Shown: positions 1 through 64,000 of the stretch, piece after piece
Layout: the number at the start of each line of letters is the position of its first letter
Position numbering within the stretch: position 1 is the first letter of the stretch
DNA from: Bacillota bacterium
Lineage (GTDB): Bacteria; Bacillota; Dethiobacteria; DTU022
Length of the DNA stretch: 64,000 nt
NCBI GenBank assembly: GCA_033549065.1
Contig: JAWSUE010000012.1
Span: forward strand, 5,222 to 69,221
Reading direction: 5' to 3'
Made by a program: the position numbers and the translations under genes
Notes under the pieces: generated by a model
The model's input: the letters and a program-made list of their open reading frames with translations, nothing else
Told to the model about the DNA's origin: nothing
Database searches by the model: none

Positions 1-678
1 TCCACAACAGATCTCTACAGGCTGTACAGAGGTCTGGACAGGCAAAAAGACCAGAGCTACATGCTTTATGTCCTCGGACAGAATGAATTGAAAGCCACTT
101 TGTTCCCGCTGGGTATGAAAACGAAGCAGGAAGTCCGAAAAATTGCTGAACAGCAGGAATTTAAAGTTGCTGATAAAGCGGAGAGCCAGGAAATTTGTTT
201 TATTCCCGATAATGATTATCGGGCTTTTCTGGAGCGGCAGAATCCCGACACCCTGTCGCCCGGGAATATCATTTCTACGGAAGGCCTGATACTCGGACGT
301 CATCACGGAATTGCATTTTACACGGTCGGCCAGAGAAAAGGCCTGGGCTTGACAACGGCTGAACCTTACTATGTGCTGAAAATCGATGCGGATAAAAACG
401 AAATAGTTGTCGGACCGGTCAGTGAAACATACTGCCGCGGTCTGATTGCTGAAAACCTTAACTTTATTGCCGGTAACCCTTTTCTGGAGCCTTTTGAGGT
501 AGATTTAAAAGTCCGCTACAGGGCGGCGGCGATCAAAGCTTTTTTATTCCCTCCGGATAACAGCCTGGCCAGGCTGGAGTTCGAAAAACCTCAGAAGTCG
601 GTAACTCCCGGTCAGTCAGCTGTTTTCTATCGCGGGGAAGAAGTACTTGGAGGAGGAATCATCAAGGAAGTTTTATAG
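1..678 (+). CDS. mnmA: tRNA 2-thiouridine(34) synthase MnmA, C-terminal part (5' end lies outside the window)
   Basis: The frame is open from position 1. The translated sequence matches the conserved central and C-terminal regions of MnmA/TrmU thiouridylases. Confidence 0.8.
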   Translation, partial: STTDLYRLYRGLDRQKDQSYMLYVLGQNELKATLFPLGMKTKQEVRKIAEQQEFKVADKAESQEICFIPDNDYRAFLERQNPDTLSPGNIISTEGLILGRHHGIAFYTVGQRKGLGLTTAEPYYVLKIDADKNEIVVGPVSETYCRGLIAENLNFIAGNPFLEPFEVDLKVRYRAAAIKAFLFPPDNSLARLEFEKPQKSVTPGQSAVFYRGEEVLGGGIIKEVL

Positions 679-785
679 CATCGAAGACTTGAGATGGCAC
701 GGGTAGTTTTTGCCTGTTCTACAGAAGGATCATAATGTTTCTTGTTGAACTTTTAATCTTAACCTCATAAATAAGGAGCGAGCAC

Positions 786-1646
786 ATGGTCACTATTAAG
801 ATTATTCAGCTTGAAGTTGATGATCACCAATCAAAGGCGGATCGATTCAGGAAAGTTGAAAATCATCTTGAATCAATCTACTGTGAGAATCCGCTGCCGG
901 ATATGATCATGCTCCCTGAAATCTGGGGTACCGGTTATTTCAACTTTGAACGCTACGAGAATGAAGCAGAGCCTTTGCAGGGTGAAACCTTCAATCTGGT
1001 TGCTCCCTGGGCAGAGAAAATTGGCTCTTATATTCTGGCAGGCAGCATTGTTGAACGCGAAGGAGACAATCTTTACAATACCGCAATATTGATCAGCCCC
1101 AACGGAACATTAGCCGGCTGTTACCGGAAAGTTCATCTATTCGGCTTCCAGTCCGAGGAGAGTGCTCTTTTATCACCGGGGGAAGAGATCTACACTTTGA
1201 AAACCAGGCATGGTACCTGGGGGTTCAGCACCTGCTACGACATGCGTTTTCCTGAACTATACAGAGAAATGATTAACTGTGATGTAGATACCATCTTTGT
1301 GATTGCTTCCTGGCCGCTGGCCCGTCTTGAACACTGGGAGCTTTTTAACAGGACCAGGGCTCTGGAGAATTTGAGTTACCTGGTCTCCTGTAATTGTGCC
1401 GGCAAACTGAAAGATTGCACCATGGCTGGTAACAGTATGGTTGTTGATCCCTGGGGTGAGGTTGTAACCAGGGCAGGGGAAGGCGAAGAGGTTTTGACGG
1501 CGGTTATAGACCCCGGAAAGGTATATACAGTAAGAACCAGTTTCCCCGCACTTGAAGATCGCTGTGTGCAGGTACCGCTGAGACCGATAAGCATGGGGCA
1601 AAACAAGAAAAAAAGAAAAAGAGGTAAAAAAATTGCAGCCCAATAA
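786..1646 (+). CDS. carbon-nitrogen hydrolase family protein (nitrilase/omega-amidase-like)
   Basis: The CN-hydrolase catalytic triad context is present (E in LPE, K in YRKVHLF, C in CYDMRFPE). An AAGGAG Shine-Dalgarno lies 7 nt upstream of the ATG. Confidence 0.8.
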   Translation: MVTIKIIQLEVDDHQSKADRFRKVENHLESIYCENPLPDMIMLPEIWGTGYFNFERYENEAEPLQGETFNLVAPWAEKIGSYILAGSIVEREGDNLYNTAILISPNGTLAGCYRKVHLFGFQSEESALLSPGEEIYTLKTRHGTWGFSTCYDMRFPELYREMINCDVDTIFVIASWPLARLEHWELFNRTRALENLSYLVSCNCAGKLKDCTMAGNSMVVDPWGEVVTRAGEGEEVLTAVIDPGKVYTVRTSFPALEDRCVQVPLRPISMGQNKKKRKRGKKIAAQ

Positions 1647-2862
1647 CCGTACTGATCCAAGACCAATCCAGCCTGCAGAGAGAATAAAAGAAATTGATAT
1701 CATCCGTGGGCTGGCCCTTTTCGGGATATTGATGGTTAACATGTCTTTTTTCAAATACCCTATATTCTTCGAGCGATATCCTTCAAACTTTCCAGCCGGC
1801 CTGGAACAGTTCAGCGCCATTATAATCCAGTTTGTTTTTACCGGTAAATTTTACGCCATATTCTCGTTTCTCTTCGGACTCGGTTTTTATATTTTCATGG
1901 AGAGAACTTTGAGTAAAGGCTTTGAGCTGGTTCCTTTATACAGGAGAAGGTTGTTTGCCCTGCTTCTCTTTGGAGCTGTTCACCTGGTGATCCTCTGGAC
2001 GGGAGACATTCTCTTTACCTATGCCCTGGTCGGCTTTTTATTGCTGAAGTTCAGGGACAAATCGCGGGAAGCGATCGGAAAATGGATAATCGGGCTATTC
2101 ATTACCACGCTTACTTTGTACAGTCTATTCGGGTTGATTAACGGTTATGGCGAATATTCTGCCGGTGACAGCTACCAGGCGATAATGAGCATGATGATTA
2201 ACGGCGCAATTGATGTTTACACCGGAGGCAGTTTTGGACAGTTGATTCTTTTCAGGGTGTTTAACGAACTCCCTTACGTAATAATCAGCATGGTTGTCTG
2301 GATTCCTGCTGTACTGGCCTTCTTTCTTTGCGGACTTTATGCCGGGAAAACCGGTATATTTAAAGACATCGGAAAGAATATCCCCCTGCTGACTAAAATC
2401 CGCAACCGTGGACTGGCCATTGGAGCTGTATTGATGTTAATCTACGGCTTGATCGATGCCGGCTTTATCCCCGTCGGGTTGATTGTCCGCCCCGCGCTTC
2501 TTTCAGCAGCAAACTACACGGCTTCAATATTCCTTTTTCCAGCCTACATATCTCTGGTGCTGATCGCCCTGCAGAGCGAATTCTGGAAGAAAATCCTTTC
2601 ACCGGTTGCTGCAGCCGGAAGGATGGCTCTGACCAATTATCTTGCCCAGACGCTGATTTGTATGATAATATTTTACGGTTGTGGATTCGGTTTTTTTGGA
2701 CAGGTAACATTGGCACAGGGTGTGCTGATTACAATAGCAATTTATCTTGCCCAGGTTATCTGGAGCAACATCTGGTATAAAAAATTCAGGTACGGTCCGA
2801 TGGAGTGGATCTGGAGGACAATGACCTATAAAAATCGACAACCTCTAAGAAACAGAGATTGA
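1633..2862 (+). CDS. DUF418/YeiB-like integral membrane protein
   Basis: Many predicted TM helices and an N-terminal IRGLALFGIL motif typical of the DUF418 family. TTG start with an AGAGGT SD; the gene overlaps the upstream gene by 14 nt. Confidence 0.6.
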   Translation: MQPNNRTDPRPIQPAERIKEIDIIRGLALFGILMVNMSFFKYPIFFERYPSNFPAGLEQFSAIIIQFVFTGKFYAIFSFLFGLGFYIFMERTLSKGFELVPLYRRRLFALLLFGAVHLVILWTGDILFTYALVGFLLLKFRDKSREAIGKWIIGLFITTLTLYSLFGLINGYGEYSAGDSYQAIMSMMINGAIDVYTGGSFGQLILFRVFNELPYVIISMVVWIPAVLAFFLCGLYAGKTGIFKDIGKNIPLLTKIRNRGLAIGAVLMLIYGLIDAGFIPVGLIVRPALLSAANYTASIFLFPAYISLVLIALQSEFWKKILSPVAAAGRMALTNYLAQTLICMIIFYGCGFGFFGQVTLAQGVLITIAIYLAQVIWSNIWYKKFRYGPMEWIWRTMTYKNRQPLRNRD

Positions 2863-2878
2863 AGGAGGATGAACAGAT

Positions 2879-4363
2879 ATGAGTCCGATAAAATTTCCCA
2901 GGCTCTCTGCCGAAGAAGCAGCGGCCATGATCGAGCATAACCAAACCGTTGCTTTCAGCGGGTTTACAGCAGCCGGTGCGGCAAAAGCAATTCCCCGTGC
3001 ACTGGCAAGACGCGCAAAGGAAATACATGCCAAAGGTGAACCGTTCAAATTAAATGTTCTCACCGGAGCTTCCACCGGCAGTCTCGATGAAGTTTTGGCC
3101 GAAGCTGAAGCTGTTGCCTGGCGAGCACCATACCAATCTTCGAAGACTATGCGCGAACAGATCAATCAGAATAAGATTGAATTTACCGATATGCACCTCT
3201 CCCACCTGCCCCAGGCGGTCATGTTCGGGTTTTTGGGCAATGTCGACTGGGCTGTTATCGAAGCTGCAGAGATCACGGCTGATGGAAGGATCTATTTATC
3301 CACTTCTATCGGGGCCTCGCCGACATTTTTACGTTGTGCCGAAAAAGTGATTATCGAGTTAAACCGTTATCACTCGGTTCGGTTAAGTGAAATGGCCGAT
3401 ATTACTATAATGCCGCCGCCGCCAAACCGGAGCCCCATCCCCATCTACGATCCGCTAAACAAGATCGGCTTACCCTATGCGACAGTTGATCCGAAAAAGA
3501 TTGTAGCCGTGATCGACAATAACGAGCCGGACGGGATGAAACCGTTGGTTGAACCTGACGAAATCAGTAGAAAAATTGCTCACCAGGTGGTCGATTTTCT
3601 TTTAGATGAGCAGAGAGCCGGTCGTATACCTTCAGAGTTTCTTCCCCTTCAGGCCGGTGTAGGAAATATTGCCAATGCGGTGATGAGCTGCCTGGGTGAC
3701 GATCCTGATATACCTCCCTTCAACATGTACACTGAGGTTTTTCAGGATGGCCTGATCGATCTGATGGAGCAGGGGCAGCTAACCGGAGCGAGCACCTGCA
3801 GCCTGACAGTTTCGGATGATAACCTGCAGAGGATCTACAGCAATATGGATTTCTTTACCCAGAGGATTGTCCTCCGCCCTCAGGAACTTTCAAACAACCC
3901 GGGTGTTATCAGAAGACTGGGAGTAATCGCCCTCAACACGGCGCTTGAATTTGACCTGAACGGCCATGCCAATTCAACTCACGTTTGCGGGACGGAACTG
4001 GTAAACGGGATCGGCGGCAGCGGTGACTTTACCCGCAATGCCTATCTCTCAATTTTTATGGCTCCCTCAGCCGTCAAGGGTGGACGGATATCTACCGTTG
4101 TGCCAATGGTCACTCATCCCGATCATAACGAGCATTCCGTCCAGGTTTTTGTCACCGAACATGGGCTGGCCGATCTGCGCGGACTGGGTCCGACCGAGAA
4201 GACAAGAAGGATCATCAATAAATGTGCCCACCCTGACTACCGGGATTACCTGCACCGCTACGTGTCCGACTCCCCATCCGGCCATATCAGCCAGAACCTG
4301 AAAAAATGTTTTGAGCTGCACATCAGCCTGCAGGAAAAGGGCACCATGAAATTCTGGGAATAA
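2879..4363 (+). CDS. acetyl-CoA hydrolase/transferase family protein (succinyl-CoA:acetate / propionyl-CoA:succinate CoA-transferase-like)
   Basis: 494 aa with full-length similarity to the Cat1/ScpC/Ach1 CoA-transferase family. A GAAGGAGG SD lies upstream. Confidence 0.8.
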   Translation: MSPIKFPRLSAEEAAAMIEHNQTVAFSGFTAAGAAKAIPRALARRAKEIHAKGEPFKLNVLTGASTGSLDEVLAEAEAVAWRAPYQSSKTMREQINQNKIEFTDMHLSHLPQAVMFGFLGNVDWAVIEAAEITADGRIYLSTSIGASPTFLRCAEKVIIELNRYHSVRLSEMADITIMPPPPNRSPIPIYDPLNKIGLPYATVDPKKIVAVIDNNEPDGMKPLVEPDEISRKIAHQVVDFLLDEQRAGRIPSEFLPLQAGVGNIANAVMSCLGDDPDIPPFNMYTEVFQDGLIDLMEQGQLTGASTCSLTVSDDNLQRIYSNMDFFTQRIVLRPQELSNNPGVIRRLGVIALNTALEFDLNGHANSTHVCGTELVNGIGGSGDFTRNAYLSIFMAPSAVKGGRISTVVPMVTHPDHNEHSVQVFVTEHGLADLRGLGPTEKTRRIINKCAHPDYRDYLHRYVSDSPSGHISQNLKKCFELHISLQEKGTMKFWE

Positions 4364-4490
4364 TTTCGGGACACATTAGTTAATTATATTTTCTGATAAT
4401 TTGGCAGCACTATTTACTGCTGATCATTTAGTACTATTTATTGGTTACCCTATTATTTGGAGAAATTGCTAAAATCGGGAGGCAGATCTA

Positions 4491-5327
4491 ATGAAAAGAT
4501 TGGTTGGGAAAGTTGCCCTGGTTACCGGAGCCGGACGGGAAAAGGGAATTGGTTTTACCTGCGCCCGGCGTTTGGCTGAAGAAGGCGCTTCAGTAGCTTT
4601 GGCCGACCTGGCCGTATTGTCAGAACAGGGCAGGGGTAGTGACGAAACTGAAAACCAGTTATATGATCTGACTGAGATAATCAGTGATATGGGTGTTGGA
4701 GCGCTGGCCATAGAGGTTGATGTAACCGATCCTGATTCCGTACAGAAAATGATCGAACAAGTAAAGGACAAATTCGGACGTCTTGATATACTGGTGAATA
4801 ATGCCGGGACAATAATCGACCCTGCACCGCTGGCTCTCACTGATCCGGAAGCCTGGAGAAAAACGATTGAAGTGAACCTGACGGGAACCATGCTCTGCTG
4901 CCGGGCGGCCGCACCGTTGATGATGTGTAACGAGGAAGGCGGAAAAATTATCAACATGTCTTCACGGGCAGCTCGCAGCGGGGCAATCTGGATGCATGCA
5001 TACTGCGCATCGAAAGCGGGAGTGATCGGTTTAACCCGTTCTATGTCTCTTGAGCTGGCTCCCTTTAAAATTTGTGTCAATGCCTTATGTCCCGGAGAAA
5101 TCGATACTGAGATGAAACGGTGGGGTTGGGGTAAGGAAGCCACGATAAAAGGCAAAACTGTAGAAGAGATAGCCGATGAAGCAGCAAAAGCTACCCCGCT
5201 GGGCAGGGTTGGCACTGCTGAAGATGTTGCCGCTGCAGTAGCTTTTTTTGCCTCCCCCGATGCTGACTATATGACCGGAGAGATTTTGAATATTACAGGT
5301 GGAAACGGAATACGTCCTCTACTTTAG
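4491..5327 (+). CDS. SDR family NAD(P)-dependent oxidoreductase
   Basis: Gly-rich TGAGxxxGIG cofactor motif, NNAG, and the YxxxK catalytic motif (YCASK). A GGGAGG SD lies 8 nt upstream. Confidence 0.85.
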   Translation: MKRLVGKVALVTGAGREKGIGFTCARRLAEEGASVALADLAVLSEQGRGSDETENQLYDLTEIISDMGVGALAIEVDVTDPDSVQKMIEQVKDKFGRLDILVNNAGTIIDPAPLALTDPEAWRKTIEVNLTGTMLCCRAAAPLMMCNEEGGKIINMSSRAARSGAIWMHAYCASKAGVIGLTRSMSLELAPFKICVNALCPGEIDTEMKRWGWGKEATIKGKTVEEIADEAAKATPLGRVGTAEDVAAAVAFFASPDADYMTGEILNITGGNGIRPLL

Positions 5328-5397
5328 AAATCTTTAAATAAATTGCCCGGTAGTTTATCCAGGAGATAAGATACCCAAAGTGAGCAGGAGGTTTTTC

Positions 5398-6459
5398 ATG
5401 AGTTTTTACAGGGAAATCAGCAGCCTCTTGAAAGAAGGAAAACCGTCAGTACTGGTTACAGTAATCTCCAGTGATAAAAATTATGATTTAATCGGCAAGC
5501 AGTTGGTGATCAGCGAAGGTAAGATTTTGTACAGTAATGTTAATCAAATGCTGGCCGAAGTGATCTATCAAATAGTTTCGCCAATCGCCGAAGGCGGAGA
5601 AAATTTCACACTCAAAACAGAGCTACCCTCCGGTGATCAGATAGAAGTATTTATCCATGCTTATTCGCCCCATCCCCGCTTGATAATTCTAGGAGGCGGC
5701 CATATTGGGGCTGCTCTCTGCCGGATCGCCTCCAATCTCGATTTTGAAATTATTCTTATCGATGATCGGCCTGCCTTTGCTTCCCGGGAACTGCATCCTC
5801 ATGCCCACCGGTTGATCTGCGAACACTTTGGCGATGCCCTTGACTCTATTGAATCGACTTTCGCCGATTACATTGTGATTGTAACCAGGGGTCATAAACA
5901 TGACCGGTATTGCCTGGAGAAATCGCTGGGGCGGAAAGCGGCATATATCGGTATGATCGGCAGTAAGAGCAGGGTGCGTGCCCAGCTCAACGAATTAAGA
6001 GAATTAGGGTATACGGAAGAAGAGCTTTCCCGGGTTCATTCTCCCATCGGCCTGCCCATCGGCGCGGTCAGTGAAGGAGAAATTGCCATCAGCATACTGG
6101 CCGAGATAATACAGGAAAGAAGAAGCACAAGCAGTGATGAAGCGATCCAACAGGATATCCTTCAAGAGCTGGTTCGCATCGAAGAAGACAAACAGAAAGC
6201 GGCCCTGGTAACCCTGGTTAAAACTCTCGGTTCAACACCCAGAAAAACAGGATCACAACTTCTGATTTTTCCTGATGGTTCGCTAAAGGGAACTATAGGT
6301 GGGGGTTGTTCGGAAGCCGGAGTAAGGCAGGAAGCTCTCACCCGTTTGGATCATCAAGAGCAGGGAGTTATGCGCCTTGATTTAACCGGGGATGTAGCCG
6401 CAGATGAAGGAATGGCCTGTGGAGGGATTATGGAAATCTTTATCGAACTGCTACCATAA
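5398..6459 (+). CDS. XdhC/CoxI family molybdenum/tungsten-cofactor insertion accessory protein
   Basis: A central Rossmann-like segment (LIILGGGHIGAAL) is flanked by XdhC_CoxI-like segments. I prefer the second in-frame ATG at 5398, which has a GCAGGAGG SD 5 nt upstream, over the ATG at 5380. Confidence 0.65.
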   Translation: MSFYREISSLLKEGKPSVLVTVISSDKNYDLIGKQLVISEGKILYSNVNQMLAEVIYQIVSPIAEGGENFTLKTELPSGDQIEVFIHAYSPHPRLIILGGGHIGAALCRIASNLDFEIILIDDRPAFASRELHPHAHRLICEHFGDALDSIESTFADYIVIVTRGHKHDRYCLEKSLGRKAAYIGMIGSKSRVRAQLNELRELGYTEEELSRVHSPIGLPIGAVSEGEIAISILAEIIQERRSTSSDEAIQQDILQELVRIEEDKQKAALVTLVKTLGSTPRKTGSQLLIFPDGSLKGTIGGGCSEAGVRQEALTRLDHQEQGVMRLDLTGDVAADEGMACGGIMEIFIELLP

Positions 6460-6497
6460 ATATAGCCAGGGTAATTATATGATAAAGGAGTATTAAA

Positions 6498-8531
6498 ATG
6501 ACCGAAAAAGCCAAACCAGCTATTTCATTCTTTTCGAAAATTAGATTTCTTCGCCAGTCAAGAGCACTCATGGCTCTCATAATTTTTTTCTTATTTTTCC
6601 TGGCAACCGGAGCATCAGCAGAAGACGAAATATATTTTACCATTTTGCATACCAATGATGAACACAGTGCCTTGATTCCACACTCACCGGCTATTGATTA
6701 TCACCCCGAAAGGGATAATCCAACAGTTGGTGGATTTGCCCGTTTGGCTTCCGCGGTCAATCAGATCAGGGAGGATCGCGAAGCCGTCGGCCAACCGGTT
6801 TTACTCTTTTCAGCAGGGGACTATATGGGTGAGTCGCCTTTTAGCTGGCTTATCCCATTGGGTCTGGCTCCGGAACTGAACCTGATGCAGTTGATCGGTT
6901 ATGATGCAGCAGTTATCGGTAACCATGAATATGATTATGGTCCCGATATTCTGGCAAAATACCTCCTTGAGGCCGGTTATCCGGCAGCTCATGATAAAAC
7001 CGTGATCATTGCTTCAAATACGGTTGCTCCTTCCGATCACCCGCTTGCCCGGGATGGATTATACCGGAGCAACCATCTTATTACCCTCGACAACGGACTC
7101 GTAATCGGAATTTTTGGTTTGATCGGAGAACAGGCTATCTCTTATACAACAGCCAATGAGCCGGTTGAGTTTGCCGATCAGCATGAAACTGCCCGGCAGA
7201 TGATCGAAGAACTGCAGCAGCAGGGAGCAGATGTGATTATTGCCATTACACACTCCCGGGTTGAAGAAGATCAGGAGCTGGCTCGCGAAGTACCGGGTAT
7301 TCACCTTATAATCGGCGGTCATTCACATACAGTTCTTGAAGAGCCGGTTATCGAAAACGGGGTGATCATTGTCCAGGCCGGCTCACAGCTTCAATATCTT
7401 GGACAGCTGGAACTCGCCTTCAATACAGGCTCAGGCGAGTTAAGGCTTCGTAACGCTGAGGTCAATGATCCTTACCTTATCCCCCTGGATCACAACATAC
7501 CGATTAATCCCGAGATCAATGAACTGATCGAGCAGTATACTGCGGAACTGAACTACATCATCGCAGCTCGGACTGACGGTAAGTTTCAGCATATACTGGA
7601 TACGGTTATGCTGTCGAACTTCGAACTCTCAAACAAACCGCCTCTCAAGGAGTCGTCCTTTGGCAACTTTGTATCAGATGCCATGCGCCTTATAACGGAG
7701 GAGAAAATTGGCCGGAAGGTAGATTTTGCGATTCAGGCAAACGGGGCAATCAGGGGTAGTGTCAACCCCGGTACCATGCCGCATTCGATGGGAAAAGTTT
7801 CTGTCTATGATCTAGTTCAACAGGTTGGTCTCGGCATTGGTCCCGATGGCGAAGCGGGTTATTCTTTGGTTGCGGCTTACCTTACCGGGGAAGAAATCCG
7901 GCGCGCCCTGGAGGTGGCGGTTCTTCTTTCTGATATGATGGGGGATACTTTCTTCCTCCAGTTTTCCGGATTGCGTTATGACTATAATCCACAAAACGCC
8001 ATACTTTTCACCGTACCCATTATGGATTTGCCCATCCCGACAACAAGGGCAGTGATCAGTGCTGAAAGGTATACCGGTGACGGCAGGCAGGGTAATGATG
8101 ATAGTCAGTACCAGCCCATTGAACGGGGCGACGAGCAACTTTACTGCCTGGTAACCGATTCTTATATTGTATCTTTTCTGCCAATGGTTGGTGAGCTGCT
8201 GCCGCAGCTTGAGCTGGTCTTGAAAGACAGTGAAGGAAATCCTGTACCCGAAGATGAATTTGACAGGCTTGTAGTCAGGGTCGATGGGAAGGAGATAAAG
8301 GTCTGGGAGGCTGTTCTGGAATATGCAGCGGCACAAACGGTCGGCAATTCGGGATTACCGGAAATCGATTCATATTACTCATCAACAGGAGGCAGGATCA
8401 ACCCTTCCCGTTCATTCCCCCTGGTTATCCTCCCGATTCTACTTCTGTTACTTATCATCTTCGGAATCTATATGCTGATCAGAAAAATAAGAAGTCGCAG
8501 AAAAACCCGTAAAAGTCGTGAGGTAGAATAA
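6498..8531 (+). CDS. bifunctional metallophosphatase/5'-nucleotidase family protein with signal peptide and C-terminal TM anchor
   Basis: N-terminal hydrophobic signal, an ILHTNDEHS metallophosphoesterase motif, a 5'-nucleotidase C-terminal domain, a hydrophobic C-terminal helix and a basic tail. Confidence 0.8.
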   Translation: MTEKAKPAISFFSKIRFLRQSRALMALIIFFLFFLATGASAEDEIYFTILHTNDEHSALIPHSPAIDYHPERDNPTVGGFARLASAVNQIREDREAVGQPVLLFSAGDYMGESPFSWLIPLGLAPELNLMQLIGYDAAVIGNHEYDYGPDILAKYLLEAGYPAAHDKTVIIASNTVAPSDHPLARDGLYRSNHLITLDNGLVIGIFGLIGEQAISYTTANEPVEFADQHETARQMIEELQQQGADVIIAITHSRVEEDQELAREVPGIHLIIGGHSHTVLEEPVIENGVIIVQAGSQLQYLGQLELAFNTGSGELRLRNAEVNDPYLIPLDHNIPINPEINELIEQYTAELNYIIAARTDGKFQHILDTVMLSNFELSNKPPLKESSFGNFVSDAMRLITEEKIGRKVDFAIQANGAIRGSVNPGTMPHSMGKVSVYDLVQQVGLGIGPDGEAGYSLVAAYLTGEEIRRALEVAVLLSDMMGDTFFLQFSGLRYDYNPQNAILFTVPIMDLPIPTTRAVISAERYTGDGRQGNDDSQYQPIERGDEQLYCLVTDSYIVSFLPMVGELLPQLELVLKDSEGNPVPEDEFDRLVVRVDGKEIKVWEAVLEYAAAQTVGNSGLPEIDSYYSSTGGRINPSRSFPLVILPILLLLLIIFGIYMLIRKIRSRRKTRKSREVE

Positions 8532-9998
8532 ATGGATAAAGATCAAAATAGAAGGAATGTCCAGCCGGTTAAATTTTCAAAAAAGGTGGACTGGCTGGAT
8601 CCAAATCAGGTTGCCACCATACATCAGGCTTCAGTGGATATATTAAGCAAGATCGGAATCAAGATGCCCCACCCAAAAGTTCAACAAATACTGGGTCAGG
8701 CAGGTGCAAGAACTAACAGCACAAGCGGAAAAGTATATATCCCCGAAAAGTTAATTGAAGAGGCCATAAAAAAGGCTCCACAGACTTTTACCCTGGCTGC
8801 CAGGAACCCGGTTAATGACCTGCCGGTTAATGGTGAGTTTGGATACCTTTCGTTAGATGGGAGCGGGCTGCAGGTAATAGACCTGACCAGTGGAGAACTG
8901 CGCAGGTCAACATTGAAGGATCTTGAGGAAGCAGTTACTGTTGCCGATTATTTGAAAGAGATTTCTTTTCTCTGGCCGGTTATCAGCGCCCAGGATCGTC
9001 CCAAGAAGAAACAGCCGCTTTATGAATTATACGCCCAGCTGGCCAATTCAACAAAACATGTCCAGGCGATGACTGCGGTTGATCCTGAAGCGGCAGAAGG
9101 TTCAATCAGAATTGCCAAAGCAGTTGCCGGAAGCTCCGCGGCTCTGCGAAACCGTCCGATAATCTCTAATTTCCAGTGCAGCATCAGTCCCCTTGCTTAC
9201 GATCCTGAAGGGCTGGAAGCAGCAATGATCTTTGCCGATGCCGGTATACCAACCGGTTTTTTAACGATGCAGATCGGCTGTTCAACAGCTCCGGCAACCC
9301 TGGCCGGCAGTCTGGCCCAGGCTAATGCTGAAATCCTGGCCGGGATTGTCTTCCTCCAAACATATAAACCAGGCTGCCCGACTTTTTACGGTTCATGTGC
9401 CACAGTAATGGAACTGCATTCCGGAGCAGTTTGCTGTGGAGGCCCCGAAGACTTTTTGCTGCAGGCAATGTCTGCCCAGATGGCGCGCTACTATAATCTG
9501 CCTTCGAATATCGGCACCTTTGCCACCGGTGCTAAAGCATCAAACTGGCATGCCGGAGTTGAAAATGCCCTTTCGGGGATGTCAAGCATAATGGCCGGTG
9601 CTGATATGATGTGCGGGGCAGGGTTACTGGCCGGAGCATTAATATTTTCCTTCGAGCAGCTTTTGATGGACTGTGAGATATTTGAAATTATCAGGCGTTC
9701 AACCGAAAAGATTATTGTCGATGAAAATACTTTGGCTCTGGAGACAATTGCCGCTGTGGGATCTGACGACCATTTCATGGTTGAACCGCATACCCTGAAG
9801 CATATGCGGGAACTCTGGCAGCCTGCAGTAATGAACCGCAGTCCTTATGGCAAATGGCAGACTGAAGGCTGTCGTGAAGCTGAAGAAAATGCCCGGGAAA
9901 AGGCCTGGTGGATTCTTGAAAATCACAAGCCTGATCAGCTTGACGATAAGCTTAAGGCTGAAATTATAAACATAATCGAAGATCATAGCCAGCACTAG
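8532..9998 (+). CDS. MttB-superfamily (trimethylamine methyltransferase family) methyltransferase, pyrrolysine-free paralog 1
   Basis: 488 aa with full-length MttB-family similarity and no in-frame amber codon. The ATG immediately follows the stop of the upstream gene, and a GAGGT SD is present. Confidence 0.85.
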   Translation: MDKDQNRRNVQPVKFSKKVDWLDPNQVATIHQASVDILSKIGIKMPHPKVQQILGQAGARTNSTSGKVYIPEKLIEEAIKKAPQTFTLAARNPVNDLPVNGEFGYLSLDGSGLQVIDLTSGELRRSTLKDLEEAVTVADYLKEISFLWPVISAQDRPKKKQPLYELYAQLANSTKHVQAMTAVDPEAAEGSIRIAKAVAGSSAALRNRPIISNFQCSISPLAYDPEGLEAAMIFADAGIPTGFLTMQIGCSTAPATLAGSLAQANAEILAGIVFLQTYKPGCPTFYGSCATVMELHSGAVCCGGPEDFLLQAMSAQMARYYNLPSNIGTFATGAKASNWHAGVENALSGMSSIMAGADMMCGAGLLAGALIFSFEQLLMDCEIFEIIRRSTEKIIVDENTLALETIAAVGSDDHFMVEPHTLKHMRELWQPAVMNRSPYGKWQTEGCREAEENAREKAWWILENHKPDQLDDKLKAEIINIIEDHSQH

Positions 9999-10064
9999 AT
10001 AGACATGCTGCAGGAATTATGCTACTTTAGACCATATCACATCATAAGAGCGGAGCTGATATAA

Positions 10065-10916
10065 GTGCATAATTTAGCCTGGATCAACGGAAATATTGAT
10101 AATCTGGAAGGTGCAACTGTATCTCTTGAAGATCGCGGTTATCTGTTAGGTGATGGGATATATGAAGTAATCAGAGTTTTTAACAGCAAGCCATTTGCAC
10201 TTGAAGATCACCTGAACAGACTGCAGAACAGTGCAAAGGCAATAAAAATGGAACTGCCCTATTCGCTGGAAGATATTAACAATGCGATTGTGCAGTTGAT
10301 TGAAAAAGGTGAGTGTGCGGAGGGCTATCTCTACATTCAGGTTACCAGGGGCATTGCTCAACGCGATCACCTTTTCCCACCTGATGCGAAACCATCAATG
10401 ATCATGTATATCAGGGAGATGGCTCCACTTCCCGCGCTTGAGGATATAAAACCGGTAAAATGTATCACTCTGCCGGACGAAAGATGGCTCAACTGTTATA
10501 TCAAGACTGTGAATCTTCTCCCCAACCTGCTGGCCCGCCAGACTGCCGCCGAAGCGGGGGCAGTAGAAGCCATTCTATACCGCCAGGGAGGAATAGTCAC
10601 TGAAGGAACTCGTTCGAACCTTTTTACAGTAATCGACGGAATAGTCCGTACCCATCCTGCGACTAACTTGATCCTGCATGGAGTTACCAGGAAGATAGTC
10701 ATAGATATTTTGAAAACCGAGGGTGTAAAGGTATCTGAAACAGCTATCACCCTGGAAGAGCTGAAAAATGTTTCCGAAGCCTGGCTGACTTCGACGACAA
10801 TGGATGTTAACCCGATAGGCTGGATTGATGAATGTCCTGTCGGTGATTCTGCCCCCGGACCGATCTGCCGGAACCTGATGAATCAGTTCAGGGCTAAAGT
10901 TATGCAACTCTATTAG
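10065..10916 (+). CDS. class IV aminotransferase (D-amino-acid / branched-chain aminotransferase fold)
   Basis: 283 aa with fold-type IV PLP aminotransferase motifs (YEVIRV, VTRG, LPN..GVTR). GTG start. Confidence 0.8.
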   Translation: MHNLAWINGNIDNLEGATVSLEDRGYLLGDGIYEVIRVFNSKPFALEDHLNRLQNSAKAIKMELPYSLEDINNAIVQLIEKGECAEGYLYIQVTRGIAQRDHLFPPDAKPSMIMYIREMAPLPALEDIKPVKCITLPDERWLNCYIKTVNLLPNLLARQTAAEAGAVEAILYRQGGIVTEGTRSNLFTVIDGIVRTHPATNLILHGVTRKIVIDILKTEGVKVSETAITLEELKNVSEAWLTSTTMDVNPIGWIDECPVGDSAPGPICRNLMNQFRAKVMQLY

Positions 10917-10927
10917 GAGGGTTACTC

Positions 10928-12061
10928 TTGCAGGCTAAAGTTGCCACAATAGCTTCATACTTAGAAGACCTTGCACCCCGATCCTTTGCCCTTCCGGGCG
11001 ATAATGTGGGCCTGCAGGTAGGCAGCTTCGATAAATCCGTAGAGAAAATATATGTTGGCCTTGACCCCGACCCGGAAGTGATAAATGATGCTCTGGCCAT
11101 GGGCGCCGATCTACTTGTTACTCATCATCCATTCTATTACCAACCCCTTTCAGTAATTGATACTGCTTCCCCGACCGGCATGCTTACATCCCTGGCTCTG
11201 AAAAATGAACTGAGTATTTATAGTGCTCATACTAATTACGATTGCACCTTTGAAGGTGTCAGCTATCAGCTGGCCAGGGCAATGGGAATCAATTATCGGG
11301 AATCGTCGGTTATAGAGATCACCGGCAGCGATCAGCTCCTTAAACTGGTAGTATTCGTGCCGGTTGGTTACGAAGATACTGTTCGAAATGCCCTTTCCGC
11401 TTCGGGAGCAGGACATATAGGCAAATACAGCCACTGCACATTCCAGGTGGCAGGAACGGGAACTTTTATGCCTGAAGAAGGGGCAAAACCTTTTTTGGGC
11501 AGCAGCGGTAACCTGGAAAAAGTTGAAGAAATTCGCATTGAAACTATCTTACCCGCGAGTAAAAAAACTTTGGTTGTTGAAGCTTTAAAAGTTTCTCACC
11601 CCTACGAAGAAATTGCTTATGACCTGTATCCCCTGGCCCTGGAAGGAAATCCGGTCGGCCTGGGATTGATCCTTGATCTGGATGAACCTATGGATATAAC
11701 CGGAATTCTGGAGATCTGCCGGGAAAGTCTGATCAGTGAAGATATCCGCTATTACACCGGTAACCAAAAAGAATATAATAGAATTGCCTTGTGTGGGGGC
11801 AGTGGTGGATCATTAATTGAGAAAGCCGCTCTGGCAGGGGCTGAAATATTTGTCAGCGGAGATTTTCGCTATCATGACTTAAAATTCGCACAGGGATTGA
11901 ACCTGGATATTATCGATGCCGGACATGAAGCGACAGAATGGCCGGCGGTAATTTACCTGCGCGAGTACCTGGAGCAACGTCTGGAGTCAGATAGCTATAA
12001 GACAGAAGTATACCTTCAAACTTCTCTCCATACACAATGGAACAAACTGCAGGGTAGGTGA
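10928..12061 (+). CDS. Nif3-like dinuclear metal center protein (YqfO/GTP cyclohydrolase 1 type 2 homolog)
   Basis: Conserved NIF3 N- and C-terminal halves with an inserted domain. TTG start with an AGGAGG SD 7 nt upstream. Confidence 0.8.
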   Translation: MQAKVATIASYLEDLAPRSFALPGDNVGLQVGSFDKSVEKIYVGLDPDPEVINDALAMGADLLVTHHPFYYQPLSVIDTASPTGMLTSLALKNELSIYSAHTNYDCTFEGVSYQLARAMGINYRESSVIEITGSDQLLKLVVFVPVGYEDTVRNALSASGAGHIGKYSHCTFQVAGTGTFMPEEGAKPFLGSSGNLEKVEEIRIETILPASKKTLVVEALKVSHPYEEIAYDLYPLALEGNPVGLGLILDLDEPMDITGILEICRESLISEDIRYYTGNQKEYNRIALCGGSGGSLIEKAALAGAEIFVSGDFRYHDLKFAQGLNLDIIDAGHEATEWPAVIYLREYLEQRLESDSYKTEVYLQTSLHTQWNKLQGR

Positions 12062-12101
12062 AAGCCTACCCTGTTACTTTTTAAAGGAGGCAAAGAAAAG
12101 A

Positions 12102-12815
12102 GTGCAGCTTAAATTACTTTGGGAACTACAGGAGTTGGATTTATCCATCAGGGAGTTGGATCAAAAAATCGAAAATGCGCCACTGCAAAGTGGAGTTGAT
12201 GAAACAGAACAAGAGGTTGAAGAAGAAAAAAATGCTCTTGGCGAGCTTGAAAACCAGCTAAAAGCAGATCGGAAAACGATGAGGCAGTTGGAGATGGATA
12301 CCCAGAAAATTGATGATGACCGGAAGGAGCTAACCGATAACCTCTACAGCGGCAAAGTTACGAATGTAAAAGAGTTGGAACAGATGCACCGCAAACTGGA
12401 TCTGTTGGCAGCAGAAAAAAAGAAACTGGAAGACAAGATCATTGTTTTGATGGAATCAATTGAGGAACAGGAGAAAGCGATCGCCGATTTAGATAGCAAA
12501 CTGCAGGGAAGTGTAAGAGAACTTGAGAAAAAGAAAAACACCCTGGCGGCGGATCTCGAACGGTTTAAAGCTGAACGAGTTGAGCTGGAAGCAAAAAGAA
12601 ACCTTCAGGCGGATAAAATTGAACCGAAGTATATGAGCAAATACAATATTTTGGCGGCGAAAAATCAGGGAAAAGCCTTAGCGATGGTAACCAATGATCT
12701 TTGCGGGGGCTGCAAGGTTTTTATATCATCAGGTTTAAGCGGGCGGCTTTACAATCAAGACGCAATGGTGTATTGTGAAAACTGCGGGCGCCTGCTGGTC
12801 AGGTTTGACGACTGA
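12102..12815 (+). CDS. zinc-ribbon domain coiled-coil protein (COG1579-like)
   Basis: Long predicted coiled coil plus a C-terminal CxxC...CxxC zinc ribbon. This family typically follows the Nif3-like gene. Confidence 0.6.
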   Translation: MQLKLLWELQELDLSIRELDQKIENAPLQSGVDETEQEVEEEKNALGELENQLKADRKTMRQLEMDTQKIDDDRKELTDNLYSGKVTNVKELEQMHRKLDLLAAEKKKLEDKIIVLMESIEEQEKAIADLDSKLQGSVRELEKKKNTLAADLERFKAERVELEAKRNLQADKIEPKYMSKYNILAAKNQGKALAMVTNDLCGGCKVFISSGLSGRLYNQDAMVYCENCGRLLVRFDD

Positions 12816-12907
12816 CAGGCAGCTGCATTTTTTGCATTAAGACTATAAATATAAGATATTGATATAAATAACAGCGGAATTATTGGTATGAGCCGGAGGG
12901 ATTAATA

Positions 12908-13717
12908 GTGGCACGAAAAAAGATTAAAGCGAAAGATTTGAAGAAACAGCGGTGGGCGGCGATTATCGCCGGGGTACTTGCTGTGGGGATGCTTGCTTCA
13001 CTGGGAGGGGTTTACCTGGCCCAGAGCATGGGGAACAGTACGCCGAGCCTTCCGGGACAGGCTAACGATCCACAACCTGAAGATTACCTTGCCTACTACA
13101 AAGCGGAAGTGGAAAGGCTTGAAACTTACCTGCAGGAGCATGAACCAACAGTACCTGTGCTGATGGAATTGGCGGAGAATTATCGGTATCTGACTTTTAT
13201 CCAGCAGGTATTTTTTGATGATGATGATGAAACTCTGCAGGATTATCAGATCAAGCTGGCTTCGGTTTACCAGTCTCTTATCGATCTTGAACCCGATAAA
13301 CCGGAATATCGTTTGGAACTGATCTATCTCTATCTTGAATCGGGTGGGGATCTTCAGCCGGCTTATGACCAGGTAACCCTCCTGCGTCAGCAGCTGCGGG
13401 AGAATCCGGATCCGCTGGTTCACCTCTCGCTGGTCGGAATTCTTAATTCCGCGGGCGAGAAAGAACTACTGGAAGATGATCTTGATTGGCTGTACGGGTA
13501 TCTCGATGAGAAAGTTACATCTGACACAGCAAGCAATGAAGAGCGCTTCTACTATGCTGTTCTGCTGGGTGAATATCTGGATGACCAGGCAACTGCAGAA
13601 ACAGTTTTGTTGGATATAATGGAGCAGGAAAATGAAGAAAGTCAAATTTACCAGGAGGCAATGAATTACCTTAACTACCTTTCCGGTGACAGCGCCTCCA
13701 TCGAATCAGGCGAATAA
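12908..13717 (+). CDS. hypothetical membrane-anchored acidic protein
   Basis: N-terminal basic segment plus one TM helix, then an acidic helical region. GTG start with a GGAGGG SD. Confidence 0.4.
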   Translation: MARKKIKAKDLKKQRWAAIIAGVLAVGMLASLGGVYLAQSMGNSTPSLPGQANDPQPEDYLAYYKAEVERLETYLQEHEPTVPVLMELAENYRYLTFIQQVFFDDDDETLQDYQIKLASVYQSLIDLEPDKPEYRLELIYLYLESGGDLQPAYDQVTLLRQQLRENPDPLVHLSLVGILNSAGEKELLEDDLDWLYGYLDEKVTSDTASNEERFYYAVLLGEYLDDQATAETVLLDIMEQENEESQIYQEAMNYLNYLSGDSASIESGE

Positions 13718-13746
13718 TAACTGGAAGGATGCGTTACTGAAGTTCT

Positions 13747-14514
13747 ATGGAAAGAAAAGAACTGATCCGCCTCTTTGAGGATTTACGTAAGCGGTTAATT
13801 ATAATTACTGTAGTAGTATTTGTTTTTGCAGTGATCAGTTTTACCTTCAGCGACTATATTCGTCATTTAATGCTTATCCCCGGCGACCTGGCTTATTCTA
13901 GATTTCTGGGGGAAGGGCATGAACTGCAGTTGATTTTTCTCACACCTTCGGAAGCTCTTCTGGCCAATATCAGGCTGGCTTTTATAACGAGCGCAACGGT
14001 TACCCTGCCGATAATACTCTATCAACTGCTGGCTATCGTTACAACAGTTGTCCGCATGCCCAGAAGATCGGCTCTTATATTAACTTTAATTATGTATGTT
14101 CTATTCGCAATGGGTATTGCCTTTGCCTATTTTGTGGTTCTCCCCTTCGCACTAAATTTTTTCATCGGTTTTTCAGGGCCAGATCTAGTTCCCAACTTCA
14201 GTTTTGCCCGCTACATAGCTTTTATAACTTCATTTGTTTTTTCATTTGGCCTGGTCTTCCAGCTTCCTGTTCTTTTCTGGTTCCTGGGCAGTATAGGCCT
14301 GGTAAACACCGGATTTTTGCGTAAAAACCGTAAGTTTGCCCTATTAATAATTGTAATTTTTTCTGCGGTTCTGACCCCCCCCGACATCTTCTCCCAGGTT
14401 CTCATGGCTATTCCACTCATGATGCTGTACGAATTGGGCATTTTCATGGTTTATCTTGCCTGGCGTAAGAAAGCCCGCCGGATTACAGCCGATACTCCGG
14501 AAGTTCAGGAATAA
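13747..14514 (+). CDS. tatC: twin-arginine translocase subunit TatC
   Basis: Six-TM profile and TatC sequence signatures (LxxRLIxxxxxFxxx, PPDxxSQ). Confidence 0.85.
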   Translation: MERKELIRLFEDLRKRLIIITVVVFVFAVISFTFSDYIRHLMLIPGDLAYSRFLGEGHELQLIFLTPSEALLANIRLAFITSATVTLPIILYQLLAIVTTVVRMPRRSALILTLIMYVLFAMGIAFAYFVVLPFALNFFIGFSGPDLVPNFSFARYIAFITSFVFSFGLVFQLPVLFWFLGSIGLVNTGFLRKNRKFALLIIVIFSAVLTPPDIFSQVLMAIPLMMLYELGIFMVYLAWRKKARRITADTPEVQE

Positions 14515-14607
14515 CCTGCAATGCAGTCATAATGCAGGGAAAAGAAATGAACTTGTAGAAATTCTTCCAAAGATCAAAAATCATGTACAGAAAGGCAGTC
14601 GATATCT

Positions 14608-16140
14608 ATGAAGTTGGCCGGTAACGGTGAATACCGTGGTGATTTGCTAAATAATAAGCCACATGGCAAGGGGACTGTAACCTGGCCGGACGGAAGCCGG
14701 TATAGCGGTGACTGGGAACACGGTTTATTCCATGGTGAGGGCACTTTTATCTGGTCTAACGGTGATAAATATGAAGGTCAGTGGTATAAGGACCGGATGC
14801 ACGGTAAGGGGACCTATATATTTGCCGATTGGCGCCGCTACGAAGGCGAGTGGGAAAATGATCAGATGCAGGGTTACGGCATCTATTACTGGCCGAGCGG
14901 TGAGAAGTACGAAGGAGATTTTGTTGGCGGCCTCTACGAGGGTGATGGAACCTACTCCTGGCCTGACGGGAAAAGTTATCGTGGAGAGTGGAAAAATTCT
15001 TTTCGACACGGTGAAGGAGATATGATCTGGCCAGATGGGAGAACATATACGGGGCAATGGTTTGAAGATCGCCGGCAGGGCAGTGGAGTGCAGATCTGGC
15101 CTGCCGGGAGAAAATATGAAGGGCAATGGAAAGAAGGCCGCATGCATGGAAGCGGTTGTTTTACTTTTACCGATGGTTCAAAATTTGAAGGTTATTTCAA
15201 AGAAGGAGAATTTACTGCAAAGGGCAGTTTCTGCTTTTCTGATGGAGCAATTTTCGGGGGGCGACTTGAGGAAGGGTTGCCTTCCGGAAAAGGGATGGTT
15301 CTTTTTCCCGACGGGAGAAAGTTTAAAGGTGAATTTGAGTACGGAATTGATACCGGACAGGGTGTTTTATACTATCCGAATGGTTCAAAGTACACTGGAG
15401 AGAGTAAAAACAATTTACCGCATGGAGAGGGAACAATAACTTTTCATGATGGTTCCAGATTTTCCGGTTTATTTCGTAAAGGCAGGCCGACAAACAACGG
15501 CAGGTATTATTTTGCCGACGGTTCAACCTATCAGGGTGAGCTGAATTACGGCCGGCCGAACGGAAATGGGGTAATAACCGGTAAAGCGGGTTTTTCCTAC
15601 AGCGGCGATTTCGTTGATGGTTACAGGTCTGGAGATGGAGTTCAGGTGTGGTCGGACGGAGCTGAATATTCAGGCCAGTGGTTTGAAGATGAGATGCATG
15701 GTGAAGGGACCTATAAAGCTGCAAATGGTGATTTTTATGAAGGTCAGTTTGTACAGGGTCGATGGAATGGAAAGGGTACCCTGACCCGCAGTGACGGTTC
15801 GGTATGGCAGGGTGACTGGAAAAATGGTTTACTGCATGGTCGGGTCAGCTGCCGATTTGCCGATGGTGGGCACTATAACGGTGAATTCTCTGAAGGTAAG
15901 TTTTCCGGTCATGGAGTGCGTATATGGCCAGATGGCCGTGAGTATCTGGGCCGATGGTGGAATGGTCATCCAAACGGGAAGGGAACAATGAAACATGCAG
16001 ATGGTCGTTCGCATACCGGGTTCTGGTTTTTTGGACGCGAAATTGGTGTGCATTCTATCGGCTCCGGCAGGGTTGAATCAAAAAGAGGTATCTGGTTTTT
16101 TGGGTACGGTCCATTCCTGGTTCGGGATTACGGTAGATAA
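14608..16140 (+). CDS. MORN-repeat protein
   Basis: About 20 tandem YxGxWxxGxxHGxG MORN repeats. Confidence 0.8.
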   Translation: MKLAGNGEYRGDLLNNKPHGKGTVTWPDGSRYSGDWEHGLFHGEGTFIWSNGDKYEGQWYKDRMHGKGTYIFADWRRYEGEWENDQMQGYGIYYWPSGEKYEGDFVGGLYEGDGTYSWPDGKSYRGEWKNSFRHGEGDMIWPDGRTYTGQWFEDRRQGSGVQIWPAGRKYEGQWKEGRMHGSGCFTFTDGSKFEGYFKEGEFTAKGSFCFSDGAIFGGRLEEGLPSGKGMVLFPDGRKFKGEFEYGIDTGQGVLYYPNGSKYTGESKNNLPHGEGTITFHDGSRFSGLFRKGRPTNNGRYYFADGSTYQGELNYGRPNGNGVITGKAGFSYSGDFVDGYRSGDGVQVWSDGAEYSGQWFEDEMHGEGTYKAANGDFYEGQFVQGRWNGKGTLTRSDGSVWQGDWKNGLLHGRVSCRFADGGHYNGEFSEGKFSGHGVRIWPDGREYLGRWWNGHPNGKGTMKHADGRSHTGFWFFGREIGVHSIGSGRVESKRGIWFFGYGPFLVRDYGR

Positions 16141-16256
16141 TCGTGCAGAATTTGACATGATATCATCGACATGTTAGCATTTTTAAAGTACAGCTATTAA
16201 ATAATAGTTCTGTTCATCAAGATGCAGCCTAAGGATTTTGAAAGGAGAGAACACCT

Positions 16257-16745
16257 TTGATCAATGAAACTGAAAAGAAAGTATATGATACCCTTGAAGG
16301 ACTTGGAATTAGTTATAAAAGGTACGAGCATCCGCCGGTTTTTACCGTTGATGAAGCAAAACAATACTGGCAGAATATTGAAGGAGCTCACTCAAAGAAT
16401 TTATTTTTAAGAAACAATAAAGGCAATCGCCATTACCTTGTAGTCCTGGAAGATACAAAAACTGCCGACATTGGTGGTTTATCTGAAAAGCTTGCATCCG
16501 GAAAGCTGAGTTTTGCTTCCGAGCGCCGCCTTATGGAGCATCTTGGTCTCGAAACCGGAGCTGTATCCCCCCTGGGGATAATCAATGATCTAAAAAAAGC
16601 TGTTACCCTCGTTCTTGATAAAGATTTAAAGCGACATGAAACTGTAAATTTTCACCCCAATGTTAATACGGCAACAATCAGTATCGCTTACAATGATTTT
16701 GAAAAGTTTCTAAAGCATTTTGGAAATGAGATAGTTTATATTTAA
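16257..16745 (+). CDS. YbaK/ProX-type aminoacyl-tRNA deacylase domain protein
   Basis: Similarity to the prolyl-tRNA synthetase associated/YbaK domain. TTG start with an AAGGAGAG SD. Confidence 0.65.
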   Translation: MINETEKKVYDTLEGLGISYKRYEHPPVFTVDEAKQYWQNIEGAHSKNLFLRNNKGNRHYLVVLEDTKTADIGGLSEKLASGKLSFASERRLMEHLGLETGAVSPLGIINDLKKAVTLVLDKDLKRHETVNFHPNVNTATISIAYNDFEKFLKHFGNEIVYI

Positions 16746-16787
16746 ACCTGATTTATTTGCAGGGCAGATATTTATGGAGGACCTTTC

Positions 16788-18581
16788 ATGAAGGAGTTAA
16801 AAAGCATACAGGGGTTTTTACAACAGGTAACCGGAGCTTTTGCCGGAGTGGTTGATATTGAGATCGGGGTTATCAGTAAACGCCTGGAAGTAATAGCCGG
16901 AAGCGGCTATTTCGAAAAAGAGGTTGGGGTGGTTTATGACGAAGGCTGCATGACTTCCAAGATATTGTCATCACCGCATAACGATTCAATATTAGTCGAA
17001 AATACCACTCATGCTGTATGCTGTGCCGACTGTGATTACTCTGCCAGATGTGACGTTCTTGCATTCATGATGATGCCCATCCTTTTTAATGAAGAAAAAA
17101 TAGGCAGTATATCATTGCTGGCTCTTACCGAACAGCAGCGTCGTAAACTGCTGAATCAGTATGAAAAAATGCAAAACTTCCTCAATAAACTATGTAATAT
17201 GATAACTATCTCCCTGAATGAAAAGAAAATGGAAAGCAGGATTACCAGCCTGATGAACCAGTTCAGGGATGTTATTAATTCTGTATATGAAGGGGTTATT
17301 GCCTTCAATTCACAGGGCAGAATAACCAATATCAATAATGCGGCCAGGCAGATTTTAAGTCTTAAGTTGGATAGTCACCTGGGTGAGCATATAAGCGTCC
17401 TCTTTCCTGACTTTAACCTGAATGAAGTTTTCAACAGGCAGGAAACTGAAGACGACAGCCAGTACTACGGTAAAGAGATTATCTATATCGATTCGGATAA
17501 CGAACAGCTGCGCCTTTATTATAATATTACACTTATGTATGAGGATGATCGCATTTCCGGGGCGGTAATATCTTTTCGTAAAAAAGAAGAAGTGGAGGAA
17601 ATGGCCAACCGGATTATCAAGGAAAACAAAAAAACAACTTTTTCGGGGATTATCGGTACCAGCAGTGAATTAAACGAGATAAAGAAAAAGATGAAACTGA
17701 TAGCCTCCACTGATTCAACAGTATTGATTCGTGGTGAAACCGGTACGGGAAAATCAGTATTCGCCCGGGCCATACACGAAGAAAGTCCGAGAAGGGGCAA
17801 GCCTTTTATCTCGATCAGCTGTGCGGCCATTCCTGCTCCCCTGCTGGAATCTGAACTTTTCGGTTATGAAGAGGGTGCGTTTACCGGCGCCCGTAAAGGT
17901 GGAAAACCCGGTAAGTTTGAAATGGCCCATGAAGGAACAATCTTTTTGGACGAGATTGGTGATATGCCCCTTGATTTCCAGGTTAAATTGCTCCATGTGA
18001 TTGAGAATAAAAATATTGCACGAATCGGCGGTGTTTCTTTCAGGGATGTAGATGTTCGCATTATTGCCGCTACCAACCGCAACCTGGAAGAACTGATCGG
18101 GGAAGGGAAATTCAGGGAAGATCTTTTCTATCGTATCAATGTTATACCTTTCACCCTGCCTCTTCTCCGGGATCGCAAGGATGATATTTTGCTCTTAATG
18201 CATCATTTTCTTGATTACTATTCAAAGCGTCTGAATAAAAATGTAATTGGTTTCCAGGATGATGCCAGGGAGGCCATGCTGGTTTACCCCTGGCCGGGGA
18301 ATGTCCGTGAGCTGGAAAATGCCATAGAATACGCCATAAATATCGAATCTGATTCCAAAATTTCAAGGAAGAGCCTTCCCGAAAAAATTACCAGGCATTA
18401 CGGAGTTGCTGATCCAGGTGGATTTGAAGATTTGACAATACTGGAGAAAAAGGCCATTAAAGCGGCTTTGCTTAAATACGGGAATACCACTTTTGGAAAA
18501 GAAAAAGCAGCATCAGCCCTTGGCATTAGCAGGGCAACACTTTATCGAAAACTTAAATCAATCCAGCAGGATGTTTCTTGA
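16788..18581 (+). CDS. sigma-54-dependent transcriptional activator (N-terminal sensor domain, PAS, AAA+ sigma-54 interaction domain, Fis-type HTH)
   Basis: Walker A GETGTGKS, the GAFTGA motif, an [15 protein letters not shown] segment and a C-terminal HTH_8. It is paralogous to the gene at 54622..56421. Confidence 0.9.
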   Translation: MKELKSIQGFLQQVTGAFAGVVDIEIGVISKRLEVIAGSGYFEKEVGVVYDEGCMTSKILSSPHNDSILVENTTHAVCCADCDYSARCDVLAFMMMPILFNEEKIGSISLLALTEQQRRKLLNQYEKMQNFLNKLCNMITISLNEKKMESRITSLMNQFRDVINSVYEGVIAFNSQGRITNINNAARQILSLKLDSHLGEHISVLFPDFNLNEVFNRQETEDDSQYYGKEIIYIDSDNEQLRLYYNITLMYEDDRISGAVISFRKKEEVEEMANRIIKENKKTTFSGIIGTSSELNEIKKKMKLIASTDSTVLIRGETGTGKSVFARAIHEESPRRGKPFISISCAAIPAPLLESELFGYEEGAFTGARKGGKPGKFEMAHEGTIFLDEIGDMPLDFQVKLLHVIENKNIARIGGVSFRDVDVRIIAATNRNLEELIGEGKFREDLFYRINVIPFTLPLLRDRKDDILLLMHHFLDYYSKRLNKNVIGFQDDAREAMLVYPWPGNVRELENAIEYAINIESDSKISRKSLPEKITRHYGVADPGGFEDLTILEKKAIKAALLKYGNTTFGKEKAASALGISRATLYRKLKSIQQDVS

Positions 18582-18583
18582 TA

Positions 18584-18607
18584 TGAGAAAACTTCTCATA
18601 TTGAGAA
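18584..18607. promoter_or_regulatory. putative enhancer (UAS) site: TGAGAA / TTCTCATATTGAGAA palindromic half-sites
   Basis: The perfect inverted repeat TTCTC-N5-GAGAA lies about 160 bp upstream of the sigma-54 promoter, directly after the activator gene. Confidence 0.4.
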
Positions 18608-18661
18608 AACAGCAGCATTCGCTTATTTAGCCGTCTTTAAAATATTCTGATGATTTTAATT

Positions 18662-18676
18662 TTCTCATATTGAGAA
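18662..18676. promoter_or_regulatory. second copy of the putative enhancer palindrome TTCTCATATTGAGAA
   Basis: An exact repeat of the 15-bp palindrome, about 90 bp upstream of the -24 element. Confidence 0.4.
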
Positions 18677-18759
18677 ATATGGACTGTTTCAATTAAGAAA
18701 TGGTCTTTTATTATGCTTAATTTAATAGGTTTTTTTAAGCATGGCTCTCTGTTGTTTTA

Positions 18760-18775
18760 TGGCATGACTATTGCT
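18760..18775 (+). promoter_or_regulatory. sigma-54 (-24/-12) promoter TGGCAT-N5-TTGCT
   Basis: The GG and GC dinucleotides are spaced exactly as in the TGGCAC-N5-TTGCA consensus. It lies about 160 nt upstream of the BCCT gene. Confidence 0.6.
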
Positions 18776-18937
18776 TTATTAATAATTTAGCAGTTAGTAA
18801 GCATTTTTAATTCTGGTTAAATGCTCTCGAGCATCTTATCGGTGTTGTTTATTTTTGTTTTATTAGAAAGGGGATGTTAGATGGGGAAAGTAGTCGTGCC
18901 GTTTTTCCGCAAATAAATTTTAAGGAGGTATTTTGAT

Positions 18938-20512
18938 TTGCAAAACGGAGGTAGTCTTTATACAAAACCAACATTTTTAATTGCTCTTATCGTAATGGTA
19001 ATCTTTGTTTTATTAGGTGCTGCTGCGCCGGAGGCTTTTGGTGTCGCAACAGGTAATGTTTTTAGCTATATGGTTGATTCTTGGGGCTGGTCGTTTATCC
19101 TTGGCACCAGTATCTTTCTTTTTTTGATAGTTTTCTTACTGCTAAGTCCTGTTGGTGAGATTAAACTTGGTGGAGACGATGAGAAGCCCGCATACAACAA
19201 TGAAGTCTGGTTTGCTATGCTCTTCAGCTGCGGCATGGGTATCGGCCTGCTTTTCTGGGGTGTATCCGAGCCGATCTGGCATTACATGTGGCCGCCGCTT
19301 GGAGAAGCTGGTAATGCCGGGACTATTCACGTGGCTATGCGCTATGCTTTCTTCCACTGGGGCTTCCACCCCTGGGCTATTTATGCAGTAGTGGCCGGCT
19401 CACTGGCCTACTTCTCTTACCGCAAAGGTTTGCCCATGCTGCTCAGTTCATGCCTGGAGCCTATCCTTGGCCGTAAAGGAATTGAAGGTCCCTGGGGTAT
19501 TCTGGTAAATATCATCGGTGTATTTGCCACCCTCTTCGGCCTGGCCACATCGTTGGGTCTCGGGGCTATGCAGCTTGGCGCCGGATTGGAAAGCCTTTTC
19601 GGTATTCCTAGCACTCCGGCAATTTGGGTTACTATTGTGATAGTTATAACTGCCGCAGCGGTTATCTCAACTTCGACCGGTATTGATCGCGGCATTAAGT
19701 GGTTGAGCCAGATTAATATCGTGGTAGCCGGTTTGTTGATGCTGTTGGTATTTATTGTCGGTCCGACCCTCTTTATTCTTAACCTTTTAACCCACTCTGT
19801 CGGTGATTATCTGCAGAATATCATCTACATGTCGTTCGGACTTGATGCTGCCGGAGAAAATACTGAAGGTTGGTATGGAGCCTGGACCATCTTCTACTGG
19901 GCCTGGTGGATTGCCTGGGCACCTTTTGTAGGTACCTTTATTGCCCGTATTTCGAGAGGCCGGACGATCCGCAACTTTATTGTCGGTGTTATGCTTGTTC
20001 CTGTTGCTGTCAGCGTTGTCTGGTTCTCCGTTTTTGGTGGTTCAGCCCTCTGGATGGAGCACTTTGGCGGTGGCGGTATCGGGGAAGCAGTATCAGCTGA
20101 TTCCGCGATGGGTTTCTTTGCCTTGTTGCAGAATCTGCCGTGGTCTGGCTTACTGATAGTTGTTGCCATGTTTTCGGTGGCAGTGTTCTTCATTACATCC
20201 TCAGACTCGGGGACCTATGTTAATGGTATGCTTACATCAGGCGGAGATCCTAACCCGCCTCTGCCCCTGAGGATTACCTGGGGAGTTCTTGAAGGAGCTA
20301 TCGCTGCCATTCTGCTCTTTACCGGCGGCGCCGGTGCTTTGGGTTCACTTCAGACAGCATCTGTTGTTGGAGGGTTTCCCTTCATGATTATTATGTTCCT
20401 GATGCTATACTGCCTTTTCAAGTCACTCTATGCAGAGATGCGCGATGGTACTCTACCTCTGGAGAAAAAGCGGATCCAGGATGCTCTGAAGGAATTGCAA
20501 GCTGGTAAATAA
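18938..20512 (+). CDS. BCCT family (betaine/carnitine/choline) transporter
   Basis: Twelve-TM profile and the BCCT signature region WTIFYWAWWIAWAPFVG. TTG start with an AAGGAGG SD. Confidence 0.9.
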   Translation: MQNGGSLYTKPTFLIALIVMVIFVLLGAAAPEAFGVATGNVFSYMVDSWGWSFILGTSIFLFLIVFLLLSPVGEIKLGGDDEKPAYNNEVWFAMLFSCGMGIGLLFWGVSEPIWHYMWPPLGEAGNAGTIHVAMRYAFFHWGFHPWAIYAVVAGSLAYFSYRKGLPMLLSSCLEPILGRKGIEGPWGILVNIIGVFATLFGLATSLGLGAMQLGAGLESLFGIPSTPAIWVTIVIVITAAAVISTSTGIDRGIKWLSQINIVVAGLLMLLVFIVGPTLFILNLLTHSVGDYLQNIIYMSFGLDAAGENTEGWYGAWTIFYWAWWIAWAPFVGTFIARISRGRTIRNFIVGVMLVPVAVSVVWFSVFGGSALWMEHFGGGGIGEAVSADSAMGFFALLQNLPWSGLLIVVAMFSVAVFFITSSDSGTYVNGMLTSGGDPNPPLPLRITWGVLEGAIAAILLFTGGAGALGSLQTASVVGGFPFMIIMFLMLYCLFKSLYAEMRDGTLPLEKKRIQDALKELQAGK

Positions 20513-20547
20513 AGAAAAAGCAATATATAGTAGAGTTAAGGTATATT

Positions 20548-20580
20548 CCGCCGGATGCACTTTGCATCCGGCGGTTTATG
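20548..20580 (+). terminator. rho-independent terminator
   Basis: A CCGCCGGATGCA-CTT-TGCATCCGGCGG hairpin is followed by TTTATG. Confidence 0.55.
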
Positions 20581-20624
20581 CCACTCAATAAAAAAAAGAA
20601 TAGTCAGAAAGGAGTGTTTACTTA

Positions 20625-21257
20625 ATGGCAGATTTTGAATCTTTAGCGGGAGCCATTATTGATTGTAATGCGGCAAAAGCCGGCGAGATAACCCAGCAGT
20701 TGGTTGATGAAGGCGTTAAGCCGACAGAGATCATCAACAAAGGGTTAATCAGCGGGATGAATGTGGTAGGAGACCGTTTCAAGAAAGGCGACATGTATGT
20801 TCCCGAAGTGATGATGGCTGCGAAGGCGATGCATGCAGGGATGAATATTGTGAAGCCCTTGCTGGTGGAAGGTGAGAGTTCATCGACCGGCAAGGTAATA
20901 TTGGGCACGGTAGCCGGGGACCTTCATGACATCGGTAAGAACCTGGTTGGGATGATGATGGAATCAGGTGGGATGGAAGTAGTGGACTTAGGTGTGGACG
21001 TTACACCTGAGAAATTTGCGCAGGCTGTCAAAGAGCACAAGGCGCAGGTAGTGGGCTTGAGTGCGCTGTTGACGACGACGATGCTGGCGATGAAAGATAC
21101 GATTGAAGTATTGAAGGAAGAAGGTTTAAGAGATTCGGTCAAGGTTATAGTTGGTGGAGCGCCTGTAACCCAGGACTTTGCCGATGAGATTGGCGCCGAT
21201 GGATGGGCACCTGATGCCGCTTCGGCCAAGGACCTTGCCCAGAAACTGGCCGGTTAA
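20625..21257 (+). CDS. cobalamin (B12)-binding corrinoid protein of methyltransferase systems
   Basis: A B12-binding N-terminal helical cap plus a Rossmann domain carrying the DxHxxG motif (GDLHDIGKN). Confidence 0.9.
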   Translation: MADFESLAGAIIDCNAAKAGEITQQLVDEGVKPTEIINKGLISGMNVVGDRFKKGDMYVPEVMMAAKAMHAGMNIVKPLLVEGESSSTGKVILGTVAGDLHDIGKNLVGMMMESGGMEVVDLGVDVTPEKFAQAVKEHKAQVVGLSALLTTTMLAMKDTIEVLKEEGLRDSVKVIVGGAPVTQDFADEIGADGWAPDAASAKDLAQKLAG

Positions 21258-21301
21258 TCTAACCGCTCTTAAACCAAGTGGAGAAAGGAGAATTTGGGAA
21301 A

Positions 21302-22756
21302 ATGAAAAGTTGCTTTAAAGCACAGGGATCAACTTTCCTGCAGGTTCTCTCGGACGACCAGTGCCGGCGGTTGGTAGCAGCGGCGATGGAAGTTTTGGAA
21401 AGGACCGGAGTTACATATTTAGACGATGAAGCAGTTGACAGGATGAAAAAAGCAGGTTGCTATGTAGACGGTAAAAGGGTTCGGATACCTTTTAAGCTGG
21501 TTGAGAAAGCCCTGAACACTGTTCCGAGAAAGGTTTCACTCTGCAACAGCAGGACCGGTAAAAGGGTTATGGAGATGGAAGGCGGGAATGCTTATTTCGG
21601 AACCGGTTCCGATACTCCCAATTTTATTGATCCTTACACCCAGGAGAGAATTAAAGCAAGCAGGAAGACTGTTCAAATGGCCACCAAGGTCATCGATGCA
21701 CTTCCCAATCTTGATTTTGTAATGTCCCTGGGTATTGTCCAGGATGTTCACCAGCTGGTATACGATCGCTACCAGTTCGAAGCCATGGTCCTGAATACTT
21801 CCAAGCCGATCGTTATTACTGCGATCGATGAGCCAGGCTATTCAGATATCATCAAAATGTGCGAGTTGATAGCCGGCGGGGAAGAGGAATTGAGGAACCA
21901 CCCGTTTCTTACTCTTTATGCAGAGCCGATTTCACCCCTGCAGCACCCCAATGATTCAGCGCGCAAGCTGATGTTGGCAGCGAAGAAGGGACTACCTGTT
22001 GTATATACACCGTGTATCATGGCCGGCGGAACAGTACCGGCTACACTGGCCGGAGCCATGGCTAACGGTCTGGCCGAAAGCCTGAGCGGTTTGGTTCTTA
22101 ACCAGGTGACATCGGAGGGCAGCCCGTTCATCATGGGCGGCGTATTTACCGTTATGGATATGCAGACCACCATATTCTCATATGGTTCACCGGAATTTGA
22201 TCTGATGATGGCTGCTCTGGCAGATATTCATCATTATCTTGATCTTCCCATGTTCGGCACCTGCGGATGTACTGATGCAAAAGTTGTTGACGAACAGGCT
22301 TTGATTGAGGGTGCAATGTCAATTCTGCTTACAGCTCAGGCAGGAGCAAACCTGAACCATGATGTGGGATATATTGAGCATGGTAATACAGCATCGCTTG
22401 AATACCTGACAATCTGTGACGATTTAATTGGTATTGCCCGCAAGATAGTCAGCGGTATTGAGGTAAGCGACAAAACCCTGGCCCTTGATGTAATTGACAA
22501 AGTTGGCCCGGGCGGACACTTCCTCGGTGAGGAGCATACAATGAAGCACTTCAAGGAGCAGACCTGGTATCCCCGCTTGTTTGAGCGCCAGATCTATGAA
22601 AATTGGGCTGCCGACGGTTTTAAAACTCTCTTTGATAAAGCCAATGATAAAGTAATAGATATTCTCGAAAATTATGAACCTGAGCCTCTGCCGAAAGATG
22701 TGCAGCAGAAGATCAAGGATATCATTGCCGAAGCAGAATCTAAATTGAACAAGTAA
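21302..22756 (+). CDS. MttB-superfamily methyltransferase, pyrrolysine-free paralog 2
   Basis: Full-length MttB-family similarity with no amber codon. I prefer the ATG at 21302, 11 nt after GAGAAAGGAG, over the RBS-less GTG at 21278. Confidence 0.85.
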   Translation: MKSCFKAQGSTFLQVLSDDQCRRLVAAAMEVLERTGVTYLDDEAVDRMKKAGCYVDGKRVRIPFKLVEKALNTVPRKVSLCNSRTGKRVMEMEGGNAYFGTGSDTPNFIDPYTQERIKASRKTVQMATKVIDALPNLDFVMSLGIVQDVHQLVYDRYQFEAMVLNTSKPIVITAIDEPGYSDIIKMCELIAGGEEELRNHPFLTLYAEPISPLQHPNDSARKLMLAAKKGLPVVYTPCIMAGGTVPATLAGAMANGLAESLSGLVLNQVTSEGSPFIMGGVFTVMDMQTTIFSYGSPEFDLMMAALADIHHYLDLPMFGTCGCTDAKVVDEQALIEGAMSILLTAQAGANLNHDVGYIEHGNTASLEYLTICDDLIGIARKIVSGIEVSDKTLALDVIDKVGPGGHFLGEEHTMKHFKEQTWYPRLFERQIYENWAADGFKTLFDKANDKVIDILENYEPEPLPKDVQQKIKDIIAEAESKLNK

Positions 22757-22783
22757 ACCTTCTACATATTGGTGGGATATATC

Positions 22784-24799
22784 ATGGCAAACCTGGCTTT
22801 AGGGATTGACACAGGGGGAACATTTACCGATGGTGTAATATTCGACCTGGAAAAAAAATCAGTAAAAGCCAAAACGAAAGTGGAAACGACCAGGCATAAT
22901 CTGACCTTTGCTGTAAACCGATGTCTAGATCAACTGATTGAAGCATTTCAGGAGAGCAACAGCGGACAGGTAGATATAGGGCAGATCAAGATGGTTTCCT
23001 TATCCACTACACTAGCCACCAATGCCATAGTTGAAGGTCAGGGAGCCGAGGTAGGTCTGATCCAGATCGGTTTTGAAGCCCGGCAGGACCTACCTACTCC
23101 CTATGTCGCAGTAGTACCGGGTGGTTGCAATATCAAAGGCAGGATCAGGGAAGAACTTAATCTCGAAGCGATCGAGAAGGCAATCCTGGATATGAAGGAT
23201 CATGTTGATGCCTTTGCTGTATCCGGGTACTTGAGTATCAGGAATCCGATCCAGGAAATGCAGGTTGTCGAGATGATCCAGCGGCTCACCGGTTACCCGG
23301 TTGTTGCAGCACACCAACTGAGTACAGATCTTGGAATGCATGAGAGAACTGTCACGGCAATTCTCAATGCCCGACTGATGCCCCTGATTACCGATTTAAT
23401 GAATTCTGTCAAGCAGGGTATGGAGAGGCTTAACATCGAGGCTCCGCTCATGGTGGTCCGGGGTGATGGCAGTTTGATCAGCGAAACGAAAGCCCGGGAA
23501 AAGCCGATCGAGACAATCTTGTCCGGACCGGCCGCCAGTATAATCGGAGCGTTGACGTTAACCGGTGTTGAAGAAGGCATTGTCATTGATATGGGAGGGA
23601 CCACCACTGATGTTGCCGTTCTCAGAAATGGCAGGCCTTCGCTGAATAAAGAAGGGGCGAGTGTGGGAGGATGGTTAACCAGGGTCAAGGCAGCCAAGAT
23701 CACGACTATCGGCCTTGGTGGAGACAGCCTCATCCAGGTATCGAAAAATGCAGTACTTTCAATCGGACCGCAAAGGGTATTTCCTTTATGTTGGATCGCT
23801 TCAAAGTACCCTTACCTGACTGCTGAACTGGAAGAAATCAGGCCGATTGACTATGCTATTATGGATACTCAGCCATCGATCATTTTGAACTACATCAGGG
23901 ATCCGCTTAATATTAAACTCACCGCAACCGAAAAGCAAATAATAGATTTGATCAAAGACGGGCCTCATACACTCCATTACATCAGCCGGAAATTGCAGAA
24001 AGAGATTGACCTTTTGCCCTGGCATCGACTGGTTAATGTTGCTTCCGTTCACCGGGCGTCGTTGACTCCAACAGATATTTTGCATTTCCAGGGCAAACTG
24101 GAATTATGGGATATGAAAGCTGCTGAATTGGGAACGGCAATGCTTGCAACCCGTTACCGTCAGTCACCAGCTGAATTTGCTGAAAAAGTTTTGGAAGAGA
24201 TTCTTTTTAAACTTGCTGCGCTAACCCTGGACCGTCTTCTTGAAGAAGAGGGTGTAGTCCTATCACTTGCGGATGAAAAAGCTGCCAACTATATGCTGAG
24301 GAAGATAATTAGCAGAGATAATGGAGATACTAATAGTCAGGTTAAATTTTTTACCAGTCTGAATCATCCCATTGTAGCAGTTGGAGCTCCTGTCGATGCT
24401 TATTTTCCTGAACTGGCCGACAGGCTTCAGGCAAAACTTTTTCTGCCACAGTATGCCGATGTGGCCAATGCTGTTGGAACTGTCAGCGGTCAGGCAGTTG
24501 AAAGGATCTCAATATTAATTAAGCCCGGAGAGGGTGGAGGTTTTTTGGTTCACAGCCCTTACCAGAGAGAATTTTTTATGATCTTTGATGAAGCAGTAGA
24601 TTATGCATACCGAGAAGGTAAAAAATATGTTTATGAACAGGCTTCTGCAGGAGGAGCGGTTGAGATAGAAACATTGGTTGAAAGACAGGATCGCTACAGC
24701 AAGATTACTTCTACAGCAGAAGGAGATTCAATTGACAATAAACTCTTTATTGAAAGTATAATAGAGATATCAGCCGTTGGTAAACCCTGGAGCGGCTAA
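22784..24799 (+). CDS. hydantoinase/oxoprolinase (ASKHA ATPase) family protein
   Basis: The N-terminus LALGIDTGGTFTDGV is typical of hydantoinase-A/acetone-carboxylase-beta ATPases. About 670 aa. I prefer the ATG at 22784. Confidence 0.7.
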   Translation: MANLALGIDTGGTFTDGVIFDLEKKSVKAKTKVETTRHNLTFAVNRCLDQLIEAFQESNSGQVDIGQIKMVSLSTTLATNAIVEGQGAEVGLIQIGFEARQDLPTPYVAVVPGGCNIKGRIREELNLEAIEKAILDMKDHVDAFAVSGYLSIRNPIQEMQVVEMIQRLTGYPVVAAHQLSTDLGMHERTVTAILNARLMPLITDLMNSVKQGMERLNIEAPLMVVRGDGSLISETKAREKPIETILSGPAASIIGALTLTGVEEGIVIDMGGTTTDVAVLRNGRPSLNKEGASVGGWLTRVKAAKITTIGLGGDSLIQVSKNAVLSIGPQRVFPLCWIASKYPYLTAELEEIRPIDYAIMDTQPSIILNYIRDPLNIKLTATEKQIIDLIKDGPHTLHYISRKLQKEIDLLPWHRLVNVASVHRASLTPTDILHFQGKLELWDMKAAELGTAMLATRYRQSPAEFAEKVLEEILFKLAALTLDRLLEEEGVVLSLADEKAANYMLRKIISRDNGDTNSQVKFFTSLNHPIVAVGAPVDAYFPELADRLQAKLFLPQYADVANAVGTVSGQAVERISILIKPGEGGGFLVHSPYQREFFMIFDEAVDYAYREGKKYVYEQASAGGAVEIETLVERQDRYSKITSTAEGDSIDNKLFIESIIEISAVGKPWSG

Positions 24800-24863
24800 T
24801 CATAAACAATATTGTAGAAGGAGGTTTGGTTACCGGTACATTTCAAAACCGGTAAAGCGAAAA

Positions 24864-25658
24864 ATGATTATTATCGGAGAATTGATTAATTCAACCCGCA
24901 AGGCGATCAAGAAAGCTATAGACGAGCAGGATGTGGCCTATCTTCAGGATCTGGCCCTGAAACAGGAAGAGGCGGGAGCAGACTTCATTGATGTCAATGC
25001 CGGAGCATATGTCCATGATGAGGCAAAACACCTGGTCTGGTTAGTGGAGAAAGTCCAGGAGGTCGTTAGCAAACCTCTGGCTCTTGATAGTCCTGATCCG
25101 AAAGCTTTGCAGGAAGCATTAAAAGTACATAAAGGTGTACCCATGATTAACTCAATAAGCCTCGAGAAAGAACGTTACTCACAGTTGGTTCCCCTGGTCA
25201 AGGAAGCAGGAACTGAAGTGATTGCTCTCTGCATGAGCGATGAAGGTATGCCTGAAACCGCCGATGACCGGCTGGATGTAGCGAAAAGGCTTCTTGACAA
25301 CCTCGATAAAGATGGAGTTGATCTGACAAAGGTATTTCTAGATCCACTGATCAAACCGGTTAGTGTCAATGGAGAATATGGGCCGCAGGTCTTGGAAGCT
25401 ATTGAGAAAATAAAAAACCTCGAATCCGGCTGCCATATCACCAGCGGGCTGAGCAATATTTCTTTTGGTTTGCCACACCGCGCTCTTTTGAACCAGGCAT
25501 TTATCGTGCTTGCCATGGGACGCGGGATGGATTCAGCGATAGTTGATCCGCTGGACAAGAAGAAGATGAGCCTGGTAAAAGCAGCGGAGGTTATTCTAAA
25601 TCTCGATCCCTATGCCATGAATTATCTGAAGGCGTCCCGTGCCGATAAACTGATTTAA
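24864..25658 (+). CDS. methyltetrahydrofolate:corrinoid methyltransferase (MtrH/MtgA pterin-binding family)
   Basis: Starts MIIIGELINSTRK, typical of MtrH-family and methyl-THF:corrinoid methyltransferases, followed by a pterin-binding TIM-barrel. The upstream TTG-initiated extension carries no homology. Confidence 0.8.
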   Translation: MIIIGELINSTRKAIKKAIDEQDVAYLQDLALKQEEAGADFIDVNAGAYVHDEAKHLVWLVEKVQEVVSKPLALDSPDPKALQEALKVHKGVPMINSISLEKERYSQLVPLVKEAGTEVIALCMSDEGMPETADDRLDVAKRLLDNLDKDGVDLTKVFLDPLIKPVSVNGEYGPQVLEAIEKIKNLESGCHITSGLSNISFGLPHRALLNQAFIVLAMGRGMDSAIVDPLDKKKMSLVKAAEVILNLDPYAMNYLKASRADKLI

Positions 25659-25709
25659 CAGGACAGGCTGATTTTCTAGTTTAGTTTTAATTCGCGTGTT
25701 TAGGAAAGG

Positions 25710-27143
25710 GTGATAAGAATGATCAATCGCGATTTGAAAGCTGTAGACTACCTGAAGAGCGAAGATCTGGAAAAAATTCACCAGGCTACATTAACCGTAC
25801 TGGAGAAGAACGGTATAGAGTTTTACTCCCAGGAAGCAAGGGATATATTGAAGAAAAATGGAGCAAAAGTAGAAGGTGAGAGAGTCTTTTTCCCGCCTGA
25901 ACTGGTCATGGAAAAGATTGCCCTGGCTCCGTCTGAGTTTACTCTTCATGCCAGAAATCCTGAGAAAAATGTTGTTGTCGGTGGCAATAATACTGTTCAT
26001 GCACCAGGTTACGGTTCTCCATATGTGATGGATTATGTTCAGAACGCCAGGAGAAATGCTAACTATGATGACTATATAGCTTTTACAAAGCTCGCCGGCC
26101 GGAGTGAAAACCTTGATGTTGTCGGAGGCGTTCTTGTTGAGCCAAATGATATCCCCGATCATCTGAGACACGCAAAAATGTTTCATGCTGCTGTAAAATA
26201 TACAGACAAGTGCCTGATGGGCAGCGCTATGGGTAGTAAAAAAGCTCAGGAAACTATCGAGATGGCTTCGATTATATACGGGGGGATCGATACCGTTCGT
26301 ACAAACCCCTGCCTGATCTCACTGATCAATACCAATAGTCCCCTGGAATTCGATTCCCGAATGCTCGATGCGCTGATGGTTTATGCCCGTAATAATCAGC
26401 CGGTAATTATTGCTGCTCTGGCGATGACCGGCACAACATCGCCGGTTACCCTGGCCGGTTCACTGGTCCAGCAGGCGGCGGAGATCCTCTCTGGTATCAT
26501 ATTTGCCCAGATGGTCAGCCCCGGGACTCCGGTGGTCTTCGGTTCCGCGTCAAGTATCGTCGATTTACGGACAGGCAACCTGGCCATCGGCAGCCCCGAA
26601 TCAGTAAAGATGTTCTCGGTCATAGCGCAGTTAGCAAGATTCTACGGACTGCCATCACGCGGCGGTGGAGCGCTTACTGATGCCATAATTACAGACAGCC
26701 AGAGCGGTTATGAGTCAATGATGGTTTTAATGAATACAATTCTCAGCGGGACAAACTTCATCCTACACTCTGCCGGGCTGCTCGAGAATTATATGACCAT
26801 GTCATATGAAAAATTTGTTATAGATGATGAAATGCTCGGGATGGTTAAGTCATATGCAGAGGGTTTCCCGATCAATGAAGATACCCTGGCTGTTGATACG
26901 CTGCTTAGGGTTGGCAGTGGAGGCAATTTCATTGCAGATGAACATACCTTCAATCACATGCGGGATATGCGCCTGCCGTTTATCAGTGCTAGGATTAATT
27001 ATGCCGGGGCAACAGATTTGACTGATACTCCCCAGCGTGCGCATGAATATGTTAAATCGGTTCTGCAGGATTTCCAGAATCCACCCTTGGATGAAAAAGT
27101 TGAAGCTGAACTTGACAGCTATATTGAGAAGCTGAGCAAATAG
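25710..27143 (+). CDS. MttB-superfamily methyltransferase, pyrrolysine-free paralog 3
   Basis: 477 aa with MttB-family similarity throughout and no amber codon. Confidence 0.85.
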   Translation: MIRMINRDLKAVDYLKSEDLEKIHQATLTVLEKNGIEFYSQEARDILKKNGAKVEGERVFFPPELVMEKIALAPSEFTLHARNPEKNVVVGGNNTVHAPGYGSPYVMDYVQNARRNANYDDYIAFTKLAGRSENLDVVGGVLVEPNDIPDHLRHAKMFHAAVKYTDKCLMGSAMGSKKAQETIEMASIIYGGIDTVRTNPCLISLINTNSPLEFDSRMLDALMVYARNNQPVIIAALAMTGTTSPVTLAGSLVQQAAEILSGIIFAQMVSPGTPVVFGSASSIVDLRTGNLAIGSPESVKMFSVIAQLARFYGLPSRGGGALTDAIITDSQSGYESMMVLMNTILSGTNFILHSAGLLENYMTMSYEKFVIDDEMLGMVKSYAEGFPINEDTLAVDTLLRVGSGGNFIADEHTFNHMRDMRLPFISARINYAGATDLTDTPQRAHEYVKSVLQDFQNPPLDEKVEAELDSYIEKLSK

Positions 27144-27175
27144 CCTGGGCATTTACTGATCAGGATAAAATCTGT

Positions 27176-27202
27176 CGGGGCAGGGGATTAATCCCCTGTC
27201 CC
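27176..27202 (+). terminator. possible terminator hairpin after the methyltransferase operon
   Basis: A GGGGCAGGGGATT/AATCCCCTGTCCC stem, but the U-tract is weak. Confidence 0.35.
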
Positions 27203-27317
27203 ACTGTCCCCTTTAACCCTTCGGAATGTAGGATTTTAACAAACAAATAGCCTTTATTTCGTTAGTTAATCATAAAGGATTTCAAAGTTAAAAATATAAT
27301 AAACAATATGAGATAGT

Positions 27318-27347
27318 TTGACATTTGTTGCTTGCACAGGCTATAAT
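27318..27347 (+). promoter_or_regulatory. sigma-70-type promoter TTGACA-N18-TATAAT
   Basis: Consensus -35 and -10 hexamers about 60 nt upstream of the cyclase-family gene. Confidence 0.55.
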
Positions 27348-27409
27348 TTTTTCAGATATCTCTTGTTTAAAGCTTTATGCTTCATAAATCTTACTATGTG
27401 GAGGTTGCC

Positions 27410-29074
27410 ATGAGTAAAAACATGATTGATTTGCTCAGTAAAGCAAAATGGTATGACCTGACTCAGCCTCTAAGCATTTTTACTCCCCCCTGGCCTGGTG
27501 AGATGCCGCTGCAGGTTCATTTTTTCAAGCGGGTCACCGGTTCTTATCATGGTGGGCAGGGCGCAAACGGTCAGTTGATCGAATGGTCGAATAATACGGG
27601 GACCCACCTTGTCGGACCGAGAGCTTTTCATTCGGGCATGAAGACGATAGCCGATATCCCCCTGGAGGACATCTGCGGCGAAGGTGTTATTGTCGATATT
27701 TCAGCTGATGTATCTGATTACAGTCTTTATACCCCGGAAATGATCGAGAAACGGGTTACAGTAAAAGAAGGCGATATCCTGCTTATTAACACCGGCTACC
27801 ATAAATATACCTTTGATCAGCCGGATGTTAAAAACCCGAAAGGGCAGGGAGGAATTGATAACAAGGAATTTTCCTACCTGGTTCGCCACCCCGGTCCCGC
27901 ACCCGGATTTTTTGAATGGGCTTTGAAAAAGAAACTGAAAGTTATTGGCGTTGACTGCGGTTGTGCCGAACACCCAATGAATACCAATATCCGCTATATG
28001 CATGCAGCAGAATTCAAGAAAGCTGAAGATAAACTGAAGGAAACTCATGGTAAAACCTGGGATGAAATGTTCCCGGTCGATGAGTATTATAAGCTGACTC
28101 ATCAAACTATGCCCAAAGCCGGGTTGCTTCTGGCCGAATCTTTGGGGGGGCAGATTAAAGAGCTGAACAATCAGCGAGCCTGGATCATAATCGGGGCACT
28201 ACCTTTCGTAGAAGTGGAATCAGCCTGGTCAAGGGTTGCCGCGGCTAAGGCTCCTGATGGAGTAAGCGAAGATGAGTTTTTTGCAGCGATGAATAAAGCA
28301 AAACTTTATGATCTCTCAGTACCCTTCAGTGTGCAGACACCACAGTGGGCAAACTATATCCCACTTATTGCTCATTACACCAAGCGTGTAGGCGGGCAGT
28401 ATTTCGGCTTAGGTCGTAATAATGCCCACTGTAAGTGCAGCTTCCACATTGCAACCCACATGGATGGTGAACCTCACTTCTACATTAACGGAAAAACGAT
28501 TGGTCAGACCCCCTTTGAATACTGGATCGGCCCTGCCGCTATTGCCGATATATCAGAAATGGTCAGCGATACCAGTGTATACAGCCCCGAGATGATCGAA
28601 TCGGTAGTTGATGTAGAAGAAGGAGACATCCTTATCGTCAAGACCGGATATGGGAAATATGGCTGGGCTAGCCCTGATTCGGATGAATTCAGGTACATGA
28701 TCCGCCATCCAGGTCCTTCGCCGGACTTCGCTGAATGGTGCATGAAGAAGAAGATCAAGTGGCTCGGCATTGACTGTGTGGCCATGGAACACCCGATGAA
28801 TACGATCCAGCGTATCTTCCATCCGAAGACCTTTGAAGAAGCAAACCGGAAACTGAAAGAGAAGTACGGTAAGGACTGGGATGAAATGTACCCGCTGGAC
28901 AAGTACTACCAGGATATGCACCTCAATCTCTTCCCGCATGGTGTTGTCCATGCCGAAAACCTGGGCAAGGATCTAAATGATCTGGAAGGTGGCCGTTACT
29001 TCCTCGGCTGTTTCCTCCAGCGAGGAATGGAACTTGCTTCATGCTGGGCACGTTTTATAGCCTGGAAAGAGTAA
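27410..29074 (+). CDS. tandem-duplicated cyclase-family (kynurenine formamidase-like, PF04199-type) metal hydrolase
   Basis: Two homologous halves of about 270 aa (for example HPGPAPGFFEWALKKKLKVIGVDCGCAEHPMNT versus HPGPSPDFAEWCMKKKIKWLGIDCVAMEHPMNT). A GGAGG SD lies 5 nt upstream of the ATG at 27410. Confidence 0.7.
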   Translation: MSKNMIDLLSKAKWYDLTQPLSIFTPPWPGEMPLQVHFFKRVTGSYHGGQGANGQLIEWSNNTGTHLVGPRAFHSGMKTIADIPLEDICGEGVIVDISADVSDYSLYTPEMIEKRVTVKEGDILLINTGYHKYTFDQPDVKNPKGQGGIDNKEFSYLVRHPGPAPGFFEWALKKKLKVIGVDCGCAEHPMNTNIRYMHAAEFKKAEDKLKETHGKTWDEMFPVDEYYKLTHQTMPKAGLLLAESLGGQIKELNNQRAWIIIGALPFVEVESAWSRVAAAKAPDGVSEDEFFAAMNKAKLYDLSVPFSVQTPQWANYIPLIAHYTKRVGGQYFGLGRNNAHCKCSFHIATHMDGEPHFYINGKTIGQTPFEYWIGPAAIADISEMVSDTSVYSPEMIESVVDVEEGDILIVKTGYGKYGWASPDSDEFRYMIRHPGPSPDFAEWCMKKKIKWLGIDCVAMEHPMNTIQRIFHPKTFEEANRKLKEKYGKDWDEMYPLDKYYQDMHLNLFPHGVVHAENLGKDLNDLEGGRYFLGCFLQRGMELASCWARFIAWKE

Positions 29075-29140
29075 TCTCAAAAAGAAGGGCGGGGGAGCGC
29101 CCCGCCAAGAGGTGGATTTAAGCCTCAAAAATTTATATAT

Positions 29141-29175
29141 AACCGGTTGGATCTACTCAACCGGTTTATTTTTTT
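29141..29175. terminator. bidirectional terminator hairpin AACCGGTTG...CAACCGGTT
   Basis: The stem overlaps the stop codon of the minus-strand gene. It is followed by T8 on the plus strand and by an A/T-rich stretch with T5 on the minus strand. Confidence 0.5.
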
Positions 29176-30316
29176 TCAGTTCAACTGTATCATCGTTGGC
29201 CTGCTTTTTCATTGTTCGGCTAATATAAAATGTAATCATGTAATAAACAGCTAAACCGGCAAGAAATCCAAATGCCATGTTGGTTAAAACTGAAACTAAA
29301 ACAGTTACAGCCAGGACAATCATATTCCAGTTTAACGAAACATCTCTTGAAAATTTAATCAGTTCTATACCAACCATAAACATCATTGCACCGATAATTG
29401 CCATGGGGAATAGTGCAAAAAGGCCGGCGATTGAAGTGGCCAGTAAAATACCCATAGCAATTTCGATCATGCCTTCAATAATATTTGCTCCTCCGGTTCG
29501 GGCTCCGAAGTAATATTGGCCAGCCAAACCACCGGCTCCATGACATAAAGGCATGCCGCCTAAAAAAGGAAATAGAATATTCATTAATCCCATATTCAAA
29601 GATAAACGTCCTTCGCCAACTGACCGGCCAGGAAAGTATGAGTTTATCAAAGATGATGTTGATATCACAGCGTTGGTTGCTGTCAGCGGTATTTGAGCAA
29701 ATCCAGCTAAAAGCATGGTTTCCCAGACTTCAATAGGCTTAAAGAAAGTCATGGAGGGCAGTGAATATTCCAGGCCGCTCAAATCAGTTAAGTCTCCCCT
29801 GAAGTACATGATTGCTATACCTAAAACCACCAGAGTAACAGCTGCCGGCATGTAACGATTATTACGAAGCAGTAGTATAACTATAACCGATATGATGCCG
29901 AGCAACCAAAAATCAGAGACCATTTTTAGCGCTTCAATTGCCAGTAATCCTCCGAGAGCAACCTGAATCCCGCGTATTACAGATTTCGGAGTAAACCGGG
30001 CTATATGCTTCATTAACCCTGTTAGTGCAAAAATAATCCAGACAATTCCCATCCCAAAGCCTGAAGCATAGACCATTGATGGAGTCCAACCCTGGGCTAT
30101 GGCGACAACTGCCAAAACTTTCATCGGTTCGATTGGCATGGGCAATTTATATATCAGCCCTGTAATGATATTGGCCAGACCTATAGTTACCAGTAAACCT
30201 GAAGGGTTTAAACCACATACTACAATATAACCTATGGCGAGAGGTATTAATGTTCCAAAATCTCCCATAGCCCCTGATAGTTCTCTTAAATTAAATTCAT
30301 ATGCTCCGATTTGCAT
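29153..30316 (-). CDS. putative molybdate/tungstate (or sulfate-type) transporter, MOT1/SulP-related membrane protein
   Basis: About 11 TM helices with an N-terminal ELSGAMGDFGTLIPL motif. It is co-directional with and immediately downstream of tupC. Confidence 0.45.
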   Translation of the reverse strand: MQIGAYEFNLRELSGAMGDFGTLIPLAIGYIVVCGLNPSGLLVTIGLANIITGLIYKLPMPIEPMKVLAVVAIAQGWTPSMVYASGFGMGIVWIIFALTGLMKHIARFTPKSVIRGIQVALGGLLAIEALKMVSDFWLLGIISVIVILLLRNNRYMPAAVTLVVLGIAIMYFRGDLTDLSGLEYSLPSMTFFKPIEVWETMLLAGFAQIPLTATNAVISTSSLINSYFPGRSVGEGRLSLNMGLMNILFPFLGGMPLCHGAGGLAGQYYFGARTGGANIIEGMIEIAMGILLATSIAGLFALFPMAIIGAMMFMVGIELIKFSRDVSLNWNMIVLAVTVLVSVLTNMAFGFLAGLAVYYMITFYISRTMKKQANDDTVELKKNKPVE

Positions 30317-30333
30317 GTTGTACCCTTATCAAT

Positions 30334-31119
30334 TTAGTAAATCATACGACCTTCAACGAAAGCTTTTGTTTGTTCTGTTTTCGGAGTTTTAAATATATCT
30401 TCTGTTTTACCTGTTTCTATAATTTTACCCTGATTGATGAATATCACATGATTGGCAATCCTTTTGGCCTGGAAAATATTATGGGTTACCATCATGACAG
30501 TAATTGATTTAGACAAATTTAACTTACAGATTAATTTTTCAATAAGTTCAACATTAATAGGGTCAAGGTTAGCTGTCGCTTCATCCAGTAATAATAGTTC
30601 GGGCTCAAATGCTATAGCCCTGGCAACTGCAACTCTTTGTGCTTCTCCCCCTGATAAAGTGTCGGCTCTTCTTCTGGCCAGTTCTTGTAAACCAACCTGG
30701 TCCAGTAGAGTAGTAACTCGTTCATGAATTTCTTTATGCGGGTAGTTTCTCGCTTTTAATCCATATGACACGTTATTATAAACACTATCTTTGAAGAGTA
30801 AAGTTTTTTGAAAAACCATTGACATTTTACGCTGTATAGTGAGACGATCCTGACCATTTGAAGGCAAGGGGCTGCCTTTATAAAGGATGCTTCCCTGATC
30901 CGGCATGGTGAGCAGGTTGATTATCCGTAGAAGGGTGCTTTTTCCGGCTCCGCTGGGACCAATAATTCCATAAATTTTACCCTTCTGAATTGTGAGATTA
31001 TTAATACTCAATACTTCTTTATCGTATTTTTTTATTATATTGGCTAATTCAAATAAATTATTATCGGGATTAATTGTTTTTGCCCCCCTTCTGAATTGTA
31101 TAGAGTAAAGAATTGACAA
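30334..31119 (-). CDS. tupC: ABC transporter ATP-binding protein (tungstate TupC-like)
   Basis: Walker A GPSGAGKST, signature LSGGEAQRV and Walker B LLLLDE. TTG start. The 50-nt overlap with tupB makes the start uncertain. Confidence 0.75.
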   Translation of the reverse strand: MSILYSIQFRRGAKTINPDNNLFELANIIKKYDKEVLSINNLTIQKGKIYGIIGPSGAGKSTLLRIINLLTMPDQGSILYKGSPLPSNGQDRLTIQRKMSMVFQKTLLFKDSVYNNVSYGLKARNYPHKEIHERVTTLLDQVGLQELARRRADTLSGGEAQRVAVARAIAFEPELLLLDEATANLDPINVELIEKLICKLNLSKSITVMMVTHNIFQAKRIANHVIFINQGKIIETGKTEDIFKTPKTEQTKAFVEGRMIY

Positions 31120-31768
31120 TAAAGGAGAGTAGCAGAAGAATGATACCGAGTCCGATGGCCAGTTCGAAATTCCCTTTGCGTGTTTCCAGGGTTATGGCGG
31201 TTGTCATAACCCTGGTATGACCGGCAATATTACCGCCAACAATCATTACCGCTCCCACTTCGGCCACGATTCTACCAAATCCGGTGATGATTGCTCCAAG
31301 CAAAGCGTACCGAGATTCTTTTATGACGGTCCGAATGGCCATGGAAGAACTGGCCCCGAGGGATCGGGCGACTTCTTCTATTTCACTGCCTTTAGCCCGG
31401 ATGCCGACCATGGTTAAGCCTGTAATGATTGGCGATGATAAAAATACCTGGGCTATGATCATTGCTGCAGGAGTGTAAAGAATTCCAAGTACGCCAAGCG
31501 GTCCCTGTCGGGAAAGAATTAAGTAAATGATCAAACCAGCCACAACCGGAGGCATTCCCATAAAAGTAAATATTACTTTATTCAGTAACCGGGTTTTCTT
31601 CTCAGGTTTTAAACCCAGTATGGCGCCGAGGGGTATACTAATTAATGATGAAATGATAATAGCTGTTCCGGATACCCTGAGCGATAAGAGGACAATCTGC
31701 AGTAATTCAGGATCAAAAGCGATAATTAAACGAAAGGCTTCGATAATACCCTCAAATAAACGTGACAA
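31070..31768 (-). CDS. tupB: ABC transporter permease (tungstate TupB-like)
   Basis: Single-domain ABC type-I permease with a five-TM profile. Confidence 0.8.
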   Translation of the reverse strand: MSRLFEGIIEAFRLIIAFDPELLQIVLLSLRVSGTAIIISSLISIPLGAILGLKPEKKTRLLNKVIFTFMGMPPVVAGLIIYLILSRQGPLGVLGILYTPAAMIIAQVFLSSPIITGLTMVGIRAKGSEIEEVARSLGASSSMAIRTVIKESRYALLGAIITGFGRIVAEVGAVMIVGGNIAGHTRVMTTAITLETRKGNFELAIGLGIILLLLSFIVNSLLYTIQKGGKNN

Positions 31769-31896
31769 AAATACACCTCCGCAAGAATAACTTGATAATG
31801 ATCAACACATTGTTAATTCCAGACAAATAATTTGGATGTAATGCTCAATATCAAGTTATTTCCAAATCTTAAAAAGGGGACATGCTTCAACTGCAC

Positions 31897-32808
31897 TTAT
31901 TCAAGGCCATAACCCGGGAAAAAGAGGGTTTCTCCATTTACCTGGTAAGAATTGATCAGGTTTTGACCTTCATCTGACATCAAGAACTCAATATACATCA
32001 TTGCGTATTCATACTTGGCATGTGAATGCAACTCCGGATTAACAGCCATAACACCATATTGGTTAAAGAGGACCGGGTCGCCTTCCAGCACGATCACCAG
32101 ATCCAGAGTATCTTTCATGGCTACATAGGTGCCGCGGTCAGTCAGGGTATACCCGAGTGATTCATTGGCAACGTTCAGGGTATCACCCATACCTTGCCCG
32201 ATGGATAAATACCAGCTTTCACCGGTTGGATCAATACCTGCGCTATCCCAGAGTCGTAATTCCATTCTGTTAGTTCCCGAATCATCACCTCGTGAAACAA
32301 AGGTGTTACCGCTATCTTCTATTAAATTAAATGCTTCAACAGCAGTGCTCACAGCTTTGATCCCTGCGGGATCATCATCGGGGCCGACAAAAATAAAATC
32401 ATTGTACATAACATCGTAACGGTCAACAAATGCACCTTCGTCGACAAGCCTCAGTTCCGAAACCCGGTCATGAACCAGTAAAACATCTGCATCTCCGCGT
32501 GCTCCCGTTTCCAATGCTGCACCGGTTCCCTGGGAAACGACCTGTACTTCAATACCGGTTTGTTCAGTAAAAATAGGATTCAGAAAATCAAGCAGGCCCG
32601 AGTCGTAGGTGCTTGTGGTGGTTGCCAGGATTATGGTGTCGATGATTTCAACTTCCTCCGGGGTCTCCTCCGGGACTTCTTCCGGTTCTTCTTCGGGTTC
32701 TGCTTCCGGGGTTGTATCCTGGGCACAACCGGCTGTAAACATCAAGAGACCAAATACCAATGAAAATAAAACAAAGAATAGTAGTAATGAATTTTTTCGG
32801 TAAAGCAT
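31897..32808 (-). CDS. tupA: tungstate ABC transporter substrate-binding lipoprotein TupA
   Basis: A lipoprotein signal (LLMFTAGC) and the TupA TTTS anion-binding motif (ILATTTSTYDSGLLD). I prefer the ATG at 32808, which has an AGGAGG SD 7 nt upstream. Confidence 0.8.
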   Translation of the reverse strand: MLYRKNSLLLFFVLFSLVFGLLMFTAGCAQDTTPEAEPEEEPEEVPEETPEEVEIIDTIILATTTSTYDSGLLDFLNPIFTEQTGIEVQVVSQGTGAALETGARGDADVLLVHDRVSELRLVDEGAFVDRYDVMYNDFIFVGPDDDPAGIKAVSTAVEAFNLIEDSGNTFVSRGDDSGTNRMELRLWDSAGIDPTGESWYLSIGQGMGDTLNVANESLGYTLTDRGTYVAMKDTLDLVIVLEGDPVLFNQYGVMAVNPELHSHAKYEYAMMYIEFLMSDEGQNLINSYQVNGETLFFPGYGLE

Positions 32809-32974
32809 GTTTTTTCCTCCTGAATTTGATTTGCTATTACTTTTATTGTAGGACAAGAATTAATTTATATTACCCTTTCACCGGTCTGCAGCGGTTATTT
32901 GTTATACTGCCTCCTTTCCGGGTTGTATATTTTGTAATAAAGGTTGTGAACATGCTCTATCATTCAATGGTCTT

Positions 32975-33007
32975 AAATTAAAAAAGCATTCTCCTCCCGA
33001 AGAATGC
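32975..33007 (-). terminator. intrinsic terminator/expression-platform hairpin downstream of riboswitch-like element A
   Basis: In the minus sense, GCAUUCU-UCGGGAGG-AGAAUGC is followed by UUUUUUAAUUU. It lies between element A and tupA. Confidence 0.5.
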
Positions 33008-33030
33008 GGCCTGACATAAAAGCATGATCA

Positions 33031-33132
33031 AACCTTCTTTCCGCACTGGGAGGCACCGTTGTTTCCAACTGTACCCTAACGTCCACTAGCCATGGTGATC
33101 ATATAAACACTTTAGGCTTGATGGATCGAAGG
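33031..33132 (-). promoter_or_regulatory. structured RNA element A, putative Moco/tungsten-cofactor (Moco RNA motif) riboswitch in the tupABC leader
   Basis: A ~100-nt element closed by a CCUUC/GAAGG helix. It is about 65% identical to element B, shares the UGCCUCCCA...GGAAAGAAGG segment, and is followed by a terminator. Confidence 0.5.
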
Positions 33133-33157
33133 TAAATATTTAGTTATATTCAAAATA

Positions 33158-33361
33158 TTACTTACCCACCATTACCGAACTGGCTTTGATAATTGCATAA
33201 GCCTCATCACCGACTTTTAAGTCCATTGTTTTTGCCGAACCGGTTGTAATGCTGGATACAATATTAATGCCGTTAATTTCAATGGTGACTTCTGTCGAAA
33301 CCGGACCTTCCTTAACCTGAGTAATTTTACCTTTCAATTGATTTCTTGCTGATAGTTTCAT
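33158..33361 (-). CDS. mop: molybdopterin/molybdate-binding Mop (TOBE-domain molbindin)
   Basis: 67 aa with a TOBE domain. An AAGGAGG SD lies upstream. Confidence 0.85.
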   Translation of the reverse strand: MKLSARNQLKGKITQVKEGPVSTEVTIEINGINIVSSITTGSAKTMDLKVGDEAYAIIKASSVMVGK

Positions 33362-33383
33362 TAATTTTTACACCTCCTTCCGT

Positions 33384-33418
33384 ACAAAAAAACCGCATTT
33401 CCCCACTTTGGAAATGCG
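33384..33418 (-). terminator. intrinsic terminator/expression platform between riboswitch-like element B and mop
   Basis: In the minus sense, a 9-bp CGCAUUUCC/GGAAAUGCG stem is followed by GUUUUUUUG, immediately 5' of the mop SD. Confidence 0.6.
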
Positions 33419-33441
33419 ATTATACTCACTAAATATGAGTG

Positions 33442-33542
33442 AACCTTCTTTCCACAATGGGAGGCACAGCCGTTTCCAGCCATACCCTGCCGGCCATTTC
33501 TCGTGGCCTGAGCGAAGCGCTTTAGAGAAAATGGTTCGAAGG
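33442..33542 (-). promoter_or_regulatory. structured RNA element B, putative Moco/tungsten-cofactor riboswitch in the mop leader
   Basis: A paralogous copy of element A with a GGCCA-N7-UGGCC internal hairpin. The genomic context (mop, tupABC, W-type AOR) matches known Moco RNA motif associations. Confidence 0.5.
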
Positions 33543-33639
33543 AACTGCTTATTCGGTTTGCTTACATGTGCATTTTATAACAAAGAGAATTTGCAGTCAA
33601 GTCCTATAGAGGCTATGATAAGAATAATAATTCGAACAG

Positions 33640-34287
33640 GTGATTCTCGCCATGGAAAAACTTAGCTGTTTTTTATGCCATGCCCCGGCCTTATATTTTT
33701 CTACTCACAGGGGTAGAGATTACTTGAAATGCAGTGGTTGCCAATCTGTGATGCTATCACCTGAAAACTATCTTTCACCGGCTGAAGAAAAAGAAAGATA
33801 CGATCAACATAATAATGATGTTTCTGACCCAGGTTACAGGCTTTTTGTCCAACCATTGGTTCGTGCTGTAATCAATAAATATTATCCGGAAGACAGCGGG
33901 CTCGATTACGGCGCAGGTTCAGGACCGGTTGCATCATATCTGCTTAAGGAGAGGGGATATCAAACCCTGTTGTATGATCCTTTCTACTGGCCTGATCATT
34001 CGGTTTTAGAAGCACGATATAATTATATAATCTGTTCGGAAGTGATCGAACATTTTCATTCCCCACAAAATGAATTCAGACTGATGCGTTCACTTCTGTT
34101 GCCCGGGGGTTCGCTATTTTGCATGACCGAACTCTACGACGATGAATTTGAATTTGAAAAGTGGTATTATAAAAATGACCCCACTCATGTATTCTTCTAT
34201 CATCGCGAAGCTTTTCAGTGGATTAAAAAAAGGTTTGGCTTCAGCGAGCTCACAATGAAAAAGAGGTTAATTACCCTTTCGCTTTAA
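33640..34287 (+). CDS. class I SAM-dependent methyltransferase with N-terminal Cys4 zinc-finger
   Basis: A CFLCH...CSGC zinc finger, SAM motif I DYGAGSG, and methyltransferase type-11/12-like motifs. The start could be the GTG at 33640 or the ATG at 33652. Confidence 0.65.
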   Translation: MILAMEKLSCFLCHAPALYFSTHRGRDYLKCSGCQSVMLSPENYLSPAEEKERYDQHNNDVSDPGYRLFVQPLVRAVINKYYPEDSGLDYGAGSGPVASYLLKERGYQTLLYDPFYWPDHSVLEARYNYIICSEVIEHFHSPQNEFRLMRSLLLPGGSLFCMTELYDDEFEFEKWYYKNDPTHVFFYHREAFQWIKKRFGFSELTMKKRLITLSL

Positions 34288-34429
34288 TCATTTGTAAGAT
34301 TATTTTATTCCCGATTCATAAAATCAAAAAATGTATTAAAGGAATTATTTTATTTTTGGGAGAATTATTTTAAATTAATATTCTATCATATACAGCCTCC
34401 CCAAAGTCGTTTGAAGGAGTTGATACAGT

Positions 34430-35851
34430 TTGTCAATACTGCGAGTAATCATCGTTGAGGATTCAGAAGATGATCTGCTATTGATCCTGCGAGCACTTAA
34501 AAAAGGTGGTTTTGAGCCTATCTATAGATGTGTTGAAACAGAAGAAGCTTTGCGTGCAGCCCTGGATGATCCTCAGTGGCAGTTGATCATCTCCGATCAC
34601 GCCATGCCCAGGTTCAGTGCGCCTGGAGCCCTGAAAGTTTTAAAAGAAAGTGGAAGAGATTTGCCTTTTATTATTGTTTCTGGAACGATCGGTGAGGAAA
34701 TTGCTGTAAATGCCATGAAGGGCGGAGCTCATGACTATATTATGAAGAGTAACCTCTCCCGCCTGGTTCCTGCTATTGAACGCGAATTACGTGAAGCCGA
34801 TGTGAGAAATCAGCACCGTCAGTACCAGAAGCAGCTCGAGTACCTTACCCTACACGATCAATTAACCGGTCTATATAATAGGGTATATTTTGAAAATGAG
34901 CTTGCCAAGCTTGATGGGGGTAACGAGTACCCGGTTGCTGTAATTTCCGCAGACCTGGACGGATTGATGCTTATAAATGAAACCTTTGGCCAGAAGGAAG
35001 GCGATATGATTTTGAAAACCTGCGCAAATTTATTGAAAAAACCACTCAGAAAAAGCGACATATTGGCCAGGGTTGGTGGTGATGAATTTATCACTCTGTT
35101 ACTGCGTTCAGATACTAACAGGTGTGAAAAGATTGTTGCCCAGATCACCCATGAAATAAACGAACTCAATAAAGAGCACGGAAGGATACCGATCAGCGTT
35201 TCAATCGGTTGTTCAATCTGTCATGACCAATCCGAAAAACTCGACGACTGCATTAAAGAAGCCATAAGCAAAATGCGTTTTGAAAAACAGAATCGTGCGG
35301 AAAGCGCCCGCAGCCAGGTAGTGAATGCATTATTGGCTGCACTTTCAGAACGGGATTATATCGCAAGCGGGCATGCCGAAAGAATACAGGAGCTATGCAG
35401 GAAAATGGCAGAAGAGGTGGGTTTGGACCAGCAAGCCCAAGCTGCTCTTTCCATGCTTTCCCAGGTACATGATCTAGGGAAAGTGGGAATCCCTGACCAG
35501 ATTTTATTTAAAAAAGGTGGACTGACAGAGGAAGAATGGGAAATTATGCGGCAGCACCCTGAAAAAGGTTACCGGATTGCCCAGTCATCACCCGAATTGG
35601 CTCATATAGCAGATCTGATCCTTCGCCATCACGAAAGATTTGATGGTAGTGGATATCCACTGGGTCTGCAGGGTGAAGAAATTCCGATTGAATGCCGGAT
35701 TCTATCAATTGTAGATTCTTATGATGCTATGACAAATGACCGGCCTTACCGGAAAGCGATGACCAGGGATGAAGCGCTGGCCGAAATCAGACTCTATGCA
35801 GGCAGCCAGTTTGATCCCGTATTGGCCGATATATTTTTAAAAATTGTTTAA
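34430..35851 (+). CDS. response regulator with REC, GGDEF and HD-GYP domains
   Basis: A REC domain (phospho-acceptor context IISDHAMP), a GGDEF domain (RVGGDEF) and an HD-GYP domain (HHERFDGSGYP). Confidence 0.85.
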   Translation: MSILRVIIVEDSEDDLLLILRALKKGGFEPIYRCVETEEALRAALDDPQWQLIISDHAMPRFSAPGALKVLKESGRDLPFIIVSGTIGEEIAVNAMKGGAHDYIMKSNLSRLVPAIERELREADVRNQHRQYQKQLEYLTLHDQLTGLYNRVYFENELAKLDGGNEYPVAVISADLDGLMLINETFGQKEGDMILKTCANLLKKPLRKSDILARVGGDEFITLLLRSDTNRCEKIVAQITHEINELNKEHGRIPISVSIGCSICHDQSEKLDDCIKEAISKMRFEKQNRAESARSQVVNALLAALSERDYIASGHAERIQELCRKMAEEVGLDQQAQAALSMLSQVHDLGKVGIPDQILFKKGGLTEEEWEIMRQHPEKGYRIAQSSPELAHIADLILRHHERFDGSGYPLGLQGEEIPIECRILSIVDSYDAMTNDRPYRKAMTRDEALAEIRLYAGSQFDPVLADIFLKIV

Positions 35852-35931
35852 CAAGAATTACTGGATTCATTTTCTTCCTTGCGTACTGCGATTAACCCCA
35901 TTATCATCTTTAATGAAATGAGCCGGTTATG

Positions 35932-35960
35932 TTGCTTTATGGCATCTTAACTGGTAGAAT
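35932..35960 (+). promoter_or_regulatory. candidate sigma-70 promoter for selC (TTGCTT-N17-TAGAAT)
   Basis: The hexamers and spacing fit the consensus, and the -10 element lies about 38 nt upstream of the mature tRNA 5' end. Confidence 0.4.
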
Positions 35961-35998
35961 ATTTCCTGGAAACTCCTTTTTCAGGGGTTTATATTTAT

Positions 35999-36092
35999 GG
36001 GAGTAGTTAGCGGCCTGGTGGCGTTCCTGGACTTCAAATCCAGTGGCAGGGCAGCCCCCTGCGGTGGGTTCGATTCCCATCTACTCCCGCCA
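35999..36092 (+). tRNA. selC: tRNA-Sec (selenocysteine tRNA), anticodon UCA
   Basis: 94 nt with an 8-bp acceptor stem (GGAGTAGT/ACTACTCC), anticodon loop CUUCAAA, a long variable arm, a GGTTCGATTCC T-arm, discriminator G and an encoded CCA. Confidence 0.85.
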
Positions 36093-36093
36093 A

Positions 36094-36130
36094 ATCTTGA
36101 CGGGGTCAATTATTCAAGATCCGACCCCAT
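36094..36130 (+). terminator. possible terminator hairpins downstream of selC
   Basis: The ATCTTGA...TCAAGAT and GGGGTC...GACCCC inverted repeats are followed by a T-containing tail. Confidence 0.35.
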
Positions 36131-36198
36131 TCTTGCCAATTCACAATTGATATCCCGTGCTTATATTTTATAACTTAAATTTTAAGGGGTTTGATGAT

Positions 36199-36537
36199 AT
36201 GAAGGACAAATTAGTTGTTTTATGGATTTCTCGGGACGAAGAAGCTGCGATTAATATGGCATTTATGTACGCTAGAAATTCAAAATTAAAAGGCTGGTGG
36301 AACGAGGTTGAATTAATAATATGGGGCCCTTCGGCAAAGGTTGCTTCAGAAAATAAGAATATACAGGAAGAACTGAAAGAATTAAAAAATGCAGGAGTTA
36401 ATGTAAGGGCGTGTAAGGCCTGTGCTGATAAGTATCAAGTGAGTGAAAGATTAAGTGCCATGGATATTGAAGTGCTTTATATCGGATCGATTTTAACCGA
36501 TGAATTAAAATCAGGAACAAAGGTTATAACAGTATAA
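36199..36537 (+). CDS. DsrE/DsrF-like family small protein
   Basis: About 112 aa with a DsrE-like fold signature and a conserved Cys. I prefer the ATG at 36199, which follows an AAGGGG SD. Confidence 0.45.
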   Translation: MKDKLVVLWISRDEEAAINMAFMYARNSKLKGWWNEVELIIWGPSAKVASENKNIQEELKELKNAGVNVRACKACADKYQVSERLSAMDIEVLYIGSILTDELKSGTKVITV

Positions 36538-36609
36538 GAGTAACGGGGTCAGGCCTAAAAAGTGATAATTCAAGACCTGACCCCAGCTTACAGTCTTACT
36601 TAAGCCGAA

Positions 36610-37140
36610 ATGAGGTGTATAGTGGAAATGGGTACAAAAGAAGAGGTTCTCGAGGGTTTATATCAAAAAGGCTTCATGTTTGAAAGGAATAATCATGGAT
36701 GTGGGCAGTGTACGGTAGCCGCAATCCAGGAATTTTTTGATGTAGATGATCTGATCTTTAAATCTGCCTCAGCTTATGCCGGTGGGATTGCATCGGTCAC
36801 AAACGGTTATTGCGGAGCTTTTAACGGAGGGGTTTTGATTCTTAACTATTTTTTTGGCAGAGAGAAAAAGGATTTTGAAAACCCTGATGCGATGGATAAG
36901 GCAAAAGAGATTGTTAATATCTACAAAGATCGATTTTTCCAGAAATTTGGCGGCTTCACATGTGGGCAGGTTCAGACTAAAATTATGGGGCGCTCATTCA
37001 ATACCGCAGATCCTGAAGAAAAAGAGCAATTTATCCAGGCGGGGGCATATGATGACAAGTGCACGAATGTTGTAGGAACCGCTGCTTCCATCGTAGGAGA
37101 AATTTTACTTGACAACAATATACCATTGAAAAAAGGGTAA
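36610..37140 (+). CDS. C_GCAxxG_C_C family putative redox protein
   Basis: A CGQCTVAA segment resembles the family's Cys motif. 176 aa; the start is uncertain. Confidence 0.45.
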   Translation: MRCIVEMGTKEEVLEGLYQKGFMFERNNHGCGQCTVAAIQEFFDVDDLIFKSASAYAGGIASVTNGYCGAFNGGVLILNYFFGREKKDFENPDAMDKAKEIVNIYKDRFFQKFGGFTCGQVQTKIMGRSFNTADPEEKEQFIQAGAYDDKCTNVVGTAASIVGEILLDNNIPLKKG

Positions 37141-37209
37141 AAAATTATTCCTGTTATGCTTTTACATTGATGAACAGAAAGGCTTTAATGCAATTATTCT
37201 GTACAGATT

Positions 37210-37250
37210 ACCGGGCTAACCAAAAGTAATTACATTTTGGTTAGCCCGGT
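37210..37250. terminator. bidirectional terminator (17-bp perfect stem ACCGGGCTAACCAAAAG/CTTTTGGTTAGCCCGGT)
   Basis: A long perfect hairpin between the convergent genes at 36610..37140 (plus) and 37276..37548 (minus). Confidence 0.5.
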
Positions 37251-37275
37251 AATTTAGATGACGATACATTTAGAG

Positions 37276-37548
37276 TTATTGCTGAAGAGCAACTTCAAAA
37301 TGTTCCACTTCAACAGGCCATCCGGTTATTTTTTCTACTTCTTTAAATACTTCTTTAGCTGCCGGCAGAGAAGCTTTCAAATCTTCTTTTGATTCCCAGA
37401 GGGTGATGGTCATCAGCTTTTCTTTTTTTTCATCTACTAATACGTAAACGCCCTTCATTTCCTTGAGTTCTTCTTTTTCAACTTCATTAAGGAGTTCGAG
37501 GACCTGTTTCACATGATTTCCCGGTATTTTGCCAACTCGCGCATACAT
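37276..37548 (-). CDS. hypothetical small protein (possible ABM/Dabb-like fold)
   Basis: 90-aa ORF with good coding potential and a terminator downstream. No strong motif. Confidence 0.4.
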   Translation of the reverse strand: MYARVGKIPGNHVKQVLELLNEVEKEELKEMKGVYVLVDEKKEKLMTITLWESKEDLKASLPAAKEVFKEVEKITGWPVEVEHFEVALQQ

Positions 37549-38017
37549 GATTTGGTTCCTACTTTCCTACATGCTTTACTATAGTGTAATATTTGCAAAA
37601 CGAATAGTCAAGTATGTCTATAGATATAGTAGTAATATAATCAAAAGTATATGAAAATTATGGATGATGGTATATTATAATTGTAAAGAGTTAATGAGCT
37701 AGTCCATTTTTACATAAACAGTGAAAAGAGAGCATCCTAATGAAAATGTTAAAAGCCCCATGGTATAGAAGGATATCACCCTGAATTATGATCTATCTAC
37801 TGCTGGGAGCAGTCCTGGGAATTTACAGTTTGATCCGTTACATTATTCATCTGGTAAATTAAATAATAGCGGTTATTAGTAAAAGATGTGTTTATGCTTG
37901 ACAATAGACTACTAAAGTGATAGGCTTAATATCAAACGATGCATGCTCAATTCAGGTGTTTCTATTTTTTATATATAAAGTTAGTAATTACTAACAATTA
38001 GGAGGGTATTACAAGCG

Positions 38018-39058
38018 ATGAAATTCAAGTTTTCCCTGGCGCTTCTAATATTAAGTGTTATAATGTTCACCCTGGTTGGCTGCGGCAGAGATAGCATCAA
38101 TGAAGATGCTGCAGGCGAACTGGTTATCTATTCATCCCGCAACGAAAATTTTGTTAACCCGCTTCTTGAGAAATTTGAAGCAGAAACAGGAATCAAGGTT
38201 CTGGCTCTGCACGCCGGCGGTGGTGTAGTAAGCAGGATAGTTGAAGAGGCTGGTAACCCCAGGGCTGATATTTTTATTTCAAATGATATCGGGGCTTTGG
38301 AATATCTGCGTATGGAAGGACTGCTGCAGGAGTTTGAGCCGGACGGAATCGATACGATTGATCAAAGGTACCGAGCTATAGATAATTCCTGGTTTGCCTT
38401 ATCGGCAAGAACAAGAGTTTTCATATATAACAAAGATCTGATTTCCGAAGAAGAAATGCCGAAAACAGTTTGGGAGCTTACCGACGAGCAGTGGAAAGGT
38501 CAGTTTGCTATCACCAGGGGAGGCAATTCAGGAATGATCGCCCATATCTCCGCCCTCCGTTATGAATGGGGTGATGAGCTGACGGCACAATGGATCTCAC
38601 AGGTTAAAGAAAATGCCGGGGCCATAATGGAAGGCCATGGCGATATCAGGCGTGCAGTCGGAGCAGGTGAATTCAGGTTCGGCTTGGTTAACAATTACTA
38701 TTACCACCAGCAGTTGAGAGAACCGACCAATAACAATGTGGGAGCAATCTATCCCGATCAGGCTGAAGGAGAAATGGGAGCGGTGATAAATGGCGCCGGC
38801 ATCGCTTTTATCAAAGGATCACCCAATCCGGATAACGCCAAAACTTTTATTAACTGGCTTCTCCTGCCCGAGAACCAGCGTGAGTTCTCCTATGCATCTT
38901 TGGAGGTGCCGATCAATCCGACCATCGAAGCAATTGATGAGGCGGCTGTCATTTCTGAATACCGGGTTCAGGAAATGCATTTAAGCATGCTGGGCGAATA
39001 TTTTCTTGATACAAAGGAACTGATCGAACGGGCCGGGCTTGATATCGAATTAAGATAA
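38018..39058 (+). CDS. ABC transporter substrate-binding protein (Fe(III)/thiamine/polyamine-type family 1 SBP)
   Basis: A lipoprotein-like signal (TLVGCG) and extracellular solute-binding family-1 similarity. Confidence 0.75.
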   Translation: MKFKFSLALLILSVIMFTLVGCGRDSINEDAAGELVIYSSRNENFVNPLLEKFEAETGIKVLALHAGGGVVSRIVEEAGNPRADIFISNDIGALEYLRMEGLLQEFEPDGIDTIDQRYRAIDNSWFALSARTRVFIYNKDLISEEEMPKTVWELTDEQWKGQFAITRGGNSGMIAHISALRYEWGDELTAQWISQVKENAGAIMEGHGDIRRAVGAGEFRFGLVNNYYYHQQLREPTNNNVGAIYPDQAEGEMGAVINGAGIAFIKGSPNPDNAKTFINWLLLPENQREFSYASLEVPINPTIEAIDEAAVISEYRVQEMHLSMLGEYFLDTKELIERAGLDIELR

Positions 39059-39099
39059 GCTATAACTCTTTTCGGTTGGTTGAAGGAGAATTATCTATA

Positions 39100-40656
39100 A
39101 TGTGGGAAAGACTTTGGAAAAATAATAAGCCTGATCCTCTGCTGGTCCTTTCAGGATTACTAACTGCTCTATTGATGGCGATGCCGGTCGTGATTGTAAT
39201 CTGGCGGGCTGTCATGGCCGGGACTGATCGGTGGGCGCGGCTGATCGATTCACGGATCCCACAATTACTGCAGAATACTTTACAGATTACCCTGGCGACT
39301 ACTTTTCTGGCAATTCTGCTTGGTGTATCCCTGGCCTGGTTGGTTTACCGTTGTGATCTGCCTGGTCGGAATATCTGGCAGTGGTTGCTCGCCCTGCCAC
39401 TAATGCTGCCGCCTTATGTAGGAGCAGTCTCATACATTATGGTTTTCGGGCCTAACGGTTGGATACAAGATCTTGCTGGTGAGTTACCCTTTAATATTTA
39501 CTCTTTTTGGGGCGTTTTACTGGTTATGACCCTTTTTAAATTTCCTTACGTCTTTCTTATTTCAGGTGCAGCGTTAAAGAGGATGAACCGCAGCTATGAA
39601 GATACAGCACGTTCTCTCGGGCTCGGTTCATGGGAAATTTTCCGGAAGGTTAATTTACCCTTTTTACGGCCGGCCATCGGTGCCGGTGCAATTTTAACCG
39701 CGCTTTGCGTATTATCTGAATTTGGTGTAATTGCGATAATGCGCTATAACACTTTTACATCGGCAATCTATTACCAGATGGAAAGCTTTGATCGCCTGTC
39801 GGCAACAGTGCTAAGCGTTATATTAATCATATTAACCCTGGGGTTTCTATGGTTGGAATCGATCTACAGAAAAAATCAAAAATATTACCAGACTTGTGGT
39901 ACTTTCCAACAGCCCGACTTGATCAGATTGGCTAAGTGGAAAGTGCCGGCTATGATCTGGGTCTTCTTGATATTTCTGCTTTCGGTGATAATTCCGGTGG
40001 GAGTTCTCATCTACTGGTCGGGATACGGAATTGCTCTCGGTGCGCTGGACAGCAATTTTTTCGGGTATACCCTGAACAGCATTAAGGTGGCCGGGATTGC
40101 TGCCCTGTTGAGCATGGCTCTTGCCCTTCCACTGGTTTATCTAAAATCCCGTCATCCGTCAGTACCGTCTGAGTTACTTAATAAAATCAGTTCAGCGGGA
40201 TATTCCCTGCCTGGAGTAATTGTTGCCCTGGGGCTTATCTTTATTTTTAATACCTATATCCCCTGGCTGTACAATACATTTTACCTGATCTCCATCGCTT
40301 ACCTGGTGCGCTTTCTGCCTCAGGCAATTCAATATGGGAATGCATCACTGAGCATGATTTCCCCCAGGATCGATGAAGCAGCCCGAAACCTGGGTTATCG
40401 TCCGCTCAAGGTTTTATTTAAAGTTATCTTGCCCCTGCTTTCGCCCGGACTCATGGCGGGAGGAGCACTTGTATTCGTCAGCGCCATAAAAGAACTTCCG
40501 GCAACCCTGCTTCTTCGACCTCCCGGATTTGATACACTGGCTGTCAGGGTCTGGGTTGAGGCGAGCGATGCAGTTTATCACATGGCTGCACCGGCAGCTC
40601 TCCTGGTTGTTCTCGTTTCCGTTATTCCTCTCAAGTTAATGCTAAGCCGATATTGA
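39100..40656 (+). CDS. ABC transporter permease with two fused transmembrane domains (FbpB/AfuB-like)
   Basis: Two tandem type-I permease domains, each with an EAA-like loop. I prefer the ATG at 39100, after GAAGGAG. Confidence 0.75.
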   Translation: MWERLWKNNKPDPLLVLSGLLTALLMAMPVVIVIWRAVMAGTDRWARLIDSRIPQLLQNTLQITLATTFLAILLGVSLAWLVYRCDLPGRNIWQWLLALPLMLPPYVGAVSYIMVFGPNGWIQDLAGELPFNIYSFWGVLLVMTLFKFPYVFLISGAALKRMNRSYEDTARSLGLGSWEIFRKVNLPFLRPAIGAGAILTALCVLSEFGVIAIMRYNTFTSAIYYQMESFDRLSATVLSVILIILTLGFLWLESIYRKNQKYYQTCGTFQQPDLIRLAKWKVPAMIWVFLIFLLSVIIPVGVLIYWSGYGIALGALDSNFFGYTLNSIKVAGIAALLSMALALPLVYLKSRHPSVPSELLNKISSAGYSLPGVIVALGLIFIFNTYIPWLYNTFYLISIAYLVRFLPQAIQYGNASLSMISPRIDEAARNLGYRPLKVLFKVILPLLSPGLMAGGALVFVSAIKELPATLLLRPPGFDTLAVRVWVEASDAVYHMAAPAALLVVLVSVIPLKLMLSRY

Positions 40657-40667
40657 GGTGATCTAAT

Positions 40668-41747
40668 ATGACACTTGTTATTGAACTTAAAAATGTTACT
40701 AAAACATATCCCGGTTGCCCGGAACCTGCTGTAAAAGATTTTTCCCTGAATGTGGAAGAGGGTTCGATTATAACTCTGCTGGGTCCCAGCGGGTGTGGAA
40801 AAACCACCCTGTTAAGAATTATTGCTGGTTTTGAGAAGCCGGAGAAGGGGTCCGTTTTCATTTCTGGCAATCAGGTCGCCGGAGATAATAACTGGGTTGC
40901 TCCGGAAAATCGCGGTGTAGGGATGGTATTTCAGGATTATGCGCTTTTTCCCCATTTAAAAGTATTTGACAATGTGGCTTTCGGTTACAGGGAGAAAGAT
41001 AAACATCAAAGAGTTCAGGAAGTATTATCACTTGTGTCGCTTCGTGGTTATGAAAGCCGTTACCCACACGAACTATCGGGAGGCCAGCAGCAGAGGGTAG
41101 CCCTGGCCAGAGCCCTGGCCCGAAAGCCGGCAGTGATACTCCTTGATGAGCCATTCAGCAACCTTGATGCAGAACTAAAAGATCAAATGCGCCTTGAACT
41201 AAAATCTATATTAAAAAAGACCGGGACTACAGCCGTATTTGTTTCTCATGACCAAAAAGATGCCCTGGCCATCTCTGATCAGATAGTGGTAATTAAAGAT
41301 GGAGAGATCCAGCAGGTTGGAACTCCGAAAGAAATTTACCAGTACCCGGAAAATACTTTTGTGGCTACATTTGTTGGAAGAAGCAACCTGCTGGAAGGAA
41401 TAATGGCCGATGATGCCTGCTCCGTTCAGACTGATATCGGGAAGTTTCCCTGTTTACATACTCATGGCCACCTGCCCGGTGAAAAGGTTTGTCTATCAAT
41501 CAGGCCGGACGGACTTGAAATGTCTGACAATGGTTCGCTTTCTGGCACAATAATAGAGTTGGCTTATACCGGGGATGCCTATGATGCTGTTATTTCAGTT
41601 GAATCTTCTGGACAGGTCCATCATTTAATGGCTCATATACATCCGGAAGAAGATGTCAGAATCGGTACCAAAATTAATTTTATGATTATCCCTGAATTTG
41701 TTGCTGTGGTCGGTAACGGGCAGGGTGCATATAAAGAAAACAGGTAG
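40668..41747 (+). CDS. ABC transporter ATP-binding protein with C-terminal TOBE domain (FbpC/PotA-like)
   Basis: Walker A GPSGCGKTT, signature LSGGQQQRV, Walker B ILLDEP and a C-terminal TOBE domain. Confidence 0.85.
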   Translation: MTLVIELKNVTKTYPGCPEPAVKDFSLNVEEGSIITLLGPSGCGKTTLLRIIAGFEKPEKGSVFISGNQVAGDNNWVAPENRGVGMVFQDYALFPHLKVFDNVAFGYREKDKHQRVQEVLSLVSLRGYESRYPHELSGGQQQRVALARALARKPAVILLDEPFSNLDAELKDQMRLELKSILKKTGTTAVFVSHDQKDALAISDQIVVIKDGEIQQVGTPKEIYQYPENTFVATFVGRSNLLEGIMADDACSVQTDIGKFPCLHTHGHLPGEKVCLSIRPDGLEMSDNGSLSGTIIELAYTGDAYDAVISVESSGQVHHLMAHIHPEEDVRIGTKINFMIIPEFVAVVGNGQGAYKENR

Positions 41748-41842
41748 CTTGTATGGTTAAAAAAACAATGATAAAATGTAAAAAGCTATGCTGAAGAACA
41801 ATTTGTAAGACAGTTACATTAAAGTCCGTTCAGAGGTCAATA

Positions 41843-42736
41843 ATGGCAAAATTGTCCCTGGTCCGGTTGGCCGGAAATACCTACTATATTCCATCACCCA
41901 CAAACGTTGGCGTTTACATCAATGGCAATTCTGCTATTCTGATCGACAGTGGAAATGACAAGGAAGCGGGCAGGCAGATCTTACGTTTGTTTGAGGAAGC
42001 AGGCTGGCCGTTGGAGATGATTGTTAACACCCACTCAAATGCCGATCATATCGGGGGTAACAACTTTCTCCAGGAAAAAACAGGTTGCCAGATTGCTGCA
42101 ACAAGGATCGAATCAGCTTTTATCAACGATCCGATTCTGGAAATTTCCATGCTTTATGGTGGGTTTCCCTATAAAGCGCTTGATAATAAATTCTTAAGAG
42201 CCAGGTCTTCAAAAGTTACTTCGGTCATCGCTGCAGCAGGGAAAATTCTTGATACAGGGCTTGAAGCAATTCCCCTCCCGGGGCATTTTTTTGATATGAT
42301 CGGGATATTAACTCCTGATAATGTTTTTTTTATTGCAGATAGTCTTTTCCCGGAGAATATAATCAATAAATATCACTTTTTCTTCCTTTTTGACCTGCAG
42401 GCCCAATTTGATACTCTTGAGAGGCTAACGACCATCAGAGCTGACCTGTTTGTTCCCGGCCACGGTAGAGTAATGGACTCTCTTGATGCGCTGATCGGGA
42501 TCAACAGGAAAAAAATAGATGAAATTCTCAACCTGATTCTTGATTGCTGTGAAAAACCTTCCAGGGTCGATCAAATTATGGCTGAACTCTGTAAAAAATA
42601 TAACCTGGATATGAATCCTGCCCAGCATGTCCTGGTGGGCAGCACATTGAAATCTTATCTCTCCTTTTTGCATGCTGAAGAAAAATTATCATACAGTTTT
42701 TCGGATGGAGCAATTCTCTGGCAATCTGTAAGGTAG
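41843..42736 (+). CDS. MBL-fold metallo-hydrolase
   Basis: The HxHxDH motif (NTHSNADHIGG). Confidence 0.8.
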   Translation: MAKLSLVRLAGNTYYIPSPTNVGVYINGNSAILIDSGNDKEAGRQILRLFEEAGWPLEMIVNTHSNADHIGGNNFLQEKTGCQIAATRIESAFINDPILEISMLYGGFPYKALDNKFLRARSSKVTSVIAAAGKILDTGLEAIPLPGHFFDMIGILTPDNVFFIADSLFPENIINKYHFFFLFDLQAQFDTLERLTTIRADLFVPGHGRVMDSLDALIGINRKKIDEILNLILDCCEKPSRVDQIMAELCKKYNLDMNPAQHVLVGSTLKSYLSFLHAEEKLSYSFSDGAILWQSVR

Positions 42737-42865
42737 TGTTGCACTGATTAAATATTGTTCATCTGAAAGAGTGCCCAACGGGAAGGATCTGAGAATCCTT
42801 CTCGATTTATCTGTACATTTGGCAGTATCAGTTTTGGTTGGAACAAGCATGAGGAAAGGCAAAAA

Positions 42866-44281
42866 ATGTCCGATAAAAAGAATACATATTTAAATGAACC
42901 GGCGCTGGTCGGAGGAAGTAGTAACTTCAAGCCGGTTGCCAGTATCCTTATCCTGGCCTGGCCGGTTATTATCGAAATGGGGCTGCATACCTTTGTCTGG
43001 ATTTTTGATACTGCCATGGTTATGCGTCTTGGTGCTCATGAAGCAACTGCCGTCGAGTATGGCGCCATAGTTCTTTTCAACTCTTTAATGGTTTTAGGCG
43101 CTCTCGGTATCGGCGCCAATGCCCTGGTTGCCCGTTACACAGGGGCAAACGATATGAACCGTGCTGCTCTTGTCGGTGGGCAGGCGCTGTCGGTAAGCCT
43201 GCTGATAACCGCAATCTTTACCGTGATCAGTCTACTCTTTTACAATGCCTTTTTCGGTTGGGTTATCCAGGATCCTGTAACGGTTGGGCTGGCGAAGGAA
43301 TATTTTTATTATGCCCTGACAAGCGGTGGGTATGCCCTGCTGCCGCTTGTCGTGGCCAGTGGAATAATCAGGGGTATAGGGAATACCCGGGTTCCGATGA
43401 TTATCGCCCTCATATTTAACTTATATAACGTGATTGGTGACTATCTGCTGATTTTCGGCAACTTTGGATTTCCGGCTCTGGGAGTTAAGGGAGCGGCTCT
43501 GGCAACCGGTTCGGCTCAGCTTATCGGACTTGCCCTGTCACTGGGATATCTGCTTTTTCATAAAGGAATACTACCTTTTTCGCTGCGCTCATTATTCCCA
43601 TGGGACTTGGATGCGTTAAAGCAGGTCCTTAAACTCAGTATTCCTGCCGGTGCCGAGGAATTGACCCACAGCGGCAGTAGGATGCTTTCGGCAAGCTGGA
43701 TCATTTTTCTCGGACCCGTCGCCTTTGCGGCCAATGCAGCGGCTATTGCTGCCGAGGCTTTTTCTTTTATGCCCGGACATGCCTTCGCCATAGCGGCAAC
43801 AACCCTGGTTGGTCAGCGATTGGGAGCCGGATTTATAAAACAGGCCAGGGAGACCGGCTACTGGGCAGTAGCTTTGGGGACAATTTTGATGAGCCTTTTC
43901 GGCTTGATTTTCTTCTTTTTCCCTTACCTGGTGATGAGCCTCTTTGATCCACCCGATCCTGAAGTATTGCGCCTTGGGGTGCTTTGTCTGCAGATAGCAG
44001 CTGTTGAGCAACCATTTATTGCTTTAACCATGGTTTTTTCGGGAGCGCTGAAAGGAACCGGTGACACAAAAGGGCCATTTAAAATTGGCCTCTATACTAA
44101 TCTATTTATCCGGCTGCCCTTGATCTACGCCGTTGTATTCATTTTTAATCTGGAGATCTATTATATCTGGTGGATAACAGCCATCCAATTTGCCGTCAGC
44201 GCTCTATTGCTCTATATACGCTATCGCAAGAAAGACTGGAATGCTCTCGAACCGATTCCGACCCTGGAAAACATAGGATAG
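42866..44281 (+). CDS. MATE family efflux transporter
   Basis: A 12-TM profile with MATE/NorM-type repeats. Confidence 0.85.
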   Translation: MSDKKNTYLNEPALVGGSSNFKPVASILILAWPVIIEMGLHTFVWIFDTAMVMRLGAHEATAVEYGAIVLFNSLMVLGALGIGANALVARYTGANDMNRAALVGGQALSVSLLITAIFTVISLLFYNAFFGWVIQDPVTVGLAKEYFYYALTSGGYALLPLVVASGIIRGIGNTRVPMIIALIFNLYNVIGDYLLIFGNFGFPALGVKGAALATGSAQLIGLALSLGYLLFHKGILPFSLRSLFPWDLDALKQVLKLSIPAGAEELTHSGSRMLSASWIIFLGPVAFAANAAAIAAEAFSFMPGHAFAIAATTLVGQRLGAGFIKQARETGYWAVALGTILMSLFGLIFFFFPYLVMSLFDPPDPEVLRLGVLCLQIAAVEQPFIALTMVFSGALKGTGDTKGPFKIGLYTNLFIRLPLIYAVVFIFNLEIYYIWWITAIQFAVSALLLYIRYRKKDWNALEPIPTLENIG

Positions 44282-44301
44282 GCTAAAAGGAGGAACTGAA
44301 C

Positions 44302-46017
44302 ATTAAAAAAGTAGTAAATAACACAGCAGTATACGAAGAAGATTGGTGGAAGAGGGCAGTTTTTTACCAGATCTATCCCCGCAGTTTCCAGGATAGCAAC
44401 AACGATGGTATTGGAGATCTTCAGGGGATTATCTCCAGGCTTGATTATCTGAATGACGGTACTCCGAATTCACTGGGTATCGATGCTATATGGTTCAGCC
44501 CTTTTTTTACCAGCCCTGATTTTGATTACGGTTACGATGTTGCCGATTACCGTGACATTGATCCGCGATATGGGACCCTGCAGGATTTCGACCTGCTTCT
44601 TTATGAGGCACATAGAAGAGGGATCAGAATTTTGCTGGACCTGGTTGTCAACCACACATCACATCTACACCCCTGGTTTGTAGAATCCCGTTCTTCCAGG
44701 AGCAATCCAAAAAGGCAATGGTATATATGGAAAGATGGCCGAGGCCCCGGTAACAGGGTGCCGAATAACTGGCGTAACAATTTTTTCGGACCGGCCTGGA
44801 CCTTCGATGAAGAAACAGGACAATATTACCTGCATTCATTTTTAAAGGAACAGCCAGATCTGAACTGGGATAACCCGGAGGTTCGCGAAGCTATAGCCGA
44901 TGTTATAAGATTTTGGCTTGACCGTGGTGTTGACGGATTCAGGCTTGATGTGCCCCATATCTATTGCAAGGACAAGTATTTCCGGAACAATCCTCCATTT
45001 TATGCCTGCGAGCGCTCTAAAACGAGTGTTCCTTTGAGTGATCGTCTTTTGATGTCAAACATCATGAAACTGTTGTCGCTGCCGGAACTGCAAAAACGAA
45101 AATATAACCAACACCAACCGGAGACTCACGAGGTGCTCAAAGGCTTTCGAAGTGTATTTAATTCATATTCCGGTATAACCAGTGTGGGTGAGGTAATCAC
45201 TGATGATCCCAGTCAATTGGTTTCGTATTACGGAAGAGGTAACGATGAACTGCATATGAATTTTTATTTTGAATTACTGCACTGCCGGTGGACAGCCGGG
45301 GCATTTAAAAGGTGTGTTGATCGATGGGAAGCTTCACTTCCGCCAGAGGCCTGGCCCGCCTATGCTTTCAGCAATCATGATGTAATTAGGACAGCCAGCC
45401 GTTATGATCGGGGTGGAAAGGGCTGGAAAAGGGCCCGCATGCTGGTGTTGATGCTGATGACCTTCAGGGGCTCGCCATTTATTTATTACGGTGAAGAAAT
45501 TGCGATGAAAGAAGTGAGACTGCCCAGAGAAGATTTACGTGATCCCATCGGAGTCAGATGGTTTCCCTTTCATCGCGGGCGGGATGGCTGCCGGACACCA
45601 ATGCTGTGGGATAATGGACCGAACGGTGGTTTTTCCAAGCAACAGCCATGGCTGCCGGTCAGTCCGGAAGCCGACACATTAAATGTATCTGCCCAGGAAA
45701 GCGATCCTGATTCGCATCTTAACTTCTTCAAACAGTTAATCTGGCTTCGTAAAGGCTTGCCTGCCCTGTTGGGTGGCAGATATGAAAGTTTAACAGAAGG
45801 TATTCCCGGGGAAATATATGCCTATCTTCGAAAACATGAAAAGCAAAACCTACTGATAGCGCTTAACTTTTCTTCCAGAAAGCAGGAATTTGTTCTGTCG
45901 AAGAGTAAGGGAATAAAACAACTGATTATTTCCACTGATCCTGATCGCAAAGAAATCGGCCGGGCCGGCTCGATAACTCTCGAACCGGAAGAAGGTATAT
46001 TAGTCGACCTTAATTAA
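44302..46017 (+). CDS. glycoside hydrolase family 13 alpha-glucosidase (oligo-1,6-glucosidase / trehalose-6-phosphate hydrolase-like); apparent non-canonical ATT start
   Basis: The frame is open from 44287 and encodes the GH13 N-terminus (WWKRAVFYQIYPRSF, region I DLVVNH). There is no ATG/GTG/TTG before 44632; an ATT at 44302 sits 8 nt after AAAGGAGG. Confidence 0.6.
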   Translation: MKKVVNNTAVYEEDWWKRAVFYQIYPRSFQDSNNDGIGDLQGIISRLDYLNDGTPNSLGIDAIWFSPFFTSPDFDYGYDVADYRDIDPRYGTLQDFDLLLYEAHRRGIRILLDLVVNHTSHLHPWFVESRSSRSNPKRQWYIWKDGRGPGNRVPNNWRNNFFGPAWTFDEETGQYYLHSFLKEQPDLNWDNPEVREAIADVIRFWLDRGVDGFRLDVPHIYCKDKYFRNNPPFYACERSKTSVPLSDRLLMSNIMKLLSLPELQKRKYNQHQPETHEVLKGFRSVFNSYSGITSVGEVITDDPSQLVSYYGRGNDELHMNFYFELLHCRWTAGAFKRCVDRWEASLPPEAWPAYAFSNHDVIRTASRYDRGGKGWKRARMLVLMLMTFRGSPFIYYGEEIAMKEVRLPREDLRDPIGVRWFPFHRGRDGCRTPMLWDNGPNGGFSKQQPWLPVSPEADTLNVSAQESDPDSHLNFFKQLIWLRKGLPALLGGRYESLTEGIPGEIYAYLRKHEKQNLLIALNFSSRKQEFVLSKSKGIKQLIISTDPDRKEIGRAGSITLEPEEGILVDLN

Positions 46018-46047
46018 TCGACAAATCTGATGATAAGGAGAACCGCA

Positions 46048-46560
46048 GTGGATCTGAAGAAGTTTAGTCGTGAAGAACTGGAGCAGTTGTTGAGTGATTT
46101 TGCAAAGAGGTGGTTGGCTCATGATGGGCTTTGGTTCCAGCAGGTCGAAAAAGCTCATGGTATGGATGAAGCTATCAGACTGGATATTGGAGCCTGGGAA
46201 CGTTTTACGGTAATTGAAGCTGAAAGAATTATGGCCTTTCTCGGGATTGGGAAGGGAGGGGGCTTGTCTGCCTTGAAGAAAGCACTTCAGTTGAGACTTT
46301 ATGCGTTTATAAACATACAGGAAATCTCTGAGCCGGATGAAAGTACAATTATTTTTAAAATGGTGGACTGCAGGGTTCAATCAGCCCGGAGACGTAAACA
46401 GCTCCCCGAATTTCCCTGCCGCCCGGTGGGGCTTGTTGAGTACAGCGGTTTTGCAAAAACCATTGATCCCCGGATTGAAACCAGGTGCCTGCACTGCCCC
46501 CCGGATGAACATCCCGAAGATAGTTTCTGCGCCTGGGAATTTACTTTAAATGAAGAATAA
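46048..46560 (+). CDS. hypothetical protein (DUF-type, Cys-rich C-terminus)
   Basis: The GTG at 46048 has an AAGGAG SD 7 nt upstream. No confident family assignment. Confidence 0.4.
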   Translation: MDLKKFSREELEQLLSDFAKRWLAHDGLWFQQVEKAHGMDEAIRLDIGAWERFTVIEAERIMAFLGIGKGGGLSALKKALQLRLYAFINIQEISEPDESTIIFKMVDCRVQSARRRKQLPEFPCRPVGLVEYSGFAKTIDPRIETRCLHCPPDEHPEDSFCAWEFTLNEE

Positions 46561-46563
46561 GTG

Positions 46564-46597
46564 TTGATTTATTCTAATATTATGATATAATCATAAT
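46564..46597 (+). promoter_or_regulatory. sigma-70 promoter (TTGATT-N16-TATAAT) overlapped by an 8-3-8 inverted repeat ATTATGAT-ATA-ATCATAAT, the putative ArsR-family operator
   Basis: The consensus -10 element is embedded in a near-perfect palindrome immediately upstream of the arsR-like gene. Confidence 0.5.
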
Positions 46598-46618
46598 ATG
46601 TGCAAAGGAGGTCTCCTG

Positions 46619-46912
46619 ATGGATATAACAGCAGAAATGTCTTTGATAAAAGAAAAGGCAAATTTATTGAAGGCACTTTCCAATCCTGTCCGACTCTGTA
46701 TAGTAAAGGAATTATTACACAGAGATACATGCAATGTTTCCAACATGCAAAATTGTATGCAGTTGTCGCAATCAACAGTATCTCAGCACCTGGGAAGGCT
46801 TAGAGATCTTGGTATTGTAGTGGGGGATCGGCGGGGAACAGAAGTATTTTACAGTGTGGCAAGTGAAGAAGCTGCTGCTGTTATCAGGGCTCTTTTCAAT
46901 ATATCAGAATAG
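46619..46912 (+). CDS. ArsR/SmtB family transcriptional regulator
   Basis: A winged HTH (SVSQHLGRLRDLGIV) with metal-sensing-type Cys residues. An AAGGAGG SD lies 7 nt upstream of the ATG at 46619. Confidence 0.8.
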   Translation: MDITAEMSLIKEKANLLKALSNPVRLCIVKELLHRDTCNVSNMQNCMQLSQSTVSQHLGRLRDLGIVVGDRRGTEVFYSVASEEAAAVIRALFNISE

Positions 46913-46926
46913 AGGAGGTTTTATCC

Positions 46927-47241
46927 ATGTTCACTGTAACGGATAAAGCAAAAGAAAAATTTGTTGAGTTTTTAAACGAAGAAGGCAAGAAAGATGCCTA
47001 TGTTCGCATCTATATAAGCGGTGTTGGCTGAGGCGGACCTAGGTACGGCCTGACTCTGGATGAGTCGGTTCAGGAAGAAAAAGATCTAGTTCATGAAACA
47101 GAAGAAGTTAAGTTTGTTTTTGAAAACGGAATTTCTGATTTCCTCAGTGGGAAATTGATCGACTATCATGATGGTCCACGAGGCGGTTTTTCTGTTACTG
47201 ATGGCAGCGGGCAAAGCGGATGTGGAGATTGCAGCTGCTAA
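46927..47241 (+). CDS. HesB/IscA-like selenoprotein (in-frame TGA at 47029..47031 read as selenocysteine)
   Basis: GGAGG is followed 8 nt later by an ATG. The product MFTVTDKAKEKFVEFLNEEGKKDAYVRIYISGVG-U-GGPRYGL...GQSGCGDCSC carries Sec at the position of the first conserved Cys of IscA/HesB proteins. A GACUC-UGGAU-GAGUC hairpin lies about 20 nt after the UGA. A selC gene is present in the window. Confidence 0.7.
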
Positions 47242-47267
47242 ATATTCAACTGGAGGTAATGTAAGTT

Positions 47268-47390
47268 ATGGCTACTGCAGTTGGCGAGGTATATAAGTGT
47301 CAGGTATGCACCAATGTCGTAAAGGTTCTGGAAGATGGGGTAGGTACCCTGGTTTGTTGTGATGAGCCGATGGAATTGGTAGAAGAGTAG
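47268..47390 (+). CDS. desulforedoxin (Fe(Cys)4 rubredoxin-like protein)
   Basis: A 40-aa ORF (MATAVGEVYKCQVCTNVVKVLEDGVGTLVCCDEPMELVEE) that is near-colinear with the classical desulforedoxin CxxC...CC motif. A GGAGG SD is present. Confidence 0.75.
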   Translation: MATAVGEVYKCQVCTNVVKVLEDGVGTLVCCDEPMELVEE

Positions 47391-47425
47391 TCTTCAATAA
47401 GCATAAATTGATCTTTTAACTAATT

Positions 47426-47467
47426 GAGCCGGAGCTTTTTGAACAAAGTCCCGGCTCACTCTTTTTT
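47426..47467 (+). terminator. rho-independent terminator of the arsR-selenoprotein-desulforedoxin operon
   Basis: A GAGCCGG...CCGGCTC hairpin is followed by ACTCTTTTTT. Confidence 0.6.
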
Positions 47468-47518
47468 AAATCGTTAAAATCACAGAATTAAAGACTGATC
47501 TTAAAGGTTTAAAACTGG

Positions 47519-48787
47519 TTATGCTTCCAGCAATTTTTTCATATTAAGTTTTTCGCTGTATTCCGAGTCCATTTCTAGGAGGCCTCCCGGAAATTCGTAT
47601 TTGGCCATCCTTGCTATATATGGATCCGGATCGAAGGATTCAGGCCCGTGGACCCCTTTCAAATCCCAAATTCCTTTGGCAGCCAACTCGAGCATGATTA
47701 CCGGACTGAATGCAGTCTGTGCTACAACAGAATTTGTCCTGTATTTCTTGTAACACTCCTGGTTGTCTGCTACCTGGTAAAGGTAAACTGATCTTCTCAT
47801 CCCGTCTTTTTTCCCGGTTACCCAGGTCCCGGCACAACCTTTACCGATCATTTTTGGTGCAAGTTCAAGGGGGTTCGGAACAACTTTAACCAGAAAATCC
47901 CGTGGAGTTATTTCACTTTCTCCAACCTTGATTTTCCTGGTGGCGCTATCCATTCCGCAGTCCTGAAGATTGAGCAGCAATGCCCTCATTTCACGGGGAA
48001 CCCCGAACTTAAAGGTAACCCTGTTACAGTCGATCTCTCTGGGGATGAGGATAACCTCTTCATGCTCGATATTGATCACTTCAACGTCGCCTATTCCACC
48101 CGGAAAAGAGAAGATCTCCGGTTCAGAAAAAACTTCAGTACAGTACCAGCCGCGATCCTTTTCCCATATAACAGGCGGATTGAGACACTCTTCTATAGTA
48201 GTCCAGATTGAAAAACCGAAAGCTACGCCCTCATACCCGGGTATTTCGTAATTGTCTCCATCCCGAACGTTTATTTCATCGATGGTATCAAAAAGATGCT
48301 TGGCTGCAAACTTGGCATAAACATTGGCCATACCGGGTTCAACTCCTGAACCGACTATAGCCATCAAACCTGCTTTTTGCCAATCTTTATGCCTGGCAAA
48401 CTGGTAGTCACCCAACTTGACGTTGGTCAACTCGTAAGGTTTTTCCGGATGCTTTTTAGATAAAGTCATTGCACAGTCTATATAGCCTACATTGCATTCC
48501 AGGCATGTGTCGAAAATATTTTCGTTGAAAACCGGCTCAACCGCATTCATCACAAAATCAATCTGATGTTTTTTAATCAGCTCTTTGATACTTTCTGCAT
48601 TACCCGCATCAACCTTTTCGGCGACAAACCGGTAGTCGCTACACATGGCGGCAACCTCTTCAGCTCTGGGCAGTTTATAATCAGCCAGGACAACTTTTTC
48701 TGCCCAGGAGCCTTCTTCTCCGGCCCGTTTGATGATCATTGCTGTCGATTGCCCCACACCTCCCGAGCCGATAATAAGTAATTTCAA
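47519..48787 (-). CDS. saccharopine dehydrogenase family NAD(P)-binding protein (carboxy(nor)spermidine dehydrogenase-like)
   Basis: An N-terminal Rossmann fold (KLLIIGSGGVGQ) and a saccharopine-DH C-terminal domain. I prefer the TTG at 48787, 6 nt after GGAGGG. Confidence 0.7.
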   Translation of the reverse strand: MKLLIIGSGGVGQSTAMIIKRAGEEGSWAEKVVLADYKLPRAEEVAAMCSDYRFVAEKVDAGNAESIKELIKKHQIDFVMNAVEPVFNENIFDTCLECNVGYIDCAMTLSKKHPEKPYELTNVKLGDYQFARHKDWQKAGLMAIVGSGVEPGMANVYAKFAAKHLFDTIDEINVRDGDNYEIPGYEGVAFGFSIWTTIEECLNPPVIWEKDRGWYCTEVFSEPEIFSFPGGIGDVEVINIEHEEVILIPREIDCNRVTFKFGVPREMRALLLNLQDCGMDSATRKIKVGESEITPRDFLVKVVPNPLELAPKMIGKGCAGTWVTGKKDGMRRSVYLYQVADNQECYKKYRTNSVVAQTAFSPVIMLELAAKGIWDLKGVHGPESFDPDPYIARMAKYEFPGGLLEMDSEYSEKLNMKKLLEA

Positions 48788-48820
48788 GGGTATCCCTCCG
48801 CAGAGTTTATTTATAAACAA

Positions 48821-48843
48821 AGGCGGCCATTAAACGGCCGCCT
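48821..48843 (-). terminator. intrinsic terminator after the symporter gene
   Basis: In the minus sense, AGGCGGCC-GUUUAAU-GGCCGCCU is followed by UUGUUUAUAAAUAAA. Confidence 0.5.
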
Positions 48844-48858
48844 GTTTACACCATGTAT

Positions 48859-50466
48859 TTAAGAAGACTTGGACCAGAAGAATTTTGGCATATTACTCAT
48901 GTCTTCGCCGTCAAGCGTCCTCATCGGTTTAGGAGGATATTTCTTCTGGGTTGCCAGTGAAACAATTATTAAAGTCAGGAAGCTGATGATAAAAGCCGGA
49001 ACCAGGGCAATGAAGATTGCATCATCCATAGCCCATGACATATATACCTCGCCCTCAACCAAAACATCCATATTTGCTTCCATGGTTGCAGGCAGGACTG
49101 CCAGGTAGACAATGATCCAGGAAACAAGGCCGGTAAAGAATGAACTTACGGCGCCTGCTACATTCGCTTTCTTCCAGAAGTAACCGATTATATAGGCTCC
49201 GGAAACGGTAGCCAGCTGGATGCCACCGGAAAGGACGATCAACTTGTAGACTGTTTCAAAGTAAAGGGCAATCGCCATAGCAAAAAGAGTTACAATTGGA
49301 ATGCAAATCCTGACTACTTTCAGTACCTGTTGTGGAGTGGCTTCAGGTTTTAAATTGCGATAAATATTATGCCCGATCAGGGTAGAAATAATCAGCGAAT
49401 TGTCTCCGGAAGTGCTGACAATGGCCGCTGCCAGGGATACGATAAAGAGTACGCCAGCCCAGGGAGGCAGGAACGTATAGGCTGCCCAGGGCAAAACATT
49501 TTCAGCTTCAGATACAGGCACCCCTTCGAGCATCCCTGTCGTAAATACGGCAATTCCGATCAAAACCGGTATCATACCGATAGTCAGGTAAAGCACCCCG
49601 CTGGTCAGAAAACCGGCAACAGCTGTCTTCTCGTTCTTAGCTGCCAACGCTCGCTGCATCAATACCTGGCTCGGAACATCGCCCAGAGATAGTGAAGTCC
49701 ACGCCGAAATATATAGCAGGACGGCAAACAGGCCGGTATACCAGAGGTACCCCTCCTCGCCACTTTCTATCTTCATCGACCAGGTTGGCAGTTCAGCCCA
49801 GTTTTCAGCGGTTTGGAATAGCTCGCCAAGTCCGCCAACCTCACCCAAAGCAGCAGGCAGGAGAACCAGAAGACCAACAATGATCAGAACAAACCCGATG
49901 GCATCAACCCGGGACAGGGCCCAGAGGCCACCGAAGCTGGTTACTATGATGATGGCCACCGTAGCGATAATTACAGCAGTTTGCATGCTGAACCCGGTGG
50001 TGAGATAAACAATAATTCCTAAAGCCACCAACTGCCCGCCCAGCCAGGCCAGGGCAGAGAGAATCTGAATGATAGTATATAGTAAGCCGCTGAACTTGCT
50101 ATAACGATGGTTAAAGAAATCTGTAACTGTTGTATACTTGGCTTTACGCATTCTGTAAGCGAAGAAAATACCGATAATGACCATGCAAAGGGCTGGTGCC
50201 CAGGGGTCGAAAATAACCCCCTGCATTCCGAAGAGAAATGCATAGCCGGCAGCTCCCATCATTGCCCCGGCACAGATCCATGTGGCAATAATCGAAGGGA
50301 CCATGAATATAAAGCTAAGCTGGCGTCCGGCAACGGTAAGGTCGTCTGCTTCATGAACTTTGCGACTGTAGAAAACGCCGAGCCCGATAATAACAACCAT
50401 GTAGATTCCGAGGAATAGAAGGATCCAATTAGCTGTTGAAAATACTTGCAGGATACTATCTTCCAT
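48859..50466 (-). CDS. sodium:solute symporter (SSS) family transporter
   Basis: About 13 TM helices and SSS-family similarity (PutP/PanF-like). Confidence 0.85.
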   Translation of the reverse strand: MEDSILQVFSTANWILLFLGIYMVVIIGLGVFYSRKVHEADDLTVAGRQLSFIFMVPSIIATWICAGAMMGAAGYAFLFGMQGVIFDPWAPALCMVIIGIFFAYRMRKAKYTTVTDFFNHRYSKFSGLLYTIIQILSALAWLGGQLVALGIIVYLTTGFSMQTAVIIATVAIIIVTSFGGLWALSRVDAIGFVLIIVGLLVLLPAALGEVGGLGELFQTAENWAELPTWSMKIESGEEGYLWYTGLFAVLLYISAWTSLSLGDVPSQVLMQRALAAKNEKTAVAGFLTSGVLYLTIGMIPVLIGIAVFTTGMLEGVPVSEAENVLPWAAYTFLPPWAGVLFIVSLAAAIVSTSGDNSLIISTLIGHNIYRNLKPEATPQQVLKVVRICIPIVTLFAMAIALYFETVYKLIVLSGGIQLATVSGAYIIGYFWKKANVAGAVSSFFTGLVSWIIVYLAVLPATMEANMDVLVEGEVYMSWAMDDAIFIALVPAFIISFLTLIIVSLATQKKYPPKPMRTLDGEDMSNMPKFFWSKSS

Positions 50467-50520
50467 ACGTTGTAAATCCTCCTTATTAATTAATAATATG
50501 CTAAATTACTTAGGTATCTA

Positions 50521-50763
50521 TTAACCTCCGGCAACACGGGGATTAAAGACGATAAGCTCACCTCCCTTAAGGGATTCGTCCAGGCTAGATTTACTTCCAT
50601 TTACCTGAATAAAAGAAACTGAGGAGGTGGGAATACCCAGTTGTTCGGCAATTTCACGTACTGTTAGTATCGTTCTATCGAATTCTAGTTCCAGTGTGTC
50701 GGAATCATTCCCGTATTTTTTCAGCGGGCCTTTTAACTGGAGAAAAACTTTCATTTTCTGCAC
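50521..50763 (-). CDS. MoaD/ThiS family sulfur-carrier protein
   Basis: 80 aa with a beta-grasp fold and a C-terminal GG. Confidence 0.75.
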   Translation of the reverse strand: MQKMKVFLQLKGPLKKYGNDSDTLELEFDRTILTVREIAEQLGIPTSSVSFIQVNGSKSSLDESLKGGELIVFNPRVAGG

Positions 50764-50791
50764 CTCCTCTTTTGTTGCTTACTTACATTTT

Positions 50792-52546
50792 CTAAAGGTT
50801 CAATTCTGTTTTCTTGGCTTTGCTTATCCGGCCATTGTCTTCCCAACCGCGCAGTTTGTAATATTCAGAGAGCATTTTTTCGTATTCCTCTCGCGGCAGA
50901 AGTTTGCCTTCAGTTGCACCGGTGGTCAGTTCTTCTTTATATATGCGCTCGGGCAGGTAATCATCTTTACGCACGAAGCCTTCCCTTTCGTTGAAAAGGC
51001 GGGCTAGGTTATTAATCCGCTCTCCGATTTTGATCAGATCATCGGCAGAAATTTCCCTGTTCAGAAGTGAACTCAGAATTTCAGCCATTCGCTCGGTGCT
51101 GAGAGCCCAAAAATCACAGAATATAGCTGAGAATTTAACTGAATTAATTTCTTGCAGATCAATAACCAGTTTAGCCTTACCTTCGCTGGTAAAAGGATCA
51201 ATATCTCCGAATGCTTCCACAGCAGCCGGCCAGGCTCTCATGTGACAGGCTCCGCGGTCGGCAGTGCCGTAAGCCAGCCCCATTGACCATGATCCTCTCG
51301 GCTCGTAACCCGGTATTTCAAGGCCTTTTACCTGCATGGCAAAGTCAGAGCCTCCATACTTTTCTGCCATGGCCCTGACTCCCATGGCCAGATCAGCGCC
51401 AACGCCTTCTTTACGGGCAATTAATCCGGGCATTTCCAAATATCTTTCCACCTGGCCGAACCTGATGTCAAAGTCATGGATGCTCTTTTCAGTAAGTTCC
51501 ATGGCAAAGGCAACAGCGTTACCGGCCGATATTGTATCTAAACAGTGATCATCGCAAAGACGATTAAATTCCATTACTGCTTCCAGATCACCTATTCCGC
51601 AGTTGGATCCACAAAGCGCAAGTGTTTCATATTCCGGTCCCTCAACCCGGGTGTTACCTTTAACGACATAGTTGCTGCAGGCCAACGGGCAGGCGAAACA
51701 GGCTTTTTTGGCTTTAAGGAAACTTTTAACTGCTTCGGAATTTACACCTTCATAATCGTCAAAAGTACCTTCCTGAAAGTTGCGGGTAGGAAGGATCCCG
51801 GTTGACTGGCTTAAATCGACAATCATGGGGGTCCCGTCACTGTAAGCCCACATGTTATCATCGGTCATCGTATCTTCACGCTTTATTTTATTCATGGCAG
51901 CAGAAAATTTACGGGTATTGGGTATTTTAATCCCCTTGGTACCCCTGACAGAAATTGCTTTCAGGTTTTTACTGCCCATAACGGCGCCAATACCTCCGCG
52001 ACCGGCCTGCCGGTATAGTTCAGAACTGATGCAGGCCATGGGGATAAGATTTTCTCCGGCCTGTCCGATTGCCATGGTAACTACATCTCCCAGAGTATCG
52101 GCAATTATATGCTCTGTTTCATGAGCGCCTTTACCCCAGATCCCTGCGGCACTGCGCAGTTCAACTTTATCGTCTTCAATATAGAGATAAACCGGTATTT
52201 TAGATTTACCTTCAATGATGACAGCATCATAACCGGAGTATTTTATTTCGGCAGATATGTGACCGCCAATAGAACAGTCTAGAATTGTGCCTGTGGCCGG
52301 TGATTTAGCGGCGATAGCGAGCTTCCCCGAGTTGGGTATAATCGTACCCGTCATCGGTCCGGTCATCAAAATCAGTTTATTTTCTTCAGATAGAGGATCA
52401 ATACCCGGTTCCAGTTCTTCGTAGAGATATTTGATACTCAGCCCTTTGCCGCCAAGATAATCATTTGCCCACTGCTCATTCAACGATTCGGTTGTAGCTT
52501 TTCCGGTTGACAGATTAACTCTTAATACTTTTCCGGTATAGGCCAT
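50792..52546 (-). CDS. aldehyde:ferredoxin oxidoreductase (tungsten-containing AOR family)
   Basis: Full-length AOR family protein with the N-terminal AFOR_N domain (MAYTGKVLRVNLSTGK...) and the C-terminal domain. Confidence 0.9.
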   Translation of the reverse strand: MAYTGKVLRVNLSTGKATTESLNEQWANDYLGGKGLSIKYLYEELEPGIDPLSEENKLILMTGPMTGTIIPNSGKLAIAAKSPATGTILDCSIGGHISAEIKYSGYDAVIIEGKSKIPVYLYIEDDKVELRSAAGIWGKGAHETEHIIADTLGDVVTMAIGQAGENLIPMACISSELYRQAGRGGIGAVMGSKNLKAISVRGTKGIKIPNTRKFSAAMNKIKREDTMTDDNMWAYSDGTPMIVDLSQSTGILPTRNFQEGTFDDYEGVNSEAVKSFLKAKKACFACPLACSNYVVKGNTRVEGPEYETLALCGSNCGIGDLEAVMEFNRLCDDHCLDTISAGNAVAFAMELTEKSIHDFDIRFGQVERYLEMPGLIARKEGVGADLAMGVRAMAEKYGGSDFAMQVKGLEIPGYEPRGSWSMGLAYGTADRGACHMRAWPAAVEAFGDIDPFTSEGKAKLVIDLQEINSVKFSAIFCDFWALSTERMAEILSSLLNREISADDLIKIGERINNLARLFNEREGFVRKDDYLPERIYKEELTTGATEGKLLPREEYEKMLSEYYKLRGWEDNGRISKAKKTELNL

Positions 52547-52938
52547 TATTTATTCACCTCCTCGAAGGTTAGCGCCTCTGTTGGACACCAGTTGGCACAA
52601 CTACGGCACTGGACACAAACCCCTATCCCCTTCGGTTTCTTGACAATTACCTGCGGAGGGCAGATATCGACACATAGGCCGCAGTCAGTACAGAGTTCTT
52701 CAACAAACGACAGACGGTCGTTTTTGAGAATTATCGCATCTACCGGACAGGCTTCTACACAGCTTAGACAAAGGTCACAGGTTTGTCCCTTTACCACCAG
52801 ACCATCACGGTTGTAGCGGGAAGTAATCTTCAGCCGAGCTAAACGGGGATTAAATTCCTCTTCATTTTGTGCGCTGCAGGCTAAATGACACAGCTTGCAG
52901 CCGATACATTTTTCTGCATGAAAAAACAGCGCTTTCAA
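52546..52938 (-). CDS. 4Fe-4S poly-ferredoxin
   Basis: Four CxxCxxCxxxCP-type cluster motifs. It overlaps the AOR start by 1 nt. Confidence 0.85.
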   Translation of the reverse strand: MKALFFHAEKCIGCKLCHLACSAQNEEEFNPRLARLKITSRYNRDGLVVKGQTCDLCLSCVEACPVDAIILKNDRLSFVEELCTDCGLCVDICPPQVIVKKPKGIGVCVQCRSCANWCPTEALTFEEVNK

Positions 52939-52962
52939 GCAATACCCACTCCTTTCATCAAA

Positions 52963-54303
52963 TTAATTATCAGATACTTTTTTTGTAACCTTTTCAATCA
53001 TCTCCACCACCTGATCGATCTCCTCGATACTGATCGTCAGGGCCGGTTCGATCCTGATCGTTGATGCATTATTCAGCGTTCCGGCAACCAGTATCCCGTT
53101 TTCGAAAAGGCCACGGGCTACTTTGTAACCGGTTAGATCATCAGTGAATTCCAGACCGATCAACAGCCCTTTTCCACGGGCCTCTTTTAGAGCTGGATAT
53201 TTTCGGGCTATACGCTGTAGCTTGGGTAAGATATAACTGCCCTTTTCAGCAGCCTGCTCGACGATTCCTTCATCAATGATCACCTGTATTCCCGCTATTG
53301 CAGCCGCACAGGCAAGGGGGTTGCCGCCGAAAGTTGTTGAATGCAGGAACGGATTGGGCATCATTTGCTGCCAGATTTCTGAGGTTGAAACATATGCCCC
53401 TATTGGCATAACTCCACCACCGAAAGATTTTCCCAGGCACAAAATGTCGGGGACTATACCATAATGTTCAATGGCAAACATCATTCCCGTCCGGCCCATG
53501 CCCGTTTGAACTTCGTCGACAATTAACAAAACACCAAACTCGTCACAAATTTCCCGAACGTGAGCGAAATATTCTTCAGGGGGGATAACAACTCCTCCTT
53601 CGCCCTGGATCGGTTCAAGAATTACGGCGGCAATTTCCTGGCCGACAGCAAAGGAGCTGGATATAGTTTTCTTCAGGATGTCGGCATCACCAAAGGGGAT
53701 ATGCTGAAAATAGGGCAGGAGGGGCAAATAAGGTTTACGGAAAACCGATTTACCTGCGGCGCTGAGAGAACCCAGTGATTTGCCGTGATATCCTCCAACA
53801 GCAGCGATAACCCCTGGTCTGCCTGTATGCAGCCTGGCCAGCTTTAAAGCGCCCTCAATTGATTCTGTGCCGCTGTTGGTAAAAAATGAATACTGGAGAT
53901 CTCCCGGGGTAATCAAGGCAACGATTTTTGCCAGCATTGCCCGCAGTGGATCGAGCAGTTCCTGGCTGTGCAGCGCCTGTCGCTCCAGTTGATTTTTGAC
54001 CGCTTCCACCACTTTTGGATGGCGATGCCCAACATTGTATACTCCATAACCACCAAGGCAATCAACATATCTTCTTCCGTTAATATCGGTAAATCCGGTA
54101 CCGCTGTCAGACCATTCCACCGCCTTGTAATCGGTTGAAACCGATTTGCGGTATTCCAAAAAACCGGGATTACAGTGTTCTTTAAAACCCTGCAGCGTCT
54201 CGTTGGTGATCCAGTTAATATCATCATCTGTTAAATTTTTTTTTGAAATAAAGTCGAGAACTTTTTCACTATAGCTAAGTGCGTTGATCAGTTTTTCACT
54301 CAA
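52963..54303 (-). CDS. class III (omega-amine) PLP aminotransferase (putrescine/GABA/acetylornithine aminotransferase family)
   Basis: The GGYGVYNVGH, DEVQTGMGRTG and LCLGKSFGGG (Schiff-base Lys) motifs. TTG start with an AAGGAAGG SD. Confidence 0.85.
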   Translation of the reverse strand: MSEKLINALSYSEKVLDFISKKNLTDDDINWITNETLQGFKEHCNPGFLEYRKSVSTDYKAVEWSDSGTGFTDINGRRYVDCLGGYGVYNVGHRHPKVVEAVKNQLERQALHSQELLDPLRAMLAKIVALITPGDLQYSFFTNSGTESIEGALKLARLHTGRPGVIAAVGGYHGKSLGSLSAAGKSVFRKPYLPLLPYFQHIPFGDADILKKTISSSFAVGQEIAAVILEPIQGEGGVVIPPEEYFAHVREICDEFGVLLIVDEVQTGMGRTGMMFAIEHYGIVPDILCLGKSFGGGVMPIGAYVSTSEIWQQMMPNPFLHSTTFGGNPLACAAAIAGIQVIIDEGIVEQAAEKGSYILPKLQRIARKYPALKEARGKGLLIGLEFTDDLTGYKVARGLFENGILVAGTLNNASTIRIEPALTISIEEIDQVVEMIEKVTKKVSDN

Positions 54304-54344
54304 ACCAAATTTCCTTCCTTTTGCAGTCGGATATTAGTAATTCA

Positions 54345-54360
54345 TGCAATATTAGTGCCA
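54345..54360 (-). promoter_or_regulatory. sigma-54 (-24/-12) promoter, TGGCAC-TAATA-TTGCA in the minus sense
   Basis: A perfect consensus about 40 nt upstream of the aminotransferase start. Confidence 0.65.
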
Positions 54361-54505
54361 AATATGGCTAACAATGATCTTCTGTTATGGTTCCATTTGA
54401 AAACCAAAAAACCGCTGTATTGTCTTATTTTAAAGCTTTTTTTAAATTAATATTGTTAATCCAGGTATCTCAATATTAATAAATTCTAATTTGGCTGTCA
54501 TATTC

Positions 54506-54521
54506 TTCTCGATAATGAGAA
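54506..54521. promoter_or_regulatory. putative enhancer palindrome TTCTC-GATAAT-GAGAA
   Basis: An inverted repeat about 150 bp upstream of the minus-strand sigma-54 promoter, between the divergent activator gene and the operon. It resembles the TTCTC..GAGAA sites at 18.6 kb. Confidence 0.35.
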
Positions 54522-54621
54522 ATTATTTGAGACCTGGCTAAATTAACGGCAGGGTATCGGAGCGAGGTGACGAATAACTCTTAAAATGCTAAATCTAATT
54601 ATTTTAACGGAGACTTGCTGA

Positions 54622-56421
54622 ATGACCGGATTGATGCGTATACAACCGATGGTTCAGGACCTTGCGGAAGCGATAGCAGCAGCGCTTTCAATTGAGGTTG
54701 AAATAGTGGATGAAGAACTGACCGTAGTTGCCGGCAGCAGCTGCTACAAAGAAAAAATAGGGCAAAAAGAAGAACTGGGCCTTCTGGATAGTGATTTTTT
54801 ATATGCCAGAACATTACGCAGCGGGAAGTCGTTTGTGGTGAATGACCCGATCAGTGATCCCGGATACGATCCATCTTCACTTGAGGGGACTACTCCTGAG
54901 ATGGCCGAAATTTGTTCACCCATCCTTTTGGATCATAACGTTATCGGGGTTATAGGCTTGGTTGCTTTTGATAAAATGCAGAAGGAGAAGCTGATTTCCA
55001 AAACAGGAGCGGTCTTATCTTTTCTGCAGCATTTAAGCCGGTTTCTGGCAGCCAAGGTATCAGAAAGCGAAGCAGTTGATCGCCTGACCAGGGTTTCAAT
55101 TGAGCTTTCTACAATACTTGAAACTATTCATGAAGGAGCTCTGGCTATTGATGCCAATGGTGTGGTTACACATTCCAATACAACTGCAGAAAAGTTATTG
55201 AGACTAAACCGGAATGAAATTCTTGGCAAAAACCTGGGTGATTTCTGGGTAGATACTCCGGCGCTGGAAGTTTTGAAAACAGGTAAGGAATATATAGAAA
55301 AAGAAGAATTTTACCAGGCCAAAGGTCGTCGAAGTATGCACTTTATAGTTTCAGTGCGTCCCATCCCGGGACCTGACAGGCCTGACGGCGCTGTCGTCTC
55401 ATTTCGTGATATATCCGAAGCTCGCAGGCTGATCTATGATCTTAGCGCAACGGCTATGGATTATACTTTTGAAGATATAATCGGCGAAAGCAAATCGATC
55501 CTGCAGGTTAAAGAACAGGCTCTGAGAGTTGCCGCCGGAAATTCAACGGTCCTTATTACCGGAGAGAGCGGGACAGGTAAAGAAATATTTGCCCGGGCTA
55601 TACATTCGGCCAGTACCAGAAAAGAAGGTCCCTTTATCAGCGTCAACTGCGGAGCAATTCCGGAAACACTTCTGGAGAGTGAACTGTTTGGATACGAGGG
55701 AGGAGCTTTTACCGGGGCAAGAAAAGAGGGTAAGGCAGGCAAATTTGAACTGGCCAACGAAGGGACAATTTTCCTTGATGAAATCGGTGAAATGCCACTG
55801 CACCTGCAGGTTAAACTTCTGCATGTCCTGCAAAACAGGGAAGTTGAAAGGGTTGGTGGTTCAAAGAAAATCCCTGTTGATGTAAGGATAATTGCCGCCT
55901 CCAACCGTGATTTGGAAAATATGATGCACGAAGGAAATTTTCGTAAAGATCTCTATTTTCGCCTGAGTGTAATTCCCCTGCATATCCCCCCCTTGAAAGA
56001 ACGCCGAGAGGATATTCCGGCCCTGGTTGAGAGATGTCTCGATAAATATGCTCCCATGCTGAACAAAAAGTTTAATGCAATCGATCCGGACGCCATCAAG
56101 TGTTTGCTGCACTATCACTGGCCGGGAAATGTGCGGGAACTTGAGAATGCTGTGGAGTATGCTGTAAATATGGCTTCTGGAGATACTGTTACGCTGATGA
56201 GTCTGCCGCCCAGAATAAGGGAAACAGAGACTGATAAGATTATGACGGCAGATCTACCTCTGAAAGACCGGGTAAAAGAATATGAAAAAATTATACTGCA
56301 TGAATACCTGCAGAGATATGGCACATCTTTTGAGAGCAAAAATGATATTGCCGAAAAACTTGATATAAGCCGCGCAACTTTATATCGCAAGCTGGCCGAA
56401 CTCGGTCTCTCAAACAAATAA
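54622..56421 (+). CDS. sigma-54-dependent transcriptional activator (sensor domain, PAS, AAA+, HTH)
   Basis: GESGTGKE, the GAFTGA motif and a C-terminal Fis-type HTH. Its N-terminal sensor domain is paralogous to that of the activator at 16788..18581. Confidence 0.9.
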
Positions 56422-56438
56422 GCAGAGGAGGAGAAACG

Positions 56439-57347
56439 ATGTCTCCATTGGAATGGAACTGGTACATTGAATATACCACTGATTATCATGGTTACCTTTA
56501 TGCGATTAAACAATATCTGTTCAACGGTGTAACCCCTTTCCAGAAAGTTGACATTATCGAAACTTATACTTATGGTAAGATGCTAATACTTGATGGTAAA
56601 ACTCAGTCAGCTGAGTTTGATGAGCACATTTACCATGAAGCTTTAGTTCATCCGGCAGCGGTCATGCATGGGAATCCGAAAAAGGTTATGGTCATGGGTG
56701 GGGGAGAAGGTGCAATAATCAGGGAAATTTGCCGTTACAAAAATATTGATGAGATAGTAATGGTTGACATTGACCGCACAGTAGTTGAAATGTGCCGTGA
56801 ACATCTCCCGGAGTGGCATCAGGGTAGTTTTGATGACAGCCGGGTCGAACTGCTGCATATGGATGCAAGGAAATATCTCGAAGAAACTGATCGAAAGTTC
56901 GATATTATCTACAGTGACTTGACGGAGCCTGCTGAAGAAGGTCCATCCAAACTCTTGTTCACCCGTGAATTTTATAAAATGGTTAAAACCAGGCTCAATC
57001 CCGGTGGGATACTGGTTGTTCAGTCAGGAGGATTCAGTACTGATTATCTGAGTATTCACGGGGCGATCAGAAATACTCTCAACCTCAATTTTCCTTATGT
57101 TCGATCGTACCATACCTTTATTCCTTCGTTTGACTGCTCCTGGGGCTACATGATTGCCTGTGAAAATCGAACCAATTTTGATCTTAAACGGGAAGAGGTC
57201 GACAGGCGCTTGGATGGGATTTCCGACCAACTGAAATTTTATGATGGCGAAACCCACGAAGGGATGTTTTGTGTCCCCAAAGATATACGCCTTGCTCTTG
57301 ATAAAGACCGGGCAATCATCGAGGACGAAAAACCGCTATCCTTCTGA
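56439..57347 (+). CDS. speE: polyamine aminopropyltransferase (spermidine synthase)
   Basis: A spermidine synthase tetramerisation N-terminal region and the MGGGEGAIIRE and IYSDLTEP motifs. Confidence 0.85.
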   Translation: MSPLEWNWYIEYTTDYHGYLYAIKQYLFNGVTPFQKVDIIETYTYGKMLILDGKTQSAEFDEHIYHEALVHPAAVMHGNPKKVMVMGGGEGAIIREICRYKNIDEIVMVDIDRTVVEMCREHLPEWHQGSFDDSRVELLHMDARKYLEETDRKFDIIYSDLTEPAEEGPSKLLFTREFYKMVKTRLNPGGILVVQSGGFSTDYLSIHGAIRNTLNLNFPYVRSYHTFIPSFDCSWGYMIACENRTNFDLKREEVDRRLDGISDQLKFYDGETHEGMFCVPKDIRLALDKDRAIIEDEKPLSF

Positions 57348-57451
57348 TCCTACATTCTTAATTTTGAGAATAATATGTTCCAATTTCTTATTAATTAGAT
57401 TCTCTTGGGATATGATGTCCAGGTATATCCTTTGTTTTTCTGAAGTACATA

Positions 57452-58384
57452 TCATAAAAGTAATGAGAGCAGGGCGGCGGCAACCATGGTTAATCCGGTA
57501 ATCTGGTAGATCTGAATTGTTTTTGCATTGGCTTCGGTCAGCACCGGGATATTGTTGTAATGCTGACGGGCAACCCTGATTGCTTTTATCGAAACTGGAA
57601 GACTCAAAAGAGAGAGGAGCCAGAAAGGGTTTCTGCTAATGACTGCCAGTAAGATAAATGACAGGTAAGCAAGCCCGAATAAAAGTACAAAGATATTAAC
57701 ACCCTTCTCTTTGCCTAAGCGGACCAATCCATTTAGTTTCCCGCCTTTTAGATCAGCCTCGTAATCCGGATACTGGTTGATCCAGAGCACATTGGCAATA
57801 AGGAATCCGATCGGCAGGGAAGCCAATATAACCAGGGGAGTGATCGTATGGGCCTGAACAAGAAAAGTACCTGTGGTGATCAGCGGTCCGAAGGTAAGGC
57901 CAACAACCATTTCTCCTATCCCGCGGTATGCAAACTTGAAAGGAGGAAGGCTGTAGGAGAGGGCAAAGAACACACCGGCCAGACCGACCCAGATCACTGC
58001 AAATTCCCGGGCAAGCACGATATATATTCCAAGTATACATCCCAAAAGTATGGTAACCATACCGATTACCAGATTTTCTTTTAAGGATAATTTACCGTCT
58101 ATTATGGTTTTTTTGCCGCCGCTGAAGGGGGTACGTTTATCCGGAGTTACAAAGCGGTCAACCCCGCTTAAATAATCGACATATTCATTGAAAGCGTTTT
58201 TACCAATTTCGATCAGGTATATTGCCACTGCCCCAATCAGGAACCAACCCCAACTGAAAGATCCGAGATATGCATAAGCGAGGGCAGCACCCACGGCCAT
58301 GGGTATTGTCGATGCTATCCATATTTTCGGATCGGCAATTTGCCAGAAACCCTGCCAGAATCTTTTTAACCGGTTTTCCGCCAT
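57452..58384 (-). CDS. UbiA family prenyltransferase (MenA-like)
   Basis: Eight to nine TM helices with the NEYVDYLSGVDR Asp-rich motif. I prefer the ATG at 58384 (MAENRLK...), which avoids an 80-nt overlap with lysC. Confidence 0.7.
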   Translation of the reverse strand: MAENRLKRFWQGFWQIADPKIWIASTIPMAVGAALAYAYLGSFSWGWFLIGAVAIYLIEIGKNAFNEYVDYLSGVDRFVTPDKRTPFSGGKKTIIDGKLSLKENLVIGMVTILLGCILGIYIVLAREFAVIWVGLAGVFFALSYSLPPFKFAYRGIGEMVVGLTFGPLITTGTFLVQAHTITPLVILASLPIGFLIANVLWINQYPDYEADLKGGKLNGLVRLGKEKGVNIFVLLFGLAYLSFILLAVISRNPFWLLSLLSLPVSIKAIRVARQHYNNIPVLTEANAKTIQIYQITGLTMVAAALLSLLL

Positions 58385-58385
58385 G

Positions 58386-59636
58386 CTACTCCTTTTCTGA
58401 GGGGCGATGTGGCTTTTCGTCAAGGCCAAATGTATTATGAATAGCCCTGACAGCAAGTTCACCATATTTCTCTTCTATAACGCAGGATATTCGATATTCA
58501 GAAGTACTGATCATCTCGATATTGATATTTTCATCAGCCAGCGATTTGAACATTCTGAATGCCACCCCGGGATGGCTTTTAATCCCTATCCCAACAGCTG
58601 AAACCTTTACTATGTTATTATCAGCCAGCATTTCCAGAGCCCCGATTTCTTCGGTCACTATACTGACCAGTTTGCTTGCATGATCCAACTCGGAGGTTGG
58701 CACTGTGAAGGTGAAGTCGGCGAAACCGTCGATACTGGCGTTCTGAATAATCATATCGACATTAATTGCCGCGTCGGCCAGGGGAGAGAGGATTCTGTAA
58801 GCAATTCCCGGACGGTCGGGAACCCTGATTAGTGAGATTTTCGATACATTTTTTTCCAGGGTCACACCCTTGATTATTAAGTTTTCCATTTCATCCTCCT
58901 CGTTAACAATCCAGGTTTCCCTGTCTCCCCCAAACGATGATTTAACCACCAGGGGCACCTGGTACTTTTGAGCCAGTTCAACTGAACGGGCATGCAGTAC
59001 TTTTGCTCCAAGCCCAGCCAATTCAAGCATTTCCTGGTATGACACCTTTTCAAGATGGCGGGCATGGGGGCATATACCTGGGTCGGCAGTATACACTCCA
59101 TCAACATCAGTATATATCTCGCAACAGTCAGCCTTCAGGGCAGCTGCAAGAGCAACTGCGGTTGTATCAGATCCGCCACGACCGAGAGTTGTAATACTTC
59201 CGTCTTCGGCAACCCCCTGAAAACCGGTTATAACCGGTATTATATCTTCCTGAATTGTTTTTTCAAGAACTTCTGTCTGCAGATCAAGAATACGAGCCCG
59301 GTTATGAATATTGTCGGTTACAAGAGGAAGCTGCAAACCCAGGAAAGACCTTGCAGTCTGCCCCAGGCTTACCAAAGTCATTGCCAGCAAGGCGGCGCAA
59401 GCCTGTTCTCCGGTAGCAAGCAGTGCGTCCAGTTCTCGTGCAGAAGGGTTTGTCGTAATCTCACCAGCCAATTCAAGTAAATGATCAGTTTGATCTCCCA
59501 TGGCGGAAACTACGACAGCTACCCGGTTTCCTTCCTGTCTGGCCTTGGCAACCTTAACTGCTACCCTGCGGATATGGTCGATGGATGCAACCGAGGTGCC
59601 ACCATATTTCTGAATAATCAAGGCCAAAATGTTCAC
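58386..59636 (-). CDS. lysC: aspartate kinase
   Basis: The amino-acid kinase N-terminus (KYGGTSV) and two C-terminal ACT domains. GTG start; the exact start is uncertain. Confidence 0.85.
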   Translation of the reverse strand: MNILALIIQKYGGTSVASIDHIRRVAVKVAKARQEGNRVAVVVSAMGDQTDHLLELAGEITTNPSARELDALLATGEQACAALLAMTLVSLGQTARSFLGLQLPLVTDNIHNRARILDLQTEVLEKTIQEDIIPVITGFQGVAEDGSITTLGRGGSDTTAVALAAALKADCCEIYTDVDGVYTADPGICPHARHLEKVSYQEMLELAGLGAKVLHARSVELAQKYQVPLVVKSSFGGDRETWIVNEEDEMENLIIKGVTLEKNVSKISLIRVPDRPGIAYRILSPLADAAINVDMIIQNASIDGFADFTFTVPTSELDHASKLVSIVTEEIGALEMLADNNIVKVSAVGIGIKSHPGVAFRMFKSLADENINIEMISTSEYRISCVIEEKYGELAVRAIHNTFGLDEKPHRPSEKE

Positions 59637-59725
59637 GCACCTTTACTATGGAGAAAATGTTCCATTCCGAAAAATGAATGTCACTATTTTCTCATATTTG
59701 GCGCGCCGATACAAGTTTTTTCGGA

Positions 59726-60856
59726 TTACCTGAGAATTTCAAGAAAGGCCTGAATTCTTGTCTTAATCGCTTCAGAAGGCTCAAAGCTATAATTGTCGTC
59801 AATCAGAAGCATGGGAAACCCTTCTTTTTTCAGGTAGTCACGCAGGTCCGGGTAATCAAGTTTATGGGGATCGCAAAAAGAGATGCAGTATCCGATAATA
59901 CCATCAACCTCATATTCTCTGACCCTTTCAAGAATATAATCAAACCTGTTTACTCCGGGACCGCGATCTGTCCTGGGACACTGAAAATTGATAAAGTAAT
60001 GTTCAGTTAAACTTTCATAGGGATCATCAGTCTGGGGGATGTCTTCTTCCCATGTTCTGAAACCGATACAGGTATCATCTGCGACTACTTTTCCTCCAGA
60101 TTCTTCGATTAACCGGTATAATGAAGAGTCATCCATTATGCTTCCCCAAACCAGTATCCGGGGGAAGATTTCGCTGCCCTGTTTACGTTCAGAAGCAGTA
60201 TCCAGGGTTTTTTTGAGTAATGCTCTGAACTCACTGGCCGGCAGCGCTCCTCCCGTAATCAGCAGGTCGATCATTTCACTGCCTTCGATAAGAGGAATTT
60301 TTTCTTTTCGAAGAGCATAGAGTTTTCTTACCAGGGAACGGTTTTCATTATAGAGATTAATGGAATCCTTTAATGCCGATTCTTCAACATTTTTACCTGT
60401 AAATTTTTCCAGGCTTTCCCTGAAAAATCCCAGTTCACGCTTGTAAAAACGCCGTGCTTGCGGGCTGACCTGATGTGGAACATTAAACATGTATGAATAA
60501 GCCAGGGGGTGATAATGAGTCCAGATTCCGTAAAGCCGCTGGACCATATCACAGCTGTGAGAGATGATCAAACCATCCAAAAAATCATAATGCCCCCGGA
60601 CTGCCCTGGAGAGGACACTGCGGACATAGGTACATCCGTAGGGCTCTACATAAGAATCTGCAGCTGAAGTATCTTCTCCCGGAAAACTGGTAATCCTGTA
60701 AGGGATAGCGCCGGCAGCGCTGATCAGTTCCGGGGGAGCAAAACAGCAGAGGTAACCGATAACCGGTTTGTTTGTTTCAGCTTTTATCCGGCGAATCATT
60801 TCTTCATTTTGAGCAGTTATACTGTTATTTTTCCGACCAATAAGTTTGGCATTCAT
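59726..60856 (-). CDS. 2-hydroxyacyl-CoA dehydratase family protein (HgdB/BcrC/BadD-like subunit)
   Basis: Family-wide similarity including conserved Cys ligand positions. Confidence 0.7.
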   Translation of the reverse strand: MNAKLIGRKNNSITAQNEEMIRRIKAETNKPVIGYLCCFAPPELISAAGAIPYRITSFPGEDTSAADSYVEPYGCTYVRSVLSRAVRGHYDFLDGLIISHSCDMVQRLYGIWTHYHPLAYSYMFNVPHQVSPQARRFYKRELGFFRESLEKFTGKNVEESALKDSINLYNENRSLVRKLYALRKEKIPLIEGSEMIDLLITGGALPASEFRALLKKTLDTASERKQGSEIFPRILVWGSIMDDSSLYRLIEESGGKVVADDTCIGFRTWEEDIPQTDDPYESLTEHYFINFQCPRTDRGPGVNRFDYILERVREYEVDGIIGYCISFCDPHKLDYPDLRDYLKKEGFPMLLIDDNYSFEPSEAIKTRIQAFLEILR

Positions 60857-60857
60857 C

Positions 60858-62192
60858 CTAGTTACCTCCCTTTTTTGTTCGATCTACCGTTTCGAGAAAT
60901 GCATGCAGCCGTGTTTTGATCTGGGCATCTGACCATAGCCGGGGATCAGCCATATCGCTCTCAAATATCAATGATGGGATACCGATTTCTGCAAGACGGT
61001 TTTTCGTGTGAACTTCTCCGAATGATACAGCCCGGCAGGAGCGTGTAAGATGCATAATTGCCCCGCTAAGGCTGAAATCTTTGACCAACTCTTCCAGTAG
61101 CGAGCTGCCGACAAATCCGCCGAAGACAGCTGGGTTGCAGAGCTCGGGCATGGCTTCCGCACCATAGTCATGCATCTTCACCGCCCTTTGCCAGGTTCGT
61201 TTGACTATTGCCTCGAGCGGGTCGGAGAGGTCGACTTCAAAATGATCTCCCACGTTATAGGTTGACTCATAAGCAAATACGGCTCCCAGCGACTCCAGGT
61301 AATTGAAAATACCCATGTTGAACCATGGCGGCAGGCCAAACCAGATAAATCGATATTTTTCATCTTCAACAACGCCTATGCCTCGTTCAACACGATCCTT
61401 TACTTCTTCGTACATTTCCCGGTAGAAATCTACTGCCTCCTGGTCTCCCACCAGGTACATTTGGGGAATAATTGCATGGAAATAGTCTGTTGATCCCATC
61501 GGAGAGGGGATTGCTTTACGTAATGCCAGGGTATCCCGCCAGTAAGCCAACGCTTTATGAGAGAGGGCCATTATTTCTCTCAGAAGTGCCAGATCAAGTT
61601 TCTTGCCCGTATGCTTTTCCAGAAATTCAATCTGTCCCGCCAGATCTTCGCGGAGAAGAGTCAGGTAATGCTCCTCGATCCGCGGGTCTCTGGGGTTTAT
61701 ATCGTAGGGAGGGGCCAGGGGATCACTGCTGTAAACGGGAACGTCAAAGAAGCGGGTTGCAATCGACTGAAACCATTTCCAGCGCGGTTCACAGATAAAA
61801 CCGGAACCGAGCAGCATAGCCGGTGTTCCCATACCCCCGGGAAGGGGAGATTCGGGAGGGGCTTCACCGGTTTCCTTGAAAAGTTTACAATAACCCATCG
61901 TGTTGGTTACGTAGGAACAGAGTTCCGGTGAGTAGCCATCGCCCTCGGCAACTTCAATAAATTTGGGGGCCACCAACCTGCTGGCACACATTGTCCCGAA
62001 GTTTTCAGGCCATTCAAATAGAAGATCAAATGCTTTCAATAACTCGGGAGGGACTCCCACCATGCACCAGGCCAAAGGTTCATTGCTGAAACGTCGTTCA
62101 ATCATCCGCATGAAGAATCTGGGCAGCATCTCTTTCATTTTCCGGGTTGTTTCCAGGTGGCGTTTAGCCCGGCTCATTTCGCTTTGGGTCAT
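60858..62192 (-). CDS. 2-hydroxyacyl-CoA dehydratase family protein (HgdA/BcrB/BadE-like subunit)
   Basis: Family similarity. It is adjacent to its partner subunit with a 1-nt intergenic gap. Confidence 0.7.
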   Translation of the reverse strand: MTQSEMSRAKRHLETTRKMKEMLPRFFMRMIERRFSNEPLAWCMVGVPPELLKAFDLLFEWPENFGTMCASRLVAPKFIEVAEGDGYSPELCSYVTNTMGYCKLFKETGEAPPESPLPGGMGTPAMLLGSGFICEPRWKWFQSIATRFFDVPVYSSDPLAPPYDINPRDPRIEEHYLTLLREDLAGQIEFLEKHTGKKLDLALLREIMALSHKALAYWRDTLALRKAIPSPMGSTDYFHAIIPQMYLVGDQEAVDFYREMYEEVKDRVERGIGVVEDEKYRFIWFGLPPWFNMGIFNYLESLGAVFAYESTYNVGDHFEVDLSDPLEAIVKRTWQRAVKMHDYGAEAMPELCNPAVFGGFVGSSLLEELVKDFSLSGAIMHLTRSCRAVSFGEVHTKNRLAEIGIPSLIFESDMADPRLWSDAQIKTRLHAFLETVDRTKKGGN

Positions 62193-62283
62193 GCTTCAGC
62201 CTCCTTAACCTTTACTGCACTCTTTATTCTTGATTTCAGCCTGCTAATCCTTCCGAATCATTGTTGCCGTTGATCGCCTTCGC

Positions 62284-62312
62284 GTTGACAGCGGGCAGCC
62301 GACATGCTAACT
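62284..62312 (+). promoter_or_regulatory. candidate promoter TTGACA-N17-TAACTT for hisG
   Basis: A good -35 element but a weak -10 element, about 35 nt upstream of hisG. Confidence 0.3.
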
Positions 62313-62346
62313 TATTACTATTGGAATGAGAAAGGGTGTGTAATCT

Positions 62347-63219
62347 ATGGGAATATTAAAGCTGGGCCTGCCGGCCGGAAGTCTGCAGAATACAACACTT
62401 GAGATGTTCAAGAAGGCCGGTTATAATATACAGATCGGTGAACGCTCTTATTATCCCTATATTGATGACGAAGAGATTGAATGTGTCCTGATGAGGGCTC
62501 AGGAAATACCGAAATATGTTGAAGAACAGGTTCTCGATGTCGGTTTAACCGGGAAGGACTGGATTACTGAAACCGGGGCTGACGTTGTTGAACTGGCCGA
62601 TTTGAATTATTCAAAAAGGGGACTACGCCCGGTCCGCCTGGTTCTGGCAGTTCCCCAGAATTCCCCTTTCGAAAAGGTTGAAGACCTGGAAGGCAAACGT
62701 ATTGCAACAGAATTGGTTGAGACAACCCGCCGTTACCTGGAAGAGAAGGGTGTAAATGCTGCAGTATCATTTTCCTGGGGAGCAACGGAGGTTAAACCGC
62801 CTCTGTTGGCTGATGCCATAGCGGAGTTAACCGAAACGGGACGTTCACTGAAGGCCAACCAGCTGAAAATAATCGAAACAATACTGATTTCAACACCCAG
62901 GGTAATTATGAACCGGGCGAGCGCAGGGGATCCCTGGAAACTAAAAAAAGTGGAACGGATGGTTACTTTGCTTAAAGGGGCATTACTTGCCGAGCAGAAA
63001 GTAATGCTTAAAATGAATGTCCATAGCGATAACCTGGCGAAGGTGATTGACCTGCTGCCGGCGCTGAGGAAGCCAACTATATCTAATTTATGTGCTGACA
63101 AGTGGGTGGCTGTGGAGAGTGTTGTCGATGAGAAAAAGGTGCGAACACTGATTTGCGATTTACAGGAAGCGGGAGCAGAGGGGATCCTTGAGTTCCCGAT
63201 GAATAAAATAATCCCGTAA
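62347..63219 (+). CDS. hisG: ATP phosphoribosyltransferase, long form with C-terminal regulatory domain
   Basis: HisG catalytic domain plus the HisG_C domain. 290 aa. Confidence 0.85.
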
Positions 63220-63223
63220 ATTT

Positions 63224-64000
63224 ATGAAGAGGGGTGTGGGTGTTTTGGAAAAGGAAAAGAGAGATAATCAGGAATTCCTCAATAAGATTATGAAACCTCA
63301 GATTCTACTGGGTGCTGTTGCTGTTTTGCTGATAGCAGTGATTGTCCTGGCTGTTTTGTTATTCTCGACAGCGCCGGGTAGTAAAGAAGCGGTAGCGTTG
63401 GTAAACGGTGAAGAAATTACCAGGGACGAACTTTTTGAGGCTATGTACGAACAAAACGGGCAGGAAGCGCTCGATCAGCTTATCACCAGGAAATTGATTT
63501 TACAGAAAGCGACTGTCGAAGGCATAACAGTTACGAGCGAAGAGATTGATGCGGAGGTTAATACGATCATCGATGATAATTTCCAGGGATCGGAAGAAGA
63601 CTTCCTGATGGTTCTCGATTATTATGGCATATCTCTGGATGATTTCAGGGAAGATGCCAGGTTAAATTTATTGGTCCGCAATCTGGCCATGAGCCAAATC
63701 GATACATCAGATGATACAGTGAGAACGTTTTTTGAAGAAAACCGTTCACGGTTTGACCAGCAGGAAGAAGTTGAAGCCAGACATATCCTGGTTGAAAGCG
63801 AAGAAGAAGCCTTGGATGTATTGACCCGGCTGAGGGATGGTGAAGAATTTGCCTTCCTTGCTGCCGAATATTCTCTCGATCAATCGAACAAAGATAACGG
63901 TGGGTACCTTGGGTTCTTTGGAAGAGGAGCGATGGTCGAAGAATTTGAGACAGAGGCGTTCAATCTTGCGATTGATGAAATCAGCGAACCGGTTGAAACC
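63224..64000 (+). CDS. PrsA/SurA-like parvulin-type peptidyl-prolyl isomerase, membrane-anchored (3' end outside the window)
   Basis: The frame is open to the end of the window and is not in the ORF track. It has a TM anchor ([20 protein letters not shown]), a SurA-like N-terminal domain and a parvulin domain ([10 protein letters not shown]...[17 protein letters not shown]). The start is ambiguous among the ATG at 63224, the TTG at 63245 and the ATG at 63290. Confidence 0.65.

Follow-up and report, generated by a model that had tools for sequence, protein, structure and literature searches.

Two switches of the Moco RNA family, both of the P3-lacking (Tuco/Wco) type, probably stand in series in one transcription unit on the minus strand of the DNA analysed, each acting as a transcriptional OFF switch; we put the probability of this reading at about 80%. 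The window, that is, the whole stretch of 64,000 nucleotides from a Bacillota bacterium, carries the first switch (RS1) ahead of mop, a gene for a molbindin, and the second (RS2) between mop and the genes for a putative tungstate importer. The proposed unit would run from a promoter through RS1, terminator T1, mop, RS2, terminator T2 and the genes for the TupA-like and TupB-like proteins, an ABC ATPase and a MOT1-family permease, all presumably co-transcribed (Table 1). RS1 and RS2 are further members of a known RNA family; the element is ordinary and its layout slightly unusual.

Table 1. Coordinates of the features discussed (positions in the window; all on the minus strand)
Feature	Position	Strand	Details
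Promoter-like site, sigma-70 type	33572..33600	(-)	TTGACT 33600..33595, 17-nt spacer, TAAAAT 33577..33572; 10/12 matches
RS1, P3-lacking Moco/Tuco-class aptamer	33429..33553	(-)	RF01055 61.7 bits, E 2.1e-12; own model R1 110.6 bits
RS1 P1	33542..33538	(-)	pairs with GAAGG at 33448..33444
RS1 core	33464..33444	(-)	CCUCCCAUUGUGGAAAGAAGG
Spacer hairpin between P1 and T1	33425..33441	(-)	CACUCAUAUUUAGUGAG; from predicted folds
T1, intrinsic terminator	33386..33421	(-)	12-bp stem 33421..33391, 7-nt loop, U7 at 33392..33386
RS1 antiterminator, 3' strand	33402..33414	(-)	UUUCCAAAGUGGG; predicted to pair with aptamer core CCCAUUGUGGAAA (33461..33449)
mop	33158..33381	(-)	SD GGAAGGAGG 33381..33373, ATG 33361, stop codon ends 33158; 67-aa molbindin, single TOBE/Mop domain; PF03459 TOBE E 1.1e-18; TIGR00638 Mop 81.9 bits (cutoff 55)
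RS2, second P3-lacking Moco/Tuco-class aptamer	33018..33143	(-)	RF01055 65.8 bits, E 1.3e-13; R1 108 bits
RS2 P1, 5' strand	33132..33128	(-)	
RS2 core	33053..33033	(-)	CCUCCCAGUGCGGAAAGAAGG
RS2 antiterminator, 3' strand	32996..33009	(-)	CCGCAUUCUUCGGG; predicted to pair with aptamer core CCCAGUGCGG (33050..33041)
T2, intrinsic terminator	32975..33007	(-)	9-bp stem 33007..32986, GGGA loop, then UUUUUUAAUUU (U6AAUUU) at 32985..32975
Spacer from T2 to tupA start, ~165 nt	32809..32974	(-)	tupA SD AGGAGG 32821..32816
tupA-like periplasmic binding protein	31897..32808	(-)	303 aa, ATG 32808; PF12849 E 3e-43; best NCBIfam NF041772 TupA 220 bits (equivalog cutoff 400 bits)
tupB-like ABC permease	31070..31768	(-)	NF038017 236.6 bits (above cutoff); NF041773 TupB 179 bits (below)
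ABC transporter ATPase, tupC position	30334..31119	(-)	PF00005 E 1.3e-34
MOT1-family (MFS_MOT1) putative molybdate/tungstate permease	29153..30316	(-)	PF16983 E 2e-50
AOR-family protein, AFOR_N+AFOR_C	52546..50792	(-)	~17 kb from the riboswitches

Searched by cmscan with Rfam release 15, RS1 and RS2 both scored above the gathering score of 36 bits for RF01055 (Molybdenum/Tungsten riboswitch aptamer, Moco RNA motif) and aligned to the whole of the model (positions 1–135 of 135), while no other Rfam family matched at E ≤ 1 within 28900..34500. Neither alignment contained the P3 hairpin (model positions ~64–79 were deleted), and a short linker, CGGC in RS1 and CGUU in RS2, stood in its place. The unpaired conserved core was present in full in both copies, namely the CGA (CCGA-like) junction, CUAA, AGGG, the GGAAAC loop and GCCUCCC...GGAAAG, and these unpaired nucleotides were identical in the two. 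RS1 and RS2 also share GCCUCCCA-N-UG-N-GGAAAGAAGG and a CCUUC/GAAGG closing helix. They are genuine RF01055 family members of the P3-lacking type. The first-pass annotation had placed two elements on the minus strand here, with a common core and this closing helix, had assigned them to the Moco class and had proposed both a covariance search with RF01055 on that strand and the P3-lacking (Tuco) variant; the search, once run, matched both copies, the variant fits, and the riboswitch class had been correctly recognised from sequence alone. Its view of the two elements as similar copies also held, but its figure of about 65% identity was too low, since 33031..33132 and 33442..33542 are 70% identical (73 of 104 columns), as against 49 ± 2.6% for shuffled sequence, with a maximum of 58%.

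The aptamer helices were also recovered by comparison. RNAalifold applied to 11 sequences returned P1, P2, P4 and P5, with double changes at 21 of the 30 pairs. For 74 distinct related sequences, whose alignment was fitted to the model, 94.1% of the cells were paired compared with 42–46% when the strands were slid; both-side changes occurred at 20 of the 30 pairs, and the observed value was reached by none of 500 shuffles.

RS1, RS2 and the Mop/TOBE, tupA-like, tupB-like, ATPase and MOT1 genes all lie on the minus strand, with the aptamers placed as 5' leaders in sense orientation. The regulated genes had been named as those for a molbindin and a tungstate importer, in agreement with the Mop/TOBE, TupA-like and TupB-like proteins and the ABC ATPase identified here. 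Specificity of the importer for tungstate over molybdate is putative, because the NCBIfam matches of TupA, TupB and also the ATPase fall under the equivalog cutoffs. The TupA-like product includes the sequence ATTTSTYDSGL; its best genome match, from a Bacillota MAG, was 75% identical, and look-ups of the exact TupA sequence gave no match. The exact Mop sequence was found on one 1.2-kb JGI contig, in which mop is followed by tupA as here. The MOT1-family gene, which the first-pass annotation does not mention, begins 17 nt past the ATPase gene and is the last of the unit; the same tupC–MOT1 order was seen in L002, L098, L102, L106, L132 and L146. A gene for an AOR-family protein, which had been described as nearby, is indeed encoded in the window, although at some distance from the switches, and has no Moco motif of its own. 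AOR-family enzymes are typically tungstoenzymes and, judging from its family, this one probably uses tungsten as well.

Both hairpins with U tracts that had been annotated as terminators were found again by an independent terminator scan, and the order of aptamer, terminator and ribosome-binding site was right, a terminator belonging to each of the aptamers. The SD and start codon follow directly after T1 in the case of mop; those of tupA had likewise been placed right after its terminator, whereas they lie ~165 nt past T2. When this spacer was aligned with L001, L003, L004 and L005, no conservation was seen past the terminator, and an extra conserved element before tupA was rejected. A third, degenerate aptamer hinted at by CCCGGAAAGGAGG around 32920 was also rejected, its best R1 match being 6 bits (E 0.81, filters off), with no Rfam match at E ≤ 1.

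In each leader, part of the aptamer core can pair with the top of the terminator that follows it, in an alternative helix incompatible with the ligand-bound aptamer as well as with the terminator. The terminator stems alone had energies of -15.2 (T1) and -11.5 kcal/mol (T2), and the antiterminator duplexes, calculated with RNAduplex, -15.9 (RS1) and -14.0 kcal/mol (RS2). The antiterminator became the minimum free energy structure of both RS1 and RS2 if the 3' arm of the terminator was absent or blocked, and in the RS1 folds the spacer hairpin became its enclosed loop. In the L107 metagenome contig, which is 97% identical and lacks 152 nt of mop, the RS1-type antiterminator, with one base different in the 3' arm, gave z = -4.3 against the shuffled terminator segment. 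Pairing between core and terminator in 65 related leaders averaged -13.6 kcal/mol, compared with about -7 for shuffled terminators, and z was below -2 in 50 of them. The base after CCC covaried with the base before GGG (G–C 26, A–U 13, G–U 3, other 13), a covariation limited by the nearly invariant aptamer side, and 82.7% of the antiterminator cells were paired in register as against 34–62% when slid; for both of these tests RNAduplex set the register, a choice that biases towards pairing. The U tract after the RS2-type hairpin is interrupted in some relatives. That the antiterminator recurs, and partly covaries, in ~55–65 related sequences implies that these leaders would be switched off at the level of transcription when the ligand is bound, and its conservation in the relatives strengthens the layout of aptamer, terminator and ribosome-binding site.

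Most likely, RS1 and RS2 are both OFF switches of the kinetic kind that act on transcription, and this logic would be expected in vivo as well. With the cofactor bound, the aptamer would keep its 3' core CCUCCC-N5-GGAAAG (the P5 mini-hairpin) and the 3' strand of P1; the terminator hairpin would then form, and RNA polymerase would stop at the U tract. With the cofactor absent, CCC-N5-GGAAA would pair with the upper 5' arm of the terminator, its loop and the first G's of its 3' arm, and the polymerase would read through the antiterminator so formed. For this clade the gain is a well-supported antiterminator model, in which an invariant CCC-N5-GGAAA core is predicted to pair with the terminator top.

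The distance from the end of the promoter-like site to the RS1 match is 19 nt, and in all 10 RS1-type leaders a 10–11/12 match (TTGACN-17-TAnAAT) ends 12–19 nt before the aptamer match. Before RS2 of the window no site reached the thresholds in 130 nt upstream, in a scan by simple consensus match, which could miss a promoter inside mop that is weak or not of the sigma-70 type. The RS2 match follows the mop stop codon at a distance of 15 nt, and 285 nt lie between the end of RS1 (33429) and the start of RS2 (33143), each of which has a separate terminator. Since RS2 is without a detected promoter of its own and so close to the end of mop, transcripts of the importer genes probably pass T1 and T2, those of mop only T1. 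As the cofactor accumulates, importer expression would then drop at lower levels of it and with a steeper slope than molbindin expression, giving a graded output with two checkpoints. More tentatively, and at somewhat less than even odds, the layout promoter–RS1–mop–RS2–tupABC–MOT1 may be a selected circuit with two outputs, in which one ligand is read twice and shut-off comes earlier, and is sharper, for the importer than for the molbindin that buffers tungstate.

The RS–mop–RS–tupA layout recurred in diverged contigs from metagenomes, at least 10 of them (L091, L093, L108, L121, L128, L134, L137, L140, L148 and L154), and partially in L152; Mop was 67–82% and TupA 73–92% identical in the contigs sharing it. 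The nearest relatives of the source of RS1 and RS2 are Syntrophomonadaceae and Bacillota MAGs, several of them from soda-lake sediments. In a rough neighbour-joining tree, built on ~125 nt and weak, the RS2-type aptamers of different contigs clustered together and the RS1-type aptamers scattered among single tupA-proximal switches. Moreover, the terminators of L001, L003 and L004 resemble T1 of the window, not T2. Both observations speak against a recent local duplication, and the duplication that gave RS1 and RS2 looks old.

A different circuit would result if RS1 and RS2 were independent, with a promoter for RS2–tupABC–MOT1 inside or just after mop, so that RS1 controlled mop only and RS2 the importer only. 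The closest genome relatives do have a single riboswitch with its own promoter before tupA and no mop, a 9/12 match (TTGGCC-17-TACAAT) ends just before RS2 in L091, L093 and L134, where mop and RS2 are 178 nt apart, and T1 would often stop transcripts ahead of mop anyway. However, the window has no qualifying site before RS2 and only 15 nt between the mop stop codon and the RS2 match, the gap is similarly short (7–16 nt) in L108, L137, L140 and L148, and the promoter that stands at a fixed distance before every RS1 is missing from the RS2 leaders; we consider an internal promoter distinctly unlikely. Control by translation, instead of or besides termination, would require that CCUUC of P1 or GGAAAGAAGG contact the mop SD. 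The minimum free energy structure of the whole RS1 leader does pair CAGUUCCUUC with GGAAGGAGGUG of this SD, and sequestration of the SD is found in L009, in E. coli moaA and in E. limosum tupABC (PMC2408646; PMC11725836). The complementarity between CCUUC and the SD is nevertheless trivial, as P1 itself resembles an SD/anti-SD pair, the tupA SD is 165 nt away from RS2, and both leaders have canonical terminators, U tracts and matched antiterminators, which makes translational control very unlikely.

The nature of the ligand was approached through published work. P3-lacking Moco RNAs correlate with Tuco genes, near perfectly so in the case of tupA/tupB and tungsten enzymes, and direct binding of a ligand by the class has so far gone undemonstrated owing to the instability of the cofactor (PMC2408646). 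From this correlation (PMC2408646; PMC11725836) we infer that RS1 and RS2 probably sense the tungsten cofactor (Tuco/Wco). The ligand might instead be Moco or a pterin precursor without metal, or both cofactors might be sensed, in an operon for general Mo/W oxyanion homeostasis: a match to RF01055 fits either of the two ligands, the match to TupA stays below the equivalog cutoff, and the operon carries a MOT1-family 'molybdate transporter' along with the Mop molbindin. Both the MOT1 and the Mop family handle molybdate as well as tungstate. In addition, the P3 rule has exceptions, listed by Regulski et al., and the E. coli RNA did not change specificity when P3 was deleted (PMC2408646). Against this reading, both aptamers lack P3, in line with the near-perfect correlation, and the window shows the gene association of the Tuco subclass: the family that best matches the binding protein is TupA, the best NCBIfam matches to TupA and TupB reach 220 and 179 bits, if below the equivalog cutoff in both cases, and an AOR-family enzyme is encoded. 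P3-less RNAs of E. limosum, too, precede tupABC and genes for tungsten oxidoreductases (PMC11725836). On balance we think a ligand other than the tungsten cofactor unlikely. Even less is to be said for a two-input logic gate, in which RS1 and RS2 would no longer share the same specificity or affinity (one responding, say, to Moco and the other to Wco). Their identity of only 70% and the separate RS2-type cluster in the rough tree, suggestive of an old duplication, could be read in this way; P3 is nonetheless absent from both, the two differ in their stems, with compensating changes, and not in the unpaired core nucleotides, and in a 75%-majority test no column split the 9 RS1-type from the 11 RS2-type copies. 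With no discriminating core positions found, it is unlikely that RS1 and RS2 belong to different ligand classes, and we regard a two-input gate as highly improbable.

Existing knowledge of the Moco motif family is not changed by RS1 and RS2. As aptamers they show no difference from the P3-lacking Tuco/Wco type of the motif (Weinberg 2007; Regulski 2008; PMC2408646), with which they share P1, P2, P4, P5, the core and the loss of P3, and they too precede tungstate-transport genes, in the 5' leader, and have an intrinsic terminator as expression platform; they are additional members from Bacillota. The Moco riboswitch of E. coli moaA belongs to the same RNA family and follows the same OFF logic, but contains a P3 stem, is considered a sensor of Moco rather than Tuco, and controls translation, with the SD inside P1, of genes for cofactor biosynthesis rather than metal uptake (PMC2408646). 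In Eubacterium limosum, Tuco riboswitches lie upstream of tupABC, worABCSL, fetABC and focA, and the terminator-type members are up-regulated (derepressed) under tungsten limitation (PMC11725836). The likeness extends to a P3-less RF01055 element before tupABC and to antiterminator or antisequestor helices that overlap a conserved aptamer helix (PMC11725836); the E. limosum tupABC leader differs in having a predicted RBS sequestor, a single switch and no mop, whereas the window has terminators and two switches.

A close parallel in layout is Syntrophomonas wolfei, where three P3-lacking motifs with terminator platforms are found serially in one operon (PMC2408646), together with the 'pseudo-cooperative' tandem Moco/Wco riboswitches surveyed in PMC9481103, for which a steeper, 'more digital' response is predicted. 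Common to these and to the window are several P3-lacking aptamers of the same class, an operon including molybdate/tungstate transport genes, a terminator for each aptamer and a long gap from the last motif to the next ORF. The survey counted as tandem those aptamers of the same class that have their own platforms, are less than 300 nt apart and have no ORF between them (PMC9481103); the distance here falls within this range, but the Mop/TOBE ORF, with its SD, intervenes, and the L107 version, shortened in mop, would qualify on the last point. Because of this definition, surveys of tandem riboswitches leave out serial switches interrupted by an ORF, and if our reading is true, these would be an architecture missed by design. 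The locus offers a convenient natural system for testing serial riboswitches with the same ligand and the Wco-versus-Moco specificity of P3-less aptamers. From its conserved switch–gene–switch arrangement one would expect a metal-storage protein and a metal importer to differ in their dose-responses although one promoter serves both: in contrast to S. wolfei and the tandem switches, a 67-aa mop ORF lies between the two switches here, and there would be two outputs, mop behind one checkpoint and the importer behind two.

Both RS1 and RS2, the two putative aptamers of the minus-strand unit, were recognised as Moco RNAs. When the whole window was searched by cmscan against Rfam release 15, four matches exceeded the gathering score, and two of them were to RF01055 (Moco RNA motif; gathering score 36), on the minus strand and over the full model. 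The Moco class, which the first-pass annotation had assigned while proposing such a search, is thus borne out, as is its suggestion of the P3-lacking variant: the P3 hairpin of the model was deleted in both alignments. A permissive search (E ≤ 1) yielded no other Rfam family in 28900..34500. The two paralogous elements were present where they had been placed, although their identity (33031..33132 against 33442..33542) was 70% (73/104 columns; shuffled sequence, 49 ± 2.6%) and not the ~65% estimated earlier. Reading the minus strand of 32700..33800, we found that they have in common GCCUCCCA-N-UG-N-GGAAAGAAGG and a CCUUC/GAAGG closing helix.

The helical structure of RS1 and RS2 is supported by sequence comparison with relatives. 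The RNAalifold consensus of 11 aptamers (two from the window, nine from related genomes) contained P1, P2, P4 and P5, with compensatory changes in 21 of 30 pairs. In an alignment of 74 distinct related sequences, which was fitted to the model and so favours pairing, 94.1% of cells were paired, compared with 42–46% when the partners were slid, and two-sided change was seen in 20/30 pairs.

Features of the riboswitch unit and the AOR-family gene
Feature	Coordinates	Strand	Description
Promoter-like site	33600..33572	-	TTGACT-17-TAAAAT, upstream of RS1
RS1 (aptamer)	33553..33429	-	RF01055, 61.7 bits, E 2.1e-12, model 1-135
T1 (terminator)	33421..33391	-	12-bp stem, then seven U; -15.2 kcal/mol alone; consensus scan
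mop SD	33381..33373	-	GGAAGGAGG, 3' of RS1
mop	33361..33158	-	67-aa Mop/TOBE molbindin; PF03459, E 1e-18; TIGR00638, 81.9 bits (cutoff 55)
RS2 (aptamer)	33143..33018	-	RF01055, 65.8 bits, E 1.3e-13, model 1-135
T2 (terminator)	33007..32986	-	9-bp stem, then UUUUUUAAUUU; -11.5 kcal/mol alone; consensus scan
TupB-like permease gene		-	follows tupA-like gene
ABC ATPase gene		-	follows TupB-like gene
MOT1-family transporter gene	29153..30316	-	PF16983 ('molybdate transporter of MFS superfamily'), E 2e-50; 17 nt past ABC ATPase; last gene of unit
AOR-family gene	52546..50792	-	aldehyde:ferredoxin oxidoreductase family (AFOR_N + AFOR_C)

An independent consensus scan recovered both of the hairpin/U-tract terminators described earlier. 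When the leaders were folded without the 3' arm of the terminator, or with that arm blocked, the minimum free energy structure was an alternative helix in which the core of the aptamer base-pairs with part of the terminator, namely its upper 5' arm, its loop and its first G residues (CCCAUUGUGGAAA with UUUCCAAAGUGGG in RS1, -15.9 kcal/mol; CCCAGUGCGG with CCGCAU...GGG in RS2, -14.0 kcal/mol); when the complete terminator was included, it consisted of the aptamer helices and the terminator. The core segment used by this antiterminator comprises the P5 mini-hairpin and the invariant GGAAAG, and aptamer folding and the antiterminator are therefore mutually exclusive, as are the antiterminator and the terminator. 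Such exclusion fits the ligand-bound OFF logic published for the Moco RNA family (PMC2408646).

The same pairing was seen among relatives. For the 65 leaders in which a terminator could be recognised, the duplex between the core and the leader's own terminator segment averaged -13.6 kcal/mol (about -7 for shuffled segments), with z<-2 in 50/65. The variable base after CCC covaried with the base before GGG (G-C 26, A-U 13, G-U 3, other 13). When the two strands were aligned without gaps, 82.7% of cells paired in register and 34–62% when slid. These comparisons are limited by an aptamer strand that hardly varies and by a register that RNAduplex had anchored. In four loci (L108 547-671, L140 3314-3438, L121 3136-3261 and L148 1548-1672) the U tract of the hairpin that follows the RS2-type aptamer (the one between mop and tupA) was interrupted (e.g. 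UUGAUUUAUU) or not recognisable; relative to that of the window, their second checkpoint may be weaker or may work differently.

We favour a single transcript with two checkpoints, because a promoter-like site precedes every RS1-type leader (upstream of mop), none qualified in the 130 nt upstream of the window's RS2, and the gaps between mop and RS2 are short. The RS1-type sites matched TTGACN-17-TAnAAT at 10–11 of 12 positions and ended 12–19 nt upstream of the aptamer match. Most RS2-type leaders likewise had no qualifying site, and the gap was 7–16 nt in several loci; in the window RS2 begins 15 nt past the mop stop codon. The exceptions were L091, L093 and L134, in which 9 of 12 positions matched and the gap after mop was longer. 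On a single transcript, mop expression would require read-through at T1, and expression of the importer genes read-through at both T1 and T2, so that the importer would be expected to shut off earlier and more steeply than the molbindin. By a 75%-majority test no column separated RS1-type from RS2-type aptamers, and a shared ligand is thus the simplest assumption.

This layout is conserved across a clade rather than being a one-off, judging from its recurrence when the window proteins were mapped onto other loci. A core-pattern scan of metagenomes gave 76 loci, and searching these and the window with a covariance model derived from alignment A3 gave 88 matches. The order RS-mop-RS-tupA was found in L091, L093, L108, L121, L128, L134, L137, L140, L148 and L154, and partially in L152, with identities of 67–82% for Mop and 73–92% for TupA. 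A single RF01055 RNA preceded tupA in 9/19 loci scanned, none of these nine having mop. When TupA was compared with one genome per species (confirmed by tblastn), no genome proved identical, and the best matches were MAGs labelled Bacillota (75%) and Syntrophomonadaceae (66–72%), several of them from soda-lake sediments. Metagenome contig Ga0068714_10045666 (L107) is 97% identical to window 35342..32591 and lacks 152 nt of mop (window 33353..33202), not a multiple of three, which leaves RS1 and RS2 in true tandem, 132 nt apart; the deletion is either a natural variant or an assembly artefact. In TupA the contig shows a further difference, a 48-nt in-frame indel affecting the acidic linker.

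Among the genes of the unit, mop had been named correctly as a molbindin gene, on both the Pfam and the TIGRFAM match. The start of tupA does not directly follow T2, as had been implied: a spacer of ~165 nt precedes the SD AGGAGG and the ATG at 32808. The best NCBIfam match of the encoded protein was TupA, at 220 bits, under the 400-bit equivalog cutoff. We infer the metal specificity of the transporter. The order tupC-MOT1 also occurs in L002, L098, L102, L106, L132 and L146. The MOT1 product would be a second oxyanion permease, not of the ABC type, under putative Wco control, and to our knowledge no such permease has been characterised. A GC-rich hairpin, GGGCGGGG-GAGC-CCCCGCC (about 29085..29110), between the MOT1 gene and a convergent cyclase-family gene (27377..29074, +), is likely a bidirectional terminator ending the unit.

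P3-less Moco RNAs often lie upstream of AOR-type genes in other organisms. The window does hold an AOR-family gene, as the first-pass annotation had said, although it lies ~17 kb from the unit rather than nearby, and the whole-window cmscan gave no RF01055 match upstream of it. Divergent from the unit and adjoining the RS1 promoter is a Methyltransf_23 gene (33640..34287, +), a neighbour conserved at 48–58% identity in L110, L117, L133, L140 and L141. A selenocysteine tRNA gene (35999..36088, +; RF01852, 72.3 bits), followed by DsrE-like and C_GCAxxG_C_C genes, lies ~2.4 kb from that promoter. An Rfam match to PYLIS_3 (pyrrolysine insertion sequence, mttB; 22268..22367, +, 45.9 bits) falls within an uninterrupted 492-aa ORF (21278..22756) with UGU at the model's UAG position; the ORF probably encodes a non-pyrrolysine MttB-family methyltransferase, and the match would then reflect coding homology and not a signal for recoding. 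Genes close by encode a BCCT transporter (18938..20512) and a further MTTB protein (8532..9998).

Taken together, the observation made from the sequence was confirmed and its interpretation is supported, with minor corrections. Regulski et al. described P3-lacking Moco RNAs, found them to correlate almost perfectly with tupA/tupB and W enzymes, and reported terminator-type platforms as well as three P3-lacking motifs with terminators arranged serially in one operon of S. wolfei, with a long gap to the first ORF (PMC2408646). In E. limosum, P3-less RF01055 RNAs lie upstream of tupABC and other operons, and those of the terminator type are derepressed under W limitation (PMC11725836). Since P3-lacking, terminator-type and serial Moco RNAs have already been described, RS1 and RS2 add two members to a known class, and the way they are arranged comes close to the known serial cases. 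A survey of tandem riboswitches lists tandem Moco and Wco cases and accepts none with an intervening ORF (PMC9481103); the window departs from its definition on that single criterion, because mop sits between RS1 and RS2.

Follow-up and report, generated by a model that had tools for sequence, protein, structure and literature searches.

A conserved arsR-hesB(Sec)-dx gene cluster and the putative cysteine switch of its ArsR-family repressor

The locus described here raises two questions, namely whether three small genes, encoding an ArsR-family regulator, a HesB-like protein with selenocysteine (Sec) and a desulforedoxin (Dx), form a single transcription unit, and which signal would release the repressor of that unit. 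The genes lie in a 64 kb stretch of DNA, referred to below as the window, and the original prediction, made from the sequence, had described them as a three-gene operon under a metal-sensing repressor. The genes, their upstream neighbour and the terminator are as follows:

46030..46560, + strand, DUF6125 gene, upstream neighbour (PF19620, 270 bits)
46619..46912, + strand, arsR, 97-aa winged-helix repressor of the ArsR/SmtB family, in which Cys27, Cys38 and Cys46 are invariant
46927..47241, + strand, hesB(Sec), 104-aa homologue of the IscA/ErpA/HesB-like A-type carriers with Sec35 and a C-terminal CGDCSC
47268..47390, + strand, dx, 40-aa desulforedoxin with Cys11, Cys14, Cys30 and Cys31 (CxxC...CC)
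47425..47466, + strand, intrinsic terminator, with a hairpin at 47425-47458 (14-nt arms) followed by CTCTTTTTT

The arsR gene most likely starts at ATG 46619 and not at ATG 46598, because AAGGAGG is found 7 nt upstream of the former and the resulting 97-aa product is identical to a deposited protein. As predicted, the regulator gene, which ends at 46912, is followed after 14 nt by the selenoprotein gene starting at 46927, and then, 26 nt beyond hesB, by the gene of a 40-aa desulforedoxin that has its own GGAGG ahead of ATG 47268. The dx product has the features expected of a desulforedoxin, being small, carrying both CxxC and CC and matching Desulfoferrod_N (61.1 bits against PF06397, cut-off 23, and 59.1 bits against TIGR00319, cut-off 36). 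It resembles the desulforedoxin of Desulfovibrio gigas and the N-terminal domain of desulfoferrodoxin, which as stand-alone proteins of ca. 36-40 aa with CxxC...CC hold a distorted Fe(Cys)4 centre; unlike known desulforedoxins, its genomic partners are ArsR and Sec-HesB, an association unreported for Dx in the literature searched. The strong terminator said to close the unit is also present, the hairpin and its T-run having a folding energy of -19.3 kcal/mol (z = -3.28, with 0/200 shuffles equally stable); it was found by folding, as a bulge caused the consensus terminator scan to pass over it.

Comparison with related genomes, which had been proposed as a check, revealed that the ArsR-HesB-Dx order occurs in about 38 species-level genomes and in 34/42 metagenome loci of a HesB-anchored scan, dx being located 3' of hesB in most loci of both sets. 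Overall, roughly 70 loci from genomes and metagenomes combine this order with short gaps and a terminator downstream of dx. Among 37 distinct loci, the two gaps range from 14 to 96 and from 17 to 79 nt in nearly all cases, with a single locus giving an aberrant negative value; 34 of them have a terminator downstream of dx, and no internal terminator was detected in any of the 37. The conserved gene order, the short gaps, the lack of internal terminators and the terminator after dx support the prediction that arsR, hesB(Sec) and dx form one three-gene operon. The DUF6125 gene, for which a PDB sequence search gave no meaningful match, is the immediate upstream neighbour in ca. half of the genome loci and in most metagenome loci, and in none of 24 distinct loci was a terminator found in the stretch that separates it from the arsR promoter. 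Read-through from this gene into the operon is possible, since it ends only 3 nt before the -35 element.

The region upstream of arsR contains a promoter and two overlapping symmetrical elements:

46564..46591, + strand, sigma-70-type promoter with -35 TTGATT at 46564-46569, a 16-nt spacer and an extended -10 TGATATAAT with TATAAT at 46586-46591
46571..46586, no strand assigned, probable family-type operator dyad ATTCTAAT/ATTATGAT with zero spacer, 6/8 complementary, located in the promoter spacer and touching the -10
46577..46599, no strand assigned, perfect 10-3-10 inverted repeat ATATTATGAT-ATA-ATCATAATAT, which begins within the spacer, spans the -10 and reaches about +1

The promoter matches the consensus at 10/12 positions and has the TG extension. 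The original prediction had the TATAAT embedded in an 8-3-8 inverted repeat taken as an ArsR/SmtB operator; the repeat is present and is even longer than described. For arms of 10 nt or more and spacers of 5 nt or less, the 64 kb window contains just two perfect inverted repeats, against an expected count of 0.47 under a first-order Markov model; the second one is a GC-rich terminator. As the operator of the family this repeat did not hold, because comparison of orthologous promoters showed that the exact 10-3-10 palindrome is not kept and that at its centre just 5.1/9 positions are complementary across the family. Judged from these alignments, it is specific to this window and probably not the family operator.

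What is kept across 48 distinct loci is a 31-nt AT-rich promoter block (TTGCATAATTATAATATTATGATATAATAAT) that fills the spacer and the -10 element, with an information content of ca. 1.2-2.6 bits vs 0.02-0.2 in the flanks. Symmetry scoring of this almost pure A/T block returned many centres at 0.55-0.70, the best family-wide centre reaching 8.7/13; partial palindromes are numerous because the sequence is AT-only, and the dyad was assigned from the palindromes of distant homologues, not from symmetry scores. At 45-56% identity, homologues possess perfect promoter palindromes of the same half-site, namely ACATATTATAAT/ATTATAATATGT, GTATATTAGAAT/ATTCTAATATAC and ATTAGAAT/ATTCTAAT, which range from 8-0-8 to 12-0-12. 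Close orthologues have ATTATAAT/ATTATGAT where the window has its family-type dyad, and the 10-3-10 palindrome shares the half-site ATTATGAT with that dyad. The family operator is, on this comparative evidence, probably a zero-spacer dyad of ATTAKAAT-type half-sites, located 11 nt upstream of the 10-3-10 palindrome and over the core promoter. At the -35 element and at the left half-site, the window differs from the consensus of the family. A scan of the window for further operator copies gave none that was convincing, the sole other match, at 5476, having 3 mismatches. Overall, the 31-nt block, the palindromes of the distant homologues and the 10-3-10 repeat place a predicted, conserved dyad over the operon's own promoter and support a putative repressor site on the core promoter.

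That the second gene encodes a selenoprotein relies on three further features:

47029..47031, + strand, in-frame TGA of hesB interpreted as selenocysteine (conserved TGA, frame kept beyond it, tRNA-Sec in the window)
47050..47068, + strand, SECIS-like hairpin CUGACUC-UGGAU-GAGUCGG, the loop of which begins 26 nt past the UGA
35999-36092, tRNA-Sec gene, 10 kb upstream of the operon, with a DsrE-family gene next after it

From ATG 46927, the hesB frame reads past the TGA to a TAA ending at 47241. The TGA is found in all 48 genome-set orthologues and in every metagenome-set locus in which the position could be read, which is all but L118, and no Cys form of HesB was found in the clade among these orthologues and loci. 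When the whole database was searched with a Sec-to-Cys version of the protein, eight matches were obtained, all having W at the Sec position and corresponding to genetic-code-4 calls on short contigs, which makes them uninformative as to Cys forms. In the hairpin, the loop of which contains a G, five pairs are the same throughout, and another two are kept in 42/43 and 33/43 sequences; its codons CTG, ACT, CTG and GAG have a third-position entropy of zero vs 1.5-1.95 bits in the adjacent upstream Gly-Gly-Pro codons. An Rfam scan of 46400-47600 gave nothing near the gathering score, the bacterial SECIS models being unmatched. With its in-frame UGA, its conserved frame, its stem-loop and a Sec machinery represented by the tRNA-Sec gene, the Sec codon of hesB is, as far as comparative data can tell, genuine, and this part of the original prediction stands.

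The hesB product matches PF01521 (29.2 bits, cut-off 26.3). Like the HesB-like selenoproteins (TIGR01911, NF038090), it has Sec in place of the first IscA/HesB Cys and the U-x-G-P motif, here UGGP (PMC13188914 Table 1), yet it falls outside both curated families, scoring 65.4 bits against NF038090 (IscA_HesB_Se), its best NCBIfam match with a cut-off of 85, and 48.3 bits against TIGR01911, with a cut-off of 66.35. It is equally close to generic A-type carriers, with 59.7 bits for ErpA and 56 bits for TIGR00049 (cut-off 58.8), and 14/14 tested orthologues match TIGR01911, NF038090 and TIGR00049, with best E-values that correspond to scores under the TIGR01911 and NF038090 cut-offs. Unlike the curated HesB-like selenoproteins, it keeps and extends the C-terminal Cys cluster, which is either CGDCSC or CDGGCC in the orthologues. 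In the alignment, Sec35 falls on the first ligand Cys of HI1723/ErpA (GGCSG) and on Cys35 of E. coli IscA, and the Cys of the C-terminus fall on the CGC motif, so that the three ligand positions of an A-type Fe-S carrier are represented.

In silico analyses of the regulator confirmed its membership in the ArsR/SmtB family and bear directly on its signal. It scores 77.7 bits against NF033788 ("metalloregulator ArsR/SmtB"; cut-off 55) and 33 bits against PF01022 (cut-off 22), matches HTH_5 and HTH_20, and its AF2 model (pLDDT 93.5) displays the alpha1-alpha2-alpha3-alpha4-beta1-beta2-alpha5 topology, with alpha2 at 23-35, alpha3 at 40-47, alpha4 at 51-63, the wing at 67-80 and alpha5 at 83-93. 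The best fold matches of the model are SqrR, HlyU, PagR, YgaV and BigR, with TM values of 0.8-0.9 to SqrR, HlyU and PagR, and a sequence search of the PDB ranks PagR first (77 bits), followed by BigR (61), HlyU (56), YgaV (54) and SqrR (51); metal sensors are the weakest among the PDB matches, with 33-43 bits for CzrA, SmtB and NmtR and 30 for an arsenic-responsive ArsR. All 44 ArsR sequences compared have Cys27, Cys38 and Cys46, Cys27 and Cys46 being also retained in distant homologues down to ca. 45% identity while Cys38 is missing in several of these. Cys27 is located in alpha2, Cys38 just ahead of alpha3 and Cys46 where alpha3 ends, and the protein has no Cys in its N-terminus or beyond residue 46. 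Helix alpha5 (SEEAAAVIRALF) is devoid of a His/Asp/Glu ligand set and alpha3, which begins C-N-V, is devoid of a CXC motif, so that neither site of a metal sensor was recognised.

BigR, SqrR, HlyU and YgaV are ArsR-type persulfide sensors (SSN cluster 4) with which the regulator has the fold, ca. 31-38% identity and, as predicted here from sequence, an autoregulated operon with an AT-rich palindromic operator over the promoter in common. Unlike in BigR, SqrR and HlyU, the alpha2 + alpha5 Cys pair is missing, alpha5 having no Cys and the alpha2 Cys of BigR and HlyU aligning with residue 30, three residues after Cys27; the BigR model NF040642 gives 61.5 bits vs a cut-off of 155. From these alignments, the Cys layout is one that matches no characterised sensor, but the function could be analogous to persulfide sensing by BigR and SqrR despite this difference.

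The genes that adjoin the regulator in other lineages point in the same direction. In orthologues L040, L041, L043, L046, L049 and L121, and likewise in distant homologues L051, L052, L054, L055, L057 and L078, the regulator gene lies upstream of CoADR-rhodanese(-TusA-DsrE2) genes, and hesB(Sec) comes after the CoADR-rhodanese fusion gene in the orthologue loci with enough sequence. In two loci of this type, L049 and L121, dx was not found after hesB, and no selenoprotein was detected next to the CoADR-Rhd-TusA-DsrE2 genes of the distant homologues. Published ArsR persulfide sensors likewise have genes for rhodaneses and persulfide reductases as neighbours (PMC10054925). By contrast, in roughly 130 loci examined, the regulator has neither a metal transporter nor an ars or metallothionein gene beside it. 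The original "metal-sensing" label is not borne out by the missing alpha5/CXC ligands, by PagR, BigR, HlyU, YgaV and SqrR as nearest solved relatives, or by the CoADR-rhodanese-TusA-DsrE2 neighbour.

The reading that we favour, and to which we give about an even chance, is that of an autoregulated arsR-hesB(Sec)-dx operon under an ArsR-family cysteine-switch repressor that does not respond to metal and probably senses sulfane sulfur. A non-metal, thiol-type sensor is suggested because the fold and PDB relatives are PagR, BigR, SqrR and HlyU, the Cys are invariant and metal sites are lacking, and sulfane sulfur because CoADR/rhodanese/TusA/DsrE fusions recur beside the regulator. The ArsR dimer would bind the ATTAKAAT/ATTATGAT dyads over the spacer, the -10 and +1, thereby excluding RNA polymerase, and modification of conserved thiols would lower its affinity for DNA and release transcription. 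Candidate thiols are Cys27 (alpha2) and Cys46 (end of alpha3), both retained in the wider family, and, in this clade, also Cys38, and the most likely modifier would be sulfane sulfur (persulfide or polysulfide), giving a di- to tetrasulfide link. The operon would supply the repressor, an A-type Fe-S carrier homologue with a Cys-rich C-terminus, in which Sec35 is predicted to take the place of the first cluster-ligand Cys, and desulforedoxin, a one-electron Fe(Cys)4 protein that might serve as electron or iron partner. Such a module may carry, rebuild or protect Fe-S clusters under sulfide/polysulfide stress; alternatively, sulfane sulfur might be relayed via a Se-S intermediate of Sec-HesB, whose biochemical role in the module is a matter of conjecture. 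In sister lineages, the same regulator and Sec-HesB are encoded on either side of an NAD(P)H-dependent CoA-disulfide/persulfide reductase that carries fused rhodanese, TusA and DsrE2 domains. More tentatively, and as a possibility that we would not press, the repressor may belong to a new ArsR sensory class in which the alpha2/alpha3 triad Cys27/Cys38/Cys46, in place of the alpha2-alpha5 pair, detects sulfane sulfur or polysulfide; the Se of its conserved Sec-carrier target would then either ligate a cluster or serve as a Se-S relay in sulfur or Fe-S trafficking, with desulforedoxin taking part.

A metal or metalloid signal (Fe, Zn, Cd, As(III), Sb(III)), which would make the operon a metal-responsive iron/redox module, is consistent with the score against the generic NF033788 model, the location of Cys38 at the classical alpha3 site position, the Cys-rich C-terminus of Sec-HesB and the binding of iron by Dx; the three invariant Cys could also make a trigonal S3 site, e.g. 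for As(III), sites for which arose independently at several positions in the ArsR family (PMC10054925). This reading is nevertheless quite unlikely when set against the missing CXC motif and alpha5 ligand set, PDB scores of 30-43 bits for metal sensors vs 51-77 for the non-metal group, the BigR, CmtR and Rv2640c equivalog models, each with a cut-off far above the score of the regulator, and the sulfur-trafficking fusions that occur beside the roughly 130 loci instead of metal genes. Neither would the repressor need an effector if it were a constitutive autorepressor setting low expression, as proposed for PagR and NolR, with structural Cys: for PagR, which gives the top PDB sequence match, no inducer site is known, and such sites are missing in some ArsR proteins (PMC10054925). 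We regard this as very unlikely, given that PagR has 0/3 of the Cys at aligned positions and that the invariance of Cys27/Cys46 to ca. 45% identity, together with the constant sulfur-enzyme neighbour, argues for a sensory role.

By analogy with RexT and CyeR, in which an alpha3 Cys pair is known (PMC8960804), an oxidant could be the signal instead of sulfane sulfur, and a response to oxidative stress would suit desulforedoxin and an Fe-S carrier no less well. Formation of a disulfide among Cys38, Cys46 and Cys27 would then derepress the oxidative-stress kit of a strict anaerobe, Sec-HesB acting in Fe-S repair and Dx as electron carrier. RexT and CyeR sense oxidants by a Cys at the N-terminal end of alpha3 and the second Cys of CyeR is seven residues off (PMC8960804), while Cys38 and Cys46 are eight residues apart; regulators of the RexT cluster are found near NADH oxidoreductases (PMC10054925), CoADR belongs to that enzyme superfamily and superoxide reductase (desulfoferrodoxin) contains a Dx domain. 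The regulator is, however, not close to RexT and CyeR in sequence, RexT being absent from its PDB matches at E <= 1e-5, it has no vicinal Cys-Cys, and several distant homologues lose Cys38 with Cys27, Cys46 and the same neighbour retained. RexT and CyeR regulate thioredoxin or old yellow enzyme, unlike the Sec-HesB, Dx or CoADR-Rhd-TusA-DsrE2 genes found here, and the rhodanese, TusA and DsrE2 modules of the neighbour fusion are of the sulfur-transfer and not of the peroxide-handling type, which makes a peroxide switch unlikely. Least likely among these readings is a selenium-status or trafficking module, in which the regulator would sense selenide or perselenide and Sec-HesB, rhodanese, TusA and DsrE would handle selenium, not sulfur. 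It would account for a regulated HesB that is an obligate selenoprotein in the clade and for the tRNA-Sec and DsrE-family genes upstream, and it has a parallel in TsoR ("three selenoprotein operon", NF045707), an ArsR-type regulator encoded with selenoprotein genes, including those of rhodanese- and DsbD-like sulfur/thiol proteins (PMC13188914). However, selC at 10 kb is weak evidence, the CoADR-Rhd-TusA-DsrE2 loci of distant homologues have no detected adjoining selenoprotein, and with 38.5 bits against the TsoR model (cut-off 115) the regulator is a non-member, the regulated selenoproteins being also different.

Returning to the sulfane-sulfur reading, the locus links one HesB-selenoprotein clade to a dedicated Cys-bearing repressor across roughly 80 loci, and the same clade either to desulforedoxin or to a persulfide-reductase/sulfur-relay fusion. 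The original claim that such a module had not been described holds for the gene combination, which was not found in literature searches, but not for HesB-like selenoproteins (PMC1794560) or TsoR (NCBIfam model; PMC13188914), which were already known; the combination appears undescribed, every part of it being of a known kind. HesB-like selenoproteins, which occur in anaerobes, were first catalogued in the mid-2000s (PMC1794560), and the literature continues to describe their function as unclear (PMC11097638, PMC13188914). The locus offers a testable lead on these proteins, through the molecule that releases the repressor and through Sec35 as cluster ligand vs sulfane-sulfur carrier. If the alpha2/alpha3 triad and the Sec-carrier reading were true, they would provide the first functional context for HesB-like selenoproteins and, possibly, an unrecognised sensing site in the ArsR superfamily. 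Finally, to judge from the sample names of related MAGs, which refer to soda-lake sediment, the carriers of the operon appear to be uncultured alkaliphilic anaerobes, whose sulfur-stress response is little known. Polysulfide is expected to be abundant in such sediment.

All the elements of the original prediction, i.e. a promoter, an inverted repeat, an arsR gene encoding an ArsR-type repressor, a 14-nt gap, a desulforedoxin gene (dx) preceded by GGAGG and a terminator, were found in the window, where the Sec-containing HesB-like protein is encoded by hesB(Sec).

Features of the arsR-hesB(Sec)-dx region and the tRNA-Sec gene (window positions)
35999-36092, + strand: tRNA-Sec gene
46030-46560: DUF6125 gene, its end 3 nt away from the arsR -35 element; C-terminal half Cys-rich
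46564-46591, + strand: promoter (-35 TTGATT 46564-46569, 16-nt spacer, -10 TATAAT 46586-46591, TG extension), from a promoter scan
46571-46586: putative family-type dyad, ATTCTAAT/ATTATGAT, 6/8 complementary
46577-46599: perfect 10-3-10 inverted repeat, ATATTATGAT-ATA-ATCATAATAT
46619 (start), + strand: arsR; ATG 46619 most likely, with AAGGAGG 7 nt upstream
46927-47241, + strand: hesB(Sec), beginning 14 nt after arsR; TGA is codon 35
47050-47068: hairpin CUGACUC-UGGAW-GAGUCRG, downstream of the TGA
47268-47390, + strand: dx, 26 nt after hesB(Sec), GGAGG before its start; 40-aa desulforedoxin
47425-47458: terminator hairpin and T-run, -19.3 kcal/mol; 0/200 shuffles equally stable

The 97-aa arsR product is identical to a deposited MAG protein and matches the ArsR/SmtB model NF033788 (77.7 bits, cut-off 55), while the second and third proteins match Fe-S_biosyn (PF01521) and Desulfoferrod_N (61 bits), respectively. 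The same gene order recurs around ArsR relatives in public assemblies, being found in each of three context look-ups; the assemblies were also searched by a genome scan with an ArsR alignment (80 loci) and by a HesB-anchored metagenome scan (42 loci). In the genome set, hesB lies less than 100 nt after arsR in ca. 38 species-level MAGs labelled Syntrophomonadaceae or Bacillota, many of them from soda-lake sediment, and dx comes next in 34 of these. In the metagenome set, arsR is immediately upstream of hesB in 34/42 loci and dx is downstream in nearly all loci having enough sequence. Gaps are short, with 14-96 nt between arsR and hesB in nearly all of 37 distinct loci (one aberrant negative value) and 17-79 nt between hesB and dx, and dx is trailed by a strong hairpin and T-run in 34 of the 37. 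Conserved order, short gaps and a terminator after dx make the predicted co-transcription of the three genes well supported by comparison, and the gene order that was to be checked in related genomes proved conserved; an autoregulated three-gene operon is highly probable. The only full-length ArsR-HesB locus of the genome set in which dx was undetected downstream of hesB by tblastn is L022:3626-6279. At L048:3265-4020, an orthologous ArsR (66% identity) is followed not by hesB but by a fragment of a DsbD/CcdA-type thiol-disulfide membrane protein, another thiol-redox neighbour.

The TGA occurs within G-V-G-U-G-G-P in 48/48 genome-set orthologues with the frame conserved past it, as is also the case in the metagenome set with the exception of one unresolved locus. 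Five base pairs of the downstream hairpin are invariant and two others are kept in 42/43 and 33/43 sequences. Third positions of the hairpin codons CTG, ACT, CTG and GAG have zero entropy across the 43 distinct sequences, whereas the preceding Gly-Gly-Pro codons are free to vary (1.5-1.95 bits), a contrast which is the signature of RNA constraint. The distance of the hairpin from the UGA and the G in its loop agree with bacterial SECIS elements as described by bSECIS models; no Rfam model matched the hairpin. In alignments, Sec35 falls on the first ligand Cys of ErpA (HI1723) and E. coli IscA, and the C-terminal Cys fall on their CGC motif; the product is thus a complete homologue of A-type carriers, in which Sec takes one of the ligand positions and the tail is rich in Cys (CGDCSC or CDGGCC). 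It does not reach the curated cut-off of either selenoprotein HesB model, nor do the 14 orthologues tested, judging by best E-values, and it therefore represents a separate Sec clade. Standard gene calls cut the selenoprotein down to an ORF of 34-36 aa that matches nothing in Pfam. In its only full-length database entries (P0121-P0128), the Sec position is always filled by Trp, an artefact of short contigs having been translated with genetic code 4.

In L132:3001-3306 and L133, hesB(Sec) stands alone, with arsR, dx and the CoA-disulfide reductase (CoADR) gene all absent within 3 kb; its product ends in a classic CGCG, and its neighbour is the cell-wall amidase also found beside arsR in L043 and L049. 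There, TTGCAT ca. 240 nt upstream of hesB and the palindrome TGATA-T-TATCA ca. 25 nt later are perhaps a relic promoter. In the window, the tRNA-Sec gene is followed by a DsrE-family ORF (ATG 36200-36537) in which no Sec codon was seen, and then by an ORF for a C_GCAxxG_C_C "putative redox-active protein" (36610-37140). The region 35999-37140 is a further small gene cluster of sulfur or redox type, beside selC.

The arsR promoter matches 10/12 consensus positions and is the top promoter-like site in 2 kb. The predicted 8-3-8 palindrome over its -10 element is present and even longer (10-3-10), but it is peculiar to the window and not supported as the family operator: at its centre the family averages 5.1/9 complementary positions, and symmetry scoring of the A/T-only 31-nt block TTGCATAATTATAATATTATGATATAATAAT singles out no centre. 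Such perfect repeats are rare, two occurring in the 64 kb versus 0.47 expected under a first-order Markov model, the other being an ordinary GC-rich terminator (20549-20573). That terminator comes after a BCCT-type transporter and ahead of a corrinoid-binding protein and then an MTTB-like methyltransferase, a region (18938-22756) that looks like a quaternary-amine methyltransferase system. In the promoter alignment (48 distinct loci), the 31-nt block is conserved at 1.2-2.6 bits/position versus 0.02-0.2 in its flanks, and because the spacer and three positions past the -10 are more conserved than a promoter requires, a protein-binding site can be soundly inferred. Distant ArsR homologues (45-56% identity) have perfect zero-spacer palindromes in their promoters (ACATATTATAAT/ATTATAATATGT in L051/L052, GTATATTAGAAT/ATTCTAATATAC in L057 and ATTAGAAT/ATTCTAAT in L055) that share the half-site ATTA(T/G)AAT and are centred 6-8 nt upstream of the -10. 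Close orthologues carry ATTATAAT/ATTATGAT at the corresponding position, and the 10-3-10 of the window reuses half-site ATTATGAT with an additional inverted copy, ATCATAAT, three bases on. Both candidate operators sit on the core promoter and either therefore predicts repression by occlusion.

The proposal that the regulator senses a metal was not supported: neither metal ligands in alpha5 nor a CXC motif in alpha3 were found in the ArsR sequence and AF2 model (pLDDT 93.5; alpha2 23-35, alpha3 40-47, alpha4 51-63, alpha5 83-93), and its nearest relatives are of the non-metal group. Among solved proteins, the best sequence matches are PagR, BigR, HlyU, YgaV, NolR and SqrR (51-77 bits), versus 33-43 bits for CzrA, SmtB and NmtR and 30 for the arsenic-responsive ArsR, and SqrR, HlyU, PagR, YgaV and BigR rank top in the fold search. 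Three Cys do not vary among 44 relatives, namely Cys27 in alpha2, Cys38 immediately ahead of alpha3 and Cys46 in the final turn of that helix; Cys27 and Cys46 are retained in distant homologues. Because it lacks the alpha5 Cys of BigR/SqrR and has its alpha2 Cys three residues away from theirs, membership of that class was rejected. The regulator is still best read as an analogous thiol switch; a thiol-based, non-metal sensor is probable.

Gene context is the strongest clue to the kind of sensor. In L040, L041, L043, L046 and L121, the orthologous regulator is upstream of a ca. 820-aa protein with pyridine-nucleotide-disulfide (CoA-disulfide) reductase, rhodanese, TusA and DsrE2 domains, followed by hesB(Sec) wherever the sequence is long enough to show it; in L049, a ferredoxin gene lies between the reductase-rhodanese part and hesB(Sec). 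A fusion of the same kind comes after the regulator in each of the six distant homologues that retain Cys27 and Cys46. Published ArsR-family persulfide sensors likewise adjoin rhodaneses and persulfide-reducing enzymes (PMC10054925), and sulfane sulfur is tentatively favoured as the specific effector, at somewhat under even odds. Its main rival is a peroxide or disulfide signal, since RexT and CyeR sense oxidants by a Cys at the start of alpha3, with a partner Cys seven residues on in CyeR (PMC8960804). In L052:227-3502 (Clostridia MAG), the ArsR-homologue frame runs without a stop into a CoADR-rhodanese-TusA ORF, so that regulator and enzyme are either fused or have lost the stop codon between them; in L051, the other copy of this MAG, the stop codon is present.

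In the proposed mechanism, an ArsR dimer would sit on a dyad spanning the spacer, -10 element and +1 until the conserved thiols beside its helix-turn-helix were bridged by sulfane sulfur or, less likely, by an oxidant. The repressor would then leave the DNA, giving a single mRNA for repressor, Sec-HesB and desulforedoxin that ends at 47466. As inferred only from families and neighbours, Sec-HesB might carry or rebuild Fe-S clusters, or take sulfane sulfur as a Se-S adduct, with desulforedoxin as electron or iron partner.

The individual parts, an ArsR-family autorepressor, a HesB-like selenoprotein and a desulforedoxin, are all of known kind. HesB-like selenoproteins are a known class with no function yet established (PMC1794560, PMC11097638, PMC13188914), and the TsoR model already describes an ArsR-type regulator attached to a selenoprotein operon, although ArsR here scores only 38.5 bits against it (cut-off 115). 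Literature searches returned no description of the arsR-hesB(Sec)-dx module, as had been anticipated, nor of its link to the CoADR-rhodanese-TusA-DsrE2 fusion or of an ArsR sensor with the Cys27/Cys38/Cys46 layout. The operon provides a starting point for experiments on a selenoprotein that has lacked an assigned function for about twenty years.

Finally, DUF6125 lies next to the operon on its upstream side in about half of the genome loci and in most of the metagenome loci, even where the genes beyond differ (an MTTB methyltransferase or an alpha-amylase). In 24 distinct loci, no terminator was found between it and the arsR promoter; read-through into the operon is therefore possible, and DUF6125 may be functionally linked to the operon as its fourth gene.

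Follow-up and report, generated by a model that had tools for sequence, protein, structure and literature searches.

Does the in-frame TGA at 47029 terminate a short peptide, or is it read as selenocysteine (Sec) within a longer protein? The question concerns a small gene in the window, by which we mean the whole 64-kb stretch of DNA analysed here. At this locus, a mechanical listing of open reading frames (ORFs) contains only a 34-aa stub, 46927-47031, so the gene is indeed missing from the ORF track, as the sequence-only reading had asserted. The longer frame proposed in that reading, 104 codons with a TGA at 47029, is found in the sequence: it consists of 104 sense codons followed by TAA (47239-47241), its sole in-frame TGA is that at 47029-47031, and the claimed Shine-Dalgarno sequence and start codon are both present. 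We consider it very probable that 46927-47241 is a genuine SECIS-dependent selenoprotein gene that annotation has missed. Since the local fold energy alone lies within chance, the case is decided by cross-sequence comparison. The features that define the locus and its immediate surroundings are as follows.

46914-46918, + strand: Shine-Dalgarno sequence GGAGG, read from the sequence, with an 8-nt spacer to the ATG at 46927
46927-47241, + strand: predicted coding sequence of a HesB/IscA-like selenoprotein, 104 aa with Sec at residue 35 (U35), based on translation, family matches, 69 homologous loci and the fold of a homologue
47029-47031, + strand: predicted Sec codon UGA, codon 35; TGA in 69/69 loci, aligning with the first Cys ligand of IscA/ErpA
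46619-46912, + strand: ArsR/SmtB-family HTH regulator, 97 aa; NF033788 HTH_metalloreg at 77.4 bits (cut-off 55), with Pfam HTH_20 and HTH_5
47268-47390, + strand: desulforedoxin, 40 aa, with an Fe(Cys)4 domain; PF06397 at 61.1 bits and TIGR00319 at 59.1 bits, preceded by its own GGAGG

The flanking ArsR (MDW7740245.1) and desulforedoxin (MDW7740246.1) proteins carry consecutive GenBank accessions on a 74.6-kb contig of a 'Bacillota bacterium' metagenome-assembled genome (MAG), so there is no GenBank protein between them. In IMG/ENA the gene is represented by nothing more than its N-terminal stub of 34 aa, under the name 'Fe-S cluster assembly iron-binding protein IscA'; an exact look-up of the full-length product with W at the Sec position returned no match, and the stub was matched.

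Family, fold and possible function of the product

Translation of the window gives MFTVTDKAKEKF...RIYISGVG*GGPRYGL...GQSGCGDCSC, starting from the N-terminal part, or, in a longer form around the Sec position, MFTVTDKAKEKFVEFLNEEGKKDAYVRIYISGVG-U-GGPRYGLTLDESVQ...GQSGCGDCSC. The Sec motif is U-G-G-P in the window product and U-[GS]-G-P in related loci, and the C-terminal cysteines of the 104-aa product are arranged as C99-x2-C102-x-C104. With U replaced by C, the product gave the following scores against curated models.

NF038090 IscA_HesB_Se: 65.4 bits, cut-off 85; best match, residues 1-104 aligned to profile positions 1-101 of 101
ErpA (NF010147): 59.7 bits, cut-off 117
TIGR00049: 56.0 bits, cut-off 58.8; just missed
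TIGR01911 HesB_rel_seleno: 48.3 bits (46.3 with X), cut-off 66.35; residues 3-76 only
Pfam PF01521: 29.2 bits, gathering score 26.3; passes

The sequence-only reading had pointed to an alignment with TIGR01911-type selenoproteins. This part of it did not hold, as the score of 48.3 bits is below the cut-off of 66.35, and NF038090, although closer, also remains below its own. The window product shares this behaviour with its relatives: ten Sec-type relatives (scored with W changed to C) reached 50.3-75.3 bits against NF038090, all below 85, and fell short of the cut-offs of both curated Sec-HesB models, while close homologues treated in the same way scored 59.3-70.8 bits against TIGR00049. Judged by these profile scores, the product is best described as a divergent relative that is a formal member of neither TIGR01911 nor NF038090. 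The sub-cut-off scores on the curated Sec-HesB models may be the reason why the gene was left uncalled.

Structural comparison places the protein among the A-type carriers. A homologue profile searched against the PDB matched HI1723 (2apn), Aq_1857 (1nwb) and E. coli IscA (1s98, 1r94), and in the alignments with 2apn and 1nwb the Sec column coincides with the Cys of the GGGCSG ligand loop. AlphaFold modelling of the homologue P0001 (70% identical) gave a mean pLDDT of 80, and Foldseek matched the model to 1s98, 1r94, 2apn, 1nwb, 1x0g and 2d2a with TM scores of 0.66-0.76 (0.71-0.76 for IscA) and a probability of 1.00. From this model of a homologue, the product is predicted to be an IscA-fold protein. 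In residues 95-104 of the model, the Cys-rich tail, pLDDT falls below 50, so U35 may or may not lie near the tail cysteines. The ligand pattern C-X(n)-C-X-C is present, with U35 in first place, then C102-S-C104, plus C99; of these cysteines, the first and last of the tail (C99, C104) do not vary in close homologues. The earlier proposal that Sec replaces the first conserved Cys is borne out by the alignment, in which the Sec column matches the first Cys ligand of IscA/ErpA and is occupied by Cys in 97 and by 'W' in 43 of the best 150 representatives, taken from a profile search of 1.8 billion representative proteins; this is the distribution expected of a Sec/Cys pair.

By analogy with these carriers, the product may carry Fe or an Fe-S cluster with a selenolate among its ligands, a role to which we give about an even chance. 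Sec falls precisely where IscA/ErpA have their first cluster ligand, the C-terminal Cys ligands are retained, and the top sequence and fold matches are to bona fide A-type carriers, including the [2Fe-2S]-bound IscA 1x0g. These points speak for this role and count against the competing view of function, which accepts the recoding and holds that a Sec-containing IscA-fold protein serves as something other than an Fe-S carrier: in thiol/selenol redox reactions, in persulfide or selenium handling, as a chaperone for iron only or for another metal, or as a DsrR-like regulator acting with desulforedoxin under ArsR. We hold such a function to be distinctly possible, if somewhat short of even. HesB-like selenoproteins are without an assigned function even where Sec insertion has been demonstrated, and a disruption mutant of Methanococcus maripaludis was unimpaired in nitrogen fixation (PMC11097638); most Sec residues are held to be redox-active (review, PMC13188914). 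In addition, DsrR (2k4z), itself an IscA-fold protein, is among the structural neighbours of the P0001 model, the C-terminal motif is CxxCxC as against the canonical CxC, and the gene shares its operon with a metalloregulator and an Fe(Cys)4 protein, not with isc or suf genes.

Conservation of the TGA codon across related loci

The codon at the Sec position was read in the DNA of 69 loci, made up of the window, four encoding contigs and 64 loci from a scan of one genome per species, which are ~29-70% identical to the window. It is TGA in 69/69, and TGG, TGT and TGC occur in 0/69. The 64 scanned loci come mostly from MAGs labelled Syntrophomonadaceae or Bacillota, sampled in soda-lake sediments and anaerobic digesters. 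A few are labelled otherwise, and a single locus belongs to an isolate, Acidaminobacter sp. JC074. Matches of tblastn to related loci span residues 1-104. Because the Gly-Gly-Pro that follows the TGA is invariant while the third positions of these codons vary freely (entropy 1.7-1.96 bits), selection acts on the protein past the TGA.

When the protein was searched with U changed to C, eight homologues were recovered, of which seven are 63-71% identical and the eighth 40%, and in 8/8 of these public proteins the Sec column is Trp. Taken together with the 43 'W' entries among the best 150 representatives, this record is what would favour a reading of UGA as Trp (or Gly), whether by an alternative code or by SECIS-independent read-through. 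The DNA underlying the eight homologues, however, reads TGA and never TGG, and the W-bearing calls come from contigs of ~0.6-2 kb, on which metagenome gene callers can choose TGA=Trp; the public 'W' is evidently a TGA mis-called under that code, and the 43 'W' representatives are presumably mis-called in the same way, as judged from the 69 loci whose DNA was read. In the window itself TGA ends 7/46 long ORFs, and the homologue P0002, in locus L002, has TGA, followed by TAA, as its own true stop. Since TGA is thus an ordinary stop in the window, a reassigned code is excluded. The site, moreover, aligns with a metal-ligand Cys and not with an aromatic position, and the window carries a tRNA-Sec gene. 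Altogether, we regard decoding as Trp or Gly as very improbable.

35999-36092, + strand: tRNA-Sec (selC), anticodon UCA; Rfam RF01852 at 72.3 bits (gathering score 47), ARAGORN tRNA-SeC, tca

This tRNA-Sec gene lies within the 64-kb window, 11 kb upstream of the predicted HesB(Sec) gene. Among the 20 larger window ORFs scanned, selA, selB and selD were not found. Scanning the whole window for further ORF pairs joined by a TGA produced 35 candidates. By their coordinates most lie inside longer ORFs in another frame; one pair, at 36043-36537, overlaps the tRNA-Sec gene, and none is convincing.

Genes of this clade have been mishandled in three ways: dropped, as in GenBank; truncated, as in the 34-aa IMG entry; or given a Trp in translation, as on short contigs from metagenomes. 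Such errors skew the number of selenoproteins counted and leave false 'W' residues in protein databases.

The hairpin downstream of the TGA

The sequence-only reading had described a hairpin beginning about 20 nt after the UGA. Its stem begins 18 nt past the A of the UGA, and the element is as follows.

47050-47068, + strand: predicted bacterial SECIS (bSECIS) hairpin CUGACUC-UGGAU-GAGUCGG, a 7-bp stem with a 5-nt loop containing an invariant GG, based on folding and conservation

The distance from the UGA to the loop is 25 nt and the MFE of the isolated hairpin is -9.0 kcal/mol. All of these values (7 bp, UGGAU, 25 nt, -9.0 kcal/mol) lie within the published bSECIS model, which asks for 3-9 nt in the apical loop, 4-16 bp in the upper stem, a G within the first two loop positions, a UGA-loop distance of 16-37 nt and an MFE <= -7.5 kcal/mol (PMC13188914, Fig. 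2). When the 62 nt past the UGA were compared with shuffled sequences, the fold energy was not beyond chance (z = -0.32), so the stability of the hairpin is not evidence by itself. At gathering thresholds, an Rfam scan had no match at the 46927-47241 locus; elsewhere in the window it matched the tRNA-Sec, two Moco riboswitches and one PYLIS_3. We do not take the missing SECIS match to weigh against the selenoprotein reading.

Comparison across loci is more informative. The stem is paired in 95.7% of cells of the alignment (67 distinct sequences), as against 17-43% in slid controls, in which the 3' stem partners were shifted by 1-3 columns, and the loop is UGGAN in all aligned sequences. At synonymous sites the codons within the hairpin are frozen: Thr is ACT in 64/64, Leu is CTG in 66/66 and Glu is GAG in 66/66, whereas the remaining Glu codons of the same genes favour GAA by 44:3, and the codons of invariant residues flanking the hairpin vary freely. 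Covariation adds modest support. Four sequences carry AU at the stem pair 24-38, where 63 have GC, but this double change is tied to a Ser-to-Leu replacement and may be a single evolutionary event; a second stem pair changes from A-U to G-U in three sequences, and the majority of the pairs are invariant and thus uninformative on covariation. The freezing of synonymous sites is stronger evidence for a SECIS than the covariation. The bacterial SECIS proposed by the sequence-only reading is thus favoured by its agreement with the published constraints, by the frozen synonymous sites and by one compensatory pair.

Most Cys-type genes lack a stable hairpin in the equivalent stretch. The median local MFE is -10.6 kcal/mol in TGA-type sequences (n=72) as against -4.7 kcal/mol in Cys-type sequences (n=37), and 93% of the former but 16% of the latter (TGT/TGC) reach -7.5 kcal/mol; the comparison, by Mann-Whitney test without phylogenetic correction and with Cys-type relatives drawn from metagenomes, is indicative only. 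A separate Sec subclade has another hairpin sequence, GGUCUA-GGUC-UAGACC, of identical architecture. Two side observations concern the relatives: one locus, L095, is a Cys gene that retains a fossil SECIS, and tandem Cys/Sec paralogues occur.

Could the hairpin serve a different purpose? If translation stopped at 47029 to give a 34-aa peptide, the hairpin might be an attenuator or an RNA-stability element, with the downstream part untranslated or translated on its own. Nucleotide conservation in the hairpin region does exceed the need of a minimal stem (23/54 alignment columns are invariant), which would suit such an element. Residues 36-104, in contrast, are conserved as protein, with synonymous variation, and they supply the C-terminal Cys ligands as well as the remainder of the IscA fold. 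The first in-frame ATG, GTG or TTG past the TGA is codon 76, so the conserved residues 36-75 are not made from an internal start, and the Cys-type paralogues are single unbroken ORFs. We therefore consider a free-standing 34-aa peptide to be very unlikely.

The least tenable explanation is that the TGA is a nonsense mutation or a sequencing or assembly error, and the locus a pseudogene derived from an IscA gene with Cys or Trp. It would be hard to dismiss from one sequence alone, in which ORF finding stops at 47031 and for which IMG calls only the 34-aa stub, but conservation of the TGA at the identical codon in 69/69 independent loci, from many MAGs and metagenomes, excludes it to all practical purposes. 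In all 69, moreover, purifying selection has kept the frame open past the TGA, and loci 29-70% identical to the window are not copies of a single faulty assembly.

Operon context and comparison with known systems

With Sec recoding as the preferred reading, the surroundings of the gene suggest how it might be expressed. The regulator upstream starts at an ATG after GGAGG (the mechanical ORF start is 46598) and stops at TAG 46910-46912. Of the related loci, 41 have ArsR as the direct upstream neighbour and 37 have desulforedoxin as the direct downstream one. Genes farther out, which include DUF6125, amylase, MatE, saccharopine dehydrogenase and an SSF symporter, come and go, which argues that arsR, hesB(Sec) and the desulforedoxin gene form a functional unit in the core clade; remoter Sec-type loci have gene contexts that differ from this cassette. 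Three candidate signals frame the unit in the window.

46564-46591, + strand: candidate sigma-70-like promoter, TTGATT, 16 nt, TATAAT, with a TG; 10/12 in a consensus scan, pattern match only
46577-46599, + strand: candidate ArsR operator, a perfect 10-nt inverted repeat ATATTATGAT-ATA-ATCATAATAT that overlaps the -10 box
47425-47467, + strand: intrinsic terminator-like hairpin GAGCCGG...CCGGCUC followed by a U-run, read from the sequence, which would close the three-gene unit

AT-rich palindromes of the ATATTATGAT/ATAATAATAT type occur at the equivalent position 5' of arsR in many close-clade loci. The stretch 47396-47480 folds at -21.6 kcal/mol, and a consensus terminator scan missed the hairpin at 47425-47467 owing to its long loop. 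From these signals, the three genes most likely constitute an ArsR-autorepressed operon, inducible by metal or redox conditions. In the searchable papers we found no literature that links a HesB-like selenoprotein with desulforedoxin or ArsR.

We propose the following model for the locus. A promoter whose -10 box is overlapped by the palindrome would drive arsR, hesB(Sec) and the desulforedoxin gene. The second of these would encode a 104-residue homologue of the A-type (IscA/HesB/ErpA-like) iron-sulfur carriers, in which the first of three ligand cysteines is replaced by selenocysteine U35 within the motif U-G-G-P. Recoding of the UGA at 47029 would follow the usual bacterial mechanism: the hairpin at 47050-47068, inside the coding sequence and with its GG apical loop, would act as the SECIS that recruits SelB with Sec-tRNA(Sec), the tRNA-Sec gene at 35999-36092 would supply the UGA decoder, and translation would carry on past the UGA until the TAA at 47239. 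Its homologues suggest that the product probably forms a dimer, with U35, C99, C102 and C104 as ligands for iron or an Fe-S cluster.

A broader joint reading would make this gene the first example of a separate clade of Sec-ligand A-type carriers, one that is widespread, consistently left unannotated and, in its core, tied to an ArsR-autorepressed three-gene module with desulforedoxin. We think this rather unlikely as a whole. If true, the clade would extend to at least 69 loci, mainly in Syntrophomonadaceae-like Bacillota of soda-lake sediments and anaerobic digesters, and would score below both curated Sec-HesB models; the module would be a dedicated, inducible unit that handles and repairs iron or Fe-S centres, with a selenolate ligand and a one-iron redox protein acting together. 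The ArsR-HesB(Sec)-desulforedoxin operon offers a concrete and testable context, in terms both of the signal that would derepress it and of desulforedoxin as a possible redox partner. The tandem Cys/Sec paralogues, together with L095, represent small natural experiments on how Sec and Cys replace each other as a metal ligand. Current understanding is left intact by all this; it is a sound annotation rescue that would not surprise a selenoprotein specialist.

HesB-like selenoproteins have been catalogued in prokaryotic surveys, with 11 in bacteria, including Clostridia, in 2006, and their Sec-to-Cys conversions are known to leave SECIS-like remnants (PMC1794560). A 2026 review lists them with the motif UxGP under TIGR01911 (PMC13188914, Table 1), and mutagenesis together with 75Se labelling identified the HesB-like selenoprotein of M. 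maripaludis (PMC11097638). The window gene has the traits of this family: an IscA/HesB fold of ~100 aa, Sec in place of the first Cys, the motif U-x-G-P, a predicted bSECIS within the ORF, common Cys homologues, and occurrence in anaerobes including Clostridia/Bacillota. It differs from the TIGR01911 family in scoring below the cut-off and in retaining the Cys-rich tail CGDCSC, and its clade is distinguished by the ArsR-HesB-desulforedoxin cassette and by its distribution, mostly in Syntrophomonadaceae-type MAGs. NF038090 aligns with the product from end to end and is the top curated model, yet the score of 65.4 bits is below 85. Since the defining traits are shared, while the curated HMM cut-offs are missed and the tail is CxxCxC, the gene is a divergent addition to the known HesB-like selenoproteins, not a new kind.

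Two further systems help to place it. As in E. coli fdhF-type bSECIS elements, the hairpin lies within the ORF directly 3' of the UGA, with a small GG loop and a spacing in the 16-37 nt range; unlike them, it has another primary sequence and no bulged U was identified in it, and SelB binding is here only predicted. With IscA/SufA/ErpA, the protein shares the predicted fold and the placement of one ligand in the GxGxxG loop and the others in the C-terminal tail, whereas it differs in its Sec first ligand, in a C-x2-C-x-C rather than a C-x-C tail motif, and in the location of its gene outside any isc, suf or nif cluster.

Candidate operator of arsR

Upstream of arsR, the gene that precedes hesB(Sec), the −10 box of the promoter is overlapped by a perfect palindrome, a candidate ArsR operator:

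46577-46599, ATATTATGAT-ATA-ATCATAATAT

AT-rich palindromes akin to this repeat were found at the equivalent position in many related loci.

Selenium, tungsten and methyltransferase genes

Two adjoining genes lie downstream of the tRNA-Sec gene (selC, 35999-36092):

36157-36537 (+), 126-aa ORF just downstream of tRNA-Sec, weak match to YedF
36610-37140 (+), C-GCAxxG-C-C family '(seleno)protein' (TIGR01909, 54.1 bits, above cut-off)

The first weakly matches the C-terminal part of YedF, a selenium metabolism protein (TIGR03527, 30.9 bits, below cut-off), and the second is the uninterrupted Cys form; together they may constitute a small selenium-related neighbourhood around selC. The window also carries tungsten-related features, with tandem Moco/Tuco aptamers upstream of a gene for a TupA-like tungstate-binding protein:

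33018-33143 and 33429-33553 (−), Moco/Tuco riboswitch aptamers (65.8 and 61.7 bits)
31897-32856 (−), TupA-like tungstate-binding protein
50792-52546 (−), tungsten-type aldehyde:ferredoxin oxidoreductase

Two further genes encode MttB-superfamily methyltransferases, one of which contains an Rfam PYLIS_3 match:

8532-9998 (+), MttB-superfamily methyltransferase
21278-22756 (+), MttB-superfamily methyltransferase (TIGR02369, 422 bits)
22268-22367, PYLIS_3 match

The TIGR02369 score of ORF 21278-22756 falls below the cut-off of 525 for Pyl enzymes, and no in-frame TAG occurs within this ORF. Since the PYLIS_3 match lies inside an uninterrupted ORF, its probable cause is similarity at the level of the coding sequence, not the use of pyrrolysine.

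Sec and Cys forms among HesB homologues

In public protein databases, Trp is stored at the Sec position of the eight homologues P0001-P0008, because gene callers applied a TGA=Trp code to what are Sec-type HesB genes from short metagenome contigs; the Trp recorded there in 43 of the 150 best representatives presumably has the same origin. Such calling systematically introduces false 'W' residues and, as P0002 shows, can also extend a protein beyond its genuine TGA stop.

Several metagenome loci carry tandem HesB/IscA paralogues, with the Cys-type copy (TGC/TGT) first and the Sec-type (TGA) copy ~450-600 nt downstream:

L070, positions 1606 and 2213
L071, positions 1606 and 2061
L072, positions 1606 and 2055
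L078 and L079, positions 1606 and 2069
L085, positions 1558 and 2114

In the Sec copies of L070-L079 the SECIS-like hairpin is a different one, GGUCUA-GGUC-UAGACC, with GGUC as its loop. Separately, a Cys-type (TGT) homologue on locus L095 (position 568) retains the Sec-clade hairpin GGCUCUGGAUGAGUC (−7.3 kcal/mol), which looks like a fossil SECIS from a recent Sec-to-Cys conversion, as known from other HesB-like genes (PMC1794560).
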